Shown piece after piece: positions 1 through 64,000 of a stretch of 64,000 nucleotides of DNA; the stretch's first letter is position 1; each line of letters starts with the position of its first letter. A model generated the notes under the pieces. The model had not been told where the DNA came from and made no database searches. It saw only the letters and a program-made list of their open reading frames with translations. Origin of the DNA: Candidatus Pacearchaeota archaeon (lineage in GTDB: Archaea; Nanobdellota; Nanobdellia; UBA10117; JAFCGI01); assembly GCA_017608235.1 (NCBI GenBank), contig JAFCGI010000001.1, positions 1,423-65,422 on the forward strand, written 5' to 3'. Made by a program: the position numbers and the translations under genes.

Positions 1-1519
1 CTCCTAAATATGTATGGAATACTGTGCCTCCAGTATATTTATATTGTAATTCATCTTGATGGTTAGCTGCTTCAAAAATATCATCTGTAAAATTTACAGG
101 AGCTAAGCTTGAGTTTGTATAAAAAGGAACTTTAATTCCTGCAGTTTTAATTTTTGGATATTTTTCCTTATCTAATTTAGCTAATCTATATGCTGTAGAT
201 TCTGCGGGGGTTGCTTCTAAATTATAGATGTTTCCTGTTTCTTTTTGATATTTAATTAATTGTTCTCTCATAAAATCTAAGACTTTAATTGCAAAATTTT
301 TGCCTTGTTTTGTTATTATGTTTTTCCCAAGGAAATTTTCGCAAGCTTCATTCATTCCAACTAAGCCAATAGTCGAGAAATGAAGTTTTAATGTACCAAG
401 ATATTTTTGTGTAAATGGTAGAAGTCCTTGCTTCATATTTTCTCTTACTATTTTTCTTTTAATTTCAAGGGATTCTTTAGCTAGATCCATTTGTTTTCCT
501 AATCTTTTAAAAAAATCTTTTTCATCTTCAGATAAGTATGCAATTCTTGGAAGATTTATGGTTACTACTCCAATGCTTCCAGTACGATCAGCAAATCCAA
601 AGAATCCACCTATTCTTCTATATTTTAATTTGCTAAGATCTAGTCTTAAATGACAACACATTGCCCTAATTTCATGTGGATCTAGATTTGATCTAATGAA
701 ATTCTGGAAGTATGGAATTCCATATTTTGCAGTCATCTCAAATAATAAATCTGTATTTTTAGAATTCCAGTCAAAGTCTTTCGTGATGTTATAAGTAGGT
801 ATGGGAAATGTAAATGCTCTTCCTTTATTATCTCCCTCTATCATAACTTCCATAAATGCTCTATTGATCATATCTACTTCTTTTTGGAATTGTCTGAATT
901 TTTGTTTTTGAAGTTTCCCTCCAATAATTATTTGTTTATCTGCCAGATCATCTGGAATTTTTAAGTCAAAAGTTAAATTTGTAAAAGGAGTCTGTCCTCC
1001 GTAGCGTGTTGGAAGATTTAAAGTATAAATAAAACCTTGAATTGCTTGCTTGACTTCTTTATATGTAAGTTTATCTTTTTTTATGAATGGTGCTAAAAAG
1101 ACATCTAAAGAATTTAGAGCCTGAGCACCAGCCCACTCATTAGAAACAGCTCCAAAGAAATCAGCAATCTGACTTAGTGCTGAAGTAAAATGTTTTGGAG
1201 GAGAACTAGTAACTTGCCACGGAACTCCTACTCCATCTATTAGAAGATCTGCTATACTCCAGCCTGCACAATATCCAACAATACCCATATATAAGTTATG
1301 GATATGTAAATCTCCATTCAAGTGAGCACTAGATATTCTCTTTGGATATACCTCAGAAAGGGTATATTTTTCTATAGTTTCTCCAGCAAGTCTCCAAGAA
1401 ACTGAAGAGTATGAAAATCTTTGATTTGAATTTTCTTTAACTTTCCAGGTTTTTTTTCCTATATAATTTTCTACAGTTTCTTTAACCTTTAAGATGTCTA
1501 GATTTGCCTTTCCTGTCAT
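1..1519 (-). CDS. nrdD: Anaerobic ribonucleoside-triphosphate reductase (class III NrdD) paralog without an N-terminal ATP-cone. Partial: the C-terminus lies beyond the window start.
   Basis: The minus-strand reading frame from ATG at 1519 runs to the window edge. It shares about 70% nucleotide identity and a collinear protein with 6480..7900 of the full NrdD (motifs such as GIPYFQNFI, MCCRLxLDL, TGSIGVVTINLPRI). The protein begins MTGKANLDILK where the other copy is already past its ATP-cone. The ORF track omits it because it lacks a stop inside the window. Confidence 0.75.
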   Translation of the reverse strand, partial: MTGKANLDILKVKETVENYIGKKTWKVKENSNQRFSYSSVSWRLAGETIEKYTLSEVYPKRISSAHLNGDLHIHNLYMGIVGYCAGWSIADLLIDGVGVPWQVTSSPPKHFTSALSQIADFFGAVSNEWAGAQALNSLDVFLAPFIKKDKLTYKEVKQAIQGFIYTLNLPTRYGGQTPFTNLTFDLKIPDDLADKQIIIGGKLQKQKFRQFQKEVDMINRAFMEVMIEGDNKGRAFTFPIPTYNITKDFDWNSKNTDLLFEMTAKYGIPYFQNFIRSNLDPHEIRAMCCHLRLDLSKLKYRRIGGFFGFADRTGSIGVVTINLPRIAYLSEDEKDFFKRLGKQMDLAKESLEIKRKIVRENMKQGLLPFTQKYLGTLKLHFSTIGLVGMNEACENFLGKNIITKQGKNFAIKVLDFMREQLIKYQKETGNIYNLEATPAESTAYRLAKLDKEKYPKIKTAGIKVPFYTNSSLAPVNFTDDIFEAANHQDELQYKYTGGTVFHTYLG

Positions 1520-1576
1520 AACATAAAATAAGGCTTCTTTATTTAAATTATTTATCTTTTATTTATCTTTTAATTT

Positions 1577-3682
1577 TTATTGTTTAGATTTAATATACAT
1601 ATATGCACTAAATACTGCATTTACACCTTCTGCTACTGCAATTATAGCTTGTTTATATTGACAGCAAGTCACATCTCCTGCTGCATATATGCCTGGAATG
1701 TTTGTTTTAGAATTTTTATCTATATTTATTTCACCTTTTTCATTTAGCTTAACACCCAGATCCTTTACCAAATATGAAATTGGTACTGAGCCAACCTCAA
1801 TAAATAATCCTTCTAGAGGAAATTCTTTACTATTTTTGTAAGGATTATCAAGAATTACTTTGTTTATAAACTTATCACCTTTTATTTCTGTTATATTTGT
1901 ATTATTGATTATTTCTATCTTTTTGTTAGCTTTTACTCTCTTTGTATTTATTGGTTCTGCTCTTATTTTTTCTTTTCTATAAATTATATATACTTTTTTT
2001 GCATATTCGCTAAGAAGAAGTGCTTCTTTTGCTGCAGAATCTGAACCTCCGACTACTCCTACAATTTTATCCCTAAACAAAGGTCCATCGCAATTATGGA
2101 CAATAAAATTTTTGGCTATGTATGTGTTATTTTTATTAGTTGCAATATTCAATACCTTTCCAGAATATTTTACTTTTTTAATTTCTCTTATAGGCAGAAT
2201 TGCAAAATTATTGTGTATCCATGCGTGCTTTGCAATTTTTTTTCTTTTATTGATTTTGGGATGTTTAACGCCAAGAATCTTACTTAGTTTACCTAAGAAT
2301 TGTCCTCCAATACTTATATGATATTTGTTATGCTTGAAATATATCCTTCTTCCGTATATTTCATTTTCTTTTTTATTTAATGACTTTGTAATTCTAATCT
2401 GTAAAGAAGGTATAATTTTTTGTCTTAGCAGTAGATCTCTTAGCTGATAAGCAAGTTGTCTTGAACTGGTTGTGTAGCAAAAATCTTTTTCTCTAGTACA
2501 ACCATCACCTCGCCATAGGCCTTTAATTAATTCTTTTTGTTTGTTTACTGGTAAAATCATTATCCAATGCGGGATCTTTTTGGCGTGAGCATACTTTCCA
2601 AAAAATTTTCTAAAAAGATCTGCTATTGGCTTGGAATAGATAGTTATTTTACAAACATTATCTTGTTTTTCTATCTTTGGACTTAACTTAAATGTCTTTT
2701 TTAAAATAGCCTTAACATCTGCAATATATTTGGTTTCTTTCTTATTAAAAGAAAAACTTAACATGTGCTTATATGATGTGCCTTCTGCAACATAATATCC
2801 AATTAAATGCAGAAAATCGCTATCTACTTTAATTTCATTTGGGATAGAATTAGAAGTTTGTGTAGTTCTTTTAGGTTTAGCTAAACTATTTAAAACTTCT
2901 ACATCTACATAATCTGAAATTTTTATCTTATCAATATTTTTTACTTCTTTTATGATTGGATAAAGAACTGCTTCTTTAGTTGTTAATTCGTTTGCTTTAA
3001 TCCATTTTGGTTTAGTAAATTTAAAATTTTTCCAATAGTTTTTGCCTTGTCCTTTTTTAATATTTAAAGTAAGAACTGGGTGATTTGGAGTTAATTGTAC
3101 TGGTTCATTAAAAAATCTTGGCTTGATGCTTATTAGTTCTCCAAAGTAATCTCTTTTAGTAAAACCATCTATCTCTTGATATGTTCCGTCTATTGTTAGA
3201 ATTCTATCTAGAGGATTTATTTCTTTAATCTCTTTGATTGAACTATTTGATATTATAGACTCATTTGGCGGAAGACATGTTGCACAATAAGATACTCCTT
3301 TGTTAAAGAATTCTTTTTCTCCTGGAATGTTTAAATGCCGGACTTGAGTTCCTGTAGCAATTAATACTGTTTTAGCAAAGTATGATTCTTTATTCCTAGT
3401 TATTAACTCAAAATTATCTTGTTTTTTAACTAATTTAGAAACTTCATCTTGTTTAATCTCAACTTTATATTCTTTAACATGATCTACTAATTTATTTGTC
3501 AATTCTTGGCCTGAGATTTTTTTGAATCCTGGATAGTTTTCAACTAAGTGTGTTTTAGCAATCATACCACCAAGTTCTTTAGCTATTATTATTGTCTTAA
3601 GGGAGAATCTCGCTGCATAGATGGCTGCTGCTAGTCCTCCAGGACCTCCACCAATTATAACTAAATCATATTCTTCTGCCAT
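1577..3682 (-). CDS. trxB: Thioredoxin-disulfide reductase (TrxB) precursor. A 395-aa intein is inserted within the CATC active-site motif.
   Basis: The N-terminus has the Rossmann fold LVIIGGGPGGLAAAIYAARF and the sequence GVSYCAT. The C-terminus begins CDGPLFRDKIVGVVGGSDSAAKEA and continues to IYAAGDV. Joining them gives SYCAT+CDGPLF, the canonical TrxB CATCDGP redox motif. The 701 aa splits into a 135-aa N-extein, the intein, and a 171-aa C-extein. Confidence 0.9.
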   Translation of the reverse strand: MAEEYDLVIIGGGPGGLAAAIYAARFSLKTIIIAKELGGMIAKTHLVENYPGFKKISGQELTNKLVDHVKEYKVEIKQDEVSKLVKKQDNFELITRNKESYFAKTVLIATGTQVRHLNIPGEKEFFNKGVSYCATCLPPNESIISNSSIKEIKEINPLDRILTIDGTYQEIDGFTKRDYFGELISIKPRFFNEPVQLTPNHPVLTLNIKKGQGKNYWKNFKFTKPKWIKANELTTKEAVLYPIIKEVKNIDKIKISDYVDVEVLNSLAKPKRTTQTSNSIPNEIKVDSDFLHLIGYYVAEGTSYKHMLSFSFNKKETKYIADVKAILKKTFKLSPKIEKQDNVCKITIYSKPIADLFRKFFGKYAHAKKIPHWIMILPVNKQKELIKGLWRGDGCTREKDFCYTTSSRQLAYQLRDLLLRQKIIPSLQIRITKSLNKKENEIYGRRIYFKHNKYHISIGGQFLGKLSKILGVKHPKINKRKKIAKHAWIHNNFAILPIREIKKVKYSGKVLNIATNKNNTYIAKNFIVHNCDGPLFRDKIVGVVGGSDSAAKEALLLSEYAKKVYIIYRKEKIRAEPINTKRVKANKKIEIINNTNITEIKGDKFINKVILDNPYKNSKEFPLEGLFIEVGSVPISYLVKDLGVKLNEKGEINIDKNSKTNIPGIYAAGDVTCCQYKQAIIAVAEGVNAVFSAYMYIKSKQ
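2093..3277 (-). mobile_element. Class 1 intein with a LAGLIDADG homing-endonuclease domain, inserted in trxB between the Thr and the second Cys of the CxxC motif.
   Basis: Intein residue 1 is Cys (codon 3275..3277, with Thr and Ala codons upstream). Block B is TPNHPVLT. The two LAGLIDADG motifs are LIGYYVAEGTS and LIKGLWRGDGC. The C-terminal sequence IVHN is followed by the +1 Cys (codon 2090..2092). Codon boundaries were checked against the plus-strand sequence. Confidence 0.85.
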
Positions 3683-4773
3683 TACATTTTATTCCTTATT
3701 CTTTCTTTAGCGATTTCTAGTGCTGCTTGTCGTGGTGAAATGTTTTTTTCTTTTGATCTTTCTAAAACAAGCGCTGTATTTTTTGTTATTTTTTCTTCAA
3801 CCATTTTAAACATATCTTCTGGAGTCCCTCCAATAAACTCTATATATGAAGAAATTACTCCACCTGCATTTGCTACAAAATCTGGAACTACTAATATACC
3901 TTTTTTATGTAATTCTGTTTCTAGTTCTGGAGTCATTGGGATATTAGAACCAGAAACTATTGCTTTTGCTTTTATTTTGTTTTTATTTTCCTGATTGATT
4001 ACATCTGGAATTGCAGCAGGTATTAAAACATCTACATCTAATTCGAATAGTTTTTTATTTTCGATTACTTCTCCATCTTTGTAATTTACTACACTTCCAG
4101 TCTCTTGTTTAACTTTAAATAATTCTGGAATATTCAATCCTGCAGCATTATAGATACATCCTTTAGAATCTGATACTGCTACTATTTTTGCTTTATCTTT
4201 TGCAAGATATTCTGCTGCGAATGTTCCTACATTTCCAAATCCTTCGATTGCAACAGTTATTTTATCTACTTTTAGTTTTAGATGTTTAATTGCAACAATT
4301 GTTGAATGATATACTCCTATTCCTGTAGAACCTAATTCGTGTGGAATGCCTCCCATTTCTGAAGGCTTACCAGTACAAGATTGTATATCTCCATTTGCTT
4401 TTGCAAATATTTCCATTTCATGTTCTGCCATAGATATGTCTGGAGCAGCAACATACAATGATGGACAGATAGGCTTTATTGCTTTAGAAAATGCTTCTAC
4501 TATTTTATCTTTATCCTCCTGATTTATTTTTCCTGAGGATACTATTCCTGATTTAGCTCCTCCAAAAGGGAGGTCAGCAAGTGCACATTTCCATGCCATA
4601 GCTCTTGCTAATCTAAAAACTTCTTCTTTTGTTACATTTGAGGTCATTCTTATTCCGCCTTTTCCAGGTCCTAGTGCTGTATTGAATATTATAGTGAATC
4701 CATGCATTTTTGTTTTTGGATCATATACTTCTAAAATCTTTTCTGGTCCAAATTCATTAAATTCTATTTCCAT
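3682..4773 (-). CDS. Glu/Leu/Phe/Val dehydrogenase family NAD(P)-dependent amino-acid dehydrogenase (short form, 363 aa)
   Basis: It has the GPGKGGIRM catalytic lysine loop, the GGAKSG motif, and the GFGNVG Rossmann fold. Its start overlaps the trxB start by 1 nt. Confidence 0.8.
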   Translation of the reverse strand: MEIEFNEFGPEKILEVYDPKTKMHGFTIIFNTALGPGKGGIRMTSNVTKEEVFRLARAMAWKCALADLPFGGAKSGIVSSGKINQEDKDKIVEAFSKAIKPICPSLYVAAPDISMAEHEMEIFAKANGDIQSCTGKPSEMGGIPHELGSTGIGVYHSTIVAIKHLKLKVDKITVAIEGFGNVGTFAAEYLAKDKAKIVAVSDSKGCIYNAAGLNIPELFKVKQETGSVVNYKDGEVIENKKLFELDVDVLIPAAIPDVINQENKNKIKAKAIVSGSNIPMTPELETELHKKGILVVPDFVANAGGVISSYIEFIGGTPEDMFKMVEEKITKNTALVLERSKEKNISPRQAALEIAKERIRNKM

Positions 4774-4857
4774 TTTTATTACTCCTATCTAAAAATCTCT
4801 ACTATAAAAGCTAAATATTATTCCTTTAATATATTTTGTTTTATATAGTAATTAATT

Positions 4858-5055
4858 TTATTTTGATTCTTCTATTTTAATACACTTAACAGGGCATATT
4901 TCTTCTGCGTCTTTATTACAATCTAGGTTTGGTAATTCTGTAGTTTTTGGTCTTGCTTTTCCATCTTCTCCCATTTCCCAATTATTTGGGCATACAGAAG
5001 TACATGCTCCACAACCAATACAATCTTCTTTTTTTTGTTTAATTATAAATGACAT
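4858..5055 (-). CDS. 4Fe-4S ferredoxin (small)
   Basis: It has the cluster motif CIGCGACTSVCP plus a second Cys group CNKDAEEICPVKC. Confidence 0.7.
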   Translation of the reverse strand: MSFIIKQKKEDCIGCGACTSVCPNNWEMGEDGKARPKTTELPNLDCNKDAEEICPVKCIKIEESK

Positions 5056-5279
5056 TATTCTTTACCTCCCTTTTTTTCTTTAATAGCATTATTTAGTGCC
5101 TTTAGAAGCTCGGTTATGTTTATTCCATGTGCTTTTGCTCCTTGCTCTAAAGATTCTTGGCTGCTTATAGGACAGCCTATACAATGAAATCCAAATTCTG
5201 AAAGAATGTTTATTGTTTCTGGATGTTTATTAATTAATTCTGATATTATTATGTTTTTTGTTATTTTTTGTTTTTTCAT
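5055..5279 (-). CDS. DUF1858-like redox disulfide protein (hybrid-cluster-protein-associated family)
   Basis: It is 74 aa and contains FHCIGCP together with SLEQGAKAHGI. It overlaps the ferredoxin gene by 1 nt. Confidence 0.5.
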   Translation of the reverse strand: MKKQKITKNIIISELINKHPETINILSEFGFHCIGCPISSQESLEQGAKAHGINITELLKALNNAIKEKKGGKE

Positions 5280-5457
5280 TATCCAAGTAAAGAAGGTATT
5301 CCTTTTATTACTAATATAGCTATTAAAAAATACTTGATCAAATCGAAGCTGCCAAAATTTATGGTAAATATTAGCCCTGCTGCGATTATGTCAACTATGC
5401 CAAGTACTTTTGTGATCATCTATAGTGTATTCTTGATAAATATTAAAAAGATTTTGA

Positions 5458-6147
5458 TTAAGTTCTTAATTCACAAATATCAAAATATGGTTTTAATAAT
5501 TTTATAAATTGTCTAAGTTCTTCTTCTGTGTATGCGCTTTCACTTCTATATTCTGGATTTAGTGTTTTAATTGATCTGAATTGCTGTAAATAGTATGCTT
5601 TTGATCCTTTAATCCATTCTGCAATAGATAATAAATCTTGTTTGGTTATTAGTTTTGGCAAAATTGTTGTTCTGAATTCATAATCTTTGCTTGAGTTTCG
5701 TATTATATCTATTGTTTTTTGTATATTTTCTACTTGAACTTTTGTGTTTGCTACTAAATCATATTTTTCTGGTGGTGCTTTTATGTCCATTGCTATATAA
5801 TCTACTAGATTTTCAGTTATCATAGTTTGAATTACCTTTGGATTTGTTCCATTTGTATCTAACTTAACTAAAAAACCCAGATCTTTGAGTTTGAATGCAA
5901 AATCTGTAAGATCTTTTTGAAGAGTTGGTTCTCCACCTGTGATGCAAACACCATCAATTAATTTTTTTCTTGAAATAAGATGGTTAAAAATTTCTTCTTC
6001 ATTAATTTTTTGTAGATCTCTATGATTTATTAATTCAGGATTATGGCAATAATGACATCTAAAATTACAATCTACTGTAAATATTACAGAAGCTATCTTT
6101 TTTGGATAGTCTATTAGAGATGTTTTTTGCCATCCCTTTATTATCAT
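5458..6147 (-). CDS. nrdG: Anaerobic ribonucleotide reductase activating protein (radical SAM)
   Basis: It has the radical-SAM motif CNFRCHYCHNPE and GVCITGGEPTLQ. It overlaps nrdD by 4 nt. Confidence 0.85.
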   Translation of the reverse strand: MIIKGWQKTSLIDYPKKIASVIFTVDCNFRCHYCHNPELINHRDLQKINEEEIFNHLISRKKLIDGVCITGGEPTLQKDLTDFAFKLKDLGFLVKLDTNGTNPKVIQTMITENLVDYIAMDIKAPPEKYDLVANTKVQVENIQKTIDIIRNSSKDYEFRTTILPKLITKQDLLSIAEWIKGSKAYYLQQFRSIKTLNPEYRSESAYTEEELRQFIKLLKPYFDICELRT

Positions 6148-8456
6148 TTTACACCAGAATATGCTATAAGCGTATTTGTTGCTGGCTTCTCTATAACCTT
6201 GTACTTATCTTTAATATTAATTGCTTTTACCTGACTATATGGTTTTCTGTCTTTGAATTCTTCCTTTTTCCCTTTATTCCAGCTTTTAACAGGTCTTAGA
6301 TAACCTACAACCCGGCTATAAATTTCTGTTTCTTCACCACAAGTAGGGCAGCTTTCTTTTTCTCCTCTAATATAGCCATGATTTTTACATACAGAGAATG
6401 TAGGAGTTATTGTATAATATGGTAATTTAAAGTTATATGCTATTTTTTTAACTAATTGCTTGCATGTTTCTGCATCTGTGATTCTTTCACCTAAAAAACC
6501 ATGCAATACTGTTCCACCAGTATATTTACATTGTAATTCATCTTGGTGTTCTAATGCTTCAAATATATCATCTGTATATCCTACTGGCAATAATGATGAA
6601 TTTGTATAATATGGTTCAACATCACCAGCAGTGATTATGTCTGGATATCTTGCTATGTCCATTCTTGCAAATCTATAGCTAGTACCTTCTGCAGGGGTTG
6701 CTTCTAAATTATAGATATTTTTTGTTTCCTCCTGAAAATTAGATATTTTATTTCTCATAAAACCTAGTACTTCCAAAGCAAACTGTCTACCATCTTTAGT
6801 AGATATGTCTTTTCCTAAAAAGTTTAGACAAGCTTCATTCATTCCGTTTATACCTATAGTAGAAAAATGATGGTTAAAGGTTCCGAGATATCGTTTTGTG
6901 AATGGGAGTAATCCATTATCTAGGTTTTTTGTTATTATTTTTCTTTTTACTTCTAATGATTCCTTAGCTATTTCCATAAAAAATGTTAATCTTTCAAAGA
7001 ATTCTTCTTTAGTCTCAGATAGATATCCAATTCTTGGAAGATTTATGGTTACTACTCCAATACTTCCTGTTGATTCTCCAGATCCAAATAGGCCACCTGT
7101 TTTTTTTCTTAATTCTCTTAAGTCTAATTGCAATCTGCAACACATAGATCTTACATCTGTTGGCTTAAGATCTGAATTTATAAAATTCTGGAAGTATGGA
7201 ATTCCATATTTTGCAGTCATCTCAAATAATAGATTTGAATTTTCTGAATCCCAATCAAATTCTCTTGTAACATTATATGTTGGAATTGGGAATGTAAATA
7301 ATCTACCTGAAGCATCTCCTTCTATCATGGTTTCTATGAATGCTTTATTTATCATGTCCATTTCTTTTTGACAGTCACCATATGTAAAGCTCTGTGTTTT
7401 TTTTCCAATGGTTGCTTTTTGATTTGCCATATCACTTGGAACTGTCCAATCAAAAGTTAAATTTAAGAATGGTGTTTGAGTTCCCCACCTACTTGGTGTT
7501 GCTATATTAAATAAGAATCTTTGCATTTGTTGTTTAACTTGCTTATAGGTTAGATTATCTTTTTTAATATATGGTGCTAAATATGTATCAAAAGATGATA
7601 GTGCTTGCGCTCCAGCCCATTCATTTTGCAGGGTTCCAATAAAATTAACTATTTGACCTACAATTGTATCTAAGTGTTTAGCTGGAGCGGTTTGTAGTTT
7701 TCCATAAATTCCGCCAAATCCTTCTGTAATTAGCTGTCTTAGACTCCAGCCAGCACAGTATCCAGAAAACATTGATAGATCATGAATATGTATATCTCCA
7801 TTTCTATGTGCTTGTGAAATTTTTTGAGAATATAGGTTTAACCAATAATTTGCAGTTATTTTTCCTGAAATGTAAAGAATTAATCCTCCAATTGAGAAAT
7901 CTACATTACTATTTTCATTAACTCTCCAGTCACTTCTTTGTAGATATTCTCCCATTATTTCGTCTATATCTACAAAAGTTTTTTCAAATTCTCTAACTCT
8001 TTTACGTTTTTCCCTGTATAGAATGAATGCTTTAGCTACTTGTGCATGTCCTTGTTCGATTAGAACTTTTTCAATAGCATCCTGAATTTGCTCTACATTA
8101 GGAACTTGTGTATTACTTGTCTCAAGTACCTCTACTACATTATTTGTGATTTCTTCTGCTTTTTTCTTGTCTTTTCCGCCTACAGCTTTTACAGCTTTGA
8201 AAATTGCAGCATATACTCTTTCTTTATCAAATAGAGCAATAGTTCCATCTCTTTTTCTGATTTGTTGTATTTTCAAGGGATGTTTTTCTTTGCTTAAATG
8301 TTCATATGTGGTGAATCTTTTATTACAACTTAAACACTCTCTTCTACGGCGTGAAGAACTTTGATTTTCTCTCTTATCTATAACTTTGGTTTTTTCTGAG
8401 GAACAAAATGGACATTTCATTTTTAGAGCACCCTTTCTATTTAGGTAAGTATACAC
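6144..8456 (-). CDS. nrdD: Anaerobic ribonucleoside-triphosphate reductase class III with an N-terminal ATP-cone
   Basis: It has an N-terminal Zn ribbon CPFCSS..CLSC and an ATP-cone (IRKRDGTIALFDKERVYAAIFKAV). The C-terminal glycyl-radical region is CPTCGEETEIYSRVVGYLRPV. Confidence 0.9.
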   Translation of the reverse strand: MYTYLNRKGALKMKCPFCSSEKTKVIDKRENQSSSRRRRECLSCNKRFTTYEHLSKEKHPLKIQQIRKRDGTIALFDKERVYAAIFKAVKAVGGKDKKKAEEITNNVVEVLETSNTQVPNVEQIQDAIEKVLIEQGHAQVAKAFILYREKRKRVREFEKTFVDIDEIMGEYLQRSDWRVNENSNVDFSIGGLILYISGKITANYWLNLYSQKISQAHRNGDIHIHDLSMFSGYCAGWSLRQLITEGFGGIYGKLQTAPAKHLDTIVGQIVNFIGTLQNEWAGAQALSSFDTYLAPYIKKDNLTYKQVKQQMQRFLFNIATPSRWGTQTPFLNLTFDWTVPSDMANQKATIGKKTQSFTYGDCQKEMDMINKAFIETMIEGDASGRLFTFPIPTYNVTREFDWDSENSNLLFEMTAKYGIPYFQNFINSDLKPTDVRSMCCRLQLDLRELRKKTGGLFGSGESTGSIGVVTINLPRIGYLSETKEEFFERLTFFMEIAKESLEVKRKIITKNLDNGLLPFTKRYLGTFNHHFSTIGINGMNEACLNFLGKDISTKDGRQFALEVLGFMRNKISNFQEETKNIYNLEATPAEGTSYRFARMDIARYPDIITAGDVEPYYTNSSLLPVGYTDDIFEALEHQDELQCKYTGGTVLHGFLGERITDAETCKQLVKKIAYNFKLPYYTITPTFSVCKNHGYIRGEKESCPTCGEETEIYSRVVGYLRPVKSWNKGKKEEFKDRKPYSQVKAINIKDKYKVIEKPATNTLIAYSGVK

Positions 8457-8661
8457 AAGATATTGTATTATTCTTGGTAAATATACACAAAATAGTGTGT
8501 TTTATCTATATTTAGCATAGCTAGTATATATAGTTATTGCTGTTATGGTTTGGTTATAATATGCTAGAGGATATAAATTAGATAAAAAATAAGATACTCT
8601 GACTATGGCTTGGATAAAAGCAAAAAGCTTATAAATTAATTAACGCTGTTAATTATCTATT

Positions 8662-9027
8662 ATGATGCAGCCAGAAGAAATTGAAGTAAAATATATACTA
8701 CCTGTGATAAGAAAACAGCTTTGTATTGGATTTAAGAAGAAAGGATTATCCCAAAAATATATTTCAGAGATTCTTGGAATTACTCCTGCTGCTGTGTCTC
8801 AGTATCTAAAATCAAAAAGAGCAACCAAAATAGAACTTCCTAAACAGATTAATTCTAAAATTGAGAAAATCTGTGATAAAGAAGATATAACTGCTGAAAA
8901 AATAGCTATAGAAATAAGAAAGTTATCTAAACAAATAAAAAATAAAAAAATACTCTGTAAAATACATAAAAAATATGATCTTAGTATTGAAAAGGGATGT
9001 ATTTTTTGTGAGGAATGTTTAAAATGA
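8662..9027 (+). CDS. HTH transcriptional regulator with a C-terminal Cys cluster (C-x12-C-x2-C-x2-C)
   Basis: It has a sigma-70 region-4-like HTH (LSQKYISEILGITPAAVSQYL) and a C-terminal sequence CKIHKKYDLSIEKGCIFCEECLK. It overlaps the iscS start. Confidence 0.5.
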   Translation: MMQPEEIEVKYILPVIRKQLCIGFKKKGLSQKYISEILGITPAAVSQYLKSKRATKIELPKQINSKIEKICDKEDITAEKIAIEIRKLSKQIKNKKILCKIHKKYDLSIEKGCIFCEECLK

Positions 9028-10190
9028 AAAAAATATATTTGGATAATGGTGCAACTACTGCTGTAGACAGGGAAGTTATAGAAGCTATGTTGCCTTTTTT
9101 CTCTGAGAAGTTTGGTAATGCATCTTCAAGCCATAGTTATGGACGAGAAGCTAAAAAAGCACTTGAGAATTCAAGGAATATTATTGCAAAAAGTATTGGT
9201 GCTAAACCAAATGAGATAATTTTTACTTCTGGTGGCACAGAAGCTAATAACTTTGTGATTAAAGGTTTAGCATTTTCAAATAAAGATAGAGGCAAGCATA
9301 TCATAACAACTAAAGTAGAACATGATTGTATTCTTAATGCTTGTAAATGGTTAGAAACTCAAGGGTTTAAAGTCACATATCTAGATGTAGATAAAGAAGG
9401 ATTTGTAAATCCTGAATCGTTAAATGATGCTATAACTTCTGAAACTATTTTAGTTTCGGTGATTCATGGAAATAATGAGATTGGAACTATTCAAGATTTA
9501 GAAAAATTAGGAAAAATTTGTGAAACACGAGGAGTTTATTTTCATACTGATGCTTGTCAAAGTTATACAAAAACAAAATTAGACGTTAACAAACAACATC
9601 TTGATTTAGTAACCTTAAATTCTCATAAAATCCATGGTCCAAAAGGAGTTGGTGCACTTTATATTAGAAAAGGCATAAAAATTACTCCTATATTACATGG
9701 TGGTGGGCAAGAATTTAATTTAAGATCTGGAACAGATAATGTTTCTGGGGTTGTAGGATTTGCAAAAGCAGTTCAACTTGCAATGAATCCTAAACATATT
9801 AAAAAAATGACTATGCTAAGAGATGATCTTATTGAAGGAATATTAAAAATTCCTGATGTAATATTAAATGGTGCTAATGGAGATAAAAGGTTATGTAACA
9901 ATGTAAATGTGTCTTTTAAATATGTTGAGGGAGAGGCTATAGGTGGATATCTTGATGCTGAAGGAATCAGCTCTTCGACAGGATCTGCATGTTCTTCACC
10001 AAAATTAGAACCTAGTCATGTTTTGCTAGCAATAGGATTGAGTCCTGAAGATGCACATGGTAGTTTAAGACTTACACTCAGCAGATTTACAACTAAAGAA
10101 GAGATTGATAAAGTATTAGATTTGCTTCCTAAAATAATTAAAAAACTAAGGAAGATGTCTCCTCTTATGAAGTTTATAAAAAAATTATAG
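9015..10190 (+). CDS. iscS: Cysteine desulfurase (IscS/NifS, PLP-dependent)
   Basis: It has YLDNGATT, the PLP-lysine motif SHKIHGPKGVGALY, and the active-site SSTGSACSS. An alternative start MKKIYL lies at 9024. Confidence 0.9.
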   Translation: MFKMKKIYLDNGATTAVDREVIEAMLPFFSEKFGNASSSHSYGREAKKALENSRNIIAKSIGAKPNEIIFTSGGTEANNFVIKGLAFSNKDRGKHIITTKVEHDCILNACKWLETQGFKVTYLDVDKEGFVNPESLNDAITSETILVSVIHGNNEIGTIQDLEKLGKICETRGVYFHTDACQSYTKTKLDVNKQHLDLVTLNSHKIHGPKGVGALYIRKGIKITPILHGGGQEFNLRSGTDNVSGVVGFAKAVQLAMNPKHIKKMTMLRDDLIEGILKIPDVILNGANGDKRLCNNVNVSFKYVEGEAIGGYLDAEGISSSTGSACSSPKLEPSHVLLAIGLSPEDAHGSLRLTLSRFTTKEEIDKVLDLLPKIIKKLRKMSPLMKFIKKL

Positions 10191-10198
10191 GTGGTATT

Positions 10199-10567
10199 AT
10201 GTATTCTGAAAAAGTAATAAAAGAATTTAAAAATCCTAAAAATATGGGTGAGATAAAAGATGCAGATGGAATAGGTAAAATAGGTAATCCTGTTTGCGGA
10301 GATGTTATGCATGTCTATATTAAAGTTAAAAACAATAAAATTACTGATATAAAGTTCAAAACTTTTGGTTGTGTTGCTGCAATTGCTACTTCATCTGTAA
10401 TGACTAAATTAGTTAAGGGTAAAAGTATTGAAAAAGCTTTAAAATTAAATAATAATAACATAGCAAAAGCTTTGGATGGTTTGCCACCTATGAAATTACA
10501 TTGTTCTAATTTGGCTGCTGAAGCATTACACAAAGCAATTGAAAATTACAAGAAAACTAAAAAATAA
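10199..10567 (+). CDS. iscU: Fe-S cluster assembly scaffold IscU/NifU
   Basis: It has the IscU motifs GNPVCGDVM, FGCVAAIATSS, and LHCSNLAAEALHKAI. Confidence 0.9.
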   Translation: MYSEKVIKEFKNPKNMGEIKDADGIGKIGNPVCGDVMHVYIKVKNNKITDIKFKTFGCVAAIATSSVMTKLVKGKSIEKALKLNNNNIAKALDGLPPMKLHCSNLAAEALHKAIENYKKTKK

Positions 10568-11414
10568 GATCTAATGATTTCTTAAAAACAATCATGAAGA
10601 AATTTTGTCTGAAATTTTTTCTCCAAGAAAAATTTTTGAGTGTGTATGAAGTTAATTCTTTAAATTCTTCTGATAGCTCTTTTGGTTCGTAACATTTTTT
10701 TAGATAATTTATAAGTTTCTTTGCTTTTGGTTTTCTTTGTACTTTTGTAAATGGAATTATTACTGATAAAAGTTCAAGCTGATAATTTATTGCATTTTCT
10801 ATTTGTTCAAGTGTTTGCTTTTGTAATTTTGGTTTAATGCATTTCTTTTTGCTAAAATATAAATTATAGTAATCTTCCAAGATATAATCTGTAAATCCTT
10901 TATTTATTAATTCTAGATTTGCATAGATATCTTTGAGAACATAATTTGTGCTTTCTCCAATATTAGAATAGAAATTTATTATATTCTGCTTTGGTTGTCC
11001 TATCTTAAATAGCTCTTTTTTAAACTTATTAAATGCAAATATTGCAGCTTTTCTTATTTTATTATCTAAACTTTTGTTTGTTTGAACTATATGCATTAAT
11101 TCGTGCAGGAGAACTCCAATTAGTGCTTTTTTATTTGTTTTAAGATAGTTATCAAATTTACTTATATGTATTATAACATGATTGTTTTTTTTATATGTTA
11201 AAGACATAGATGTGGCTTCTTCTTTACATAATTTTTTGAATTCTTTTGCAGATTCTCCCTTAAGAGTTCCAGATGTTACTGGGCAAAATTTAATATTATC
11301 AATAACAAAGATATTTAGTTTTATTTTTTTAGGAATTTTAAGCAGAGATGTTGCTTTTTTTACAGCAGAACCAACAAATTCTTCATTAAAATCTCCTCTT
11401 ATAGTTAAATTCAT
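10557..11414 (-). CDS. Hypothetical protein with an HExxH motif (possible zinc metallopeptidase)
   Basis: The sequence LLHELMHIV is present. I recognise no other family signature. Confidence 0.35.
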   Translation of the reverse strand: MNLTIRGDFNEEFVGSAVKKATSLLKIPKKIKLNIFVIDNIKFCPVTSGTLKGESAKEFKKLCKEEATSMSLTYKKNNHVIIHISKFDNYLKTNKKALIGVLLHELMHIVQTNKSLDNKIRKAAIFAFNKFKKELFKIGQPKQNIINFYSNIGESTNYVLKDIYANLELINKGFTDYILEDYYNLYFSKKKCIKPKLQKQTLEQIENAINYQLELLSVIIPFTKVQRKPKAKKLINYLKKCYEPKELSEEFKELTSYTLKNFSWRKNFRQNFFMIVFKKSLDLIF

Positions 11415-11445
11415 ATTAAAATAAAAGAAATCATGAAATAAAAAA

Positions 11446-12165
11446 TTATGCTTGTGTTTCAGATAATATATGTTCTATAAGTAACTCATATTCTTCTTTT
11501 TCTAATTCTGGGTCACCGTTTTCTCCATCATATTCGTGTCCTGAGCCTACTCTGAAATATTTACAGCCAAATACAAATGTAGGAATTGTTCCTTGCGGAT
11601 TAAATTCTTTATATATTGCTAGTTCTGTATCTGGTATTTCATCCTCAATATCATCAGTTAATTCATTATCATTTTCATCTAGCTGCCAATGATATACTTT
11701 TATATCTCCATTATCTATATATGGTTGAATTGCTTCATGGAATGGAGTCTTAACCCAGTTACAATGCATACACCATGTTGTTGAAAATAATCTAACTATT
11801 GGTTTTCCATCACTAGTTTTACAAATCTCTGCATCTGGAATTTCTAAGAAAGGATTTCCTTGTTCTGTAGATATTCCTTCTATATTTATTGGTACTGCTT
11901 CTGCTGTTGCATCCCCTGTAATTTCATTATCTTCAAGATTACCTGAAGGAGTAGTATCTTGATTTTGTGTTTCTTCTGATTTAGAAAAAACATCTATGCC
12001 TAATCCAAATCCGCTAGTTACCAACGATAATACTAATAAAATTCCTAGAATCACTGATATTATTCTCCATAGCTTAAATTTGTCTATCTCTATTTTTGTT
12101 GATGATTTATGTATTTCTGTGTTTTTCTCTGAAACTTCTCCTTCATCGTGTTTGTGTTCATCCAT
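11446..12165 (-). CDS. Membrane-anchored thioredoxin-fold thiol-disulfide oxidoreductase
   Basis: It has an N-terminal TM helix (WRIISVILGILLVLSLV) and a redox CxxC in the sequence TTWCMHCNW. Confidence 0.55.
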   Translation of the reverse strand: MDEHKHDEGEVSEKNTEIHKSSTKIEIDKFKLWRIISVILGILLVLSLVTSGFGLGIDVFSKSEETQNQDTTPSGNLEDNEITGDATAEAVPINIEGISTEQGNPFLEIPDAEICKTSDGKPIVRLFSTTWCMHCNWVKTPFHEAIQPYIDNGDIKVYHWQLDENDNELTDDIEDEIPDTELAIYKEFNPQGTIPTFVFGCKYFRVGSGHEYDGENGDPELEKEEYELLIEHILSETQA

Positions 12166-12213
12166 GTTAAAAAAATTAAAAAATATTAAGTTTATATATG
12201 TTTTTATATTAAA

Positions 12214-13149
12214 CTAACTAATAAGTTTCTTTTTGTTTTGATAGTTTTTGATGAATTGGCAAGATCTGCAAGTTTCTTGGGATGTTGGCTCTCCACAAGC
12301 CTTGCAAATATTTATTTTTTTATTTTTGAATTGTGTTCTTATTAGTTTAGCTATTTCATCTCCTGCTTTCGTTATTGAAAATTCTGCAGAAGGTCTAAAT
12401 TTTAGAATATCATTCATTATTATATCTGTATTAAATCTTAGACTTCCTATTCTGCAAGCACAAGGTTTTGGGAAATGCTTGATTTTCTTTAATTTTACAT
12501 AAAGTTTGACTTCTCTTTCAGGAATGTTTCTTAAAATCTTTATTCTCTGGACAAATTCTCTTCTTTTTGGAAGAGATTTTGGTCCTAAATGAGTGAATGT
12601 TTTTAGTTCTCCTCTTAATAAATTCATTAAATATGATTGTGCTTCATCTGTCAGATTGTGACCTGTAGCTAGTTTTGTGGCCTTTATTTCTTTTGCTTTC
12701 TTATTTAGAATATTTCTTCTTAGTACACCACAAACAGAGCAAGGATTTCCTCCTGATTTAGCAAGAATTTTTCCTATGTCTTTAACATCAAGTCCAAATT
12801 CTTTCTTAAAACTTAGATGATAGAATTCTATCCCTAGATCTCTTGCTATTTGTTTTGCTATCTTATAACTTTGTTTTGCATCTTTATCTCCTCTGTTTAC
12901 ATATGCAGCAAATACTTTGATATTTCTTGGTTTAGCATACCTTGCGAGATAGTTTAGAGTTAATGCTGAATCTTTTCCTGCAGATAAAGCTACTAGTATC
13001 TTATCTTTTTTTGAAATTAATTTGTTTGTTCTTATAGTTTTGGATATTCTTCTTTCAATTATCTTACAGAAGCAGGAATTACATACTGTTTTTCCTAAAT
13101 AATCTAGTTTTATTTTTGCATTTGTGCTTTTACAATTTACGCAATCCAT
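12214..13149 (-). CDS. tRNA 2-thiolation ATP-pyrophosphatase of the TtuA/NcsA (TtcA) family
   Basis: It has a PP-loop (LVALSAGKDS) and N- and C-terminal CxxC Zn and Fe-S ligands (CVNC, CNSC, CSVCG, CKAC, CRSC). Confidence 0.8.
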   Translation of the reverse strand: MDCVNCKSTNAKIKLDYLGKTVCNSCFCKIIERRISKTIRTNKLISKKDKILVALSAGKDSALTLNYLARYAKPRNIKVFAAYVNRGDKDAKQSYKIAKQIARDLGIEFYHLSFKKEFGLDVKDIGKILAKSGGNPCSVCGVLRRNILNKKAKEIKATKLATGHNLTDEAQSYLMNLLRGELKTFTHLGPKSLPKRREFVQRIKILRNIPEREVKLYVKLKKIKHFPKPCACRIGSLRFNTDIIMNDILKFRPSAEFSITKAGDEIAKLIRTQFKNKKINICKACGEPTSQETCRSCQFIKNYQNKKKLIS

Positions 13150-13299
13150 TGTGATCTATGGATTTCTAGTGTTTATAAAATTAAGCTTTTAAATAAATAG
13201 CATTATTATGCACAAAAATTAAATATTTTTTAGAAAAAGTTAAAAATAGGCAGTATAATAGTGTAAAAATCAAAAAAAGACTTTTTGAGAGGTGTTAAA

Positions 13300-13734
13300 A
13301 TGGAAGATGAAGAAAATAAGCAAGAAGCTGTGCAAGAATCTGAAGAATCAAATGATATTGAAAAATCAAATGATACTGGAGAAAATTTAGATGAGGATAA
13401 TGGTTTGCCATTTCCTAGAGCAAGAGTTGTAAATATAATTAAAAATGAGATTGGAAGAGACAAACAAATCAGAAGCGAAGTGAAAGAAGCAATAAATATT
13501 TGGCTAGGAGATTTGCTAAAGAGAATAGCTAGAGAGATGGGAGATACTCAGTATGCATCTATAGGTATAGCTGATTTTCAGAGAGCAACTAAACCTTATG
13601 ACATGATTAATGATATTGTTAAGGATGAAGAAAGACTCATTTTAAGCACAGAGAAATTAAAGAGTGATTCAGATCATATTAGCAGAGAGCTAAAAAGATT
13701 TTTTGAAGTAATAACTGGTGAAAAAAGGGAATAA
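13300..13734 (+). CDS. Histone-fold DNA-binding protein (archaeal histone / NF-Y-like) with acidic N-terminal and C-terminal extensions
   Basis: The segment LPFPRARVVNIIKNEIGRDKQIRSEVKEAINIWLGDLLKRIAREMG aligns to archaeal HMf-type histones (LPIAPIGRIIK...). I set the start at the first ATG at 13300, because the ORF-track start is a TTG. Confidence 0.45.
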   Translation: MEDEENKQEAVQESEESNDIEKSNDTGENLDEDNGLPFPRARVVNIIKNEIGRDKQIRSEVKEAINIWLGDLLKRIAREMGDTQYASIGIADFQRATKPYDMINDIVKDEERLILSTEKLKSDSDHISRELKRFFEVITGEKRE

Positions 13735-13742
13735 TAAATACA

Positions 13743-16244
13743 GTGGCTATAAGAGCAAATATTGAAAATAAGGAAAAAATTTGCTTTTTTCCTTTAGATA
13801 TTGATTACGAGACTTTAAAGTCTGGTGAGGCTCAGATAAGAATATTTGGAGTAACTCGCGATAAGAAAAGGATTGCTGTTTTAGACAAAAAAGCATTACC
13901 TTATTTCTTAATTATGCCTAAGAAAGGAACCAATATTGATTATTTTCTTAAAAAATTAAAAACATTAGAAGTTAGAAGCGAAGCTAAATTAATTAAGATA
14001 AAAAATGTTATAATTGAAAGTAGGAATTATTTAGGAGAAAAAGTTTCTATAATCAAAGTATTTGTAAGCCATCCTTCACATATAAAATTGATAAGGAAGG
14101 TTGTACAAGATTTTAAGGAAGTTGAAGATACAAAAGAATTTGATATTAATTTTTATAAAAGATATTTATTGGATAGGGAAGTTGTTCCTTGTGTTTTTTG
14201 TTGTGTTGAAGGTAAAATTGTTAATAGGCAAGATTTAGATGTTGATATAGTTGTTGAGGCTAGTAAGATTAAGCAATATAGCCAGGATCTTGTATCTGAT
14301 CTTAAAATATTAGCTTTTGATATTGAAACTTTGTTCAAGGGTGCAGCTTCTAATGCTAAACATGATGCAATAATTATGTGTTCTTTTTATGGTAGGGGTT
14401 TAAAGAAAGTAATAACTTGGAAGAAATATAAAGATGCTCCATATTATATGAAGTTTGTTGATGGTGAGCTTGAATTAATTGAGGAATTTAAAAAAATAAT
14501 AAAAGAATATAAGCCAGATATTTTAGTAAGTTATAATGGGGACCAATTTGATCTTCCATATATTAGAGAACGCGCTGAAAAATATAAAATTAAATTAGAT
14601 CTTGGATTAGATTTCTCTGAAATAGATCTAAGAAGGAAAGGAATAGCCAGTGCTGCTAAGATAAAAGGTGTGGTGCATTTAGATATGTATGTGTTTATAC
14701 ATAATATTCTTAGAGAGAATCTTGATACTGAAAGGTATGACTTAGATTCTGTTTCTGCTGAGATTCTAGGATTAGATGCTAGAAAAAGATATTTTGATTT
14801 TAGAAAACTTAATGAGATTTGGAGTATCGGGCTGAAAGAAGATTTAGAAAATTTATCTGCATATAATTTAAGAGATTCTGAACTAACATATAAAATTTGT
14901 GAAAAAATACTCCCTACAGAATTGCAATTAGTTAAGCTAATTAGTTTGCCTTTATTTGACATAAATAGGCTAACATATGGTCAGCTTGTAGAATGGTTTT
15001 TGATGAATAATGCAAGTAAGACTGGTAAAATATCTCCCAACAGGCCTTGGTTAGAAATAATTAGAAAACGAAGAAAACATACATTTGAAGGTGGGTTTGT
15101 TAAGGAACCTAAACCTGGTTTTTATAAAAATATTTTTGTATTTGATTTTAGGAGCTTATATCCTAGTATTATAGCTTCACATAATATTGGCTTGGAATCT
15201 TTTAATTGTGAATGCTGTCAATATAAAGGTGGCTATAATCTAGAAGATAATAAAATTTGGTTTTGTTCAAAGAAAGAAGGATTTATTCCTGGATTGGTTA
15301 AGAGTATTATTGAGCGTAGAAGAAGAGTCAAGAGCATTTTAAATAAGACTAGTAAGTCTGATCCTTCATATGCAGTTTTAAATTCCAGACAATATAGCTT
15401 GAAAATATTAGCAAATTCTTTTTATGGTTATTTGGGATTTCCTGCGTCAAGATGGTATTCTTTAGACTGTGCTAGAGCAGTTACTTGGTTTGGGAGAAAA
15501 TATATACAAGAAGTAATAAAAGAGGCTGAGAAATTTGGTTTTAATGTGCTTTATGGTGATACTGATTCTATATTTTTGTTATTGGGAAATAAAAAAAAGA
15601 AAAATATTCCTGAGTTTTTGAAAATAATTAATTCTATATTACCTAGTCCTATGGAATTAGAATATCAAGGATTTTATTCTTCTGGAATCTTTATTGGAAA
15701 AAAAGGTGATAGAATTGGTGCCAAAAAAAGATATGCTCTTTTAGCAGAGGATGGAGATATTATTTTAAGAGGTGTTGAAGCCATAAGAGGGGATTGGTCT
15801 AAAATAGCAAAGGATACTCAGAGGCAAATTATTGAAATGGTGTTAAAAGATGGGGAGGCAAAAAGAGCTATAAAATATTTGCAAATGGTGATTAATAAAA
15901 TAGATAAACGAGATGTTAGTTTGGATGATCTTTCTATTAAAACTAAATTAACTAAAAATCTTAGCGAGTATAAATCTAGAGGACCACATGTTGCTGCCGC
16001 AAGCATAGCAAAAGATAAAGGTTATGATGTATTTGCAGGATTTGTTGTTGATTATATTGTGGGAGAAGGTGATGGAAAGATAGGTGACAAAGTTATACTT
16101 ACTGAAGATGCTGGTATTGAAGACTATGATAAAGAATATTATATAAATAATCAAATAATAAGATCTGTGTATAAGATCTTAGAAATTTTTGGATATACAG
16201 AAGAAAAACTTAAAGAAGGACAAACTACACTAAGTTCATGGTAA
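13743..16244 (+). CDS. polB: Family B DNA polymerase (PolB)
   Basis: Exo I is LAFDIETL and Exo II is YNGDQFDLPYI. Pol motif B is KILANSFYGYLG and motif C is VLYGDTDS. There is no intein. The apparent start is a GTG. Confidence 0.95.
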   Translation: MAIRANIENKEKICFFPLDIDYETLKSGEAQIRIFGVTRDKKRIAVLDKKALPYFLIMPKKGTNIDYFLKKLKTLEVRSEAKLIKIKNVIIESRNYLGEKVSIIKVFVSHPSHIKLIRKVVQDFKEVEDTKEFDINFYKRYLLDREVVPCVFCCVEGKIVNRQDLDVDIVVEASKIKQYSQDLVSDLKILAFDIETLFKGAASNAKHDAIIMCSFYGRGLKKVITWKKYKDAPYYMKFVDGELELIEEFKKIIKEYKPDILVSYNGDQFDLPYIRERAEKYKIKLDLGLDFSEIDLRRKGIASAAKIKGVVHLDMYVFIHNILRENLDTERYDLDSVSAEILGLDARKRYFDFRKLNEIWSIGLKEDLENLSAYNLRDSELTYKICEKILPTELQLVKLISLPLFDINRLTYGQLVEWFLMNNASKTGKISPNRPWLEIIRKRRKHTFEGGFVKEPKPGFYKNIFVFDFRSLYPSIIASHNIGLESFNCECCQYKGGYNLEDNKIWFCSKKEGFIPGLVKSIIERRRRVKSILNKTSKSDPSYAVLNSRQYSLKILANSFYGYLGFPASRWYSLDCARAVTWFGRKYIQEVIKEAEKFGFNVLYGDTDSIFLLLGNKKKKNIPEFLKIINSILPSPMELEYQGFYSSGIFIGKKGDRIGAKKRYALLAEDGDIILRGVEAIRGDWSKIAKDTQRQIIEMVLKDGEAKRAIKYLQMVINKIDKRDVSLDDLSIKTKLTKNLSEYKSRGPHVAAASIAKDKGYDVFAGFVVDYIVGEGDGKIGDKVILTEDAGIEDYDKEYYINNQIIRSVYKILEIFGYTEEKLKEGQTTLSSW

Positions 16245-16245
16245 A

Positions 16246-17133
16246 ATGAATAAAGAAATAATTGAAAAATACAAAAAAGCTGGAGAGATTGCTAAAGAAG
16301 TTAAGGTATTTGCTAAAAATTTAGTTAAAGAAAATGCCTCTGTTTTAGATATTGCAAATGCTATTGAAGCTAAAATTAAAGAGCTTGGTGGTGAGGTTGC
16401 ATTTCCCTTAAATATAAGCATAAATGAGGTTGCTGCACATTATGTTCCTAGTATTAATGATAAAAAAATATTACAAAAAGATGATTTAGTTAAAATAGAT
16501 ATTGGTGTGCATATTGATGGTTATATTGCAGATACTGCTATCTCTTTTTCTATTGGGGATAATTCTGAAAATAAAAAACTTATTTCTGCTGCAGAAGAAG
16601 GATTAAATGCTGCTATTAAATTAATTAAGCCTGGAGTTAGTGTTAGTGAAATTGGTAGTGTCATAAATGAGAAAATTAGTTCTGCTGGTTTTCAACCAAT
16701 AAGAAATCTTACAGGTCATAATTTAGATCAATATGAAATCCACTCTGGATTAACAATTCCTAACTATAATAATGGCAGTGATATTATATTAGAAGAAGGA
16801 GATGTTATTGCAATTGAGCCCTTTGCGACTAATGGTGCAGGAATTGTTGTTGAAGGGAGAAATGGTGGTTCATTTAGTCTTATAGAAAATGCTGTAGTTA
16901 GACAGGGAAGAGATATAATGAAACATATTCAGACAGAATACAAAACACTTCCTTTTGCAAAAAGATGGTTAGATGAGAAATTTGGATTGTTAAAAACAAA
17001 TTTATTCTTGAATAGTTGTGTTAGAAAAGAAATAATAAAAGAATATAAAATGCTAAAAGAGCAAAATAATGGAAAAGTTGCTCAAGCAGAGCATACAATT
17101 ATTGTTTTAGACAAACCTATTATCATAACCTAA
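16246..17133 (+). CDS. map: Methionine aminopeptidase type 2 (archaeal)
   Basis: It shows MetAP-2 signatures: the metal ligands DIGVHIDGYIAD, HNLDQYEIH, and AIEPF. Confidence 0.9.
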   Translation: MNKEIIEKYKKAGEIAKEVKVFAKNLVKENASVLDIANAIEAKIKELGGEVAFPLNISINEVAAHYVPSINDKKILQKDDLVKIDIGVHIDGYIADTAISFSIGDNSENKKLISAAEEGLNAAIKLIKPGVSVSEIGSVINEKISSAGFQPIRNLTGHNLDQYEIHSGLTIPNYNNGSDIILEEGDVIAIEPFATNGAGIVVEGRNGGSFSLIENAVVRQGRDIMKHIQTEYKTLPFAKRWLDEKFGLLKTNLFLNSCVRKEIIKEYKMLKEQNNGKVAQAEHTIIVLDKPIIIT

Positions 17134-17143
17134 AGTATAGATA

Positions 17144-19438
17144 TTAACCCATATATTCTGGTATATTTGTATGTGAGCCTTTTGCAGCTTGCATTGCTTT
17201 AGCATATCTTATGAGATCTTGTTTGCTAAGCGATGGTTTAATATTCTCTAAAGCCTCTTCAAAATTTTTCTTTGTAACTTCTTTTGAATTTATGTTATCT
17301 CTCAAAGCCATCATTGCTGCTTCCCTACATACTGCTTCTATGTCTGCTCCAGAATAATTTTCTGTTTTCTTAGCTAAATATTTTAGAGTTATTGACTTTG
17401 CTAAAGGCATTTCTTTTGTGTGTACTTTTAATATCTCTAATCTTGATTCTTCATTTGGAGGGATAGCCATTATATGCCTATCTAATCTTCCAGGACGCAA
17501 TAATGCTGGATCTACTAGTTCTGGACGGTTAGTTGCTGCAATTACTACTACATCATTTAATTCTTCTAAACCATCCATTTCTGTTAGTATTTGATTTACT
17601 ACTTTTTCTGTAACATTGCTTCCTGTATCTTGCCCCCTTGTTGATGCTATAGAATCTAGCTCATCAAAGAAAATTATTGCTGGTGATACTTGCCTTGCTT
17701 TTTTGAATATTTCTCTGATTGCTTTTTCTGATTCTCCAACCCATTTGCTAAAGATCTCTGGTCCTTTGACGTTGATGAAGTTTGCTTCTGATTCTGTAGC
17801 TACTGCTTTAGCTAGCAAAGTCTTACCACAGCCAGGAGGGCCATATAGTAAGATACCTCGAGGAGGTCTTATTCCCATTCTTTTGAATATTTCTGGTTTT
17901 TTAAGTGGCCATTCAACTGCTTCTATTAATTCTTGTTTTGGTTTATCCAAGCCGCCGATGTCTTGCCATTTAATTTTTGGTTTTTCAATTAATACTTCTC
18001 TCATTGCAGATGGTCTTACTAGCTTTAGTCCTTCTTTGAAATCTTGTTTTTTTACTTCTAATCTCTTTAGAATATCTTCTGATACTCTTTCTTCTTTTTC
18101 CTTATCTAGTTTAAATAAAGGCAAAACTCTTCTAAGTACACTCATTGCTGCTTCCTTAGTTAAACCTTCTATATCTGCACCTACAAAACCATGAGTGACT
18201 TCTGCTAATTCTTTTAGATTTACATCTTTAGCTATTGGCATATTTCTAGTATGGATTTTTAGAATTTCTAATCTAGATTTTTTATTTGGTACACCTATCT
18301 CAATTTCTCTATCGAATCTTCCACCACGTCTTAGAGCAGGATCTAATGCATTTTGTCTATTTGTGGCAGCGATTACTATTACTTTTCCACGAGATTTTAA
18401 GCCATCCATTAGTGCGAGCAGTTGAGCTACTACTCTTCTTTCTACTTCTCCATAAGATTCTTCCCTTTTTGGAGCAATTGCATCAATTTCATCAATGAAA
18501 ATTATTGATGGTGAAGTGTGTTCTGCTTCTTCAAAGATTTCTCTAAGTTTTTTTTCTGCTTCTCCAACAAACTTACTCATGATTTCTGGTCCGTTTAATA
18601 GAATAAAATTAGCGTTAGATTCTGTGGCTACTGCCTTTGCTAAAAGGGTTTTACCTGTTCCTGGTGGGCCAAATAGTAAAACTCCTTTCGGAGGTTGTAC
18701 ACCAAGTCTATCAAATATCTCTGGATGTTTTAATGGTATTTCAATCATTTCTCTGATTTTTTTGATTTCTTCATCTAATCCGCCAATATCTTCATAAGTT
18801 ACATCTGGAATTCTTTCTTCTTTTAGTTCAACTGCTTCTGATCTTACATCAATTCTTGTATCTTCTGTTATTAGTACAGCTTCTTTCGGATTTGTGGATA
18901 CAACTACAAATTTAATATCTGAAAATCCTAGTCCTGAGAATCCCATATCTTCTGACATCATATTAAATATCTCTTCAAATGGACTTCCAGAAAAAGTTCT
19001 TTGTCTTCTTCTAGCTCCGCCAAGAGATATTACATCACCTTTTACTATTGCTCTTCCTAGTAATGCTCTCTGAAATGTTGATGGATGAGCCTGAACCATT
19101 AAACCTTTTTGTGCTGGAGCAATTGTTATTGTTTTAGCAGGTTTAACTTCTGCTTTTTTTATTTTTATAAATTCACCAATACTTGTTTTAGCATTTCTTC
19201 TTGTAAGACCATCCATCCTGATAATAGATAATCCTACATCTGCTGGAAATGCACGGTCAACAATAGCTACTGTTTTTCTTTCACCTTCTATTTCTACAAT
19301 AGAACCAGCTTGAATTCCAACTTTTTTCATTAACTGAGAATCAATTCTAACAATTCCTTTGTTAACATCATCTTGAGCTGCTTCTGCAACTTTTAATCTT
19401 ATTTCTTTTGATTCTTTTTCTTTCATGAGTCTCACCAT
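17144..19438 (-). CDS. cdc48: CDC48/VCP-like AAA+ ATPase (double AAA domain)
   Basis: It has a Cdc48 N-domain and two Walker A motifs (GPPGTGKT and GPPGCGKT). Two SRH/arginine-finger regions are present. Confidence 0.95.
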
Positions 19439-19571
19439 TATCTCTATTTGATTTTTAAGGGTGTAAATACGGATAAATTTTTAAAGACTTACGAGTGGAA
19501 GTATGCAAAATTTAAAAAGAAAAAGAGTGGAAGTATAGAAAAATTGGATTTTTTGTGAATTTTTATAAAAA

Positions 19572-19811
19572 TTATTTTCTATTTGGAGCTCTTACTTTGG
19601 CAGTTACTAACATTTCTGGAGCTCTTTCCTTAGCATAATCATATGCCATATCTTCATAACCAAGTTCTAGAAGAAATCTGACTAAATCTTTAGCTGCTTC
19701 TTGATCTCTTTGTGCGCGTACTTTTCTCATATATTCTGCTTTCTTTTGTTTAACATAAGCTCTTTGATTATATTTGCGCATGTATTTTGCTTTGCTTTTA
19801 TTCTTAGCCAT
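19572..19811 (-). CDS. Small, highly basic hypothetical protein (79 aa)
   Basis: It has a Lys/Arg-rich N-terminal half. I found no recognisable family. Confidence 0.3.
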   Translation of the reverse strand: MAKNKSKAKYMRKYNQRAYVKQKKAEYMRKVRAQRDQEAAKDLVRFLLELGYEDMAYDYAKERAPEMLVTAKVRAPNRK

Positions 19812-19899
19812 ATTAAAAAAAACAATTATAAGATGCTTATAAGCTTTTTGATTATATATTTTGGAAAGATTTAATATTCTTTAGAAACTCCATAAAATT

Positions 19900-20592
19900 A
19901 TGGAAAGAGTTTCTAGTGGCAGTAAAATTATAGATGATTTATTAGATGGTGGTTTTGAGAAAGGAGTAATCTCTACTCTTTATGGAGAAGCAGGATCTGG
20001 TAAAACTAATATTGCTCTGTTAGCTAGCATTAATATAGCTAAGACAGGCAGGGTTGTTTTTATTGATTCTGAGGGTGGATTTTCAATTGAAAGAATAAAA
20101 CAATTAGCTTCTGAGGACTCTGAGAAAGTCCTGAAGAATATAATTGTATTAGAACCAACCAGTTTTGAAGAACAAAAAAATGCTTTTGATCAATTATATG
20201 AGTTAGCTTTTTCTGAAGATATTAGTTTAGTGGTTATAGATTCTATAGCTATGTTGTATAGATTAAACTTAGATGCTGAAAATGTTCAAGAAACTAATCG
20301 CGAATTAGCAAGACAATTAAGGATTTTATCAGAGATAGCTAGAAAGAAAGATATTGCTATTTTAGTAACAAATCAAGTTTATTCTGATTTTGAAACAAAA
20401 GATCTTAAGATGGTTGGTGGAGATCTTTTGAAATATTGGAGCAAAGCAATAGTAAAACTAGAAAAAGAAAGCAGTGATAGAAAAGCATCTATGATTAAAC
20501 ATAGATCTATTGCTGAGAATAAATCTGTTCTTTTTGAAATTACAGAAAAAGAGATTAAAGAACTAAAGAAAAAGAGATTTAGTTTATTTTAA
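19900..20592 (+). CDS. radB: DNA repair and recombination protein RadB (short RecA/RadA paralog)
   Basis: It has Walker A (GEAGSGKT) and Walker B (LVVIDS). At 230 aa it lacks the HhH N-domain found in RadA. Confidence 0.8.
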   Translation: MERVSSGSKIIDDLLDGGFEKGVISTLYGEAGSGKTNIALLASINIAKTGRVVFIDSEGGFSIERIKQLASEDSEKVLKNIIVLEPTSFEEQKNAFDQLYELAFSEDISLVVIDSIAMLYRLNLDAENVQETNRELARQLRILSEIARKKDIAILVTNQVYSDFETKDLKMVGGDLLKYWSKAIVKLEKESSDRKASMIKHRSIAENKSVLFEITEKEIKELKKKRFSLF

Positions 20593-21654
20593 TTAAGCTG
20601 TTGGTATTAAATGTTCATATGGATTAAATGTATATTCTTTAAACAAATCTGATTCTGGATTTTTTATTTTTCTATTTGGTATTTTTATGTTAAATGCTTT
20701 AATTATATTATTGTGTGTCAGATTTTCAATTTCTTTTTTTGGCATATCTAATTCTTTTAGCATTCTAATAATATGCGGCCAAATAGGTAATCCAGGTAGT
20801 CCAGACATATATTTTTCTAATTTGTCTTTTTTAGTATGAGGGGCATGATCTGTTTCTATCCAATCTATTTTTCCTTCCATTAAAGCTTCTAAGTTTGCTT
20901 TTCTATATTTTTCTATTCTTAATGGAGGATTTACTTTATACCATAATCCATTTTTTTCATAATATAAATCATCATCAAGAAATAAGTGATGGGGAGTAAT
21001 TCCGCAAGTTATGTTTAGATGTTCTCTTGCATTATCAACTAATTGAATAGATTCTGGAACTGAGATATGAGTTATATGTAATAAGCCATCAAAATCATAT
21101 TTGGTTGCAAGATTTATTTGATTCTTTACTTCAGCTATTTCTGCTGCAGGAGGTCTTGCTTTACAATGACTTGCGGGTCTTTTAGGATTAAAAAATTTTG
21201 AATTAACAAAATCTTCTTTTTCACAATGCTCTGATAATACTCCAGTATATGTCCAATCATTTAAAGTCTTAAAAACTGTTTTTTGATCTTCATAATTTAT
21301 TATTCCAAGATTTCCTACAGATTGTCCTGCATATTTTTTAAGTCCTACAACCATAGTATTTGTTTTTGGAATTTTTGTTGAAAATAATTCGTTATGCGTT
21401 ATTATTGCTTCTTTAAGTTGTTCTGGATCTCCTGTAGTCCCTATAAAAAACCCATAAAGTACTGGAGACTTTGCTTCTTCTGCTTTCTTTAGTCTTCTGA
21501 TAACTTGATCTCTATATATAACTGGAGGATTAACATTAGGCATGTCAAATATTGCAGATAATCCTACTCTCTCTGCTACTGATAAAGCATGATCTATTGT
21601 TTCCTTATAATATTGTTTTCCATCTCTACAATGCACATGTGGATCTATTGCCAT
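20593..21654 (-). CDS. pyrC: Dihydroorotase-type amidohydrolase (PyrC)
   Basis: The metal-ligand motifs match dihydroorotase: DPHVHCRDG, VNPPLR, and IETDHAPH. Confidence 0.75.
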   Translation of the reverse strand: MAIDPHVHCRDGKQYYKETIDHALSVAERVGLSAIFDMPNVNPPVIYRDQVIRRLKKAEEAKSPVLYGFFIGTTGDPEQLKEAIITHNELFSTKIPKTNTMVVGLKKYAGQSVGNLGIINYEDQKTVFKTLNDWTYTGVLSEHCEKEDFVNSKFFNPKRPASHCKARPPAAEIAEVKNQINLATKYDFDGLLHITHISVPESIQLVDNAREHLNITCGITPHHLFLDDDLYYEKNGLWYKVNPPLRIEKYRKANLEALMEGKIDWIETDHAPHTKKDKLEKYMSGLPGLPIWPHIIRMLKELDMPKKEIENLTHNNIIKAFNIKIPNRKIKNPESDLFKEYTFNPYEHLIPTA

Positions 21655-21658
21655 TTTT

Positions 21659-21880
21659 CTAACATATTTTCTTTTTACTTCCTGCTCGATTTTTTGTATA
21701 ATTTCTAATTACTTTAACTACTTCAGGTAAAGAATTCCAATACGCTAATAATTTTCCTACTTTATATCCACTTATTCCTTCAATATTATATGTTTCTTGT
21801 ACTAAGAATTCAAGTTCTCTAAGATTAGTCATATCACAGGCAGGAACTATACTCTTATCTTTATCAATTATTCTATTCAT
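21659..21880 (-). pseudogene. N-terminal fragment (73 aa) resembling orotidine-5'-phosphate decarboxylase (pyrF). It is likely a gene remnant translationally adjacent to pyrC.
   Basis: The sequence IVPACDMTNLRELEFLVQETYNIEGISGYKVG matches the PyrF N-terminus (IVALD...KVG). The ORF stops after 73 aa, only 4 nt before the pyrC start, so the remaining ~150 aa of the barrel are absent. Confidence 0.4.
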
Positions 21881-21945
21881 TAATACACCTTGTAAAATAA
21901 GTCATATTTAGCTATAAAATAATTTATTTAATAAGAACTATATTT

Positions 21946-24060
21946 TCAAGTACCTGCTTTCTGGTCTTGTTTTTGTTCTTTATTGTTAGTATCTTCTTTC
22001 TTATTGTAATCTTCTTTTTTAGATGGGCAATTTGGATTGGGGCAAAATTGCCAAGGTCGTCTTTTGAAGGTATAGATTGCAATTAATGGGGTTTTGCAGT
22101 GTTTACATAATTTTTTTCTTAAAATTGAGAGTTTTCCTTTTTGCGGAAGAGGCCATGTGGTTTTGCATTTAGGATAATTATCGCAAGCTAGGAAGCGCTT
22201 CCCAGATTTCTTACTTATGATTATACGGATGTTTCCTTCTTTGCAGGCATGGCATTTTTTTAGAAAAGATTCTTGCTTTCTTGTTTCATATACTGCTTGT
22301 GCAAGTTCTTTACCTATTTGTGATTTATTCTCTGCAAATTTTTCTAGATTCTTTATTAATACTTTTTTAGCGCTATCCAAGACTTTTTCTTTTTTTAGTT
22401 TTCCTTCTCTAATTTTTTCCATATCTTTTTCAAATAAAGCTGTTAAATCTTCAGATAGAATCTTTGGAATGTATTTCTTGAATGTTTTTACTATTTCCAA
22501 ACCAAGTTTGGTTACTTGTATTGATGTGTCTCGGATGTATCCTCTTTGATATAATGTATCTAAAATTTGGGATCTTGTAGCTTTTGTTCCAAGATTATGT
22601 TTTTCTAGTTCCTTAATTATTGACGCTTGAGTATACCTTTTCGGAGGAAGAGTTTCTTTTTGGTCTATCTGAGATTTTTGATTAAATATTTGATTTATTT
22701 CCAATACTGGAAGTTCGGTTTCTTCTTTTGCTGAATAGGGTTCATAAATTTCCTGCCAACCTTTTTCTAAGGTCCTTGTGCCTTTAAGAATAAATTTTTC
22801 TTTTTCTATGTCAAAGATTGCTTTTGTGGTTTCTCTTAGGCCTGGGATTGAGAAAACAGATAAGAATCTCTTTACTATTAGATCATAAAGTTTTCTTTGA
22901 TCAGCTTCTATCTTCTTTGGAACTTCTCCAGTAGGATATATTGATGGGTGAGCAGGATCTTTTTTCTTGCCTTCGTTAGGTTTAAGTTTTGTTTTAAGAA
23001 TTTTAGATGCAGATTCTTTATATGCCGGATTTAATGCTAGATTTGAGACTATTTTCTTTATGTTAATAGATTTAGGAATTTTTTGAGATGAGGTTCTTGG
23101 ATAAGATATTAAGCTAGCTTCATAAAGTGCTTGCGCTAATTGTAATGTTGATTTTGGACTGATTTTAAGACAACGATATGATTCTATTTGTAAAGTAGTT
23201 AGGTCAAAAGGAACTGGAACACTTACTTTTTGTTTTGTTTTCTTTACTTCCAGAATTTTTGCATTCTTATCTTTAATTTTTTCAAAAATTTTGTTGGATT
23301 CTTTTTCTTCAAAGAATTTTTCTTTTTCATGAATTGCTTGGAATTTTTTATTATTGATATCTAAATTAATAAATATCTGCCAATAAGGTTCTGGTTTGAA
23401 AGCTTGTATTAATAATTCTCTTTCTGATAGAATTTCTAATGTAGGGCCTTGTACTCTTCCTATACTTAACGGATTAAATCTATGAGTGACTAAATAGAGG
23501 GCATCTGTTGCTGCCTTGCTAAGATTAATTCCATAATAAAAATCTAGATAATGTCTAGTTAGTCCTGCTTCTGCCTGACCCCAATTAAGTGTAGAACTTA
23601 TATTTTTATATGATTCTTTGAGATCTTCTTTTGTAAGTGTAGAGAATTTCATTCTTTTTGCATCTTTTTGTTTACAAATAAATCTTAGAATATTAAGTCC
23701 TATAACTTCACCTTCAGCATCATAATCTGTTGCTACTATGTATTCTGAGGCTTCTTTAGTAATTTTTTTGATTAGATTAAAATATGGTTTTGAAAAAGCT
23801 GCAGTTTTGTTAACTTCATATGTAGGTTTCCATTCTATATCAAAAACAGGATATTTGAATGATTTTTCTTTTTCTGAGAGTGTAAAAAGATGTCCTACTG
23901 CGGGAACTACTATTATTTTCTTAGAATTATGTTTTACTTCATAATATGATACTTTACCTGCTTTTTTTTGAACTGCATCTCCAAGAGCAGACGCTATCTT
24001 AGCTGATGCGTTTGGTTTTTCTGCAATTATTAGTTCATAACCCATGTAGATCTGAAACAT
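21946..24060 (-). CDS. topA: DNA topoisomerase I (type IA) with C-terminal Zn-ribbons
   Basis: It has a Toprim domain (LIIAEKP, TDYDAEGE), the catalytic Tyr region ISYPRTSS, and C-terminal C4 fingers (CHACK..., CDNYPKC, CKHCK, CPNPNC). Confidence 0.9.
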   Translation of the reverse strand: MFQIYMGYELIIAEKPNASAKIASALGDAVQKKAGKVSYYEVKHNSKKIIVVPAVGHLFTLSEKEKSFKYPVFDIEWKPTYEVNKTAAFSKPYFNLIKKITKEASEYIVATDYDAEGEVIGLNILRFICKQKDAKRMKFSTLTKEDLKESYKNISSTLNWGQAEAGLTRHYLDFYYGINLSKAATDALYLVTHRFNPLSIGRVQGPTLEILSERELLIQAFKPEPYWQIFINLDINNKKFQAIHEKEKFFEEKESNKIFEKIKDKNAKILEVKKTKQKVSVPVPFDLTTLQIESYRCLKISPKSTLQLAQALYEASLISYPRTSSQKIPKSINIKKIVSNLALNPAYKESASKILKTKLKPNEGKKKDPAHPSIYPTGEVPKKIEADQRKLYDLIVKRFLSVFSIPGLRETTKAIFDIEKEKFILKGTRTLEKGWQEIYEPYSAKEETELPVLEINQIFNQKSQIDQKETLPPKRYTQASIIKELEKHNLGTKATRSQILDTLYQRGYIRDTSIQVTKLGLEIVKTFKKYIPKILSEDLTALFEKDMEKIREGKLKKEKVLDSAKKVLIKNLEKFAENKSQIGKELAQAVYETRKQESFLKKCHACKEGNIRIIISKKSGKRFLACDNYPKCKTTWPLPQKGKLSILRKKLCKHCKTPLIAIYTFKRRPWQFCPNPNCPSKKEDYNKKEDTNNKEQKQDQKAGT

Positions 24061-24132
24061 ATAGCCTTTTTTATAGTTTTTTAAAAAAATAAGGCTTTTA
24101 AAGGATTAAACGTATTTAAGTATAGGAGTGCA

Positions 24133-25068
24133 ATGGCTGACATAATGTTTATTGGTGCAATATTTTTTTTTATATTTGCACTTGTTACTTTAGCAGTATC
24201 TGCATTATATTTAGTAAGAGCTCTAAGTCAAATAGGAAAAAAAATTGGAATATCTTCCTTTGTTATGGGCATTGTTGTGTTAAGTGTTGTAACTTCGACG
24301 CCAGAATTTCTTAATGTCTTGATTTCTGCAAGTAGAGGCTTAGCAGAATTGGGAATTGGAGATATAATTGGTGCATCTATTGTAGATTTATGTTTAGTAT
24401 TGGGAGTTGTTTCTTTATTTGCTAAAAGTAAATTTGGCAAAACTGAAAATATTGTTTTTGGTATAGCTATTTTAGCAGTAATAACTTTCTATGCTCTTTG
24501 TAGAGATGGGGTTTTTTCAAGATTTGATGGTTTAATAATGTTTATATTTTTTATAACATACCAGATTTATTTATATAAACAAGGAGTTTCTAGTACAAAA
24601 AGAAATCCTAAATTCAAAAGTATGGCTATCGCTTATGCGATGGTACCTATAACTATTTTTAGTTTGGTAATAGCATCTACTTTATTAGTTAGTACTTCTA
24701 GTTTGTTAGCTTTGAGTGTAGGTATTCCTGTAGGTTTTGTGGGTTTAGTTTTTGTTGCTATAGGTACTGCTTCTCCAGAATTAACTTCAAGTATTGCTGC
24801 TGCTATAAAAAAAGGAGAAGGTTTAGCACTTGGAACTTTAATTGGATCTGTAATTGTTAACTTTTTCTTTGCTGGTGGTTTAGCTGCCGTTATTTATCCA
24901 TTTAGTTTTAACTTTGAAGAGTTCTTTATACCTTTAATGTTCTTACTTGGATCTTTGATCTTTTTTATGATATATGCAAACGTTAGAAAAGAAACAGATA
25001 GGCTTTTAGGAATTAGTCTAATACTTATATATTTAGTTTACTTATATTTTGCAATTGGTGCAATTTAA
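24133..25068 (+). CDS. Ca2+/cation antiporter of the CaCA family (YrbG-like)
   Basis: It has about 10 TM helices and two alpha-repeat signatures, VTSTPEF and GTASPELTSS. Confidence 0.7.
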   Translation: MADIMFIGAIFFFIFALVTLAVSALYLVRALSQIGKKIGISSFVMGIVVLSVVTSTPEFLNVLISASRGLAELGIGDIIGASIVDLCLVLGVVSLFAKSKFGKTENIVFGIAILAVITFYALCRDGVFSRFDGLIMFIFFITYQIYLYKQGVSSTKRNPKFKSMAIAYAMVPITIFSLVIASTLLVSTSSLLALSVGIPVGFVGLVFVAIGTASPELTSSIAAAIKKGEGLALGTLIGSVIVNFFFAGGLAAVIYPFSFNFEEFFIPLMFLLGSLIFFMIYANVRKETDRLLGISLILIYLVYLYFAIGAI

Positions 25069-25071
25069 GAA

Positions 25072-25674
25072 TCATATTTCTATTATTTTACCAGATTTAC
25101 CTACATTAATTACTCTTGTATTTCCAATTTGTTCTTCTATACCTTCTGCTTCGTGAACATGAGAGCAAATAGCAATATCTGGTTTAAATGATTTGATTGC
25201 TTTGGTTACTGCTTCGCTACCTGGAACTATTTCACTTAACTTAGACATCAAAGTTTTATCTGGATGTACATGAGTTATCATGATTTTTTTTTCTTGAGAT
25301 TTTATTTTATCATGTGATTTTTTTAACAAATCATAAATTTCTTGTTCTTCTAGCTGAAATAATCCTATATTTGCAGATCCACAACCAAATAATCCTATCT
25401 TGTTATAAATTATAGAATATCCGTGAAGATTTATTGCACCATATATTTCTGCTAAAGAGTCTGTAGTTGCTATGCTTTCATGATTTCCTGGAATTATGAT
25501 TACCTTTTGATTCTTTTCTTTGAAAGGTCCAAGTAATCCTTTTGTATTAGAATCTGCGAGAGTTAAATCTCCTGATAATATTACTAAATCTACTTTTTCT
25601 TTTTTTGCTAAGTTTGCAAGATTCCTTGCTTGGCCTATATCGCCGTGTAAGTCGCCTGCAGCTAATATTTTCAT
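25072..25674 (-). CDS. Calcineurin-like metallophosphoesterase (MJ0936/YfcE family)
   Basis: It has the metallophosphoesterase motifs GDLHGD, GDLT, and GNHES. Confidence 0.75.
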   Translation of the reverse strand: MKILAAGDLHGDIGQARNLANLAKKEKVDLVILSGDLTLADSNTKGLLGPFKEKNQKVIIIPGNHESIATTDSLAEIYGAINLHGYSIIYNKIGLFGCGSANIGLFQLEEQEIYDLLKKSHDKIKSQEKKIMITHVHPDKTLMSKLSEIVPGSEAVTKAIKSFKPDIAICSHVHEAEGIEEQIGNTRVINVGKSGKIIEI

Positions 25675-25734
25675 ATTTCTTGAAATTAAAATGGCTTTAA
25701 AAAGCTTTTTATATATTACTTTGATGGGGCATAT

Positions 25735-26055
25735 ATGGATTATTTTGTAGTACTAGATACAATTGTTGATGAAGAAAAAATAAGATTTCCTAAAAATCTA
25801 TCTAATATTCTTACAATAGATCAAATAAAACAACTTAATTACAATAGCTTATTTGAAATTATGTGTTTAAGCCAAGGCTATGCTGATCTTGATATAATCA
25901 CAGCTGCTACAAATTTAAAACAATATTCATACAGGCAAAAAACTTATTTTGTAAATGGAGAAAAAAGAAAACCTAATGATAAAATATTTAGAGATTTTAA
26001 AGAAACAAAATATAATAATTTAGGAATTTTGCTTAAAATAAAATTAGATGATTAA
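25735..26055 (+). CDS. Hypothetical protein (106 aa) between the two metallophosphoesterase paralogs
   Basis: This call rests on the ORF alone. I saw no motifs. Confidence 0.3.
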   Translation: MDYFVVLDTIVDEEKIRFPKNLSNILTIDQIKQLNYNSLFEIMCLSQGYADLDIITAATNLKQYSYRQKTYFVNGEKRKPNDKIFRDFKETKYNNLGILLKIKLDD

Positions 26056-26657
26056 ATATTGATTATTTTTCCAAATGCAGGATTTATTATTTTGGTTTTT
26101 CTTATCTTATCTTCTTTTCCAGCATTTTCATGTATATGTCCACAAATGCAAAGATTTGGTTTATACTTCTCTATGAATTTTCTAATAGATTCTGAACCTA
26201 CATATTCTATTCCAAGTTTATCTAATTTTGTCTTATGAGGGGGAGCATGCGTAATAAGAACAACTTTTTTTCCTTTCTTGGTATAAAACTTGTTAAGTTC
26301 TTCTGAAAATTTCTTTTCAGATTTTTCAAATGGTGTATGAAGTGGGGAAAAGCCTCCACCACCACATCCGATAAATAAAGTATTGTTTATTTTCTTAGAT
26401 TTTAGATGCATATTTTTTACAAAATCTAAATCTTTTATTGCTTGATTGAGTTCGGTTTGAGTTTCATGATTTCCTGGGATTATTAACAATGGAATTCCTA
26501 TATCTAAAATTGATATTAGTTTTTTAAGATCTCTTCCAAAAATACTTATATCTCCAGCACATACTAATACTTCTGGATTTTCTTTTTTTGCTAATTTAGA
26601 TATGACTTTAAGAGCACTAATATCTCCATGTATATCTGTAAATGCTAGAATTTTCAT
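26052..26657 (-). CDS. Calcineurin-like metallophosphoesterase (paralog of 25072..25674)
   Basis: It has DIHGD, GDIS, and GNHET, and is collinear with the neighbouring paralog. Confidence 0.75.
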   Translation of the reverse strand: MKILAFTDIHGDISALKVISKLAKKENPEVLVCAGDISIFGRDLKKLISILDIGIPLLIIPGNHETQTELNQAIKDLDFVKNMHLKSKKINNTLFIGCGGGGFSPLHTPFEKSEKKFSEELNKFYTKKGKKVVLITHAPPHKTKLDKLGIEYVGSESIRKFIEKYKPNLCICGHIHENAGKEDKIRKTKIINPAFGKIINI

Positions 26658-26663
26658 TTCTTA

Positions 26664-27947
26664 TTATTTTTTTTGAGGTTTAATTGTTTTTATGCCATTC
26701 ATATAAGGCCATAGAACTTTAGGTATTTTTATTGAACTATCTTTTTGTTGGCAATTTTCCAGGATTGCTGTCATAGTTCTTGTAGTTGCTATTCCAGTAT
26801 TATTTAATGTATGTAGAACTTCTCTTTTTCCATCTTTATTTCTAATAACTTTAGTATTTAAAGCACGGGCTTGATAATCCCATACATTACTACAAGATCC
26901 TAATTCGCGATATTTATTTTGGGTTGGGAACCAGGCTTCTATATCATATTGAAGAATTGCTTTTTTGCTCATATCTCCACTAGCTACATTAACAACTCTA
27001 TATGGAATTTCTAATGCATTAAATAGTTCTTCTGCATTTTTTTGCAATATTTTAAATTCTTTCTCTGATGTTTCTGGAGTACAAAATACTACTTGTTCTA
27101 CTTTGTTAAATTGATGTACTCTGAAAATTCCTTTTGTATCTTTTCCATGAGCACCTGCTTCTTTTCTAAAACAAGAACTAATACCTGCAAATCTTATAGG
27201 TAAAGAATCTTCTGGAATTGCTTGATCCATATAATAGCCTACTAAAGGTAATTCTGCAGTGCTGACTAAATATAGATCTTCCCCTTCTATTTTATACATT
27301 TGATCTGCAAAAGCTTCAAAATCTACTGTGCCGTCTACTGTTTTTTGATTTACTAACATCGGCGTTTGTAATATGGTAAAGCCTTTGCTACTTAGAAAAT
27401 CAAGTGCAAATCTTTGCAGAGCAATATCTAATAATGCTAATTCATTTTTAAGAAAAAAGAATCTTGATCCAGAAACTTTCGCAGCATGCTCTGTGTCTCC
27501 AAGATTTAAAGCTTCTAGTAACTCAGTATGGCTCTTTGGTTTAAATGAAAATTTTGGTTTTTTTCCATGTTTTTTAAGAACTTTATTTCCATCTTCAGTT
27601 TTGGCAATTGGTGTTGTTTTATCAATAAGATTTGGAATTCTTTTTCTTGCTTTATCTCTTTTTTCTTCATATTCTGTAATTTTTAGATCTAATTTTTTAA
27701 TTTTAGCTGCAACTTCTCGCATTTCTTTAATCTTTGATTTTGCATTTTTACCTTGTTTTTTAAGTTCATTTATTTCAAGAGATACAGTGTTTTTTTTATG
27801 TTTAAGACTTTGAACTTTTTGTTGAGTATTTCTCCATTTTTCATCAAAATCTATAACTATATCAACAAAACTTTCATCACAGAATCTATCTTTGCAGATT
27901 TTCTTTACCTTTTTAGGATTATCTCTGAATAATTGTATATCTAGCAT
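26664..27947 (-). CDS. serS: Seryl-tRNA synthetase
   Basis: The N-terminus is MLDIQLFRDNP, followed by a coiled-coil arm. The class II motifs are FRKEAGAHGKDTKGIFRVHQFNKVEQ and GSCSN. Confidence 0.9.
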   Translation of the reverse strand: MLDIQLFRDNPKKVKKICKDRFCDESFVDIVIDFDEKWRNTQQKVQSLKHKKNTVSLEINELKKQGKNAKSKIKEMREVAAKIKKLDLKITEYEEKRDKARKRIPNLIDKTTPIAKTEDGNKVLKKHGKKPKFSFKPKSHTELLEALNLGDTEHAAKVSGSRFFFLKNELALLDIALQRFALDFLSSKGFTILQTPMLVNQKTVDGTVDFEAFADQMYKIEGEDLYLVSTAELPLVGYYMDQAIPEDSLPIRFAGISSCFRKEAGAHGKDTKGIFRVHQFNKVEQVVFCTPETSEKEFKILQKNAEELFNALEIPYRVVNVASGDMSKKAILQYDIEAWFPTQNKYRELGSCSNVWDYQARALNTKVIRNKDGKREVLHTLNNTGIATTRTMTAILENCQQKDSSIKIPKVLWPYMNGIKTIKPQKK

Positions 27948-28016
27948 ACTAAAAAATGTTATATTCTAACATTTAAATATATCGGATCCTTTAACTATAA
28001 ATAAAATAAATAAAAA

Positions 28017-28454
28017 TTATTTAATTTTTATTTTTAATTGTTTTTTCTTTTTTTCTGGAATTTTTTTAACAGTTAATGTTAAGACACCATTTTCATATTC
28101 TGCTTTAATTGTTTTTGGATCTATTCCTTTTGGCATTGGTAAAGATCTATAATAACTTCTCATACTTCTTTCTCTATTATAGAAGTGTTCTTTTTTTTCT
28201 TCCTTAAGCTCTTGCCTTTGAGCTTTTATTTCAATTGAGTTTTCAGTTGCAATTAAATCTATATCTTCTTTTTTAATTCCAGGCATATCTAGTTTAATTA
28301 CAATCTTATCTTCTTTTTCAGATATATCTGTTAAAGGCATTGCAGGCATTTTTTCTAGTTCTTTCATTAAAGGCATGGTTCTTTCAAAGGCTTTTTCCAT
28401 TTCTTTTTGAAATTTTTTAAAAAAATCTTCTTCCTCATCTTGAAAAAATCTCAT
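28017..28454 (-). CDS. Small heat-shock protein (Hsp20/alpha-crystallin)
   Basis: The alpha-crystallin domain spans DISEKEDKIVIKLDMPGIKKEDI to AEYENGVLTLTV. Confidence 0.85.
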   Translation of the reverse strand: MRFFQDEEEDFFKKFQKEMEKAFERTMPLMKELEKMPAMPLTDISEKEDKIVIKLDMPGIKKEDIDLIATENSIEIKAQRQELKEEKKEHFYNRERSMRSYYRSLPMPKGIDPKTIKAEYENGVLTLTVKKIPEKKKKQLKIKIK

Positions 28455-28645
28455 TTTTTATCTTCCTCCTCTTTTTTCTGATTTCTAAAACCAGATATTA
28501 TATTTTCAAAATCTTTTTTTCTTTCTTCTGCATAAATCAGAAGATTTGCTGCTTGGCTTAGAAAATCATCTATTGATTTAAAATTGCTCTCCCGGATAAT
28601 CTTTTCTATTTTCTTTACTTGTTCTTCAGGTAAATTTACTTCCAT
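28451..28645 (-). CDS. Small ribbon-helix-helix (CopG/Arc-like) protein, translationally coupled to hsp20
   Basis: The sequence VNLPEEQVKKIEKII ... SIDDFLSQAANLLI fits a beta-strand followed by helices, as in RHH proteins. It overlaps the hsp20 start by 4 nt. Confidence 0.4.
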   Translation of the reverse strand: MEVNLPEEQVKKIEKIIRESNFKSIDDFLSQAANLLIYAEERKKDFENIISGFRNQKKEEEDKK

Positions 28646-28646
28646 T

Positions 28647-29432
28647 TTATCCTCCTGCAGATGTATATTTTTTTATTCCTAAGTGCCATGAAGTTAAAGC
28701 TATTCCTAAAAATAAAAAGCTAACTATTGTGAGTTTTAGAATAAATAACAGACTTAAAGTTCCTATCAGGGCTGATGCTGGATAGAATGCAGCTAATCCT
28801 ATAGGTAAGATAAATGTTAAAAAGAATGTTCCTGTTGCTCCATAGATATTTAGAGGATATTCCCCTAAAGCATGTATATTTTCAAATAGATTAAGTATTC
28901 CATATGCTTTGACAGCTAAGAAAGATATTGATGTAGCTACTATACATATAGATAATAAAATTGTTATTGCTAAAGTAATTAAGTATATGTATGTGAGTAT
29001 TTGGTAAATACTAATGACTGTATTTATTTTTGATATTGCTATAAATACTATTATTAATCCTAGAGACATTTCTGCTATATGATCAATATCTATAGATGTT
29101 AGTATTTTGAAAAGTAATGGTTTTACAGGTCGGATTAAATTCATATCAAATGTGCCTTGTTCTATCTCATGCATTGTAATCCATGACAAATGTCCTATAT
29201 TAAAGTTATAAATTCCCATTACTAAGATAAAAGTTCCTTGTAACAACAAAAACTCATAAAAATTCCAGCCTGTAATTCCTGTAGTGGTTGAATAAATTAG
29301 TAATGCAAACAGTGGGCCCATGAAACTAAATAATAATGTTGCTATGATTCTTAATAGAAAATTAAATCTGTATGTAGTTTGTTCTGCAAATGCTAATTTT
29401 ATCCATTTTTTCCAGATTCTAAAATATTTCAT
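28647..29432 (-). CDS. ABC-2 type transporter permease
   Basis: It is a multi-TM protein. I reset the start to the ATG at 29432, which forms an ATGA overlap with the upstream permease stop. The ORF-track start at 29507 would overlap that gene by 79 nt. Confidence 0.6.
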   Translation of the reverse strand: MKYFRIWKKWIKLAFAEQTTYRFNFLLRIIATLLFSFMGPLFALLIYSTTTGITGWNFYEFLLLQGTFILVMGIYNFNIGHLSWITMHEIEQGTFDMNLIRPVKPLLFKILTSIDIDHIAEMSLGLIIVFIAISKINTVISIYQILTYIYLITLAITILLSICIVATSISFLAVKAYGILNLFENIHALGEYPLNIYGATGTFFLTFILPIGLAAFYPASALIGTLSLLFILKLTIVSFLFLGIALTSWHLGIKKYTSAGG

Positions 29433-30226
29433 GTTCCTACTCCCATAAATTTTGTTATGGCTTTTTCCCAAATCAGGCGCATAATCATGTATAATGCTAC
29501 TATCCAAAATATTTGAATTGAGATTTGTGTTAGAGCTGAGATTAGATCATATCTTCCTAGGAAGATGCTTATTGGTATATACATAAGATATTGAAATGGA
29601 AGATAATTAAAAATAGTTTGTAGGCTTTCTGGAAAGAATACTAATGGAATACCTGCTCCAGAGAATAACCAAACAAATCCTTGTCTGAGAAATCTCATAC
29701 CATCATATCTTTTTAACCAGAATGCAGCTAATCCAAAAGTAAATACAAAAATAAATGAAAGTGTAGATGCTAGCATAGCTGATATTATAAATAAAATAAA
29801 GTTTATCTGAGTTGCATTAATATCTAACAAAATAATTGCTAGAATTATAATTGGCGATATTTGTACTAGCAAGCTAAATAGTTTAGCTGCAATATGCCTT
29901 ATAAATGTAAATTTAAAATAAGAAATTGGTTTTGTTATATACCTTATAAAATTACCATATCTTATTCTATCTGCAGTAAATTTATCTATAAAAGTAAATA
30001 TTAGTGTTGAAATTATCATAGTAAGTAAATAATAAATTACCATATCATTAAATGTGAATCCTCTAATTACTTCTGTAGTGCTATTTGAGAATATAGATTT
30101 CCAGAGAAAATACTGTATTGCAAAATGCATAGGCATTAATAACATCCATGTTAGAAAATCTATTTTATAGGCTATAATTTCCTTTATCTTCATCTTAAGT
30201 ATACCTAAGAATTTACTTAGTTTCAT
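29429..30226 (-). CDS. ABC-2 type transporter permease
   Basis: It is a multi-TM protein sitting between the ABC ATPase and the second permease. This three-gene ATPase-permease-permease arrangement is typical of the COG4586/COG4587/COG3694 group. Confidence 0.6.
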   Translation of the reverse strand: MKLSKFLGILKMKIKEIIAYKIDFLTWMLLMPMHFAIQYFLWKSIFSNSTTEVIRGFTFNDMVIYYLLTMIISTLIFTFIDKFTADRIRYGNFIRYITKPISYFKFTFIRHIAAKLFSLLVQISPIIILAIILLDINATQINFILFIISAMLASTLSFIFVFTFGLAAFWLKRYDGMRFLRQGFVWLFSGAGIPLVFFPESLQTIFNYLPFQYLMYIPISIFLGRYDLISALTQISIQIFWIVALYMIMRLIWEKAITKFMGVGT

Positions 30227-31203
30227 TGCTCGTATATTTGCTTAATAATTTCATCTATTTCTGGATCTGCAATTAAAATATCTGCTACTTTGTAATTTTT
30301 AAGAAAGTATTCTACAATATCTTCAACATGCCTTTTCTTTAGTAAGACAATTATTTTGATATCATATGGTGATTCCCTTAGAATTTTGCATCCTGGTAAT
30401 TTAATTGGCCCTGTTTTTTCCAAGAATTTAATAGATATTGTTTTTTCTTTTATGTATTTCTTTTTGATGTTTTCTAGAAGACCATCATATATTATTTTTC
30501 CTTTATTTATTATAATTATTCTATCACATAATTTTTCAATGTCTCCCATGTCATGAGTTGTTACTATGAATGTGGTTTTGTGTTTTTTATTTATTTCTAA
30601 TATAAATTTTCTTAAAGTATCTTTTGCTATTACATCCATACCTATTGTTGGCTCATCTAAGAATACAATTTTTGGATTGTGTAGTAGTGCTGCTATTACT
30701 TCACACTTCATTCTTTCTCCAAGAGAGAGATTTCTAACTGGAGTCTTATAGATATCAGATACATTTAGCAATTTAGTCATATAATTTAGTCTTCTTTTGA
30801 AGAGTTTCTCAGGAACTTCATAAATTTCTTTTAATAAGTAAAATGCATCTACTGGGGGCAAATCCCACCATAATTGGGATTTTTGTCCAAATATCACTCC
30901 AATATGTTTGACATATTCTTCTCTATTTTGCCAAGGTATAAATCCTAAAATATTTATAGATCCAGAATCTGGATAGAGCACGCCAGTCATTGCTTTAATT
31001 GCTGTGCTTTTTCCTGCACCATTAGGGCCAATAAATCCAAGAATTTCTCCTTTTTCTACATCAAATGAAATTCCTTTTAGAGCTTCTTTGATTATATGCT
31101 TTCTTTTGACAATTGATTTAAAGGCTGCTAGTAAGCCTTCTTCTCTTTCAAAAGTTTTGAAAGTTTTCTTTACATCTTTAATAGAAATTATGTTTGCGGC
31201 CAT
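30223..31203 (-). CDS. ABC transporter ATP-binding protein
   Basis: Walker A is GPNGAGKST, the signature is LSLGERMK, and Walker B is VFLDEPT. Confidence 0.85.
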   Translation of the reverse strand: MAANIISIKDVKKTFKTFEREEGLLAAFKSIVKRKHIIKEALKGISFDVEKGEILGFIGPNGAGKSTAIKAMTGVLYPDSGSINILGFIPWQNREEYVKHIGVIFGQKSQLWWDLPPVDAFYLLKEIYEVPEKLFKRRLNYMTKLLNVSDIYKTPVRNLSLGERMKCEVIAALLHNPKIVFLDEPTIGMDVIAKDTLRKFILEINKKHKTTFIVTTHDMGDIEKLCDRIIIINKGKIIYDGLLENIKKKYIKEKTISIKFLEKTGPIKLPGCKILRESPYDIKIIVLLKKRHVEDIVEYFLKNYKVADILIADPEIDEIIKQIYEQ

Positions 31204-31427
31204 GTATTTTACCTAATTTATGGGTTTAAAAACTTATTGACTAAAATTATTTTGTAATTTTTATAAAAATATTTAAATATTTTAAATACTTTGTTTTTAT
31301 TAGTAAATGCAATGTATTTTTTGTAATTCGTCAAACGTTGTTTTTTTAGAATCTAAGATAAATAGCAGTTTAATTGGAAAGGAAAAAATAGAAACTGAAT
31401 TCAAATGTAATAAATGTGAGAAAATAT

Positions 31428-33287
31428 TTAGTGTGAATTATTAATTTTGAATTTCTCAAATATTAATTGTTTTTTATTTCCTATAAATGCATGTTCTATA
31501 ACATCTTTTATATTCTTGACTGGAATTATTTTGATTTTTGATTCTGCTTCTTTTGATAGTACAATATCTTTCTCATTAGAATATGGAATAATTATTTCTT
31601 CTATTCCTGCTTCTATTGCTGCTTCTATTTTAGGAGTAACTCCACCAACAGGCAAGACTTCTCCTCTTACAGATAAGGAGCCTGTCATTGCTAGATTCTG
31701 TTTTATTTCTATATCTTTTAATGCTGAAAGGATTGCTACTGCAACTGCTATAGATGCTGAGTCTCCTTCTACTCCTTCCCCAACTGTTTGTAAAAATTGT
31801 ACATAAAGATCACGGGTTTCTTTTATGTCTTCGCCAAAATATTTCATGATTATTGCTGAAACATTTTCTACTGCTTCTTTTGCTATTTCTCCTAACTTGC
31901 CTGTTGCAACTATTTCTGTTTTCTTACCTCCAGTTGTTACTTCTGCTTCTATAGGCAAGACAATTCCAGAATAAGCTCCTTGTCCTCCAATAACTGCTAA
32001 ACCATTAACCCTACCAACTTCAAATCCTTTTGTTCTAATTACTTCATATTCTTTTTTCTTTTCAATGTATTTATCTGCTATTTGTTGCTCTAATGGACGT
32101 GCTATTTTTTTTGCTCTGAGAATATGATCTGCTTCTACAAATTTAGCTTTTTCTTCTAAAGCTAGATCTCCTGCAGCTCTTACTAATCCTCCAAGATCCC
32201 TTAATACTAGAGTTAAGTGTCCTTTTCTGTTGCTACGTCTTCTTGCTTCTTTGATTATTTCTAAAACTGCTTCCCTTGTAAAGTGAGGTATTTTTTCATC
32301 TTTAGTTACTTCTTGTGCAATAAATCTTGCTATTCTTTCTTGATTTTCTGGAGTATCTGGGATTGTATCATTCATGAATATTTCATATCCATATCCCCTA
32401 ATTCTAGATCTTAGTGCAGGGTGCATTCTTTCTACGGTTTCAAGATTTCCTGCTGCAATTAATACAAATTTACATGGGACTGGTTCTGTTCTAACCATTG
32501 CTCCTGCAGATTTTTCTGATTGTCCTGTTATTGGATATTTTCCTTCTTGTAATGCTGTAAGAAGATCTTGCTGAGTTTTTGGATCTAAAGTTGCTACTTC
32601 ATCAATAAATAGGACTCCACCATTTGCTTTATGAATCATACCAGCTTCCACTCTTAGATGTGCTGGAGTTCCTAGTCCTCCAGATTGGAATGGATCATGT
32701 AATACATCTCCTAATAATGCACCAGCATGAGATCCAGTAGCATCAATAAAAGGACTTTTTTCTAGTCTTGAAGTATCTACAATAAGTTTCGGTTCTAGTA
32801 TTTTTGATTTTCTTCCAACAACATTAAAAGATAGTGCCATTGCTGCAAGAAATAACATTCCAGAAATTAGTGAGGCTGCAGCCATAATATCTCCATATGA
32901 TTTTCTTATCCACCATGGAAGTATTAAGGCTATTACTGCTAATATGAAAAAGAATATTTGTTGATTTTTTAGACTTGTTGCTGCTTTTAACTTTGCTTGC
33001 TGGACTAGACTTGTACCTTTACCTGTAGAAAATACTTTAATTCTTGGATGATTTTCATCCTTAAGATTTGGTATTGATAGTATATCTACTAGTTTGCTTT
33101 TAGGAAGTAATTCTGCTAGTGCTTGTCCAAGCATAGACTTTCCAGTTCCTGGATCTCCAATTAATAATATGTGTCTTTTTTGTGCTGCAGCTTTTTTTAT
33201 GATCTTAGCTGCTTCGTCCTGTCCAATTACTTGATTTATTATTTTTTCAGGAACTTTTATTTCTTTTGTAGTTTTAAAATCTAGCAT
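31428..33287 (-). CDS. lonB: Archaeal membrane-bound Lon protease (LonB)
   Basis: It has an AAA+ Walker A (GDPGTGKS), inserted TM helices, and a C-terminal Lon protease domain with the catalytic Ser in [15 protein letters not shown]. Confidence 0.9.
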
Positions 33288-33340
33288 AGGATGATCTAGA
33301 AATCAATAAGTCTTAAAAAGATTATGAAAATAAAAAAAAA

Positions 33341-33610
33341 TTATTCTTCAACTTCTTCTTCAAAGCTTGGTGCTGCAGCTTTAGAAACAATCATTATTGT
33401 TCCTATTGCTTTTACTAGTTGGTGTGGGATTATTACTCCTTTAGCACCAGATAATGTTTTATTTAAGAAAGAGTCTCTGGTTACCTTTACTCTCCAACTA
33501 TCTATTTTATTTTTTGTAATAATAGCATCTTCTACAACGCCAAATAAATCTCCAGTGTCTGTATAAACATTGAGGTTTGTTGTTTCTCCAATTTCTTTCA
33601 TTCTTAGCAT
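33341..33610 (-). CDS. PRC-barrel domain protein
   Basis: At about 89 aa it has a G-D-x-x-G-x-V beta-barrel signature (TGDLFGVVEDAII). Confidence 0.45.
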   Translation of the reverse strand: MLRMKEIGETTNLNVYTDTGDLFGVVEDAIITKNKIDSWRVKVTRDSFLNKTLSGAKGVIIPHQLVKAIGTIMIVSKAAAPSFEEEVEE

Positions 33611-33677
33611 AATATCACCCTTTGTTTCTTATTGTTTTATAACAACTATTAAAAATATAAAGTTTTTCTTTCCAGAC

Positions 33678-34361
33678 ATGACTTATATAAAGATAATAGG
33701 TACATCACATATATCTAGAGATAGTGTTAAAGAAATACTTCTTTTTATAAAAAACCAGCAACCAGATATTATTGCTGTTGAATTAGATGCAAAAAGATTA
33801 GTTGCTTTGTTTTCTGAACAAAGAAAACTTAGTTTTAGAGATATTGCTAAAATAGGTTTATTTGGATTTATTTTCAGAAGTCTAGGATCTTATGTACAAA
33901 AGAAGCTTGGAGAGAAGTTTGGTTTGGCTCCTGGATCTGATATTAAGAGTGCGATTCTTGCTGCCAAAAAAGTTAATTCTAAAATTTACTTGATAGACCA
34001 AGATATAGAACTTACCTTACAAAACTTATCTAATAAAATGGGTGCTTGGGAGAGAATAAAATTTGTATTTTATTTGTTTGGTGGTTTTGCATTTAGTGGC
34101 ATGAGTAAGAAGTTAAAAAATATTGATTTACGTAAAGTTCCTCCTGAAAATATTATTGAGGAGTTAACTATGGAAATTAAAGATAAGTTTCCAGGAATAT
34201 ATGAGGCATTGATTAGTGATAGAGATAGATATATGTCTAATAGTATATTAAAAATAGCTAAAAATCATCCTGAAAGTAAGATTTTAGTGGTAGTTGGTGC
34301 AGGTCATAAAAAAGGTATTTTAAAAATTTTAAAAAAGCATATTAGAAAAACTAAAAACTAA
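33678..34361 (+). CDS. TraB/PrgY family protein
   Basis: It has IIGTSHIS, PDIIAVELD, and GAGH. I set the start at the ATG at 33678 to avoid overlapping the upstream gene. Confidence 0.55.
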   Translation: MTYIKIIGTSHISRDSVKEILLFIKNQQPDIIAVELDAKRLVALFSEQRKLSFRDIAKIGLFGFIFRSLGSYVQKKLGEKFGLAPGSDIKSAILAAKKVNSKIYLIDQDIELTLQNLSNKMGAWERIKFVFYLFGGFAFSGMSKKLKNIDLRKVPPENIIEELTMEIKDKFPGIYEALISDRDRYMSNSILKIAKNHPESKILVVVGAGHKKGILKILKKHIRKTKN

Positions 34362-34397
34362 CAATAGATTTTTATTATAAGATTTCCTAAAAATAGC

Positions 34398-35252
34398 ATG
34401 AAGAAACTAAAGAAACCTAAAATTGAGTATAAATTTGGAAATGAATTATTTGAAATTATTTTAGCAGTACTTGTATTAGGTTTTTGCTTTAGTTTTAGAG
34501 ATTGGGGTTATGAGTTGTTTGATATTGGAATTGGGTTGTATAATTTATTTAAAAGCATAATTATTGTAGGGTTTTCTGTTGGTGTTCATGAAGTTGCGCA
34601 TAGATGGTTAGCTAAAAAATATTTTGCAAAAGTTAGATACAAGTTATGGAAAACAGGGATATTTGCTGCATTAATTCTTGTTTTTTTAACTAATGGTTAT
34701 ATAGTGTTTGCAGCTCCTGGTGTAGTAGCTATTAGTACAATATATTTATTTAGGCCTGGTGCTGCACTTCCAGGAGGATATCCTAAACATTTGGGTCCTT
34801 TTGATAGAGCAAAAATTGCTTTAATAGGTCCTATGAGTAACTTGGCATTAGCTTTTTTTGCTAAAGGTTTTTTTGAATTTTCTCCTTGGTTAATGAACAA
34901 GTTATTATTTGTAAACCTTTCTTTAGCATTTTTTAATATGTTTCCTTTCTTTATATTATTTCCTGTGCTATTTAGCAAAATATTTCCTCATAAAATTAGA
35001 AGATTTACATATAAGCATGATATTCCTTATTTAGAAGGCGAGCATATTTTATTTGGTTCATTAATAATGTGGGGATTTTCATTTATATTTTTGTGCTTTT
35101 CTATAGGATTTTTAATGTTTTTAAATGTAGGATTAGCACTTATACTTTCGATTATTAGCGCAAGTATTTTATTCTTATTTTATTGGTATTATATTCAAAT
35201 AGGTGGACCTAAAGGATTTAAGCCAAGTCCAGATTCTATTTGGTGGAAATAA
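34398..35252 (+). CDS. Membrane zinc metalloprotease of the site-2-protease (M50) family
   Basis: It has HEVAHRW within a TM helix and is multi-TM. Confidence 0.55.
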   Translation: MKKLKKPKIEYKFGNELFEIILAVLVLGFCFSFRDWGYELFDIGIGLYNLFKSIIIVGFSVGVHEVAHRWLAKKYFAKVRYKLWKTGIFAALILVFLTNGYIVFAAPGVVAISTIYLFRPGAALPGGYPKHLGPFDRAKIALIGPMSNLALAFFAKGFFEFSPWLMNKLLFVNLSLAFFNMFPFFILFPVLFSKIFPHKIRRFTYKHDIPYLEGEHILFGSLIMWGFSFIFLCFSIGFLMFLNVGLALILSIISASILFLFYWYYIQIGGPKGFKPSPDSIWWK

Positions 35253-36754
35253 ATAAAATGAAATTTCTAAAAGATAAACTAAATTTAAGACTATATCAAG
35301 AAACAATTTTTTCTTCTGCATCAAAAAAAAACTGTTTAGTTGTGTTACCTACAGGACTTGGCAAGACTATGATTGCTATTGCTTTAGCAGCATTAAGAGA
35401 AAATAAAGGAAAGATTTTAATGATGGCACCTACTAAGCCGCTGATAAATCAACATAGAAAAACTTTTTCTGAATATTTTACAAACATAGAAAAAATTAAT
35501 GTTATTTCTGGAGAGATTGCTCCAAAATTAAGAAAAGATATATGGAACAAATCTAAAATTGTGTTTGCCACACCCCAAACAATTAAAAAAGACTTAATTT
35601 ATAGTAGAATTTCTTTAGATGATGTTTCTTTAGTGGTATTTGATGAAGCTCATAGAGCTGTTGGAGATTATGCATATGTTTATATTGCTAGAAAATACAT
35701 AAATTCTGGAAAAAAACCTAGAATTTTAGGATTAACTGCTTCTCCAGGATCTGATAGACTTAAAATTAAAGAAGTTTGTTCAAATTTATTTATTGATATT
35801 ATAGAATCTAGAGATAGAGATCATAAAGAAGTTAGAGATTTTGTTAAAGCTGTAAAAATTAGTTATGAATTTATAGAATTGCCTAATGATATAAGAAATA
35901 TTTCTAAATTTTTAAATACTGCTGCATCTGGAAGAATTAATATTTTATATGATATGGGATTTATTAAAACAAAAAATATTTCTAAAAAATATTTATTAAG
36001 TTTTCAAAAATATTTGCTTAGCAAGTCTAAAAATTATTATAATTTTAGAGCTTTGTCCTTAATCTCTCAAATAATAAAAATAAAACATGCAATAGAGTTA
36101 TTAGAAGCAGAAAGCATTGAATCTTTTATTAAATACTTAAATAAAGTAGAATCACAAAAGAATAAAGCAGCAAACAGTGTTTGTTCTGATTTTGAAGTTA
36201 AAAGAGCTAAATTGCTTGGTTTAAAGTTTTTAGATAATAATATAGAACATCCAAAATTAGATAGCTTGTTGAAAGTTATTAAAAAACAAATCTCCAAGAA
36301 AAAAGATTCTAAGATTTTAGTGTTTACTGAATATAGAACAAATATTAATCCAATTATAAATAAATTATATGAGTCAAAAATATCTTGTAATAAATTTATT
36401 GGGCAATCTTCTAAGTTAGAAAAAGGAATGTCTCAGGATGATCAGATTAAAACTCTTAATAAATTTAAGAGAAATGAGTTTAATGTGTTGGTTGCTACTT
36501 CTGTTGCTGAGGAAGGCTTAGATATTCCTTCTGTAGATATGGTTATATTTTATTCTGTAGTACCTTCAGCTATAAGATCTATACAACGAAAAGGAAGAAC
36601 TGGACGGCATAATTATGGAAAAATAAGTATACTATTAACTAAAAATACAAAAGATGAGGCTTATTACTGGATAGCTCATAAAAAAGAAAAAAAAATGAAA
36701 TATATAATAGATAGTATTAGTTCAAACGAAGATCTTACAAAATTTATAAAATGA
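35240..36754 (+). CDS. hef: Hef-type SF2 helicase (the helicase portion of Hef/FANCM), a stand-alone gene
   Basis: It has the Q-motif LRLYQ, Walker A (PTGLGKT), the DEAH box (VFDEAHRAVGDYAY), and a helicase C-domain (QRKGRTGR). Confidence 0.8.
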   Translation: MVEINKMKFLKDKLNLRLYQETIFSSASKKNCLVVLPTGLGKTMIAIALAALRENKGKILMMAPTKPLINQHRKTFSEYFTNIEKINVISGEIAPKLRKDIWNKSKIVFATPQTIKKDLIYSRISLDDVSLVVFDEAHRAVGDYAYVYIARKYINSGKKPRILGLTASPGSDRLKIKEVCSNLFIDIIESRDRDHKEVRDFVKAVKISYEFIELPNDIRNISKFLNTAASGRINILYDMGFIKTKNISKKYLLSFQKYLLSKSKNYYNFRALSLISQIIKIKHAIELLEAESIESFIKYLNKVESQKNKAANSVCSDFEVKRAKLLGLKFLDNNIEHPKLDSLLKVIKKQISKKKDSKILVFTEYRTNINPIINKLYESKISCNKFIGQSSKLEKGMSQDDQIKTLNKFKRNEFNVLVATSVAEEGLDIPSVDMVIFYSVVPSAIRSIQRKGRTGRHNYGKISILLTKNTKDEAYYWIAHKKEKKMKYIIDSISSNEDLTKFIK

Positions 36755-37407
36755 TAAAAATAATTATTGATCATAGAGAAAAAAATGAAATTATTAATAT
36801 TTTAAAAAATTTAGAAAAGGGAGCTGAAATTGAAGTTAAAAATTTAAGTGTAGGAGATTTTATTTTAAGCAAGGATGTGGTTATTGAAAGGAAAACAATT
36901 AATGATTTTTTAAGTTCTTTAATAGATAAAAGATTATTTGAGCAAGCAAGGGAGCTAAAGCATAATTTTAAGAAACCATTATTTTTAATTGAGGGTAATT
37001 TAGAAGAAATTTATAATATTAGAGATATAAATGAAAATGCTATTAGAGCTGCAATGCTTTCTTTGATTTTAGATTTTGAAATTCCTTTTTTATTTTCAAC
37101 TAATATCTTGGATAGTGCTAAAATTTTGATAACTATTGCTAGAAGGGAGCAGATTCAAAAAAATAAAGAAATTAGTTTAAGAGGAAGTAAAATTGCATAT
37201 ACTATGCCTCAAATGCAGCAATATTTTGTTGAAGGGTTGCCTTTAGTAGGTCCTAATTTAGCTAAATTGCTTTTAAAAAAGTTTAAAACCCCTAAAAAAA
37301 TAGTAAATGCTAAACTTGAAAAGTTGAAAAAAGTTGAAAAAATTGGAGATAAAAAAGCAAAATTAATTAGAGATATATTAGATTTAGAATATAATGAAAA
37401 TAACTAA
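36751..37407 (+). CDS. ERCC4/XPF-type nuclease with a C-terminal HhH2 (the nuclease portion of Hef), a separate ORF
   Basis: The ERCC4 motif appears as VGDFIL...ERKTINDF. The C-terminal HhH reads VEGLPLVGPNLAKLLL. Its ATGA overlaps the helicase ORF stop. Confidence 0.8.
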   Translation: MIKIIIDHREKNEIINILKNLEKGAEIEVKNLSVGDFILSKDVVIERKTINDFLSSLIDKRLFEQARELKHNFKKPLFLIEGNLEEIYNIRDINENAIRAAMLSLILDFEIPFLFSTNILDSAKILITIARREQIQKNKEISLRGSKIAYTMPQMQQYFVEGLPLVGPNLAKLLLKKFKTPKKIVNAKLEKLKKVEKIGDKKAKLIRDILDLEYNENN

Positions 37408-37726
37408 AACAATTAAAAGGGGGCGTAAAACTGGAAGTAAAATAAGAAGCAATTTAATAGAACTTCTTTATATTTTTGGTGAGGGTTATGGTTTTGATTT
37501 GTATAAAAAATATATTAAAGTTTATGGAAATGTTAACATAAGATCTATTTATTATAATCTAAATAAAGGAGTAGATTTGGGTATTTTTAAGGTAAAAGAG
37601 ATTAAAGAAGAGCTTGGAGATTATAGTTGGGGTAGATTTAGTGAGAAAAAAATTTATTCTTTAAGTAAAAATTCTGATATTAATATTAAATTAGATGAAA
37701 ATATTAAAAAAATTTTAAATTTATAA
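37394..37726 (+). CDS. Small winged-helix (PadR-like) putative transcriptional regulator
   Basis: The pattern LIELLYIFGEGYGFDLYK ... IYYNLNKGVDLGIFK resembles a PadR wHTH. Confidence 0.35.
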   Translation: MKITKTIKRGRKTGSKIRSNLIELLYIFGEGYGFDLYKKYIKVYGNVNIRSIYYNLNKGVDLGIFKVKEIKEELGDYSWGRFSEKKIYSLSKNSDINIKLDENIKKILNL

Positions 37727-38104
37727 CTCTCACACCTTTATTTCTTATGGAGTTAATTTATTATTAATTTTAGTTTTATTTAACACACCTTTATTTCTTA
37801 TGGAAATATATAATTTATATTATAATATCATTTTTTGAAGTTTCCATAGGAAATTTATTTTTATTAATTTTAATTATATTTTAATTATATTATATAATAT
37901 ATATTATTATTTGCAATATAGTAAATAATTATTTTATTATTTAAAAATATTTAATTATATTTTGAATATTCTATTATTTTTTGAAAGAGTTTTTTCCAAT
38001 GGAAATGTAGGTCAGAGGGTCTTTTTAAATAATTATTTTAATTTTTTAGTAATTATATTCTAGAGTATATAAATTATTAATAAACCTTTGTTTCTTATGC
38101 ACTT
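37727..38104. promoter_or_regulatory. Probable chromosomal replication origin (oriC): an AT-rich unwinding region flanked by ORB-like and repeated elements, immediately upstream of orc1/cdc6
   Basis: It is a 378-bp non-coding stretch. The 37860..37990 portion is >90% A+T. It carries an ORB-like element at 37994..38021 and a dyad TTTCCATAGGAAA at 37841..37853. Three copies of ACCTTT(A/G)TTTCTTATG lie at 37731, 37784, and 38083. The adjacent orc1-dp1-dp2 arrangement matches the arrangement known from Pyrococcus. Confidence 0.65.
37994..38021 (+). promoter_or_regulatory. Origin recognition box (ORB)-like element
   Basis: TTCCAATGGAAATGTAGGTCAGAGGGTC matches the ORB consensus TTCCAnTGGAAA followed by a G-string. 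This is the established Orc1 binding site. Confidence 0.6.
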
Positions 38105-38110
38105 TTGGAT

Positions 38111-39316
38111 ATGAGACAGAGAGCATTAAATGATTATTTTGAGAGTTTCTTAGAAAAGGAAACTATATTTGAAGATAAGAAAGTTCTACAACAAAAATAT
38201 ATACCTAATTTAATATTACATAGGGAACAACAAGTTGATATTTTGGCACATATTTTGGCACCAGTTTTAAGAAAAGACAAACCATCTAATGTGTTTTTGT
38301 ATGGTAAAACCGGAACTGGAAAAACATTATGTAGTAATTATATATGTGATAAATTAAAAGAAGTAGCAGATAAGAAAAATATTCCTTTAAAAATTATATA
38401 TGTTAATTGCAAATTGAAAAAAGTTTGTGATACAGAATATAGAGTTGTTTCTTATCTTGCTAGAAGTATGGGTGTTAATGTACCTAGCACTGGTTTGCCA
38501 ACAGATGAAATATATAATTTGTTTTTGAGGGAAGTTGAGAAAGAAGAAAGTATAATTTTATTAATTTTAGATGAAATTGATCATTTAGTTAATAAAGCTG
38601 GTGATGAAATTTTATATAATCTTACAAGAATTAATTCAGAATTATCAAAATCTGAGTTATCAGTTATTGGAATTTCAAATGATGTTAGATTTATAGAAAA
38701 TATAGATCCAAGAGTTAAAAGTTCTTTAAATGAGGAAGAAGTTATTTTTCCACCATATAATGCAATTGAATTAAAAGATATTTTAAGAAAAAGAGCAGAA
38801 TTTGCTTTTAAGAAGGGAAGTATAAAAGATGGTGTTCTAGAAAAATGTGCTGCTTATGCAGCAAGGGAACATGGTGATGCTAGAAGGGCTTTGGATTTAT
38901 TAAGGGTTGCTGGTGAGATTTCAGAAAGATTAGGAGCTAGTTTTGTAGATGCAACACATATTGACTTAGCAGAAGAAAAAATAGAAAAAAATAGAATTTT
39001 AGAGATTGTTAGAACGCAACCAAGACAATCTCAGGCAGTATTATATTCTATTTTGTTATTATTAAAAAATAAAAGTGAAAGTGTTGAGACTGGTGAAATA
39101 TTTGAAAGATATAAAGAGGTTTGCATACAAGCAGGTCAAAATATATTAACACAAAGAAGGATTTCTGATTTAATCTCAGAGTTAGATATGCTTGGATTGA
39201 TAAATGCTAAAGTTATTAGCAAAGGAAGATATGGTAGGACAAGAGATATTTATGTGGCAATACCAGATTCTATAATTGATAAAGTTAGAGATAGTTTGAT
39301 AAGTGATCTAACTTAA
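38111..39316 (+). CDS. orc1: Orc1/Cdc6 replication initiator
   Basis: It has the AAA+ Walker A (LYGKTGTGKT), Walker B (ILDEIDHL), and a C-terminal winged helix. I set the start at the ATG at 38111, because the ORF-track start is a TTG. A TATA-like sequence TATATAAAT sits about 40 nt upstream. Confidence 0.95.
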   Translation: MRQRALNDYFESFLEKETIFEDKKVLQQKYIPNLILHREQQVDILAHILAPVLRKDKPSNVFLYGKTGTGKTLCSNYICDKLKEVADKKNIPLKIIYVNCKLKKVCDTEYRVVSYLARSMGVNVPSTGLPTDEIYNLFLREVEKEESIILLILDEIDHLVNKAGDEILYNLTRINSELSKSELSVIGISNDVRFIENIDPRVKSSLNEEEVIFPPYNAIELKDILRKRAEFAFKKGSIKDGVLEKCAAYAAREHGDARRALDLLRVAGEISERLGASFVDATHIDLAEEKIEKNRILEIVRTQPRQSQAVLYSILLLLKNKSESVETGEIFERYKEVCIQAGQNILTQRRISDLISELDMLGLINAKVISKGRYGRTRDIYVAIPDSIIDKVRDSLISDLT

Positions 39317-39369
39317 TTGTTTTTTGTATTATAGTAGTGTTTATAACTATTTTTTTATTCTAATTTGAA

Positions 39370-40818
39370 ATGGATAGAAAAGAAACAATTAGTTATCTTT
39401 TAAAGAAAGGTATTCTTCCTACAGATGATAAAATAAAGGAGTTAGTGGAAGAGGACTTTAAAAGTGCTTCAGATGTTCAGAGTGAACAAGAAAGAAAGCA
39501 AGATAATAATATTCAAGAACAGACACAAAAAGAGGTTATTGAGAGTAGAAGAATTGTTGAAGATATAGATACAAAGATTGAAGTTATAAGAGATTATAAA
39601 TCATCTGCCTTTAAAAAGTTTAAACTAGATGATTTTCCAAAACTTATGAGGGATAGATATGAAGCTATCAAGAGTATTTTATTAGCTAGGCAAGAAACAG
39701 AAGGTTGTGTTTCTATAAATAAGTTAAATTCAACATCTGGAAGTGCAGTAATTATAGCAATTATTTCTGATATTTTGAAATTAAGAACTGGTACTTTGAA
39801 GTTAGATTTAGAAGATCTTACAGGAAGAGTATCAGGAATTATTCCTATTAAAAACCAAGAGATGATTGAAAAGTCAAAACAGTTAGCTCTTGATGAGGTT
39901 GTTGCAGTTAAAGGATCTTTTTCAAGAGGTGTTTTATTTATTAATGATATTATTTGGCCGGACATACCATATGTAAACAGGGAAAAGTGTGATGAGGATG
40001 TTTATGTGGCTTTCTCAGGAGATTTGCATATAGGTTCTAATACTTTTTTACCTAAAGAGTTTGATAAATTTCTTAAATGGATTAGTGGCAAGTCAGGAAA
40101 TAAAACACAAAGAGATATTGCTAATAAAATTAAATATGTGTTTATTGCTGGAGATTTAGTGGATGGTGTTGGAATATATCCAGGGCAAGATAAAGAACTT
40201 ACTATAACAGATATAAGTAAACAATATGATAAGGTTGCAGAGTATTTATCTATGATTCCAAATGATAAAAAAATACTTATCTGTCCAGGAAATCATGATG
40301 TGGGAAGAATTGAGGAACCACAACCAGCATTAGATAAATATATGAGTGCGCCGGTGATAGAACTTCCAAATGTTATTAGTATTAGTAATCCAGCATATTT
40401 AAAAATTCATAAGACTAAGGGTTTTTCTGGTTTAAATGTGTTAATGTATCATGGATATAGTTTTGATTATTTTATTGATAAGATAGAATACATAAGAAAT
40501 AGTGGAGGTTATGAGTCTCCAGATAAACTAATAGAATTTTTGTTAAGGAAAAGACATTTAGCTCCTAGTCATGGGAGTACACTTTGTCTGCCATTAGAAG
40601 AAGATCCTTTGGTTATTAGACAAGTTCCAGATGTGGTTGCTACAGGACATATTCATAAAGCAAAGGTTTCTCAATATAAAGGAGTTTTAACGATTGCATC
40701 TTCTTGCTGGCAGAAAAATACAAGTTTTCAGGATAAGATGGGGTTGCATGCTGATCCTTGTAAAGTACCTATACTTAATCTTAAAACAAATTCAGTTAGA
40801 ACACTTAGTTTTATATAG
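39370..40818 (+). CDS. polB1: DNA polymerase II (PolD) small subunit DP1
   Basis: It has calcineurin-like phosphoesterase motifs (FSGDLHIGS, FIAGDLVDGVG, PGNHD, GHIH) in the DP1 architecture, plus an N-terminal OB region. Confidence 0.9.
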   Translation: MDRKETISYLLKKGILPTDDKIKELVEEDFKSASDVQSEQERKQDNNIQEQTQKEVIESRRIVEDIDTKIEVIRDYKSSAFKKFKLDDFPKLMRDRYEAIKSILLARQETEGCVSINKLNSTSGSAVIIAIISDILKLRTGTLKLDLEDLTGRVSGIIPIKNQEMIEKSKQLALDEVVAVKGSFSRGVLFINDIIWPDIPYVNREKCDEDVYVAFSGDLHIGSNTFLPKEFDKFLKWISGKSGNKTQRDIANKIKYVFIAGDLVDGVGIYPGQDKELTITDISKQYDKVAEYLSMIPNDKKILICPGNHDVGRIEEPQPALDKYMSAPVIELPNVISISNPAYLKIHKTKGFSGLNVLMYHGYSFDYFIDKIEYIRNSGGYESPDKLIEFLLRKRHLAPSHGSTLCLPLEEDPLVIRQVPDVVATGHIHKAKVSQYKGVLTIASSCWQKNTSFQDKMGLHADPCKVPILNLKTNSVRTLSFI

Positions 40819-40882
40819 TTGAGTTAATTTGTTTTATTAGTTATAATAGTTTTTAAAAAAAGAATAATTTTAAGAGGGTGTG

Positions 40883-43800
40883 ATGGCTGATCTTATTTGT
40901 AGTCCTAAGATAAGGAAGTATTTTGATTCTATTACTAAGGAAGTAAATAATCTTTATGAGGTTGCTAGAAAAGCCAGGCTTAAAGGCTATGATCCTGAAC
41001 CAGAGCCGGAAGTGTTCTTAGCAGAGAATGTTGCAGAAAGGGTTGTAGGATTAATAGCGACTGCAGCACCACAGATTCGGAATAAAGGAGTTGCAGAGAG
41101 AATAACTGAATTGGAGAATGAATATGGAGTAGGAGATTGGAGGATTGCACTTAGAATAGCAGAGGAGGTTGCCTCTGAAAAATTTTGTAAGTTTAAAGAT
41201 CTTACAGAGCAGATATCAATAGGATCTAAATTAGGATTAGCATATGTTACTAATGGGGTTGTTTCGTCTCCTTTGGAAGGAATGGCATCATTTCAACTTA
41301 AAAAAAGAAAAGATGGTAAAGATTATTTAGCGGTTTATTATGCAGGACCTATAAGAAGTGCAGGAGGTACTGCTGCAGCTGTTTCTGTATTAATAGCAGA
41401 TTATGTTAGAAGAAAATTAGGAGTTAGTGATTATGATATTACAGATGATGAGGTTAAAAGATATCAGGTAGAGATAGATGATTATGTTTCTAAAATAGCT
41501 CATAGACAGTATGTTCCAACACCAGAAGAAATTGAATTATTAGTAAGAGGTATAAAAATAGAGATTAGTGGAGATCCAACAGAGAAATATGAGGTTTCTC
41601 GTTTTAAAAGATTGGATAGAGTAGAGACGTCAATGATTAGGGGAGGAATGTGTTTGGTTTTAACTGAAGGTCCATCTTTAAAGTGTTTTAAGTTATGGAA
41701 ACAATTACAAAATTGGAAGGATGATTTTGGTTTAGATGATTGGGTTTGGCTTAAAGATTTTATTAAGCTTAGGGAGAGGATGCATTCTTCAGAACAGGAA
41801 AATAAAAAAGATGATAAAGAAAAAGAAGAAATAAAAATAAAAACAAATGATAGTTATTTAAAAGATATTGTCGCTGGCAGGCCTGTTTTTGGATATCCGA
41901 TGGCTTCAGGCGCATTTAGACTTAGATATGGCAGGACAAGAATTTCTGGGTATGGTTCGATGTGTTTGCAACCTGCTACCATGAGAGTTCTAAAGAATTA
42001 TTTGGCTACAGGCAGTCAATTGAAATTAGAAAGACCTGGTAAGGCTACTGCATTATCTGTTTGTGATAGTATTGATGGACCTGTTGTAAAATTGGAAGAT
42101 GGATCTGTTGTTAGGATAAATTCTGAAGAGGATTTTGATAAACTTGATCAAGGAATAGATGAGATATTATATTTAGGAGATATTTTGATAAGTTATGGAG
42201 AGTTTGCAGAAAATGGAGAAAGATTGCCTCCAGCAGGATATTGTGAAGAGTGGTGGAAACTTGAATTAGAAAAGCATACTAAAGATGTTCCAGATAAAGT
42301 TGATTTTAAGAAAGCTGTAGAGTTATCTAAAAAATATAAAATTCCATTGCATCCAGATTTTATTTATTTTTGGAAGGAGATTTCTAAAGAACAGTTTAGT
42401 TTGTTATTTGGCTGGCTTAAGAAAGCAGATTTTAAAAATAAAGAAGCTATACTTTCAATAGATTTTGATGCAAAGCGAGCATTAGAACTTATTGCTTGTC
42501 CACATTCTGTTAGAGATGATATAATAATTATTGATCAAGTTAATACACTGGCATTATTTTATCAATTAGGTTTAATAGATATAGATTATAAAAAATTAGA
42601 TGCTAATTTTACATATAGTGAATCTAGTTTAGATATTGTAAATAAATTATCTCCTATAGAGATAAGAGATAAGTCTGGAACTTTTATTGGATCAAGAATG
42701 GGTCGTCCTGAGAAAGCTAAGTTAAGAAAGCTTGCTGGAAGTCCACATGGTTTTTTTCCGGTTGGGAAACAAGGTGGAAGATTAAGATGTTTTCAGAGTG
42801 CATTAGAAGAAGGATATATTAAGGCAGAGTTTCCAATTTTCTTTTGTGATAATTGTAATAAAGAAACTGTTTTTTCTGTGTGTGAAACTTGCGATTTTAA
42901 GACAGAACAATTGAAAATTTGTTCTGTATGTAAGAAGAAAACAAGAGAAGATGAATGTCATGCTAAAGAAACAGTTCCATATCAAACTAAGAAAATAGAT
43001 ATTAAACATTATCTTTCTGCAGTTAGATCTAAAATTAAATTAGAACATGTACCCTCACTCATAAAAGGAGTTAGAGGAACATGGAATAAAGACCATACTT
43101 TAGAACATTTATCTAAAGCATTATTGAGAGCGAAACATAAATTGTTTGTTAATAAAGATGGAACTGTAAGATATGATATGACAGAGATGGGTATAACCCA
43201 TTTTACTCCAGAAGAAGTTGGAACTTCAATTAAGAAATTGAAAGAGCTTGGTTATGATAAAGACATAAATGGTAAAGATATAGTAAAAGAAGATCAAATT
43301 ATAGAACTTAAACCCCAAGACATGGTATTGCCTGCTTGTCCTGAATCTGAAGAAGAAGGAGCAGAAGAGATTTTATATAGAATAGCAAATTTTGTGGATG
43401 ATCTCTTAGTAAATCTTTATGGTTGTGAACCTTATTATGATCTAAAATCTAAAGAAGATTTAAGAGGGCAATTAGTTGTGGGACTAGCGCCCCATACTTC
43501 TGCAGGTATTGTTGGAAGGATTGTGGGTTTTTCAAAGACGCAAGGTTGTTTTGCACAACCATATATGCATGATGCTATGAGAAGAGATTTAGATGGTGAT
43601 GAGACTGCAGTTATGTTAGCATTAGATTTGTTTTTGAATTTTTCTAAGAGATTTTTGCCAAGTAGCAGGGGAGCAACGCAGGATGCACCATTAGTATTAA
43701 CAGTGTTATTGAATCCTGGAGAGATTGATGATGAGGTTTATGATGTTGATATTGTGTTTAAATATCCATTAGAATTATATGAAGCTGCTTTAGAAGCAAA

Positions 43801-44338
43801 GTTTCCACATGAGATTAAAATAGAACAAATCAAACATAGGCTTGGTAAACCAGAACAGTATGAGGGATTTGGATTTACTCATTCTGTGAGTAATATGAAT
43901 ATTGGACCAAGACTATCTGCATATAAAACAATTCCAGCGATGTTAGATAAGGTTGAGGGTCAGATAGAATTAGCTAGGAAGATTAGAGCATCTGATTTAG
44001 AAAAAGTTGCAACTTTAGTTATAGAAAGACATTTTTTAAGAGATATTAAAGGAAATCTAAGAAAGTTTACTATGCAAGGTTTTAGATGTGTGAGGTGTAA
44101 TGCTAAATATAGAAGACAACCTTTGTGTGGAGAGTGTACTGTTTGTGGAGGTAATATTGTATTTACTATTGCAGAAGGTACTGTAATTAAGTATTTAGAT
44201 GTTAGTTTAAAGCTAGCTAAGTATGGAAATGTAAATAGTTATTTAAAGCAGTGTCTTTCTTTACTAGAAAATAGAATAGAATCTGTGTTTGGTAAAGATA
44301 AAACAAAACAAATTGAGTTAGAGAGTTTCTTCAATTGA
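40883..44338 (+). CDS. polC: DNA polymerase II (PolD) large subunit DP2
   Basis: The N-terminus MADLICSPKIRKYFD is typical of DP2. Length is about 1150 aa. Zn-finger Cys clusters (CDNCNK...CETC, CVRCN...CGEC..C) are present. There is no intein. I set the start at the ATG at 40883. Confidence 0.95.
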   Translation: MADLICSPKIRKYFDSITKEVNNLYEVARKARLKGYDPEPEPEVFLAENVAERVVGLIATAAPQIRNKGVAERITELENEYGVGDWRIALRIAEEVASEKFCKFKDLTEQISIGSKLGLAYVTNGVVSSPLEGMASFQLKKRKDGKDYLAVYYAGPIRSAGGTAAAVSVLIADYVRRKLGVSDYDITDDEVKRYQVEIDDYVSKIAHRQYVPTPEEIELLVRGIKIEISGDPTEKYEVSRFKRLDRVETSMIRGGMCLVLTEGPSLKCFKLWKQLQNWKDDFGLDDWVWLKDFIKLRERMHSSEQENKKDDKEKEEIKIKTNDSYLKDIVAGRPVFGYPMASGAFRLRYGRTRISGYGSMCLQPATMRVLKNYLATGSQLKLERPGKATALSVCDSIDGPVVKLEDGSVVRINSEEDFDKLDQGIDEILYLGDILISYGEFAENGERLPPAGYCEEWWKLELEKHTKDVPDKVDFKKAVELSKKYKIPLHPDFIYFWKEISKEQFSLLFGWLKKADFKNKEAILSIDFDAKRALELIACPHSVRDDIIIIDQVNTLALFYQLGLIDIDYKKLDANFTYSESSLDIVNKLSPIEIRDKSGTFIGSRMGRPEKAKLRKLAGSPHGFFPVGKQGGRLRCFQSALEEGYIKAEFPIFFCDNCNKETVFSVCETCDFKTEQLKICSVCKKKTREDECHAKETVPYQTKKIDIKHYLSAVRSKIKLEHVPSLIKGVRGTWNKDHTLEHLSKALLRAKHKLFVNKDGTVRYDMTEMGITHFTPEEVGTSIKKLKELGYDKDINGKDIVKEDQIIELKPQDMVLPACPESEEEGAEEILYRIANFVDDLLVNLYGCEPYYDLKSKEDLRGQLVVGLAPHTSAGIVGRIVGFSKTQGCFAQPYMHDAMRRDLDGDETAVMLALDLFLNFSKRFLPSSRGATQDAPLVLTVLLNPGEIDDEVYDVDIVFKYPLELYEAALEAKFPHEIKIEQIKHRLGKPEQYEGFGFTHSVSNMNIGPRLSAYKTIPAMLDKVEGQIELARKIRASDLEKVATLVIERHFLRDIKGNLRKFTMQGFRCVRCNAKYRRQPLCGECTVCGGNIVFTIAEGTVIKYLDVSLKLAKYGNVNSYLKQCLSLLENRIESVFGKDKTKQIELESFFN

Positions 44339-44375
44339 ACCTTTTAGAAAAGGTATTTATAAAAAAATTGAAGAA

Positions 44376-44485
44376 AACAACCTTCTTTAGGAAAGAAGCT
44401 TGACCAAGAAAGGAGAAGTTATGAAAATGAAACAACCTTCTTTAGGAAAGAAGCTTGACCAAGAAAGGAGAAGTTATGAAAATAA
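44376..44485 (+). repeat. Perfect or near-perfect 55-bp tandem duplication (2 copies) of the RBS plus start region of the downstream gene
   Basis: Copy 1 at 44376..44430 and copy 2 at 44431..44485 both read AACAACCTTCTTTAGGAAAGAAGCTTGACCAAGAAAGGAGAAGTTATGAAAAT. Each carries an AGGAG RBS and an ATGAAAAT start. Only copy 2 is in frame with the long ORF. Confidence 0.8.
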
Positions 44486-45183
44486 GATGCCCTGATGGGT
44501 CTTTAAAAACTACAGAATGGTGTGCTAATTGTAATAAGTGTTTGCCTAAGCCTATTAAAGATGCTTTACTTCCTGTAGAAAGAAAAAGAAGTAATTCTGA
44601 GATTCCTAGATTTGGAGTTACTAGAGTTACTAATAAATGTTTAAGATCTACATATTTTGATTTAACTGAAGAGGTTGTGCATGATCTTGAAAAGTTATGG
44701 GTTTTTTCTAGAGGGCATGCATTCCATGAACATTTTAAGTTTGATGAAAAAGAACGGTTTATTAAAAAAAATTTTGGTGATTTTGAAGTAATTGGATTTA
44801 TTGATGCAGTTCATGATAGTGTAATTTATGAGTTAAAGACAACAAATAATATTCCTGAAGCTCCACAAGAACATCATAAGTTGCAAGCTCAGGCTTATTA
44901 TTCTATGATGTCTGATGAGGAAAAAGCAAAAATCAAAAAGATCTTGATAGTTTATTTGAGCTTGCAGAAGATTAAAGTTTTTGAGGTTCCTAAAAGGGAT
45001 ATTACAGAGTTTTTAGAAAAGCAAGGTAGAATTTTAGTTACTGCGCTTAAGGAGAAGATACCACCAAATAAAACTCAGAGCTGGCTTTGTAATTATTGTT
45101 CACATAAGGATAGGTGTAATGGCCATTCAGATGATTTATTTGTTTCTGATGCAAAGAGGACTAAGCAAGCTAGTTTAATTTAG
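44476..45183 (+). CDS. Cas4-like PD-(D/E)xK nuclease (DUF83 family) with an N-terminal Zn-ribbon and a C-terminal Cys cluster. It is solo, with no CRISPR locus in the window.
   Basis: The motifs follow Cas4 order. N-terminal Cys residues are RCPDG..CANCNKC. The RecB motifs are IDAVHD and YELK. QAQAYY supplies the QxxxY motif. The C-terminal cluster is CNYCSHKDRC. I set the start at the ATG at 44476, preceded by the AGGAG RBS. Confidence 0.55.
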   Translation: MKIRCPDGSLKTTEWCANCNKCLPKPIKDALLPVERKRSNSEIPRFGVTRVTNKCLRSTYFDLTEEVVHDLEKLWVFSRGHAFHEHFKFDEKERFIKKNFGDFEVIGFIDAVHDSVIYELKTTNNIPEAPQEHHKLQAQAYYSMMSDEEKAKIKKILIVYLSLQKIKVFEVPKRDITEFLEKQGRILVTALKEKIPPNKTQSWLCNYCSHKDRCNGHSDDLFVSDAKRTKQASLI

Positions 45184-45228
45184 AATTGTATCTTCTAGCA
45201 AAATAAAGCTTTTAATTTCAATTATTAA

Positions 45229-46359
45229 TTGGGTTTTAAAATGGGATCTATTCATGGTAGTCTGAAATTAATTTATGGAAGTTCTGGAGAATGGAGAGCT
45301 AAAAATGTTAAAAAAGCAATATTAGATTTATGTAATAATAAAGACAAAATATGGGTTCCTGAAGATGATTATGCAGTGGTTAATAACTTAGAAAATTTAA
45401 TTGAGGCAATTACCAATAAAGGTGATGAAGGACTTCCACTTATTGAAGCGAAAAGAATTGATTTTGGTGATGGAGAATTTAAAGTAGCTATTGACAATAG
45501 AATATCATTGAGAGATTCTGATGTCTTTTATTTTTTAGATATACATACTAATGATTATTCAAGATTAAGTAAAAGAGTTCTTGAGAGTCAAATAGGGCTG
45601 GATACTATTAGTGGGGCTAAAGCAAGTAGAGTTACTTATGTTGTGCCATTATTTCCATATGCCAGGCAGGAGAGAAGAACAGGACATGAGCCTCAATCTG
45701 CTAGAGCAATGGTTCGTATGTATGAAACTCTTGGAGCAGATTCTATTATGACTATGGATTTACATGCCCCAACAATTACTGGATTTGGTACTTGTATGGA
45801 TTTTGAACATCTTAAGATTAGGGAGTTATTTATTGATTATATAAAGAAAAATATTGGTGAAGGTGATGATATTGTTCTTTGTGCACCAGATGCAGGAGCT
45901 GGAAAAATTACTGGTTACTATGTAAGAAATCTTAATTGTGAATTGATAACTGGATTTAAGAGAAGGAATCTAAGTTCTATAGATGAAATAGATATTTTTG
46001 ATTTACCAAATATTGATTGTAGTGGTAAAAAAGCAATTATAATTGATGATTTGATAAGTACTGGAGGTACTATGCTTAAAGCAGCAAAAAAATTATATAT
46101 GGAGCGGGGAGCAGAACAAGTATTTGCATTTGCTACACATCCAGTAATGCCTGGAAATGCATTTAATAATTTTTCAAATGCATACTCAGAAGGTTATTTT
46201 CATGGACTGGTTGTTGGAGATACAGTATATAGAGATCCTGTAGGATTAAAATATAAATGGTTTACAACAATAGACACATCAAAACGTTTTGCTCAAGCTA
46301 TTATTCAGAAACATATTGGTGGATCTGTAGAATTACTGCATTATAAAGATAGAACTTAA
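45229..46359 (+). CDS. prs: Ribose-phosphate pyrophosphokinase (PRPP synthetase)-like
   Basis: It has FGDGEFKV, a Prs signature in PLFPYARQER, DLHAP, and the PRPP-binding loop IIIDDLISTGGT. An N-terminal extension of about 60 aa is present. Confidence 0.7.
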   Translation: MGFKMGSIHGSLKLIYGSSGEWRAKNVKKAILDLCNNKDKIWVPEDDYAVVNNLENLIEAITNKGDEGLPLIEAKRIDFGDGEFKVAIDNRISLRDSDVFYFLDIHTNDYSRLSKRVLESQIGLDTISGAKASRVTYVVPLFPYARQERRTGHEPQSARAMVRMYETLGADSIMTMDLHAPTITGFGTCMDFEHLKIRELFIDYIKKNIGEGDDIVLCAPDAGAGKITGYYVRNLNCELITGFKRRNLSSIDEIDIFDLPNIDCSGKKAIIIDDLISTGGTMLKAAKKLYMERGAEQVFAFATHPVMPGNAFNNFSNAYSEGYFHGLVVGDTVYRDPVGLKYKWFTTIDTSKRFAQAIIQKHIGGSVELLHYKDRT

Positions 46360-47234
46360 GCAACAATAATTGCACCTGCTAACATTAGTATGATTGCAAT
46401 TATTTTTTGAAATATAATATTTTTGGAAATTTCTTCTTCAAGTATTTTCGGATAGTATATACTTAAGACAGTTGAAAATAATAATACAAAGATTATTTGT
46501 GTAGTGATAAGTGCTTGTACTAGCGTAACAAAACCTATAGATATGGCAACAGTCATAATAAATAGTGCAGTTATATTTATGAGCTCATTTGAGGATATAA
46601 TTGTTAATATTTCTTTTTGTTTTGTTGCTAGTTTTTTAAGGTCTGGTAAGTAAATAAAAATAACTGGAAGCAATATGATTATTGCACCAAATCTTGCATA
46701 AGAAAAAGCACTCCAATAATCCATAAAATTTAGTAAATATTTAATAGATGTAGATGATAATGCTAAGAAAAGCGCTGCAAATATCATTAAGAAAAATGAT
46801 TTGTTGAATTTTATATCAAAACTTCTAATTGAGAGTAAAATAGCTCCAGCTACCAATAAAAATATTCCAATATATTTTAAGAGAGTAAAAGATTCGTTTA
46901 GAAATATAGCCGCAATTATTAGCACAAAAATAGGTGCTAAATGAAATAAGGGACCAACACGAGATACTTCTTCAAGTTGTATTGCTTTGAAATAAAGTAT
47001 GCTCATGATTACAAAGGAAGCACCAGATATTATTGCAATAAATAAATTAAATATAGATATACTAGCTAATCCTTTTACTAGTGAGATCACAAAACTTGCA
47101 GCTATGCCTATAAATCCAAATATTATTACTGGAATTGCTGGTTGTTTTATCCATTTAGACATATATATTTTGTCTATGATTTGCACTATAGCAAACATTG
47201 TTGTTGCTAGTAATGTTAATATTAGCCATAACAT
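46356..47234 (-). CDS. Membrane protein, probable EamA/DMT-superfamily transporter
   Basis: It has about 10 TM helices in two repeated halves. Confidence 0.45.
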   Translation of the reverse strand: MLWLILTLLATTMFAIVQIIDKIYMSKWIKQPAIPVIIFGFIGIAASFVISLVKGLASISIFNLFIAIISGASFVIMSILYFKAIQLEEVSRVGPLFHLAPIFVLIIAAIFLNESFTLLKYIGIFLLVAGAILLSIRSFDIKFNKSFFLMIFAALFLALSSTSIKYLLNFMDYWSAFSYARFGAIIILLPVIFIYLPDLKKLATKQKEILTIISSNELINITALFIMTVAISIGFVTLVQALITTQIIFVLLFSTVLSIYYPKILEEEISKNIIFQKIIAIILMLAGAIIVA

Positions 47235-47497
47235 TTTATTAAATGAATTTTAATTATGTTAATAAAGATTTAGTTTAGTATAGATAATAAAAACTATACT
47301 TAATATGAGTGAGCTTGTTAATAACAAACACACTACACAAGTTTAGTTTAGTCTCAATTATTTGATAAGAAAAAAAGAGATGATTCAGAGATAATAAAAA
47401 ATTACTGGAACAATTAAACAGGATTGCAAATTCTCTATAATTAATAAAGAATAGTATATAGGATATGCATGATTTTGTAATTTTGTTAAATGAATGT

Positions 47498-48748
47498 TTA
47501 CTTAGATATCAGCCATTTCCATAAAGGTATATAGTTTATCCCATCCTCATATTTTTCAAGATCTTTTGTTATGATTGTCAATTTAGCAGTTTTATATTTC
47601 TGCTGAAATTCTAATAGACTTTCTATTTCTCTCTTATGTATTTTGTTAGTATAAGTAACATTTATTGCAGTTAAATGATTATCTTTCTTCTTAACTACAA
47701 AATCTACTTCTTTTTTTCCTCTCCAGAAATAAACATCTTCTCCATGTCTTTTGAGTTCTATTAAAACAGCATTTTCTGCGAGCTGTCCAAGATCATCTGA
47801 AAATTTAAATGAGATAGCATTTCTTAAGCCAGTATCTATAGAATAGCATTTTATATCTTTTTTAAGCTGAGTTTTAACTTTCCATGAAAAATAATTTATT
47901 TTGAACAAGAGAAAAACTTCTTCAAAATAAGGAATATATTTTTTAACAGTTTCATAATGCAGGTTTAATGCTCTTGCAATACTATTGTATGAAAAAGGTG
48001 AGGATATATTTGTCATTAAGTAATATCCTATCTGCTTAACAGTTTCTGAATCTGAATTAAATCTAGAAGTTATATCTCGTGAAAGAATATCATTATATAA
48101 CTCAACTAAAATAGATTTAGAAGTTAGTGAATCTGCATTAATGGTTTCAGGAAATCCTCCAGATTTAAGATAAATTTCAAGAAGATGAATAATTCTTTCT
48201 CGTTTTGAAATCTGTTTAGGATTAATGATTTTATGATATTTTAAAAACTCTTTGAATGAAAAAGGAGTAACAATCGTTGTGAGATGTCTGCCAGTTAGCG
48301 TTTTTCCTATGTCTCTTGAAATTAAAGAAGCAGAAGAACCAGAAACAAATATTTGTTTAAATATATTCCTATCATAAAAAGTTCTTATTATTTTTTCCCA
48401 GTTTTTAATATTTTGAATTTCATCAAGAAAAACATAAGAAATATCAGGATTAATTTGTAGAGATATTTTTATTGCTTCCTCAAGATCAAGCAATTCAGGA
48501 TCATCAAAGTTAAGATATAATATATCTTTGGGGTTAATGTTTTTTTCAATCAAGCTTGAAATTATTTGATATATTAAAACAGTCTTCCCAGAACGTCTAA
48601 CTCCAATTACATCTTTAATATGTTTAGTCTTAATACTATCTATTAATCCAGATAAATAAATTCGATCAATGCCAGTAACTTTTTTGAGGCTACCTGGTGT
48701 TTCCCACCAAACATTCCATTTTTTAATTGCTTTATTCATAATATTCAA
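47498..48748 (-). CDS. AAA+ ATPase with a DUF4143 domain (COG1373 family)
   Basis: It has a P-loop (GVRRSGKT), Walker B (VFLDEIQ), and C-terminal DUF4143-like segments. Confidence 0.7.
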   Translation of the reverse strand: MNIMNKAIKKWNVWWETPGSLKKVTGIDRIYLSGLIDSIKTKHIKDVIGVRRSGKTVLIYQIISSLIEKNINPKDILYLNFDDPELLDLEEAIKISLQINPDISYVFLDEIQNIKNWEKIIRTFYDRNIFKQIFVSGSSASLISRDIGKTLTGRHLTTIVTPFSFKEFLKYHKIINPKQISKRERIIHLLEIYLKSGGFPETINADSLTSKSILVELYNDILSRDITSRFNSDSETVKQIGYYLMTNISSPFSYNSIARALNLHYETVKKYIPYFEEVFLLFKINYFSWKVKTQLKKDIKCYSIDTGLRNAISFKFSDDLGQLAENAVLIELKRHGEDVYFWRGKKEVDFVVKKKDNHLTAINVTYTNKIHKREIESLLEFQQKYKTAKLTIITKDLEKYEDGINYIPLWKWLISK

Positions 48749-48835
48749 AGTTATTCTTTATTTATAAGAGTTTCTGTTATAGTGTAAGATAAATATACTT
48801 TTATTATCACACATATGTAATATTATTTAAAAATA

Positions 48836-48990
48836 ATAAAAAACAACTACAAAAATTAATGATCCATTGCATGAATTCTTCGTGTTCCTGTTAAAAGATC
48901 TAGAAGTCAATAGCTGAGGTAGTAATTAAGACTAGGAATCCTATAGTGCTAGAGAAATAGAATGTGAAATCTGCTAAAAGTAATAATAAT
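48836..48990 (-). pseudogene. Degenerate duplicate of the 3' end (the last ~50 codons) of the DUF112/TctA-like membrane-protein gene
   Basis: The 48836..48990 stretch aligns at about 80 to 85% identity to 49985..50145 (AAAAAACAACTACAA-AATTAATGATCC-ATTGCATGAATTCT...GAGAAATAGAATGT...). It is not in an intact ORF. Confidence 0.6.
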
Positions 48991-49075
48991 TAACATATGT
49001 TAAAAATATTTAACGATCAAAATGTTTATAAATAATGTTAATTAAAATTAACATATGTTAAAAATATTTAACGAT
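48990..49075 (+). promoter_or_regulatory. Two copies of a 28-bp element carrying the perfect palindrome TTAACATATGTTAA. Copy 2 overlaps the start codon of the HTH-nucleotidyltransferase gene. It is a putative autoregulatory operator.
   Basis: TTAACATATGTTAAAAATATTTAACGAT occurs at 48990..49017 and again at 49048..49075, the second copy carrying the ATG at 49055. The 14-bp cores at 48990..49003 and 49048..49061 are perfect dyads. Confidence 0.5.
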
Positions 49076-49564
49076 TTAGAACTCTTTTTTATTGATAGCT
49101 ACAGACGCATCAATATAAGAGAATATGCTAGATTAAAAAATATAAGCCCACCATCAGCATCTAAACTGCTCAAGATGTTTGAAAAAGAAGGCTTACTTGT
49201 TAGAGAAGAAGATAAGAGATATATTAATTATTTTGCCAACAAAAATAGCAGACAGTTTGTGGAGCTCTCAAAGATTTATTGGTTTTTACAGTTAAAGAAA
49301 ACTGGGCTATTAGATCATATTGAAAAAGAATTAGTTATTCAAGTATGTGTTTTGTTTGGTTCATTTTCTAAGGCAGAAATTAAAAAAGAGTCAGACATAG
49401 ATTTAGCAATATTTACACCATCCAAGAAAGCTATAAATTTAGAAAAATTTGAACGAAAATTAAAGCGAAAGATACAGTTGTTTGTATTTAAGAATAGAGA
49501 GGAAATTAGTAAAGAGTTGTTGAATAACATACTAAATGGATTTATTCTTTTAGGAGGGTGGTAG
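49055..49564 (+). CDS. HTH plus minimal nucleotidyltransferase (MNT) domain protein, the antitoxin-type partner of a HEPN/MNT module
   Basis: An N-terminal wHTH (REYARLKNISPPSASKLLKMFEKEGLL) is followed by a pol-beta-type NTase motif, GSFSKAEIKKESDIDLAIF. Confidence 0.6.
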   Translation: MLKIFNDLELFFIDSYRRINIREYARLKNISPPSASKLLKMFEKEGLLVREEDKRYINYFANKNSRQFVELSKIYWFLQLKKTGLLDHIEKELVIQVCVLFGSFSKAEIKKESDIDLAIFTPSKKAINLEKFERKLKRKIQLFVFKNREEISKELLNNILNGFILLGGW

Positions 49565-49565
49565 T

Positions 49566-49973
49566 ATGGATTGGATAGAGTGTAATAAGAAACTATTAGT
49601 AAAAAATATTAAAGTTGACAAGAACCTTATTAGTTCACTAGTTAAATCTTCTTCTAAGAGACTTAGTTCTCAGGCACTATTAGAATTAGATGATCTTACT
49701 GCAACTTCTAAGATTAGCTTAACTTATGAAGCTTTAAGAGAGCTGCTAGAAGCTTTAGCTGTATCTAAAGGCTTTAAAATTTACAATCATGAATGTTATA
49801 CTGCTTTTTTAAAAGAAAAGTTAAGCAAGTTTGATTTAGCAAAGGAATTTGATACTTTTAGAAAAATAAGAAATGCAATTAACTACTATGGCAAGGATCT
49901 AACAACAGAGGAAGCAAAAGAAATTCTAACTAATATGTTACAGATTATAAATAAGATAAAGTCTTTATTATGA
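49566..49973 (+). CDS. HEPN-like domain protein, the partner of the MNT gene. The Rx4-6H motif appears degenerate.
   Basis: At 135 aa it is all-alpha and sits immediately downstream of the MNT gene with a 1-nt gap, the typical MNT-HEPN arrangement. The candidate motif FRKIRNAINYYG lacks the His. Confidence 0.45.
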   Translation: MDWIECNKKLLVKNIKVDKNLISSLVKSSSKRLSSQALLELDDLTATSKISLTYEALRELLEALAVSKGFKIYNHECYTAFLKEKLSKFDLAKEFDTFRKIRNAINYYGKDLTTEEAKEILTNMLQIINKIKSLL

Positions 49974-49975
49974 TA

Positions 49976-51172
49976 TTATAAATAGTAAAAAACAACTACA
50001 AGAATTAATGATCCCATTGCATGAATTCTATGTGTTCCTGTTAGAGGTGCAAGAAGGCCGATAGCAGATGCTGTAATTAAGATTAGTATGCCTTTAAAAT
50101 TTGAGAAATAGAATGTAAGCGCTGCTAGGAATAAGATAATTATTATGGATATTTTTTGATAGCTTATTTTATGAATATAATTTGCAAATAGTTTTCCAAA
50201 GTTTAAAGTTAGGATGATTGCAATTCCTAGTGCAATGGTTGCGGAAAGAAGCAAGATTATGAATTCTTGTTGAGAGATGTTTATTATTTGTTTGAGTACT
50301 GTCATGGTTCCATTTCTGGCTTTGTTTATTGCAAATAATGTTGTGAGGGTGAAGAAAGCTGCAGCAGTATTTATTCCGCCCATTATTGTTAAGAAACTTT
50401 CTTGGTTTTTGAATTTAGTAAATCCTTGGCTTATGATTGTTGCTTGTGCAGCACCGATTCCAGGAAATATGCTTACAAATAAAGATGAGAAACTTGATTT
50501 AATTAAGTCTGAAATTTTTGGAAATCTAGCATTTGAAGTTAGAGTTTGTTTAGGAATTTTTGTATGAGATTTAATGCTGATTAATAATGTGGAAATACCA
50601 AATAAACCAGAGAATAATGGAAATAATGGTTCTTGGATATTTATATGATTAAGTACAAGAAGTCCAAGGATTCCAGATAACAGGAAGATGATAGATGCCC
50701 AGATTTTATTTTTAAGAGTTGGTTCTTTTAGAATAAACAAGATTGAAAGTATTATCAGAAGAGGTGCAATTATTTTTGCAAGGTGTAAGTAGGTTTCATT
50801 TAGATAGAAATATATTAGTAAGATTAGAGGCAGGCTGAATAGAAAAGTTCCTAGTCCACCAAGTATTGTTAGTTTAAGTGCATGATAGCCTTTGCCATCT
50901 AGTAGAAATTTGTGTCCTGGAAGAACTCCGAGAGCAGTAGCTGGTTCTGGTGCACCAAGAAATATGCTTGGAATAAAGTCAAGAAAGCTATGAACTACCA
51001 ACATTACAATTAGCATTGAAGCGATCTCTAAATTTGTAAAGTAATTAGAAAGCTTGGATATGCTGGCAAGTGCAAGTATAGAAATGGTATTTGTATGTAT
51101 TCCAGGAATTAAGCCTGAAATGATTCCTGCAAGACAACCTAGAAATATTAAAGTTAGGAGCATTTTATACAA
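49976..51172 (-). CDS. DUF112/TctA-like integral membrane protein
   Basis: It has about 11 TM helices. The repeated GxxPG(I/A) loops (GLIPGIH, FPGIGAAQA) are typical of TctA-family proteins. Confidence 0.5.
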   Translation of the reverse strand: MYKMLLTLIFLGCLAGIISGLIPGIHTNTISILALASISKLSNYFTNLEIASMLIVMLVVHSFLDFIPSIFLGAPEPATALGVLPGHKFLLDGKGYHALKLTILGGLGTFLFSLPLILLIYFYLNETYLHLAKIIAPLLIILSILFILKEPTLKNKIWASIIFLLSGILGLLVLNHINIQEPLFPLFSGLFGISTLLISIKSHTKIPKQTLTSNARFPKISDLIKSSFSSLFVSIFPGIGAAQATIISQGFTKFKNQESFLTIMGGINTAAAFFTLTTLFAINKARNGTMTVLKQIINISQQEFIILLLSATIALGIAIILTLNFGKLFANYIHKISYQKISIIIILFLAALTFYFSNFKGILILITASAIGLLAPLTGTHRIHAMGSLILVVVFYYL

Positions 51173-51519
51173 TCTATTTCAGAGGCAAGAATTTCAAGTT
51201 TGCTTTCATAGAATTGAAGTTTTCCAGTAACTTTGATTATGTTATTTTTCTTTAGCTGAATTTTTGGATCATCAAAAAATACTATTAAAAGTTTAGAAGA
51301 GTTATCTTTAATATTTAGAAAATTTATGTTTTCTTTATATGTAGCTTTTATTATAGTTCCCTGAGTAGTTATTTCTTTTCCCAAGTGGTCTTCTGTGTTG
51401 GACAAGATCTCGGAAATTGTTAGCTCTTCAGGATTTGAGGTTTTTGCAATTAAGAAAAGTAAAGATATTCCAATTAAACTTATTATTAAAGAGACAAGTG
51501 TAAGTGTTTTATTTTTCAT
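51154..51519 (-). CDS. Membrane-anchored hypothetical protein (possible OB-fold)
   Basis: It has an N-terminal TM helix and no recognised motifs. Confidence 0.3.
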   Translation of the reverse strand: MKNKTLTLVSLIISLIGISLLFLIAKTSNPEELTISEILSNTEDHLGKEITTQGTIIKATYKENINFLNIKDNSSKLLIVFFDDPKIQLKKNNIIKVTGKLQFYESKLEILASEIDCIKCS

Positions 51520-51577
51520 GAGAATAATAGTATTTGAGTGAATAAATGTTTATATATTTCTGAATTTTTGCAAGCCT

Positions 51578-52228
51578 ATGCCGATTGTTAGTGAAAAAAT
51601 AGCAGAATATACTTATGATACTTATAATGGTAGGTTTATTGTATTGGAAGGCATTAATGGGTGTGGCAAAGGTACACAAGCAGACATGCTTTCTGAATTT
51701 TTAATTAAAAGAGAATATTCTGTTTTACAAACAGAAGAACCTTGGAGAAAAGGTTTAGGACTAGTAATTAAGAAAACTATAGATAAAGATCATAATTATA
51801 AGAATCCAAGATATGATGCTTTGCTTTTTACTGCAGACAGAATAAGGCACATGGATGAAGAAATACTACCTGCTTTAGAAGCAGGAAAAACAGTTATATG
51901 TGACAGATTCTATCATAGCACTTTAGCATATCAAACTACTGATGGATTAGATATTGATTGGCTAAAAAGTTTAAATGATAATATTATGATTCCAGATTTA
52001 ACTTTGATAATTGATGTTCCAGCAGATGTTGCTGTTGAAAGATTGCGAAAAAGAGACAGAATTGAAGTTGCCAGATTTGAAGAATATGATTTCTTAGTAG
52101 CATTAAGAGAAACATATCTTGGTTTGGTAGATTATCTGAGAGATGAGAATGTTCAAGTGATTGATGGTAGTAAGAGCATTACAAAAACATATGATAGTAT
52201 TATTTCTAAAGTGGAGGAGATATTATGA
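51578..52228 (+). CDS. tmk: Thymidylate kinase
   Basis: It has a P-loop (LEGINGCGKGTQ) and the DRFYHSTLAYQ motif. The lid reads RLRKRDR. Confidence 0.85.
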   Translation: MPIVSEKIAEYTYDTYNGRFIVLEGINGCGKGTQADMLSEFLIKREYSVLQTEEPWRKGLGLVIKKTIDKDHNYKNPRYDALLFTADRIRHMDEEILPALEAGKTVICDRFYHSTLAYQTTDGLDIDWLKSLNDNIMIPDLTLIIDVPADVAVERLRKRDRIEVARFEEYDFLVALRETYLGLVDYLRDENVQVIDGSKSITKTYDSIISKVEEIL

Positions 52229-52788
52229 GTAATTATAAGTTAGTTGGATTAACTGGGCCAATAGCTTCTGGTAAAGGTGTATTAGGAGATTATTTAGTTG
52301 ATGAGTTAGGATGGAATTATATTTCTTTATCTGGGCTTGTAAGAGAGGAAGCTAGACGCAGAAATATAGCAGAAGAAAGAGAGAATTTGATTAATATTGG
52401 AAATTCTTTAAGAGCAGAAAGAGGTCCAGGTGTTCTAGGAGAACTAGCATATGAAAAAATGTTAGCTAAAGAATATCAGAATGTAGTAGTAGATGGTATA
52501 AGAAATCCTGGAGAAATTCATGTTTTAAGAAATCAATCTAATTATAAGGTTTTGATAATTGGAGTAAATGCAGAAGCAGAAATAAGATACAAGCGAGCTT
52601 TAGAAAGGGCAAGAGATTCAGATCCAATAACTTTAGATCATATTAGAAAGATAGATAAAAAAGATAGAGCTATTGGGATTGAAGGTTGTTTAGAGATAGC
52701 AGATATATTGATTTATAATCATGAACATATAAGTATGGAAGAACTTGTATCTAATTTTAAAGATATCTTAGCAGAGAAAGGATTTTGA
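52225..52788 (+). CDS. P-loop nucleotide/nucleoside kinase-like protein (dephospho-CoA kinase / UPF0200-like)
   Basis: Walker A is VGLTGPIASGKG. The fold is NMP-kinase-like. It overlaps tmk by 4 nt. Confidence 0.5.
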   Translation: MSNYKLVGLTGPIASGKGVLGDYLVDELGWNYISLSGLVREEARRRNIAEERENLINIGNSLRAERGPGVLGELAYEKMLAKEYQNVVVDGIRNPGEIHVLRNQSNYKVLIIGVNAEAEIRYKRALERARDSDPITLDHIRKIDKKDRAIGIEGCLEIADILIYNHEHISMEELVSNFKDILAEKGF

Positions 52789-52849
52789 TAGAGTTATTTG
52801 ATTGAGCAAATAAATCTTTAAATAATTTTGAGGGCAGGAAGTAGGGAAA

Positions 52850-54496
52850 ATGAAATCTTCTAAAGAAATCTTAGATAGTGCAGAATCTTTTTTGGAGACT
52901 GCTGATAGTTATGTTATTTTAGATAAGCCAAGAGTTAATTTACTTAGTTATGATCCATCCATACAAAGTTTATCTTTAAATTATATTAGAAGTAAGTATC
53001 ATTTCTTTTTGAAAACTGTGGAACGGTCTAGAGAACAGCAACTAGATGAAAGTTTATTTAATCAATTTTTAGCAGATATTGCAGTATCAAGAGGAGATCT
53101 TGCTGTATTTGATAGAGGCCATATTCATTTTAAACTTAATTGTACTAGAGTTGGTACGAATGATATATTAAGGCATTATAGTATGAGATTTTTTCAGACA
53201 GGTCAAAGAAAGCAAATAGATTTGAATGTTCTTGATTCTGAAGATATATCTCAAAGTATTAGATATTTTTTGCCGCCTGAATGGGTTAAAGCTAGAGATC
53301 TAGCAGAGGAATTTAATTCTGCTATGAGTTATGTTGCACATTTAGTTAAACATGCAATAGATTTAGGAATGCCATCAGATCAAGCAAGATATATTATTCC
53401 TAATGCAGCAACTACTACTTTGGAAATGAGTGGTAGTTTGAGAAGCTTTTTTTCTTATGTTGGTTTAAGAGCTTGTGAACAAGCGCAGTTTGAGAATCAA
53501 TTTTTATCAGAGAAAGTGGCTAAGAAGCTCAAGGAAATATTGCCAGACCTTACCCAAAAACTTGGACCTAGATGCGTGTATGATCCTAGATGCAGAGAAG
53601 GAAAAAATTCTTGCGGTAAAATAAAAGAGAAAAGAGATTTGTTTGTTGGAGATGGTTCTGGTTTAGAGTATGTTATTAAGAGAGCTCAGATGCAAATAGA
53701 TAGTATTGATGAAATAGAATTTAATAATCAAGGATTTTTAAGCAATCTTTCTGATGCTTATAACGAGTATGTAAGTCTTGAGGAATCTAATGAGTTGCCA
53801 TTAGTTGAACTTGAAGCAAGATTTAATTCTGGAATATCTAATTTAGAAGAGTTTACAGCGCAGCTTGCGAAAAATACATTTAAAAGGTATACTGGAAAGA
53901 CTTTTGCATCTGATGATAAATTAACTATTGAACAAGTAGCAAATATTTGTAGAAATATAGTTAAAGCAGGACATTATGGAGCATTAGGACATCAGCATCT
54001 TAGCTATGATACTAAGATTTCTAGAGTTATGCTCCAAAAATTTGCAAGGCATCATTCTTTAGTTTTGATGGCATCTAGCCAACATCATAGTATTCATGCT
54101 AATTTTGAATATATTATGCCACCAATGTGGGAAAAATTAGGATTAGGAACAGAATTCCATACTATTGTTAGGTATTTAAATAATCTTTATACTAGAGCTA
54201 TGGATGCAGGAATTCCAAGAGATCAAGCAAGATATTGTCTGCCTACTTGTGCTACAACAAATCTTATGATCTCAGCATCTCCAAGATCTTTATTTTCTTT
54301 AGCAGCTCAGAGGACTTGTCCAAGTAATAGTTGGGAGGAAAGAGAAATAGTTTCTATGATAGTAGATGATGCAAGAGAAAGATATTCAAATCTTTTTTAT
54401 TATCTAGGACCTAAGTGTTTACTAAAACTTTGTGGGGCTAAGTGTGAATATGAGGATGAGGTTAGGAATAAGTACTTAGTGGATGGCGATGAGTGA
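52850..54496 (+). CDS. Tandem-duplicated ThyX-fold protein (two fused flavin-dependent thymidylate synthase-like domains). The RHR/SxRY motifs are degenerate in both halves.
   Basis: Half 1 reads GMPSDQARYIIPNAATTTLEMSGSLRSFFSYVGLRACEQAQFENQ and half 2 reads GIPRDQARYCLPTCATTNLMISASPRSLFSLAAQRTC. Both align to the ThyX core ([45 protein letters not shown]). The RHR-like positions read RHYSMRFFQTGQRKQ in half 1 and RHHSLVLMASSQHHS in half 2. Confidence 0.65.
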   Translation: MKSSKEILDSAESFLETADSYVILDKPRVNLLSYDPSIQSLSLNYIRSKYHFFLKTVERSREQQLDESLFNQFLADIAVSRGDLAVFDRGHIHFKLNCTRVGTNDILRHYSMRFFQTGQRKQIDLNVLDSEDISQSIRYFLPPEWVKARDLAEEFNSAMSYVAHLVKHAIDLGMPSDQARYIIPNAATTTLEMSGSLRSFFSYVGLRACEQAQFENQFLSEKVAKKLKEILPDLTQKLGPRCVYDPRCREGKNSCGKIKEKRDLFVGDGSGLEYVIKRAQMQIDSIDEIEFNNQGFLSNLSDAYNEYVSLEESNELPLVELEARFNSGISNLEEFTAQLAKNTFKRYTGKTFASDDKLTIEQVANICRNIVKAGHYGALGHQHLSYDTKISRVMLQKFARHHSLVLMASSQHHSIHANFEYIMPPMWEKLGLGTEFHTIVRYLNNLYTRAMDAGIPRDQARYCLPTCATTNLMISASPRSLFSLAAQRTCPSNSWEEREIVSMIVDDARERYSNLFYYLGPKCLLKLCGAKCEYEDEVRNKYLVDGDE

Positions 54497-54956
54497 TTAC
54501 AGCAAGATAAGAAATTTGTTAGAAGAAGCATTATCTATGTCTAGATGTCTTAAACATCCTGTTGCAGCAGTGATTGAAACTCCAACAGGAGAATATGTTA
54601 TTGGATATAATGGTCCTAGTGATAGGATTGGAGATCATTTGGAGTGTGATAGAAAGGGACTTCATAGTGGAGTTCATATGGAAAGATGTCCTGGGACTCA
54701 TGCAGAAATAAGAGCAATTGCTAATGCTGCTAGAGAAGGGATACTTATAGATAGATCTACATTGTATTTGAGCAGTTGGTTTCCATGTGATAATTGTGCA
54801 AAAAACATGATTGAAGCAGGCATAATAAAATTTGTAACTCCAGATCCTATAAAGTATGAACCAAATAGTGCTTATAATTTTGAGATGGCTGAAAGATTAA
54901 TGAGAGATTCTGGAATAGAAATTATTGTGAATGAAGATATTAGGCCTCGAATTTGA
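54483..54956 (+). CDS. dCMP deaminase (cytidine/deoxycytidylate deaminase zinc-binding family)
   Basis: It has HAEIRAI and PCDNCA zinc ligands. Confidence 0.8.
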   Translation: MAMSDYSKIRNLLEEALSMSRCLKHPVAAVIETPTGEYVIGYNGPSDRIGDHLECDRKGLHSGVHMERCPGTHAEIRAIANAAREGILIDRSTLYLSSWFPCDNCAKNMIEAGIIKFVTPDPIKYEPNSAYNFEMAERLMRDSGIEIIVNEDIRPRI

Positions 54957-55491
54957 ATTTTTTTATTTCTTCATAGATTGGACCTTTTCCAGTTAGGGTG
55001 CTTTTGAACAAACTAATTTTATTAGCTGTGAAAGATCCAAAGTTTATGGATTGGTTTATAGGTTGTTTAATTAGTTCAAGGAGTTTTTGTTTTTCATTTA
55101 CAGCTTTGACTCTTGCTAAGGTAATGTGTGCATGAAACTTATGATCTTCTTTTTTGAATCCTAGAGGTTCAAGCGATGTTTGAATTTTATTATATAATTC
55201 TTGGAGCTCTGGAGCATATGCTCCAGCCCAAATCACTCTAATATAATTTTCTGAAGGAAATATGCCTAGCTTTTTGATTTGAATATTGAATGGTTTGATG
55301 TCCTTTGAGATTTTTAACAATTCTTTTTCAATTTCAGCAATGTTTCCTATGGAACCTAAAAATTTAAGGGATATATGTAGGTTATTTTTTGCAACAAAAT
55401 TCCCTTTAATTAGTGGTTCTAGCTTAGATTGTAGTTCTGCTAGTTTGTCCTTTATTTCCTGTGGAAGTTCTATTGCTATGAAAGATCTCAT
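54940..55491 (-). CDS. thpR: RNA 2',3'-cyclic phosphodiesterase / 2'-5' RNA ligase (2H family, LigT/ThpR)
   Basis: It has two H-x-(T/S)-x motifs (HISLKF and HAHITLAR) and is about 183 aa. Confidence 0.8.
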   Translation of the reverse strand: MRSFIAIELPQEIKDKLAELQSKLEPLIKGNFVAKNNLHISLKFLGSIGNIAEIEKELLKISKDIKPFNIQIKKLGIFPSENYIRVIWAGAYAPELQELYNKIQTSLEPLGFKKEDHKFHAHITLARVKAVNEKQKLLELIKQPINQSINFGSFTANKISLFKSTLTGKGPIYEEIKKFKFEA

Positions 55492-55553
55492 TTTATCTCG
55501 CTATAGAAAGGGAGTAGTAAAAGTATAAAAACTTTGATTTTTCTATAAGTATT

Positions 55554-56108
55554 ATGATAATTGGACTTGTAGGAATGCCTGCTTCAGGAAAAAGTACAGC
55601 TGCAGAAAGATTTGAAGAGCACAAGATAAAAAGAATTTATCTTGGAGATTTTATTTGGAAATTTCTTAAGAAGAAAGGCATAAAGAGATCCCAAGATACT
55701 GGGATGATGGCTGGCTTGGCTTTATGGGCAAGTTATGATGATATTCCTATTATGCAATGGGCTGAGAAGCAAATGAAGAAATATAAGAAGCAAGATTTTT
55801 TTATTTTAGATTCCCTAAGAACTGAAACTGAGCATGAGTTTTTGAAGATGAAGCATGATAATTATTTTTTAGTGGCTGTGGTTACTAATTCAGATATAAG
55901 ATTTCAAAGAGAGAAGAAGAGATCTAGATTTAGAGAGAAAATTAATTATGAGGATTTCAGAAGGCGTGATAAAGAAGAGCTTAGGATGGGTATTGGAAAT
56001 CTAATAGCAAGAGCAGATTTCTATATTGATGCTAATAATTCTATTTCTGATGTAAATAAACAGGTTGACGAAATAGTTAAAAAACTAATCCCAGAGCCTG
56101 AAAAATAG
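55554..56108 (+). CDS. P-loop nucleotide kinase-like protein (paralog of 52225..52788)
   Basis: Walker A is GLVGMPASGKST. Its length and layout are similar to the upstream paralog. Confidence 0.5.
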   Translation: MIIGLVGMPASGKSTAAERFEEHKIKRIYLGDFIWKFLKKKGIKRSQDTGMMAGLALWASYDDIPIMQWAEKQMKKYKKQDFFILDSLRTETEHEFLKMKHDNYFLVAVVTNSDIRFQREKKRSRFREKINYEDFRRRDKEELRMGIGNLIARADFYIDANNSISDVNKQVDEIVKKLIPEPEK

Positions 56109-56151
56109 AAAGGTTTTTATTTCTAAATAAAGATCTATTAGTTAATAATTA

Positions 56152-56421
56152 ATGGTGATAAGAGTGGCAGAAGATAAAAAATTCTCAAAACAAATTGTGG
56201 GGAAGACAGTAGTAAGTAAATCTGGAAAGAAATTTGGATTGGTTGGAGATTTGGTTTTTGAGATAAGGACTGGAGAATTAATTTATGTTGTACTAAAAGA
56301 TCCAACTAGTTTTGCTAGTTCTTTGGAACTAGAAGTAAAAGATGGAAATACATTGATTCCATTTAGTTCTGTACTAGCAGTTGGAGACTTTGTGGTTGTA
56401 GCAGAGGAAGATATAGTTTAA
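56152..56421 (+). CDS. PRC-barrel domain protein
   Basis: The sequence GKKFGLVGDLVFEIRTGELIYVVL is a typical archaeal PRC barrel. Confidence 0.55.
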   Translation: MVIRVAEDKKFSKQIVGKTVVSKSGKKFGLVGDLVFEIRTGELIYVVLKDPTSFASSLELEVKDGNTLIPFSSVLAVGDFVVVAEEDIV

Positions 56422-56575
56422 GATTCCACAAAGTTTTACTTATTCTTATTTTGATTCTTATTCTGTGTAGTAGAGGGAGATATTAGTTAGTTTTTTATTT
56501 TGAATTTCTAATTTGTTTTGATTTGTTTATTTAATTATCTAAAGGTATTTATTTTGAATTATTTTCTAGTAAATT

Positions 56576-57346
56576 ATGATTACAAAAGCAGTTATTCCAG
56601 CAGCAGGCAGAGGAACAAGAGCAGGAGCAAGACATATTCCTAAGGAGATGTATCCTGTTGGAGATAATCAATATCCAATTATACAATATGTTGTTGAAGA
56701 ATTAATTCATTCAGGAATTGATGATATCTTAATAATTACTAGAACTGGTAAGAGAGTGATAGAAGATCATTTTAGTCAGCCTCCTGAAGATCTTGCTAGG
56801 TTAATTGAAGAAAATAATATTACTTTTTTTTATACTAATCAGGATGAGCCTAAAGGATTAGGGCATGCAGTATTGCTTGCGAGAAAATATATGGGAAATA
56901 GTCCTTTTATTTTAGCTTTGGGAGATGATATAGTTAAGTCTGAAACTCCTTGTGCTAGACAGTTAATTGATTTGTATAATTTTTATAGGGGTCCAGTTAT
57001 TGCTGTTGAAGAAGTTCCAGAAGAAAGAGTTAGCAGATATGGTATTATTTCTCCAGAAAAAATACGAGAGGGAGTGTATTTTATTAATGATTTGATAGAA
57101 AAGCCTGCTCAGGAGGATGCTCCATCGAGCCTTGCTGTTGTAGGAAGATATGCTCTAACTTCAGAGATATTTGATATACTTGCAGATACAAAGCCAGGAA
57201 TAAATAATGAGATACAGCTTACAGATGCTTTGCAAGTATTATGTAAGAGAAGGGCAATGTATGCTATTGAATATGAAGGACAGAGATTTGATGCTGGAGA
57301 TAGAGATGGGAGAATAGAAGCTGAGAAAGTGTTTAATAGCTTATGA
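56576..57346 (+). CDS. Sugar-1-phosphate nucleotidyltransferase, UTP-glucose-1-phosphate uridylyltransferase (GalU)-like
   Basis: The N-terminal AVIPAAGRGTR...IPKEMYPV matches the GalU signature AVIPAAGLGTR...IPKEMLP. Confidence 0.7.
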   Translation: MITKAVIPAAGRGTRAGARHIPKEMYPVGDNQYPIIQYVVEELIHSGIDDILIITRTGKRVIEDHFSQPPEDLARLIEENNITFFYTNQDEPKGLGHAVLLARKYMGNSPFILALGDDIVKSETPCARQLIDLYNFYRGPVIAVEEVPEERVSRYGIISPEKIREGVYFINDLIEKPAQEDAPSSLAVVGRYALTSEIFDILADTKPGINNEIQLTDALQVLCKRRAMYAIEYEGQRFDAGDRDGRIEAEKVFNSL

Positions 57347-57426
57347 TTAGTAAGTTTTTGTAAAAAGCAGTATATTGTGTTTTGAATGAAGACAAGTTTA
57401 TATATCTTTAGTATATCCACAATAAA

Positions 57427-59190
57427 ATGAATATTAAAGAAATTTTTAATCATAATAATAGGATTTTTGTGGTTGCAGAGATAGCTGGTGCGCATGATGG
57501 TTCTGTTGAAACCATGAAGAATTTAATTAAGGTTGCTTCTGATTCTGGTGTTAATGCTGTTAAATTTCAGATTTTTAGAGCAAATAAACTTGTGGTTAAA
57601 GATCATCCTAAGTATGCTTCTTTTAAACAGAAAGAATTTTCTAAAGAACAATGGCTAGACATTTCAGAATATGCTAAGAGTTTTGGCTTATCTATTTTTG
57701 CAGATGTTTTTGATAGAGAAAGTTTAGATATTGCAGAAGAATTTGGGGCAGAAGCGTATAAAATACATTCTAGCATAATTTCAGATGTTTTTTTACTTAG
57801 AGACATAGCTAAGACAAGAAAAACAATTTTATTGTCTGTTGGGGGGTCTAAATATATAGAGATAAAAAAAGCATTATCTATTTTTAAAGATAATAATAAG
57901 ATATTGGTTGCAGGATATCAGAATTTTCCAACTAAGATTGAGGATTCTAATCTTGCACTAATTGATTATTTGAAGAAAGAATTTAAGTGTCCTATAGGTT
58001 ATGCAGACCATTGTGATGCTGAGACAAGCATGGCTATGATTTTACCCCTTTTAGCGGTTGTGAAGGGGGCTTGTTTAATAGAAAAACATATCACGCTTGA
58101 TCGATCTTCAAAAGGTACTGATTATTATTCTTCTTTAAACCCTTCTGAAATAAAAAATTTGGTTAAGAATATAATGGAAACTAGAAAGACAATTGGTAAG
58201 AGCAAACTTGATTCTTTTTCAGAAGATGAAGAAAAATATCGTCAAAATATGAAGAAATTTATAGTGTCTTTTAGGAATATTAGGAAAGGAGAGATTATTT
58301 CTTTGGATATGTTGGATTTTAAAAGAACTACAAAACTAGGATTATTACCAAATGAAGCAGACAAGTTAATTGGTAAACAAAGTATAAGAGATATTAAAGA
58401 AGATGAAATTATTAGTTTACAAGATGTAGAAAATAATGTTGCTATTCTTATTGCTGTTAGAATGAAATCTACAAGGCTGCCAAAGAAAGCATTACAAGTT
58501 ATCGAAGGACAAACTTTAATTGAGCATTTAATTGATAGAATGAAACAATGTAAACATGCAAATCATGTTATTTTATGTACATCTATACATCCAGATGACA
58601 GGATTTTGTTAGATATAGCTAAGAAGAAGGACATATTTTATTTTGTTGGTAATGAAAAAAATGTTATGAAGCGTTTTTTAGGTGCTGCTGAAAAGGTTAA
58701 AGCAGATATTATAGTTAGAGTTACAGGGGATAATCCACTTACTTCTCCATATTTTATTGATAGTGCAATAAAACACCATCTTAAGGCAGGAGCAGATTAT
58801 ACATATACTACTGATCTGCCCCAGGGAACTAAAGGAGAAGTTATTTCTGTTTCTGCTTTGAAAAAGGCACATGAATTGGCAGAGGACCCTAATTTTAGTG
58901 AATATATGACTTGGTATTTTACAGATAACCCAAATTTTTTTAAGATAGAAAAAATACTTATTGATGAAGATATGAAGAGGCCTAGTTATAGATTAACTGT
59001 TGATACTCCAGAAGATTTAGAATTAATTAAGAAAATATATGGAAAATTATATGAGCATGGACAGATTATTCCATTGAAAGCAGTTATTAAGTTTTTAGAT
59101 GAAAATCCAAATCTTTTGAAAATTAATGCAAATATTAAAAGCAAGGATGTTAAAGATAAAGTAAATGTAAGATTAAGATGGTTAAAATAA
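57427..59190 (+). CDS. Fusion protein: nonulosonic-acid synthase (NeuB/PseI/LegI family, with SAF domain) fused to a PF02348 cytidylyltransferase (SpsF/PseF-like CMP-sugar synthetase)
   Basis: Residues 1 to about 340 form a NeuB TIM barrel (VVAEIAGAHDGSVETMKNLIKVASDSGVNAVKFQ) with a SAF domain (RNIRKGEIISLDMLDFKR). Residues about 345 to 587 form the cytidylyltransferase (AILIAVRMKSTRLPKKAL..., VTGDNPL). Confidence 0.75.
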   Translation: MNIKEIFNHNNRIFVVAEIAGAHDGSVETMKNLIKVASDSGVNAVKFQIFRANKLVVKDHPKYASFKQKEFSKEQWLDISEYAKSFGLSIFADVFDRESLDIAEEFGAEAYKIHSSIISDVFLLRDIAKTRKTILLSVGGSKYIEIKKALSIFKDNNKILVAGYQNFPTKIEDSNLALIDYLKKEFKCPIGYADHCDAETSMAMILPLLAVVKGACLIEKHITLDRSSKGTDYYSSLNPSEIKNLVKNIMETRKTIGKSKLDSFSEDEEKYRQNMKKFIVSFRNIRKGEIISLDMLDFKRTTKLGLLPNEADKLIGKQSIRDIKEDEIISLQDVENNVAILIAVRMKSTRLPKKALQVIEGQTLIEHLIDRMKQCKHANHVILCTSIHPDDRILLDIAKKKDIFYFVGNEKNVMKRFLGAAEKVKADIIVRVTGDNPLTSPYFIDSAIKHHLKAGADYTYTTDLPQGTKGEVISVSALKKAHELAEDPNFSEYMTWYFTDNPNFFKIEKILIDEDMKRPSYRLTVDTPEDLELIKKIYGKLYEHGQIIPLKAVIKFLDENPNLLKINANIKSKDVKDKVNVRLRWLK

Positions 59191-60569
59191 CAGTATATAT
59201 AACATCTTATAATTATGGAAATTATTTAGATAAAGCAATAAAGAGTGTTCTTGATCAAACTTACCAGGATTTTGAATTATTGATTTTTGATGATGGATCT
59301 ACTGATAATACTAAAGAGATCCTAAAGAAATATGAGGATCATTCAAAGATTAAAATTATCTATCAAGAAAACAAAGGTATGCCTAAGACGTGTAATAGAG
59401 CTTTACAAATGTCTAATGGTGAATATATTATACGTTTAGATGCAGATGATTATTTTGATGAAAATATATTGTTAGTTCTTTCTAATGTTTTAGATATAAG
59501 ATCTAATGTATCTTTAGTATATCCAGATTATTATGAGATTGATTCTAGTGGAAATGTTATTGGATTAGTTAGAAGAAAAAAAATTGTTGAAGAAGCTAAT
59601 TTATTAGATCTTCCAGCACATGGTGCTGGTACTATGATTAGGAAAGACTGTTTAAAAGATCTAGGAGGATATAATGAGACTATTAGTTGCCAAGATGGTT
59701 ATGATTTATGGGTAAGATTTATTCAAAAATATAAGCCAGAGAATGTTAATCTGCCTTTGTTTTATTATAGAAAGCATTCTGATAGTTTAACAACAAATTC
59801 TAAAAAAATATTAGAAACAAGGAAAGATATTAAGAATAAATTTGTTGAAGATAATGGTGTAAAGAAGAAGACATGTATAATTATACCTATTAGAAGAAAA
59901 TCTGTAATATGTGAAAATCTTCCATTAAAGATTATTAATGGTAAGCGGCTAATGGAGTATGCTATTGATGAGGCTGTTAAGACTAGTGTGGATAAAGTTG
60001 TTGTGACTACAGAAGATGAAGTAATATCAGAAATTGCTAAATCTAAGGATATTAATGTAATTATGAGGCCTAAGGAGTTAGGAGAGTTTAATATTCCTAT
60101 AGAACCAACAATTTTATTTGTTTTAGAGCATCTTTCTAAGAAAGAACAGTTTGTTCCAGATATTGTAGGGGTTTTTTATATTACTTCTCCATTAATTAAG
60201 AGTAAACACCTTAGAGAGGCTATTAATACATTGATCATTTATGATGCTGATAGCGTGATTAGCGTTAAGGAAAATGCAAGGTTGCATTATATACATGATA
60301 AATTTGGATTAAAACCATTATTTAACAAGAGAGCTTTAAAACAAGAAAGAGATTTTTTATATGAAGAGAGTGGAGGATTTGTATTTTCCAAAAAAGATAT
60401 AATAAATAAAGAAAATATGGTTGGTAAAAGTATTAGCCATGTTATTTTGACTGATGAAGAAGGTATAGATATTGAAGATAAATTCACTTACTGGCTTGTT
60501 GAACAAATATTAAAAAATAGATCTGTGATTGAAAAAATGAATAATCAAAAAATAGCTAGAGGTTACTAG
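59178..60569 (+). CDS. Fusion protein: GT2 family glycosyltransferase fused to a PF02348 acylneuraminate-type cytidylyltransferase
   Basis: The N-terminal GT2 region has ITSYNYGNYLDKAIKSVLDQTY, FDDGSTD, and a DxD motif (RLDADD). The C-terminal cytidylyltransferase region reads CIIIPIRRKS...LPLKIINGKRLMEYAID. Confidence 0.7.
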   Translation: MVKITVYITSYNYGNYLDKAIKSVLDQTYQDFELLIFDDGSTDNTKEILKKYEDHSKIKIIYQENKGMPKTCNRALQMSNGEYIIRLDADDYFDENILLVLSNVLDIRSNVSLVYPDYYEIDSSGNVIGLVRRKKIVEEANLLDLPAHGAGTMIRKDCLKDLGGYNETISCQDGYDLWVRFIQKYKPENVNLPLFYYRKHSDSLTTNSKKILETRKDIKNKFVEDNGVKKKTCIIIPIRRKSVICENLPLKIINGKRLMEYAIDEAVKTSVDKVVVTTEDEVISEIAKSKDINVIMRPKELGEFNIPIEPTILFVLEHLSKKEQFVPDIVGVFYITSPLIKSKHLREAINTLIIYDADSVISVKENARLHYIHDKFGLKPLFNKRALKQERDFLYEESGGFVFSKKDIINKENMVGKSISHVILTDEEGIDIEDKFTYWLVEQILKNRSVIEKMNNQKIARGY

Positions 60570-60570
60570 T

Positions 60571-61590
60571 ATGATTCAAGATTATATAGAGAGAGATGGA
60601 GCATTTATTATTGCAGAAATAGGTGGAAATCATGAAGGAGATTTTGAGTATGCTAAAAAATTACTTTTAGATGTTGCTAAATCTGGTGCGCATGCTGTTA
60701 AATTTCAAATATATACTGGAGATAAGATTGTTAGTAAGGTAGAGAATCCTGGTAGGAATGAGCACTTTAAGAAATTTGAATTATCTGATGAACAGTTTAT
60801 TGAGCTAGCTAGACTGGCCAAAGAGAATAATATTTTATTTATGGCCTCTTTTTGGGATATTGATGCAATTGAGAGATTTGATCCATATATAGAAATTAAT
60901 AAGATTGGATCTGGAGATTTAACAAATTATCTTATATTGGAGATTCTTGCGAAGAAGAATAAACCACTTATTTTATCTACAGCTATGTCAACAATTGAAG
61001 AGATTAAGGATGCTATTGAATTTATTAATAAATCAAATCCAGTGTTGGTTAAAGAAAATAAGCTTTTTTTAATGCATTGTGTTGCTATGTATGGAGATCC
61101 TAAAGGAGAGTATGCTAATCTTTTATCTATTAAAAAACTACAAGATGAATTTCCAAATATTATGATTGGTTATTCAGATCATACTAAAGGAATTTATGCT
61201 TGTGAGTTAGCTATTGCTATGGGAGCAAGAATTATTGAAAAGCATTTTACAGATAATAAATCCAGAGAATTTAGGGATCATCATGTTTCTGCAGATTTAG
61301 AAGATATGAAATTGTTAATTGAAAAAGCTAAACAAGTGAATGTTTTACTTGGTAAATATGAGAAGGAGCCTATAAGCGCTGTGGAAACAGTTGAAAGAAT
61401 AAAGGAATTTAGGAAGGCAGTTTATCTAAAAAAAGATGTGCCTGCTGGTACGATTTTAACTGAGGATATTTTAATTACATTAAGGCCTAATAAAGGCATA
61501 GATGCTCGAAAGTTTTATGAAGTTGTAGGTAAAAAACTGAATAAAAACAAGAGTGCTTTTGAAGCTATTTATAAGAGTGATTTAGAATGA
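60571..61590 (+). CDS. NeuB-family nonulosonic acid synthase (N-acetylneuraminate/pseudaminate/legionaminate synthase), paralog 2
   Basis: It has FIIAEIGGNHEGDFEYAKKLLLDVAKSGAHAVKFQ and a C-terminal SAF domain (KDVPAGTILTEDIL). Confidence 0.85.
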   Translation: MIQDYIERDGAFIIAEIGGNHEGDFEYAKKLLLDVAKSGAHAVKFQIYTGDKIVSKVENPGRNEHFKKFELSDEQFIELARLAKENNILFMASFWDIDAIERFDPYIEINKIGSGDLTNYLILEILAKKNKPLILSTAMSTIEEIKDAIEFINKSNPVLVKENKLFLMHCVAMYGDPKGEYANLLSIKKLQDEFPNIMIGYSDHTKGIYACELAIAMGARIIEKHFTDNKSREFRDHHVSADLEDMKLLIEKAKQVNVLLGKYEKEPISAVETVERIKEFRKAVYLKKDVPAGTILTEDILITLRPNKGIDARKFYEVVGKKLNKNKSAFEAIYKSDLE

Positions 61591-61895
61591 AATCAATTAA
61601 ACTACATCTTGGCTGTGATTTATATTATAAAGCTATAGAGATAGGCAAGCTTAGTGGACCAGAGGATTTTTTTAATAAATTTAAAAATTCTGATCTTATT
61701 TTAGTTAATTTTATGAATATGTCTGACGAAGATGCATATAAGTTGTTATTAGAGGCTAATACAGAATTGATACTAGATCATTATAAAAATACTAATGGTA
61801 ATATAGAAGAGGCAAATAGATTGATACAACAATTTGCTGATCTTTATTCAGGAAAAATAATTAATTTTAGAGGATCTAGACATTATGATAAATAA
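61587..61895 (+). CDS. Hypothetical protein (102 aa) within the nonulosonic acid cluster
   Basis: It is an ORF with start and stop overlaps to its neighbours, which suggests it is co-transcribed. I saw no motifs. Confidence 0.3.
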   Translation: MKSIKLHLGCDLYYKAIEIGKLSGPEDFFNKFKNSDLILVNFMNMSDEDAYKLLLEANTELILDHYKNTNGNIEEANRLIQQFADLYSGKIINFRGSRHYDK

Positions 61896-62598
61896 GAATA
61901 ATTCCAAAATTATTGCGGTAGTTCCTGCTCGTGGAGGTAGTAAGGGAATTCCTAGAAAAAATATTAAATTATTAAAAGGCAAGCCGCTAATAACATATAC
62001 AATAGAAGCAGCAAAAAAGTCAAAATTAATTGATCGTATTATTGTTTCTACAGATGATGTAGAAATTGCAAATATTGCGAAAGAGTGTGGAGCAGAGATA
62101 CCTTTTCTTCGTCCAGAAGAATTAGCAAAAGATGATATAACTGATTTACCAGTATTGCAGCATGTTCTTAAATGGTTGATAGTTAATGAAGATTGCAATC
62201 CAGATTTAATGATATACCTTAGACCTACTGCACCCATTCGAGATCCAGAAGATATTGATAGGGCTGTTAAATTACTGATGGATAGTTCTGCAGATTCTTT
62301 AAGAAGTGTTAGTCTTGTTAAAGAACATCCATATTGGATGTTTAAGCTAGATGAGAACAATGTACTTGAGGCATTTAATAAAGACAATTCGATTAGAGAA
62401 TATCCTAGAAGGCAGCTTTTGCCAGACTTATATATAATAAATGGTAATATAGATATAGTAAGATCTAGGAATATAACTGATAATAAACTTTATGGTAAAA
62501 AAGTAATTGGTTTTAATATAGACCATGAAAAAGCTATTGATATAGATTCTCTTTTAGATTTTAAACTAGCGGAGTTTATATTAGGTAAAAATGATTAA
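61885..62598 (+). CDS. neuA: Acylneuraminate cytidylyltransferase (CMP-nonulosonic acid synthetase, NeuA-type)
   Basis: It has IIAVVPARGGSKGIPRKNIKLLKGKPLI and the other PF02348 motifs. Confidence 0.85.
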   Translation: MINKNNSKIIAVVPARGGSKGIPRKNIKLLKGKPLITYTIEAAKKSKLIDRIIVSTDDVEIANIAKECGAEIPFLRPEELAKDDITDLPVLQHVLKWLIVNEDCNPDLMIYLRPTAPIRDPEDIDRAVKLLMDSSADSLRSVSLVKEHPYWMFKLDENNVLEAFNKDNSIREYPRRQLLPDLYIINGNIDIVRSRNITDNKLYGKKVIGFNIDHEKAIDIDSLLDFKLAEFILGKND

Positions 62599-63643
62599 AA
62601 TTTCAGATAAATTTGTAGGTAAAGGACAACCTTGTTTTATTATAGCTGAAGCAGGAGTTAACCATAATGGGGATATAGAATTAGCTAAAAAACTAATTTT
62701 AGAGGCTGCTAGATCTGGTGCAGATGCTATAAAATTTCAGACTTTTTCTACAGATAATTTGATTGTTAGAGATGCGCCTAAGGCACAATATCAGAAGCAA
62801 ACAACATTGACTGAAGAATCCCAGTATGAAATGTTAAAAAAATTGGAATTAAATAAAGGACAATATAAAGAGCTTGTTGATTATGCTAATCACAATAAAA
62901 TAATCTTTCTCTCAACACCATATGATGAAGATAGTGTGGATCTTTTATATAGCTTAAATGTGCCAGCTTATAAAATTGCTTCTTGCGATTTAACTAATAT
63001 TCCTTTAATAGATCATATTGCTGATAAGAATAAACCTATTATTATTTCAACTGGTATGGCAACAATGGATGAAGTTGAAACTGCAGTATTACATATTAAA
63101 AAATATCATGATCATATTGTTTTATTACATTGTACTACCGAATATCCTACAAAATTAAAAGATGTTAATCTTCAGGCAATGATTGCTTTAAGAGAAAAGT
63201 TTGACTTACCTATAGGTTACTCAGATCATACAGATAGTTTTTTAGTTTCTTTAGCTGCAGTTTCATTAGGCGCGAATATTATTGAGAAACATTTTACGCT
63301 CGATAAATCTCTTTGGGGTCCAGACCATACGGCATCTGCAGATGTTGCAGAACTAGCAGCTTTAGTAAAATCAATACGGGATGTAGAATTATCTTTAGGA
63401 TCTTTTGATAAAAAGCCTACTAAAATTGAGTTAAAAAATAAAAAAGTTATGAGAAGAAGTATTTGTGCAAATAGAGATATTAAAGAAGGCGAGATTATTA
63501 GTAAGGATATGATATCTATTAAAAGACCAGGCATTGGATTAGAACCGAAGCATATCGCAGCGATTATAGGTAAAAAAATAAATAAAGATATAGCTAAAGA
63601 TAATTTTTTAACTAAAGATTATTTTAGGGAGAGAGAATTATGA
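62591..63643 (+). CDS. NeuB-family nonulosonic acid synthase, paralog 3
   Basis: It has FIIAEAGVNHNGDIELAKKLILEAARSGADAIKFQ and a SAF domain (RDIKEGEIISKDMISIKRPG). Confidence 0.85.
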   Translation: MIKISDKFVGKGQPCFIIAEAGVNHNGDIELAKKLILEAARSGADAIKFQTFSTDNLIVRDAPKAQYQKQTTLTEESQYEMLKKLELNKGQYKELVDYANHNKIIFLSTPYDEDSVDLLYSLNVPAYKIASCDLTNIPLIDHIADKNKPIIISTGMATMDEVETAVLHIKKYHDHIVLLHCTTEYPTKLKDVNLQAMIALREKFDLPIGYSDHTDSFLVSLAAVSLGANIIEKHFTLDKSLWGPDHTASADVAELAALVKSIRDVELSLGSFDKKPTKIELKNKKVMRRSICANRDIKEGEIISKDMISIKRPGIGLEPKHIAAIIGKKINKDIAKDNFLTKDYFREREL

Positions 63644-64000
63644 ATATTATTTTAATTGGTGCGGGCGGACAAGCACGTGTAATAATAGATATTTTACAAT
63701 ATGATAAAAACAATAAATTGGTTGGAATTATAGATAAGCAATTTTCTGAAGGTGAAATGATTAATAATGTACCTATATTAGGAACTTTTTCAGATTTACC
63801 TAAAGTTATTGAAGAATATGCAGTTACTGGAGCTATAATTGGGGTGGGAGATAATAGGCTTAGAGCAGAATATTATAATTTGCTTAAGAGTAAAGGATTA
63901 GAAATGATAAATGCTGTTCATCCTAGTGTAAGTATAGCAAATAATGTAGTATTAGGGGATGGTAATGTTATTTGTAGAAAAGCGGTTATATGCACAAATG
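63640..64000 (+). CDS. NeuD/PglD-like sugar O/N-acetyltransferase (hexapeptide-repeat). Partial: it continues beyond the window end.
   Basis: The N-terminal Rossmann-like region IILIGAGGQARVIIDIL is typical of the NeuD/PglD family. No stop falls within the window. Confidence 0.65.
   Translation, partial: MNIILIGAGGQARVIIDILQYDKNNKLVGIIDKQFSEGEMINNVPILGTFSDLPKVIEEYAVTGAIIGVGDNRLRAEYYNLLKSKGLEMINAVHPSVSIANNVVLGDGNVICRKAVICTN

Follow-up and report, generated by a model that had tools for sequence, protein, structure and literature searches.

A tandem ThyX protein with replaced catalytic-loop residues, probably a working thymidylate synthase, in a Woesearchaeota-like DPANN archaeon

The window, i.e. 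the whole 64-kb stretch of archaeal DNA analysed here, encodes a 548-aa protein in which two ThyX domains are fused and residues regarded as strictly conserved in flavin-dependent thymidylate synthases are replaced. Its gene is most likely, as judged from sequence and gene context, a housekeeping one, whose product would make the thymine of DNA in a Woesearchaeota-like DPANN archaeon by means of pseudo-heterodimeric active sites. ThyX is an antibiotic target, in which the methylene group is relayed by the flavin and an enzyme nucleophile is not involved.

The gene belongs to a co-directional cluster that begins with tmk, preceded by a TATA-like TTTATATA box about 25 nt upstream, and is arranged as follows:

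51578..52228, plus strand: tmk, dTMP kinase (TIGR00041 155.4 bits, cutoff 83; PF02223 E 2.1e-42)
52225..52788, plus strand: P-loop kinase of the UPF0200/SSO1041 type (PDB 3lw7/3h0k, E ~3e-15; AAA_17, PRK08356)
52850..54496, plus strand: tandem ThyX gene, 548 aa, ATG start; two Thy1/ThyX domains and a helical linker of ~55 residues
54483..54956, plus strand: dCMP/cytidine deaminase-fold zinc enzyme (PF00383 E 1e-12; HAE and PCxxC motifs)
54940..55491, minus strand: LigT-like 2H phosphoesterase, 2',5'-RNA-ligase-like (PF02834 E 1.9e-31)
55554..56108, plus strand: second P-loop kinase of the UPF0200/SSO1041 type (24% identity to the first)

The first kinase gene shares its first 4 nt with the end of tmk, and the deaminase gene its first 14 nt with the end of the ThyX gene, the latter overlap making translational coupling likely. 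The order tmk, kinase, ThyX-ThyX, deaminase and kinase is syntenic across metagenome-assembled genomes (MAGs) of Woesearchaeota, and the linkage of ThyX-ThyX with a deaminase and a kinase recurs in six further contig contexts. Concerning the individual neighbours, the deaminase adjoins the tandem ThyX in loci L002 and L006-L008 and on the P0005 contig, the second kinase is syntenic in L001, L002, L006-L009 and the P0005 contig, and the LigT-like gene, which separates the deaminase from the second kinase, has the same position in L001, L002 and L009. A dCTP deaminase/dUTPase gene is located about 2 kb upstream in L006-L008, and the region of the locus consists of core replication and nucleotide genes (NrdD/NrdG, PRPP synthetase, PolB, PolD and Orc1). 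The sequence-only reading had named tmk, the two kinases and the deaminase as neighbours, all of which are present, but it omitted the intervening minus-strand LigT-like gene, which belongs to the syntenic block as well yet shows no obvious tie in function to the cluster. The dCMP-to-dTDP route that it proposed is backed by a coherent and conserved pyrimidine-deoxynucleotide neighbourhood; the place of the kinases in that route is, however, tentative, because the UPF0200/SSO1041 family has no known substrate. A phage or defence module for nucleotide modification was rejected, the locus being a conserved core chromosomal block without relatives in the IMG/VR viral contigs. With the anti-phage dCTP deaminase model NF041025 the kinase and the deaminase reach only ~38 bits where the cutoff is 400, and a tblastn search of phage genomes with the SQHYQ-type ThyX variant P0091 returned only ordinary ThyX-level matches of at most 35% identity.

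Both halves of the protein are ThyX domains. Against PF02511 (191 profile positions, gathering cutoff 24.8 bits) the whole protein scores 162.5 bits in two stretches (E 1.3e-47), the N-terminal half alone (aa 1-274) 81.4 bits (E 9.8e-23) and the C-terminal half alone (aa 275-548) 85.4 bits (E 5.8e-24), the match of each half spanning the profile almost fully. With TIGR02170, the NCBIfam equivalog for FAD-dependent thymidylate synthase, the whole protein exceeds the cutoff (112.4 vs 87.9 bits) because the scores of the two domains sum, whereas the single halves, with 59.5 and 58.5 bits, remain below it. The AF2 monomer model has a pLDDT of 78.5 and a pTM of 0.79, the latter suggesting a defined packing of both predicted halves; used as a Foldseek query against the PDB, it matches best the enzymes from Mycobacterium tuberculosis (Mtb) and Thermotoga maritima, and 50 of the best 50 PDB matches listed are ThyX chains, with a probability of 1.00. 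The fold is thus that of canonical ThyX (TM0449, PDB 1o26; M. tuberculosis, 2af6/3gwc), with a TM score of ~0.75 normalised to the ThyX chain, while the sequence is only 15-20% identical to those of the solved structures. Canonical ThyX consists of four chains of 220-250 aa, whereas here two domains share one chain. An artificial fusion caused by a frameshift or by the assembly was ruled out, since all the independent full-length orthologues—nine proteins of 537-577 aa—are encoded by single ORFs; the 260-aa P0011 was likewise ruled out as a split gene, being a truncated copy of the 577-aa P0168.

The canonical active site is built from three subunits, the first contributing the RHR motif and Arg174, the second Arg165 and Ser/Thr55, and the third the loop Ser88-x-Arg90-Tyr91 (PMC6514825). 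The literature treats Tyr91 and Ser88 as critical residues under strict conservation, and reports strong impairment of the S88A, R90A and Y91A variants (PMC8316439, PMC11940539). The corresponding parts of the tandem protein, all on the plus strand, are:

52940..53545, plus strand: ThyX domain 1, aa 31-232 (PF02511; hhalign to TM0449; column table)
53171..53215, plus strand: domain-1 signature loop RHYSMRFFQTGQRKQ, aa 108-122 (family consensus RHxS..F.Q.GQxKQ)
53474..53614, plus strand: domain-1 four-cysteine signature, C209 (LRAC), C242, C248 and C255 (GPRCVYDPRCREGKNSC)
53624..53809, plus strand: inter-domain linker, aa ~259-320, three helices predicted by the model, between both PF02511 matches
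53861..54376, plus strand: ThyX domain 2, aa 338-509 (PF02511; hhalign to TM0449; column table)
54047..54091, plus strand: domain-2 signature loop RHHSLVLMASSQHHS, aa 400-414, the proposed catalytic loop
54317..54445, plus strand: domain-2 four-cysteine signature, C490 (QRTC), C523, C528 and C532 (GPKCLLKLCGAKC)

The equivalents of Arg78, His79, Arg147 (Lys in domain 1), Arg174, Glu182 and Mtb-Arg87 are shared with canonical ThyX. In the column table, domain 1 keeps R100, R108, H109, R179, R207 and E215, with D83 at the position of His53, and domain 2 keeps H375 (His53), R392, R400, H401, S410, R461 (Arg147), R479 (Arg165), R488 (Arg174) and E496. Over the nine family members, R78, H79 and R174 are found in 9/9 in both halves, E182 in 9/9 in domain 1 and 8/9 in domain 2, and Arg at the Mtb-R87 column in 7/9 and 9/9, respectively; position 147 is Arg in 9/9 in domain 2 and Lys in eight and Arg in one in domain 1, so that R179 of the present protein is a Lys in most relatives. 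The motif RHRxxSxxxxSxR(Y), by contrast with canonical ThyX, finds no match in either half of any of the nine; only R78 and H79 remain of it, together with S88 in domain 2. At the positions of Arg80, Gln75, Arg90 and Tyr91 both halves carry other residues, whereas the single-domain homologues have Arg80 in 108/109 and Gln75 in 103/109 cases.

The two loops differ in how they depart from the canonical one. Positions 88-91 read G-Q-x-K in domain 1 instead of S-x-R-Y, with G118, Q119 and K121 in 9/9 members and Q122 in 7/9; the catalytic positions Ser88, Arg90 and Tyr91 are thus Gly, variable and Lys. In domain 2 they are Ser, His and His: S88 is retained, Arg90 is replaced by His412 and Tyr91 by His413, and the resulting S-Q-H-H is invariant. 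Histidine occurs at position 90 in 11/109 and at position 91 in 6/109 natural single-domain ThyX homologues, and both together in no case outside this family in the homologue set compared. Since the variant loops are invariant among relatives sharing only 34-55% identity, purifying selection is indicated, and the retention of the altered motifs in all nine full-length relatives argues that they are selected, not decayed. The low pLDDT (<50) across aa 111-123 is to be expected, the substrate loop being mobile. What the sequence-only reading observed in the protein is upheld, and its interpretation in part: each half passes PF02511 and the predicted structure is ThyX-like, as proposed for a fused 548-aa chain; both halves carry the G.P...AR and RS..F...LR/QR core; the RHR and SxRY positions are altered, with RHRxxSxxxxSxR[YF] in neither; and the two quoted strings lie within the loops listed above. 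In its GQRKQ motif, G, Q and K are conserved, as is the last Q in most members, but the R varies (R/S/T).

The family is rare—about four clusters among 1.84 billion representatives—and forms a long isolated branch, at the edge of which E drops from 1e-75 to 1e-33. A profile search of genome contigs with the family alignment gave no match, that of metagenome contigs only three loci, distant and single-domain, and another search of genome contigs only the MAG behind L007. Relatives are named thymidylate synthase (FAD) by JGI, and the Woesearchaeota orthologue is a 'hypothetical protein' at NCBI.

The fold, the residue conservation and the synteny are results of the analysis, and from them oligomer, active loops, chemistry and substrate are inferred as follows. 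On balance we favour, on comparative grounds, a working thymidylate synthase that converts dUMP to dTMP and acts as a dimer of the tandem chain, in which catalysis would fall to the loops of domain 2. Two chains would form a four-domain body equivalent to the canonical homotetramer. The role of the first subunit could be taken by either domain (R108/H109/R207 or R400/H401/R488), that of the second by domain 2 only (H375, R479), and a recognisable catalytic loop would be offered by domain 2 only (S410-Q-H412-H413); on this basis we propose that each dimer has two catalytic sites, both served by the loop of domain 2. There the His-His pair might stand in for Arg90/Tyr91 as the general acid, aiding the departure of water from the flavin carbinolamine. 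The other two sites, with the loop of domain 1 (G118-Q119-x-K121), would have diverged, and may be inactive, regulatory, or engaged in binding the reductant or the C1 donor. The dUMP would come from the dCMP deaminase, and the dTMP would be passed to Tmk to give dTDP. This assignment is favoured by the conserved framework residues, the overlap with the deaminase start and the position after tmk; against it stand the missing RHRxxSxxxxSxR motif, the replacement of Arg80, Gln75, Arg90 and Tyr91, the lack of a His90-His91 pair in homologues outside the family in the set compared, the scores of the single halves below the TIGR02170 cutoff, the NCBI name and the absence of visible folate or C1 genes in the 64-kb window.

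Some of the same facts could also be read as neofunctionalisation, i.e. a ThyX-fold flavin/C1 enzyme that acts on another pyrimidine nucleotide (dCMP, UMP), makes another product, or uses another C1 or electron donor. We regard this as unlikely, although not negligibly so. The replaced Q75, R80, R90 and Y91 are positions of dUMP/FAD contact or activation and their replacements are invariant; the branch is long and isolated, with halves that fail the TIGR02170 cutoff; the neighbouring kinases have no known substrates; and DPANN genomes are metabolically reduced, folate genes not being seen in the window. Free formaldehyde can, moreover, serve as C1 source for T. maritima ThyX (PMC8316439). However, the dUMP-activating Arg174 and the phosphate-binding arginines never vary in either half, and ordinary dTMP synthesis is the best fit for a gene linked so tightly and consistently to a dUMP-making deaminase and a dTMP-using tmk. 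The family is part of a vertically inherited core block and has no relative among the IMG/VR viral contigs, unlike nucleotide-hypermodification systems. Nor is there another thymidylate synthase candidate near the locus: tblastn with E. coli ThyA, TM0449 and single-domain ThyX was negative in the genome fragments covered, namely the window and ~130 kb of related loci. A reading of comparable, low probability is a DPANN-specific synthase lineage that dispenses with Arg90/Tyr91, Arg80 and Gln75, uses a His-His general acid in two of four sites, and possibly employs a different flavin form, electron donor (via a putative four-cysteine metal site) or source of the C1 unit (free formaldehyde, or a carrier other than folate), the domain-1 sites having gained a new regulatory or cofactor-handling function. 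Such a lineage would suit folate-poor, anaerobic, host-dependent archaea.

The activity may also be distributed otherwise among the sites. Activity at all four sites of the dimer, with the G-Q-x-K-Q loop of domain 1 as a second workable catalytic solution, seems improbable to us. G118, Q119 and K121 show the same invariance as the loop of domain 2, and Q122 almost the same, R78, H79, R174 and R/K147 occur in both domains, and the complementary loss that marks dead half-sites in other tandem types is not the pattern here; in domain 1, however, Ser88 is Gly in 9/9 members, Asp stands for His53, position 165 is Arg in six and Gly in three, and position 90 is variable, so that sites relying on its loop and its second-subunit role would lack most catalytic and FAD-contact residues. 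Very improbable is a catalytically dead relic with a structural or regulatory role (e.g. nucleotide sensing), with thymidylate salvaged from a host. DPANN archaea are commonly host-dependent and neither half has the 'strictly conserved' Tyr91/Arg90, but the arginines contacting substrate phosphate and flavin and Arg174 are strongly conserved, the gene is coupled in operon-like manner with the dCMP deaminase and tmk, and a dedicated dCMP deaminase would make little sense without a thymidylate synthase consuming its dUMP.

The fusion by itself is not unusual, contrary to the earlier reading. At least 22 other tandem ThyX proteins are among the best 150 representatives of an exhaustive search, and such proteins are common in public data, where they are named ordinary FAD-dependent thymidylate synthase; the novelty that had been claimed is reduced by them, though only in part, these being distant relatives. 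The ThyX of Chlamydia trachomatis (CT632), of ~529 aa, probably has a duplicated ThyX domain as well and would then be a biochemically characterised, active tandem; it is not among the best 150 matches of the same search. At least two other tandem architectures are already public, from Clostridium, Aenigmarchaeota and Zixibacteria:

Type A, 434-503 aa: e.g. Clostridium sp. MDR2043163.1, Candidatus Aenigmarchaeota HDD46252.1 and Zixibacteria OQX89327.1
Type B, 421-446 aa, metagenomic: P0037, P0042, P0140 and P0141

Type A shares with the present protein two fused ThyX domains, a four-cysteine signature and non-equivalent halves, the last implying in both a dimer with differentiated sites. Its N-domain has S88, R90, Y91, R147, H53 and R165 and is devoid of R78, H79 and R174, whereas its C-domain has RHR and R174 and is devoid of the loop and R147, and through this complementary loss one full canonical residue set survives. 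In the window's family, unlike type A, both halves have the framework and neither the canonical loop; the more canonical half is the C-terminal one instead of the N-terminal one, and the cysteine signature is present in both halves instead of the C-domain only. Type B also carries two ThyX-derived domains per chain, a truncated N-domain with SQRY and R147, and a C-domain with RRHR, R174, H53 and R165; here, too, complementary loss leaves a complete canonical set, a pattern which the window's family does not follow.

The nearest sequence relatives of each half are single-domain 'Cys-type' ThyX proteins (e.g. P0017, P0020, P0022; 75-110 bits) that combine LRxC...GPxCx5-6CxEGxxxC—the same four-cysteine signature—with the full canonical RHRxxSxxxxSQRY. 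Other single-domain variants, with SSQHYQ or SQQYQ loops (P0019, P0039, P0056, P0091 and others; metagenomic), have His or Gln for Arg90 and differ in keeping RHR (Arg80) and Tyr91; the best match of domain 2 outside the family is P0019 (92 bits), whose loop SGSQQYQNHGNFSY has the same length and pattern as ASSQHHSIHANFEY of domain 2. Compared with one another by phmmer and blastp, the two halves reach 70-94 bits, and the impression from hhalign that they are far closer mutually than to anything else was softened by these domain-level scores. In the neighbour-joining tree they pair exclusively together, apart from the halves of types A and B; the family thus appears to be a separate, independent duplication, with long-branch attraction possible in that tree. 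The comparison of types A, B and the window's family shows tandem ThyX with differentiated half-sites as having, on sequence evidence, arisen several times; no description of this repeated origin was found in the accessible literature, which likewise yielded nothing on tandem ThyX or on the window's family, and the proteins are annotated as ordinary ThyX.

Concerning the cysteines, the four of domain 1 are invariant in the family, with pLDDT below 50 across aa 242-258, and the four of domain 2 are invariant in a seven-sequence alignment and missing in the outlying member P0010. The signature is found in none of the solved (PDB) ThyX structures. As a family-specific hint at an Fe-S or Zn site it was rejected, since LRxC...GPxC...C...C is shared by most single-domain ThyX proteins closest to the family, and a Cys at the column of TM0449-176 is present in 105/109 single-domain homologues alongside canonical motifs. 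What sets the protein apart is its rare family with the replaced 'strictly conserved' residues, ThyX fusion and the four-cysteine signature being found more widely.

Current mechanistic models of ThyX rest on Ser88, Arg90 and Tyr91, which are called strictly conserved. If the window's protein is an essential housekeeping enzyme, it represents a case of natural mutagenesis, in which Arg174 and the phosphate clamps are kept, Arg90/Tyr91 have become His/His, and Arg80 and Gln75 are gone; this would test which ThyX residues are truly required, as well as histidine as the general acid. With the orthologue named 'hypothetical protein', metabolic reconstructions of Woesearchaeota may wrongly score thymidylate synthesis as missing.

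The tandem ThyX protein was found by the open reading frame call, with an ATG start, just where the sequence-only reading had placed it:

52850..54496, plus strand: tandem ThyX gene, 548 aa

When the protein was split at the middle and each half matched separately against the Pfam profile PF02511 (Thy1/ThyX; gathering score 24.8), the N-terminal half (d1) scored 81.4 bits (E 9.8e-23) and the C-terminal half (d2) 85.4 bits (E 5.8e-24), both matches covering nearly the entire 191-position profile. The whole protein exceeds the cutoff of the NCBIfam equivalog TIGR02170 (112.4 vs 87.9 bits) only because its two domains add up, the halves alone reaching ~59 bits each. The AlphaFold2 model, made from a 7-sequence family alignment, has a mean pLDDT of 78.5 and a pTM of 0.79, and its 50 best Foldseek matches in the PDB were all ThyX chains (sources T. 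maritima, M. tuberculosis, PBCV-1 and T. thermophilus), with probability 1.00 and TM ~0.75 normalised to the ThyX chain. The earlier claim of two fused ThyX-like domains thus agrees with the profile search, in which neither half lacked a PF02511 match, with the recovery of the ThyX fold and with the presence of the quoted motif strings in the protein, and the two-domain assignment therefore stands. The canonical signature RHRxxSxxxxSxR[YF] was searched in both halves and is absent from each.

Close relatives are few. A word-indexed search of 5.8 billion proteins returned seven family members (46-55% identity, 537-560 aa), and when 1.84 billion cluster representatives were scanned exhaustively with HMMER, 3588 ThyX-like proteins came up, only four of which (E 1e-75 or better) belong to the family, the values below them falling off a cliff to E 1e-33, i.e. 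to ordinary ThyX. One cluster holds a 577-aa protein (P0168; 10001-11734 in the related loci L006 and L007) from Candidatus Woesearchaeota MAGs (16 contigs), one of which, isolate SI037S2_bin39, represents its species in GTDB; the protein's NCBI name is 'hypothetical protein', its JGI name 'thymidylate synthase (FAD)'. The tandem fusion itself, the headline trait, is common to other lineages already annotated as ordinary ThyX: of the representatives inspected among the best 150, 22 are other two-domain proteins. Within that set, type A (18 representatives, 434-503 aa; P0014, P0026, P0027, P0033, P0034 and others) comes from Clostridium sp., Candidatus Aenigmarchaeota and Zixibacteria and is annotated at source as FAD-dependent thymidylate synthase, and type B (P0037, P0042, P0140 and P0141; 421-446 aa) consists of four metagenomic representatives without an annotation name. 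The ThyX of Chlamydia is likewise a duplicated protein (~529 aa). In the accessible literature, descriptions of tandem ThyX and of the split-residue types A and B were not found. The novelty attributed to a double ThyX is thus lost for the architecture, but these proteins are only distant relatives of the window's protein, whose family is a rare, divergent, Woesearchaeota-restricted variant of a known enzyme kind.

Three roles are distinguished in the ThyX site (PMC6514825): role A, the RHR motif holding the FAD phosphates, ribityl and isoalloxazine, plus Arg174 (Mtb Arg199); role B, Ser/Thr55 (Mtb Ser71) and Arg165 (Mtb Arg190); and role C, Mtb Arg87 with the Ser88-x-Arg90-Tyr91 loop. Positions were numbered by the T. 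maritima ThyX (TM0449) sequence, identical to PDB 1kq4/1o26, in a 172-sequence domain alignment.

Residues at ThyX site positions in the nine family members (T. maritima numbering)
His53: d1 D (9/9); d2 H (9/9)
Mtb Arg87 equivalent: d1 R (7/9); d2 R (9/9)
Gln75: d1 D (9/9); d2 K (8/9)
Arg78: d1 R (9/9); d2 R (9/9)
His79: d1 H (9/9); d2 H (9/9)
Arg80: d1 variable; d2 variable
Ser88: d1 G (9/9); d2 S (9/9)
Arg90: d1 variable (T/S/R); d2 H (9/9)
Tyr91: d1 K (9/9); d2 H (9/9)
Arg147: d1 K (8/9); d2 R (9/9)
Arg165: d1 R (6/9), G (3/9); d2 R (9/9)
Arg174: d1 R (9/9); d2 R (9/9)
Glu182: d1 E (9/9); d2 E (8/9)

Both halves keep the framework, with Arg80, Gln75 and the S-x-R-Y loop replaced; among single-domain homologues, Arg80 is present in 108/109 and Gln75 in 103/109. 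These replacements are invariant among family proteins of only 34-55% identity, which argues for selection rather than decay. The altered motif positions suspected from one sequence are therefore seen in the family columns as well, the R in 'GQRKQ' of d1 excepted, which is not conserved among family members. By its residues, d2 is the more canonical half because His53 and Arg165 are also kept. In T. maritima ThyX, the mutations S88A, R90A and Y91A each cause strong impairment; Ser88 and Tyr91 are called strictly conserved, and the general acid is proposed to be Tyr91, with Arg90 polarising it (PMC8316439, PMC11940539). Judged from the alignment, the unusual trait of the family is that such 'strictly conserved' catalytic and cofactor residues are replaced in both halves. 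Natural His occurs among single-domain homologues at position 90 (11/109) and position 91 (6/109), and the loop SGSQQYQNHGNFSY of P0019, the best outside match to d2, parallels the d2 loop ASSQHHSIHANFEY. A metagenomic set of single-domain ThyX-like proteins without annotation names (P0019, P0039, P0054, P0056, P0064, P0071, P0084, P0091, P0098, P0101, P0104, P0136, P0143, P0155) carries SSQHYQ or SQQYQ where other ThyX have SQRY (Arg90 to His or Gln), and CxQG instead of CPEG in its cysteine signature.

In types A and B, S88, R90, Y91 and R147 survive in the N-domain, from which R78, H79 and R174 are gone; the C-domain retains RHR and R174 but neither the loop nor R147. Each chain thus carries one complete canonical residue set, which implies a dimer with two predicted live sites and two dead ones. 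The loss is cleanly complementary between halves, whereas the window's family retains the framework in both.

The fusion is likely to stem from an old duplication, independent of types A and B. In profile-profile comparison, d1 and d2 share 27% identity (probability 99.8%, E 1e-27); compared as single sequences, they score 70-94 bits with each other vs 75-110 bits with the nearest single-domain ThyX carrying a four-cysteine signature (Cys-type), both being much further from the type A and B halves than from the Cys-type. Neighbour joining places the nine d1 and nine d2 domains in one exclusive clade, each half being monophyletic; this clade may be a product of long-branch attraction. Several derived characters are common to d1 and d2: both have lost Arg80 and Gln75, and both have Ser at position 81, a PPxW motif and, instead of the DAR(F/Y) of other ThyX proteins, QA(K/R)Y.

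Each half bears four cysteines, invariant in the 7-sequence alignment:

53474-53614, plus strand: d1 cysteines C209, C242, C248, C255
54317-54445, plus strand: d2 cysteines C490, C523, C528, C532

The signature, LRxC...GPxCx(4-6)CxEGxxxC, was rejected as family-specific; types A and B have it in their C-domains, and so do most of the nearest single-domain ThyX with fully canonical motifs. It lies at the C-terminal end of the ThyX domain (P0013, P0017, P0020, P0022 and many others), Cys occupies the TM0449-176 column in 105/109 single-domain homologues, and the outlying family member P0010 has lost the d2 set. The signature was absent from all solved ThyX structures checked, because the alignments stop just before GPxC, and the AlphaFold2 model is unconfident at the d1 cysteines (pLDDT < 50 over aa 242-258). 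It is reasonable to guess at a metal site, structural or redox; for this large ThyX subfamily, no such putative site (Zn or Fe-S) seems to have been characterised before.

The neighbouring genes are as follows:

51578-52228, plus strand: tmk (TIGR00041, 155 bits)
52225-52788, plus strand: first P-loop kinase, UPF0200/SSO1041, overlapping tmk by 4 nt
54483-54956, plus strand: dCMP/cytidine deaminase-fold enzyme, its start overlapping the ThyX stop by 14 nt
54940-55491, minus strand: LigT-like gene, between the deaminase and the second kinase
55554-56108, plus strand: second P-loop kinase, UPF0200/SSO1041

Open reading frames and profile matches uphold the tmk/kinase/ThyX/deaminase/kinase order on the plus strand; in the dCMP-to-dTDP route read into it, the place of the kinases is putative. 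Both, 24% identical, belong to the archaeal UPF0200/SSO1041 'AdkA-like' family (PDB 3h0k, 3lw7; E about 1e-15). The overlapping frames suggest co-translation. In the related loci L002 and L006-L008 and on the P0005 contig, the tandem ThyX is followed by a dCMP deaminase and a UPF0200-type kinase, and in L001 and L009 such kinases flank it; this conserved synteny suggests a nucleotide-kinase role for UPF0200. A wider block (TctA, OB-fold protein, ThyX-ThyX, LigT, PRC-barrel protein) recurs in relatives, and L006-L008 have a dCTP deaminase/dUTPase gene ~2 kb upstream of the tandem ThyX. Against the fused 'anti-phage dCTP deaminase' model NF041025, the kinases match the N-terminal kinase-like part and the deaminase the C-terminal deaminase part, all in weak partial matches (~38 bits each, cutoff 400); kinase and deaminase may represent a housekeeping archaeal pair related to parts of this defence protein.

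Elsewhere the window is core archaeal chromosome, with genes for NrdD and its activase, PolB, Cdc48, RadA, topoisomerase I, LonB, Hef, Orc1/Cdc6, both PolD subunits and PRPP synthetase. The tandem ThyX locus is vertically inherited and housekeeping, neither mobile nor a defence island; the family was not found in IMG/VR viral contigs. The ~30% GC and archaeal content fit a Woesearchaeota-like DPANN archaeon. Further features are:

1577-3682, minus strand: thioredoxin-reductase-like pyridine-nucleotide disulfide oxidoreductase, interrupted by an intein with a LAGLIDADG homing-endonuclease domain
5458-6147, minus strand: radical-SAM activase, adjoining NrdD
6144-8456, minus strand: anaerobic ribonucleotide reductase NrdD, with N-terminal NrdR-type zinc ribbon and ATP-cone
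35240-36754: Hef-like helicase, 504 aa, overlapping the nuclease frame by 4 nt
36751-37407: ERCC4/HhH nuclease, 218 aa

NrdD beside its activase indicates an anaerobic lifestyle. The separate helicase and nuclease frames reflect a true split of the gene or else a frameshift; L006/L007, from Woesearchaeota, have both domains in one protein of at least 728 aa. The 21-nt repeat ACCTTTATTTCTTATGGAGTT occurs three times (37734, 37787, 38084), flanking a very AT-rich stretch (GC ~0.22); Orc1/Cdc6 (38105-39316) and the PolD genes follow directly downstream, and 37730-38105 looks like a replication origin with ORB-like boxes.

The most economical reading, and a reasonably probable one, is a predicted functional flavin-dependent thymidylate synthase, a dimer of tandem repeats. 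Role A could be filled from either domain; role B is intact, and the catalytic loop of role C recognisable, in d2 only, and two catalytic sites per dimer, capped by the d2 loop, are therefore proposed on sequence grounds, with His412/His413 replacing Arg90/Tyr91 as general acid. At the remaining two sites the cap would be the d1 loop, which is conserved but non-canonical. The dCMP deaminase would supply the enzyme with dUMP, and its dTMP would pass on to Tmk. A dimer active at all four sites is decidedly improbable. A changed substrate, cofactor or C1 donor is unlikely, albeit less so, and a dead relic is very hard to credit.

For the predicted synthase, neither ThyA nor a second ThyX was found in the 64-kb window or in ~130 kb of related loci, and it is this absence that makes it a candidate for the sole thymidylate synthase. 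The variant is relevant mainly to ThyX enzymology and to DPANN metabolic reconstruction; owing to the NCBI name of P0168, automated pathway reconstructions may score dTMP synthesis as absent in Woesearchaeota genomes.

Follow-up and report, generated by a model that had tools for sequence, protein, structure and literature searches.

Gene content of the locus

Positions 56,576–64,000 of the window, by which we mean the whole 64-kb stretch of DNA that was analysed (positions 1–64,000), carry a compact series of genes that were delineated by ORF and profile searches. In the following list, a tilde joins the parts of a fusion protein.

56576..57346, + strand: GalU-like sugar-1-phosphate nucleotidyltransferase, 256 aa (PF00483, E 1e-25)
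57397..57404, + strand: archaeal TATA-box-like element TTTATATA, ~23–30 nt 5' of the NeuB1~CTPa start codon (read by eye from the sequence)
57427–59190, + strand: NeuB1~CTPa fusion, 587 aa (NeuB E 2.6e-53, SAF 3.6e-7, CTP_transf_3 9.5e-33)
57427..58431, + strand: NeuB1, the N-terminal part of this fusion, with NeuB TIM barrel (aa 33–259) and SAF domain (aa 283–335) by Pfam
58435..59190, + strand: CTPa, cytidylyltransferase domain of SpsF/COG1861 type (PF02348, E 9.5e-33, 114.3 bits)
59178–60569, + strand: GT2~CTPb fusion, 463 aa (Glycos_transf_2 1e-28, CTP_transf_3 1.4e-9)
59178..59852, + strand: GT2 glycosyltransferase domain, aa 1–225 (PF00535, E 1e-28, 100.8 bits)
59868..60569, + strand: CTPb, cytidylyltransferase-like domain in which the catalytic set is degenerate (PF02348, E 1.4e-9, 38.5 bits, cut-off 22.6)
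60571..61590, + strand: NeuB2, second divergent NeuB+SAF synthase, 339 aa (NeuB E 5.1e-60, SAF 3.7e-5)
61587..61895, + strand: 102-aa ORF, a homologue of the C-terminal end (~100 residues) of radical SAM enzymes with a B12-binding domain
61885..62598, + strand: NeuA-type CMP-nonulosonate synthetase, 237 aa (PF02348 CTP_transf_3, E 8.2e-25, 88.3 bits)
62591..63643, + strand: NeuB3, canonical NeuB/LegI-type nonulosonate synthase, 350 aa (NeuB E 1e-94, SAF 7.3e-11)
63640..64000, + strand: NeuD/PglD-type sugar N-acetyltransferase, N-terminal 120 aa, cut at the window end (PglD_N E 1.2e-13; NeuD/PglB/VioB family E 2.9e-26)

In all, the region has three proteins with NeuB and SAF domains, three domains of the PF02348 family, two fusions and a single copy each of GalU-like and NeuD-like genes, with chance excluded for all of them. 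The Pfam and NCBIfam searches place every one where the first-pass annotation had put it, and its view of the region as a biosynthesis operon for nonulosonic-acid-type sugars agrees with the domain content. The genes can be considered a single operon because they abut or overlap, with overlaps between neighbours of 4–13 nt: GT2~CTPb starts 13 nt inside the NeuB1~CTPa gene, NeuB3 shares 8 nt with NeuA and the NeuD/PglD-type gene shares 4 nt with the end of NeuB3, while NeuB2 starts two bases past the stop codon of GT2~CTPb. A gap of 80 nt separates the GalU-like gene from NeuB1~CTPa, and the TTTATATA element is a possible promoter of the operon. The host is an archaeon, as seen from the PolD (DP1/DP2), PolB, Cdc48 and LonB genes within the window and from the closest homologues of the cluster proteins, which carry the names Woesearchaeota or Nanoarchaeota.

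The cluster is indeed cut at the window end, as had been stated, with the NeuD/PglD-type gene stopping at 64000. Besides the synthase and synthetase, legionaminic (Leg) and pseudaminic (Pse) acid pathways need four further enzymes (4,6-dehydratase, aminotransferase, N-acetyltransferase and NDP-sugar hydrolase/2-epimerase), of which just the acetyltransferase is represented, by the start of its gene, within positions 1–64000. The nonulosonate pathway is incomplete in the window, since no homologues of a dehydratase, aminotransferase, 2-epimerase, flippase or transferase were found anywhere in it.

Among the conventional genes, NeuA has the canonical PARGGSKGIPRKN and DID motifs, retains the equivalents of R12, K21, D209 and D211, is 37% identical to the CMP-Neu5Ac synthetase of N. 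meningitidis and scores 175.6 bits against the PseF model (cut-off 205.7). The partial NeuD/PglD-type protein is 54% identical to a PglD-like gene product that adjoins a NeuA~NeuB3 fusion in another locus (L058). The GalU-like gene, for which the best NCBIfam model is TIGR01099 GalU (269.7 bits, under the cut-off of 326.8), probably supplies UDP-hexose. The 102-aa ORF was absent from the first-pass inventory. It has 92 matches, the long ones of which contain B12-binding and Radical_SAM domains and align through their C-termini, and full-length versions of its homologue are found in the clusters of relatives; by these alignments it is probably a gene remnant.

The three NeuB synthases

The NeuB TIM barrel and the SAF domain score above Pfam thresholds in all three proteins (181–317 bits for NeuB and 24.6–42.9 bits for SAF). 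With the numbering of N. meningitidis NeuB, verified on a PDB alignment, residues E25, K53, Q55, K129, H215, E234, H236, D247 and R314 of the SAF domain are present in the three proteins, with 95% or more of the members of each family keeping them. We take these to be the catalytic and metal residues according to the work on 1XUZ, R314 presumably binding the N-acetyl group of the substrate. We likewise assume that T110, S132, S154, N184 and S213 contact PEP, the serines at its phosphate. NeuB3 has every catalytic residue, and its putative PEP contacts are close to canonical. NeuB2, whose best 120 matches are 49–72% identical, has an intact catalytic core with the changes E134D and N184A. The core is also conserved in NeuB1, where the putative PEP-contact positions show T110D, N184Q and S213A and position 134 has D or I instead of E; S132 and S154 are variable within the family. 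In at least 105 of 110 NeuB1 relatives, E25, K53, K129, E234 and D247 are kept along with the metal-binding H215 and H236, and the family has strongly conserved motifs of its own.

Only NeuB3 (452.8 bits) exceeds the cut-off of the TIGR03569 NeuB_NnaB model (399.65 bits), NeuB1 and NeuB2 reaching 229.9 and 256.9 bits. With the TIGR03586 PseI model (cut-off 340.25 bits), NeuB1, NeuB2 and NeuB3 obtain 187.7, 203.4 and 323.5 bits, none of which reaches the cut-off or the NeuB_NnaB score of the respective protein. The possibility that these proteins group with KDO8P or DAHP synthases was checked and does not hold, the DAHP_synth_1/DAHP-synthase models giving weak partial matches (E 1e-5 to 1e-7, 24–30 bits). 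The pairwise identity of the three is 25–36% and each is monophyletic in the tree, so that the "threefold redundancy" proposed earlier should be abandoned: judged by identity and branching, they are old separate subfamilies and not recent duplicates.

The two fusion proteins

In NeuB1~CTPa, the cytidylyltransferase domain is joined straight to NeuB1 without a linker, an architecture of about 585 aa (NeuB+CTP_transf_3) that is found in more than 100 protein clusters. At least 97 of 105 relatives retain the CTPa motifs AVRxxSTRLPxK, TGD and RLTxDxxxD, by which CTPa reads as an intact SpsF-type CMP-sugar synthetase domain. It matches KdsB subfamily models and not PseF. The closest PDB matches are 6ncs for NeuB1 and 6oew for CTPa; these, together with 6p61 (see below), we take to be Leptospira proteins.

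The search with GT2~CTPb gave 2,880 matches, the best 120 of which are all full-length with 46–70% identity. Its glycosyltransferase domain qualifies as a GT-A inverting GT2 by the PF00535 match, the DxD motif and the catalytic-base motif; DDGSxD, RLDADD (the DxD) and QDGYDLW (with the catalytic-base motif QDGYDL) hardly vary among 119 relatives, most of which keep DADD and QDGYDL. The best PDB matches are the chondroitin synthase domain of K4CP (residues 376–589) and 6p61. A DxD motif is typical of glycosyltransferases that use NDP-sugars and not of those using CMP-sugars.

For the CTP domains, residues are numbered as in the N. meningitidis synthetase, where R12 and K21 are presumably catalytic and D209/D211 the Mg-binding pair of CMP-ulosonate synthetases. 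At these positions CTPb reads R, K, D and E, and all four residues are retained in just 5 of 119 relatives. The D209 equivalent is K in 41, D in 28, H in 12, Q in 12 and R in 10 of them, that of D211 is D in 67, N in 20 and E in 17, and the R71 equivalent is invariant. We propose that CTPb is a cytidine-nucleotide-binding module and not an enzyme. It may instead be an unusual active cytidylyltransferase, because Arg persists at the R12 position in 93 of the 119 and Lys or Arg at K21 in 91. With the catalytic residues degenerate, the Mg-binding Asp pair lost and the DxD retained in GT2, the "coupled activation and transfer" once suggested for this protein is unlikely.

Occurrence of the cassette in other genomes

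A cassette that combines GT2~CTPb and NeuB1~CTPa with a synthase was encountered in DPANN archaea, Parcubacteria, Chloroflexota and Thermodesulfovibrionales; the last group has it within a flagellin-glycosylation island. Moreover, contigs of equal size recur across the match lists of NeuB1~CTPa, GT2~CTPb and NeuB2, which points to co-location. The fusion state differs between genomes: locus L053 has NeuB1~CTPa followed further on by GT2~CTPb, NeuB2 and NeuA, all cassette genes are unfused in L056, L058 has a triple fusion CTPa~GT2~CTPb, and in L052 the GT2~CTPb gene is present but uncalled. The cassette also occurs in L057, L063 and L064, and the bacterial loci L059 and L060 have the same four-gene order. 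In some proteins NeuB1 is fused to a canonical synthase; in L065 such a synthase stands ahead of NeuB1~CTPa, whose CTPa is the sole CTP domain of a Pse-type cluster. The synthase adjoining GT2~CTPb can be NeuB2, NeuB3-like or DAHP-synthase-like, which fits a generic role but points to no particular one. AsnB-like or CoA-ligase-like genes lie within several of the relatives' clusters.

Hundreds of independent contigs, taken from several databases, carry these architectures as well, and both fusions are therefore genuine. They had been described as unusual, which is correct in comparison with textbook pathways, whereas in metagenome sequences they are common. That they are assembly or frameshift artefacts, or that the NeuB proteins are KDO8P/DAHP synthases, is a reading to which we give practically no credence: beyond the weak partial DAHP-synthase matches nothing favours it, and NeuB E-values are 1e-53 to 1e-94. 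Our direct observations concern the domain content, the fusions (that they are real and that they recur), the conserved cassette and the patterns of residues.

Comparison with known systems

The Bacillus subtilis sps operon for legionaminic acid also combines a GT2 (SpsA), a NeuB-type synthase (SpsE) and a cytidylyltransferase (SpsF), the type to which CTPa belongs. SpsF is needed for legionaminic acid use there, and SpsA, a DxD protein that goes with the pathway, is not the Leg transferase (PMC7439481). In contrast, the archaeal operon has SpsE-like and SpsF-like parts fused, a GT2 with an extra degenerate cytidylyltransferase-like domain, and three synthases; SpsE (PDB 1vli) belongs to neither the NeuB1 nor the NeuB2 clade, being 29–32% identical to these and 40% identical to the NeuB3 group. 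In the pseudaminic acid operon of the Bacillus cereus group, the PseF position is taken by a NeuB1~CTPa orthologue of 585 aa that shows the signatures of the family, or by SAF~CTPa; unlike the window, that operon has PseB, PseC, PseG, PseH and PseI and lacks GT2~CTPb and NeuB2. The biochemistry of a B. thuringiensis cytidylyltransferase was reportedly described by Li et al. in 2015.

The four-gene block of L059 and L060 adjoins fliD, motAB and the gene of a giant Maf-domain protein, as in the Maf flagellin glycosylation islands of Campylobacter, Helicobacter and Aeromonas type, whereas the archaeal window has no Maf or flagellar gene. From a literature search of limited scope, we know of no characterised flagellin glycosylation island with GT2~CTPb. 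The Leptospira cluster likewise holds several synthases and CMP-synthetases and a NeuB fusion, and several nonulosonic acids (NulOs) were detected, but the partner of that NeuB is a phosphatase (PMC3438082). The legionaminic acid pathway of Halorubrum sp. PV6 is archaeal, of NeuB/NeuA type, and feeds surface-protein glycans (PMC6137143); judged by gene listing, it differs in being a single canonical pathway with none of these fusions.

Proposed mechanism and alternatives

The operon would join two units, a conventional one (unit B: NeuB3, NeuA and NeuD/PglD) and the cassette (unit A: NeuB1~CTPa, GT2~CTPb and NeuB2). In unit B, the NeuD/PglD-type acetyltransferase would act upstream on the sugar precursor, NeuB3 would condense PEP with the N-acetylated sugar, and NeuA would activate the product with CTP. 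The CMP-sugars would be made by the intact CTPa and NeuA, CTPb no longer catalysing that step. CTPb would hold the cytidine-linked ulosonic acid while GT2 attaches a hexose or hexuronate to it, with a UDP-sugar as the donor that the GalU-like gene could provide. The resulting decorated CMP-sugar would then be transferred onto surface proteins, in bacteria by a Maf-type enzyme. We put forward this specific role of GT2~CTPb only tentatively, from residue patterns, and we know of no established precedent for glycosylating a CMP-linked sugar. What we infer are the substrates, including every one in unit A, the step order, what CTPb does and which acceptor finally receives the sugar; the literature searched contained no description of this cassette or its chemistry.

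Three independent synthase/synthetase pairs could make three nine-carbon sugars, with NeuB1~CTPa channelling its product into activation and GT2~CTPb activating and directly transferring that of NeuB2. The equal numbers of NeuB and PF02348 domains, the catalytic core kept in every NeuB and the several NulOs of Leptospira clusters (PMC3438082) speak for it. However, CTPb is degenerate and its GT2 retains a DxD, unlike CMP-sugar transferases (PMC7439481). A one-to-one pairing also breaks down in relatives: L063 and L064 have one synthase each, yet both CTPb and an intact cytidylyltransferase, and of the nine loci found to contain NeuB1, none has it as the sole synthase. We therefore find this model unlikely. 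NeuB1 might instead be the N-terminal module of a CMP-nonulosonate synthetase of SpsF/PseF type, with an accessory role or one in product binding or modification, the operon then making only one or two sugars. Its place at the PseF position of an otherwise canonical Pse operon with its own PseI (on a Bacillus cereus plasmid), the retention of no more than SAF~CTPa at that position in most Bacillus relatives, the arrangement in L065 and the poorly conserved putative PEP-phosphate serines are consistent with this, but the conserved NeuB1 core and family motifs suggest catalysis, and we consider it possible though rather doubtful.

NeuB1 and/or NeuB2 could also make a 3-deoxy-2-ulosonic acid that is not C9, either Kdo-/Kdn-like or a short acid ending as a substituent of a nonulosonate. 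A DAHP/KDO8P-synthase-family enzyme fills the NeuB2 position in a Parcubacteria locus, and the KdsB-like matches of CTPa and the AsnB-like and CoA-ligase-like genes of relatives point the same way. The flagellin nonulosonate of T. denticola bears a 2-methoxy-4,5,6-trihydroxy-hexanoyl group, which is a 3-deoxy-hexonoyl group (PMC13439194), and may be related. Against this stands R314, kept in all NeuB families, and the probability seems low to us.

We think that the region is best explained as the first part of one tightly packed archaeal operon for CMP-activated, sialic-acid-like (nonulosonic or other ulosonic) sugars of surface glycans, and we give this reading as a whole, including the mechanism of GT2~CTPb, about even odds. 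We are confident that it is a nonulosonate-type operon with genuine fusions. By its recurrence in sequence data, unit A is very probably a conserved cassette shared by many bacteria and tiny archaea.

The operon and its surroundings

Eight open reading frames follow one another on the forward strand between 56576 and the end of the window. The gene content that the first-pass annotation described for 56576-64000 was recovered as stated, ORFs and domains alike, with all domain matches well over threshold.

Genes of the operon (a tilde marks a fusion; SAF and CTP_transf_3 are domain names)
56576-57346, +, GalU-like nucleotidyltransferase
57427-59190, +, NeuB+SAF+CTP_transf_3 protein, 587 aa (NeuB1~CTPa)
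59178-60569, +, Glycos_transf_2+CTP_transf_3 protein, 463 aa (GT2~CTPb)
60571-61590, +, NeuB+SAF protein, 339 aa (NeuB2)
61587-61895, +, 102-aa ORF
61885-62598, +, NeuA-type cytidylyltransferase, 237 aa
62591-63643, +, NeuB+SAF protein, 350 aa (NeuB3)
63640-64000, +, NeuD/PglD-type acetyltransferase, first 120 residues

From 57427 on, neighbouring genes either overlap by 4-13 nt or have 1 nt between them, and a TTTATATA element lies ~23-30 nt 5' of 57427. We read the genes from 56576 to the window end as a single operon, a real nonulosonate operon that looks ordinary at first glance. PolD DP1/DP2, PolB, Cdc48 and LonB, together with the Woesearchaeota and Nanoarchaeota names on the closest homologues, show that the window is archaeal. 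No dehydratase, aminotransferase, 2-epimerase, flippase or transferase to accompany these genes was found within the 64-kb window, and all relatives found by scanning genomes and metagenomes were distant, with no more than 54% identity.

The similarity of the 102-aa ORF, which lies between NeuB2 and NeuA, is confined to the last ~100 residues of B12-binding radical SAM enzymes about 480 aa long; relatives carry such enzymes at full length in their clusters. The ORF looks like the remnant of a lost tailoring gene; alternatively, it may be a stand-alone small protein.

Other features of the window can be mentioned here. A pyridine-nucleotide-disulphide oxidoreductase of 701 aa (1577-3682, −) is split by an intein that contains a LAGLIDADG homing-endonuclease domain, and the anaerobic ribonucleotide reductase NrdD (6144-8456, −) carries an N-terminal NrdR-like zinc ribbon besides its ATP-cone. 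Among genes of nucleotide metabolism (thymidylate kinase, dCMP deaminase) there is a 548-aa protein with two matched ThyX (Thy1) stretches (52850-54496, +), apparently a thymidylate synthase duplicated in tandem and fused. Between about 34 kb and the window end the GC skew takes strongly positive values, matching a long run of forward-strand genes. Rfam and tRNA scans of the 64 kb found no tRNA, rRNA or other Rfam families.

Two fusions and the cassette that they mark

The fusions of NeuB1 to an SpsF-type cytidylyltransferase domain (CTPa) and of a GT2 glycosyltransferase to a cytidylyltransferase-like domain (CTPb) had been described as unusual. They are real, since both architectures recur among homologues, which also rules out a frameshift artefact as their source; nor are they rare. 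More than 100 protein clusters from archaea and bacteria, of about 585 aa, have the NeuB~cytidylyltransferase architecture. The search for GT2~cytidylyltransferase proteins gave 2,880 matches, the best 120 of which are full-length at 46-70% identity and include the names Parcubacteria, Omnitrophica, Nitrospirae, Chloroflexota, Thermodesulfovibrionales and Woesearchaeota. The NeuB2 family is conserved to the same degree as both fusions. On plasmids, the search for GT2~CTPb found only a distant Azospirillum homologue of similar architecture (33% identity).

In the neighbourhoods of the homologues the same parts recur, joined in differing ways.

Arrangement of the parts in the loci of relatives
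L053 (TARA contig, marine): NeuB1~CTPa, then GT2~CTPb / NeuB2 / NeuA, then legionaminic-type genes
L056: all cassette parts as separate genes
L057: CTPa / GT2~CTPb / NeuB2
L058: CTPa~GT2~CTPb triple fusion
L058, opposite strand: NeuA~NeuB3 fusion, then PglD-like gene, ordered as in the window
L052 (Woesearchaeota): uncalled GT2~CTPb directly after NeuB1~CTPa
L059 and L060 (two bacterial MAGs): rSAM-SPASM / NeuB1~CTPa / GT2~CTPb / NeuB / NeuA
L063 (Parcubacteria): CTPa / GT2~CTPb, then a DAHP/KDO8P-family synthase in place of NeuB2
Chloroflexota locus: GT2~CTPb / NeuB / NeuA-like beside a Wzm/Wzt transporter, without NeuB1

Further fusions include cupin~NeuB2, NeuB3-like~NeuB1~CTPa, CTPa~NeuB1~CTPa and TIM-barrel~NeuB1~CTPa. 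The block shared by the two bacterial MAGs adjoins fliD, motAB and a giant Maf-domain protein, and this setting is a flagellin glycosylation island. Going by these recurring neighbourhoods, three parts make up the invariant core: GT2~CTPb, one intact cytidylyltransferase and a PEP-condensing synthase whose type varies. NeuB1 is an optional part, and in the loci where it is seen it is never the sole synthase. The two fusions are markers of a widespread, uncharacterised cassette, of which a literature search of limited scope found no description.

Some of these loci have features of their own. The marine contig holds, between NeuB1~CTPa and GT2~CTPb (L053 11818-14576), three genes resembling subunits of ATP-citrate lyase / succinyl-CoA synthetase and a short citrate-synthase-like protein, an insertion hinting that an acid is activated with CoA in the course of the pathway. 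In the DPANN relative, the NeuA~NeuB3-like synthase (L058 17562-19382, −) has 606 aa and is followed by the PglD-like gene and then by a xylose-isomerase-like TIM-barrel gene; this order may indicate what lies just past the window end. The GT2~CTPb coding region of the Woesearchaeota RBG_13_36_6 contig (L052 11707-13047) looks intact and is absent from the recorded gene calls. The Parcubacteria glycan cluster encodes a divergent class I-beta DAHP-synthase-like enzyme (L063 10405-11229; 218.8 bits, under its cut-off), which looks like a non-orthologous replacement of the PEP-condensing step.

Three NeuB lineages

In an alignment of 276 sequences, the NeuB1, NeuB2 and NeuB3 families are each monophyletic, and all four solved reference enzymes fall outside them. 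Identity between the families is 25-36%, which makes them as distant as NeuB is from PseI. The separation of the families in this alignment rules out recent paralogy; the three proteins represent three old lineages and not the threefold redundancy proposed in the first-pass annotation. NeuB3 passes the cut-off of the curated NeuB/NnaB equivalog (452.8 bits vs 399.65), and NeuB1 and NeuB2 score below both the NeuB and the PseI cut-offs. On the equivalog scores, none of the three can be assigned to PseI. None of the NeuBs is a KDO8P or DAHP synthase either, an identity that the domain and equivalog matches rule out.

The catalytic core (E25, K53, Q55, K129, H215, E234, H236, D247 and R314, N. 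meningitidis numbering) is kept in all three. The NeuB1 signature is T110D, N184Q and S213A, with S132 and S154 variable, five positions that we take to be PEP contacts; that of NeuB2 is E134D and N184A. The residue positions were verified in this analysis, and the individual roles are those assigned from N. meningitidis structures.

Possible functions of the fused proteins

NeuB1 could be an accessory module of the synthetase, as the Bacillus and L065 cases suggest. One Bacillus cereus plasmid has a canonical Pse operon with a PseI of its own, in which the PseF position is taken by a clear orthologue of NeuB1~CTPa; in most Bacillus relatives this position holds only SAF~CTPa. In L065, inside a Pse-type cluster, a canonical synthase is fused ahead of NeuB1~CTPa. 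The same position holds the full protein or SAF~CTPa alone in the Pse operons of the Bacillus cereus group, on L062 (11998-13755) as well as on the plasmids; of the 585-aa ORF, the plasmid record annotates the C-terminal part alone. Another possibility is that NeuB1 is a synthase for a second acid. The flagellin sugar of T. denticola carries a 3-deoxy-hexonoyl group (PMC13439194), known chemistry that would require a second 3-deoxy acid, and its tie to the cassette is speculative.

At least 97 of 105 relatives retain the conserved Arg, Lys and Asp residues of CTPa, and legionaminic acid use in B. subtilis requires SpsF (PMC7439481). The NeuA of the window has the canonical motifs. CTPa and NeuA would be the working CMP-sugar synthetases, with NeuB3, NeuA and NeuD probably forming a conventional Neu/Leg-type unit. 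In CTPb the R71 equivalent, presumably the cytosine-contacting Arg, is invariant; the D209 position is K/D/H/Q/R and the D211 position D/N/E, and R12, K21, D209 and D211 occur together in only 5 of 119 relatives. CTPb also evolves faster than its GT2 partner, as seen in mean pairwise identities of 0.45 vs 0.58. Among solved structures, the GT2 domain is best matched by a chondroitin-synthase domain and by 6p61; its DDGSxD, DxD and catalytic-base motifs are kept almost invariant.

Coupled activation and transfer by GT2~CTPb, as suggested in the first-pass annotation, is possible and, with so few complete CTPb catalytic sets beside a preserved DxD motif, less likely. From the residue patterns, the DxD motif and the single-synthase loci, which still hold CTPb and an intact cytidylyltransferase, we infer that CTPb most likely binds a cytidine-linked ulosonate, which the fused glycosyltransferase would then decorate with a UDP-sugar as donor. 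The GalU-like gene could supply this donor; in L053 and L056 its position is taken by a UDP-sugar dehydrogenase and an epimerase instead.

Outlook

We give a chance of roughly one in five to a broader reading. GT2~CTPb would be an undescribed but widespread class of enzymes in which a cytidylyltransferase-derived pseudo-enzyme domain presents the CMP-ulosonate to the glycosyltransferase fused to it, so that cells build pre-decorated, nucleotide-activated sialic-acid-like donors; NeuB1 would make a second, non-canonical ulosonic acid or substituent, and DPANN archaea, CPR and flagellated bacteria would share the route.

The sialic-acid-like sugars of microbes shape how hosts, phages and partner cells see them, and their transferases and tailoring steps are poorly known. 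Both fusions are fixed points of the cassette across very distant lineages, which makes it a well-defined biochemical target. Unusual CMP-ulosonates have been reported in Magnetospirillum (bioRxiv 10.64898/2026.04.20.719630), and a tie between such bacterial compounds and the cassette is speculative. The cassette may account for part of the unassigned CMP-sugar diversity that is now detected by mass spectrometry, of which the Magnetospirillum compounds are an example. DPANN archaea need cell-cell contact with their hosts, and for them it is biologically plausible to invest heavily in such surface sugars.
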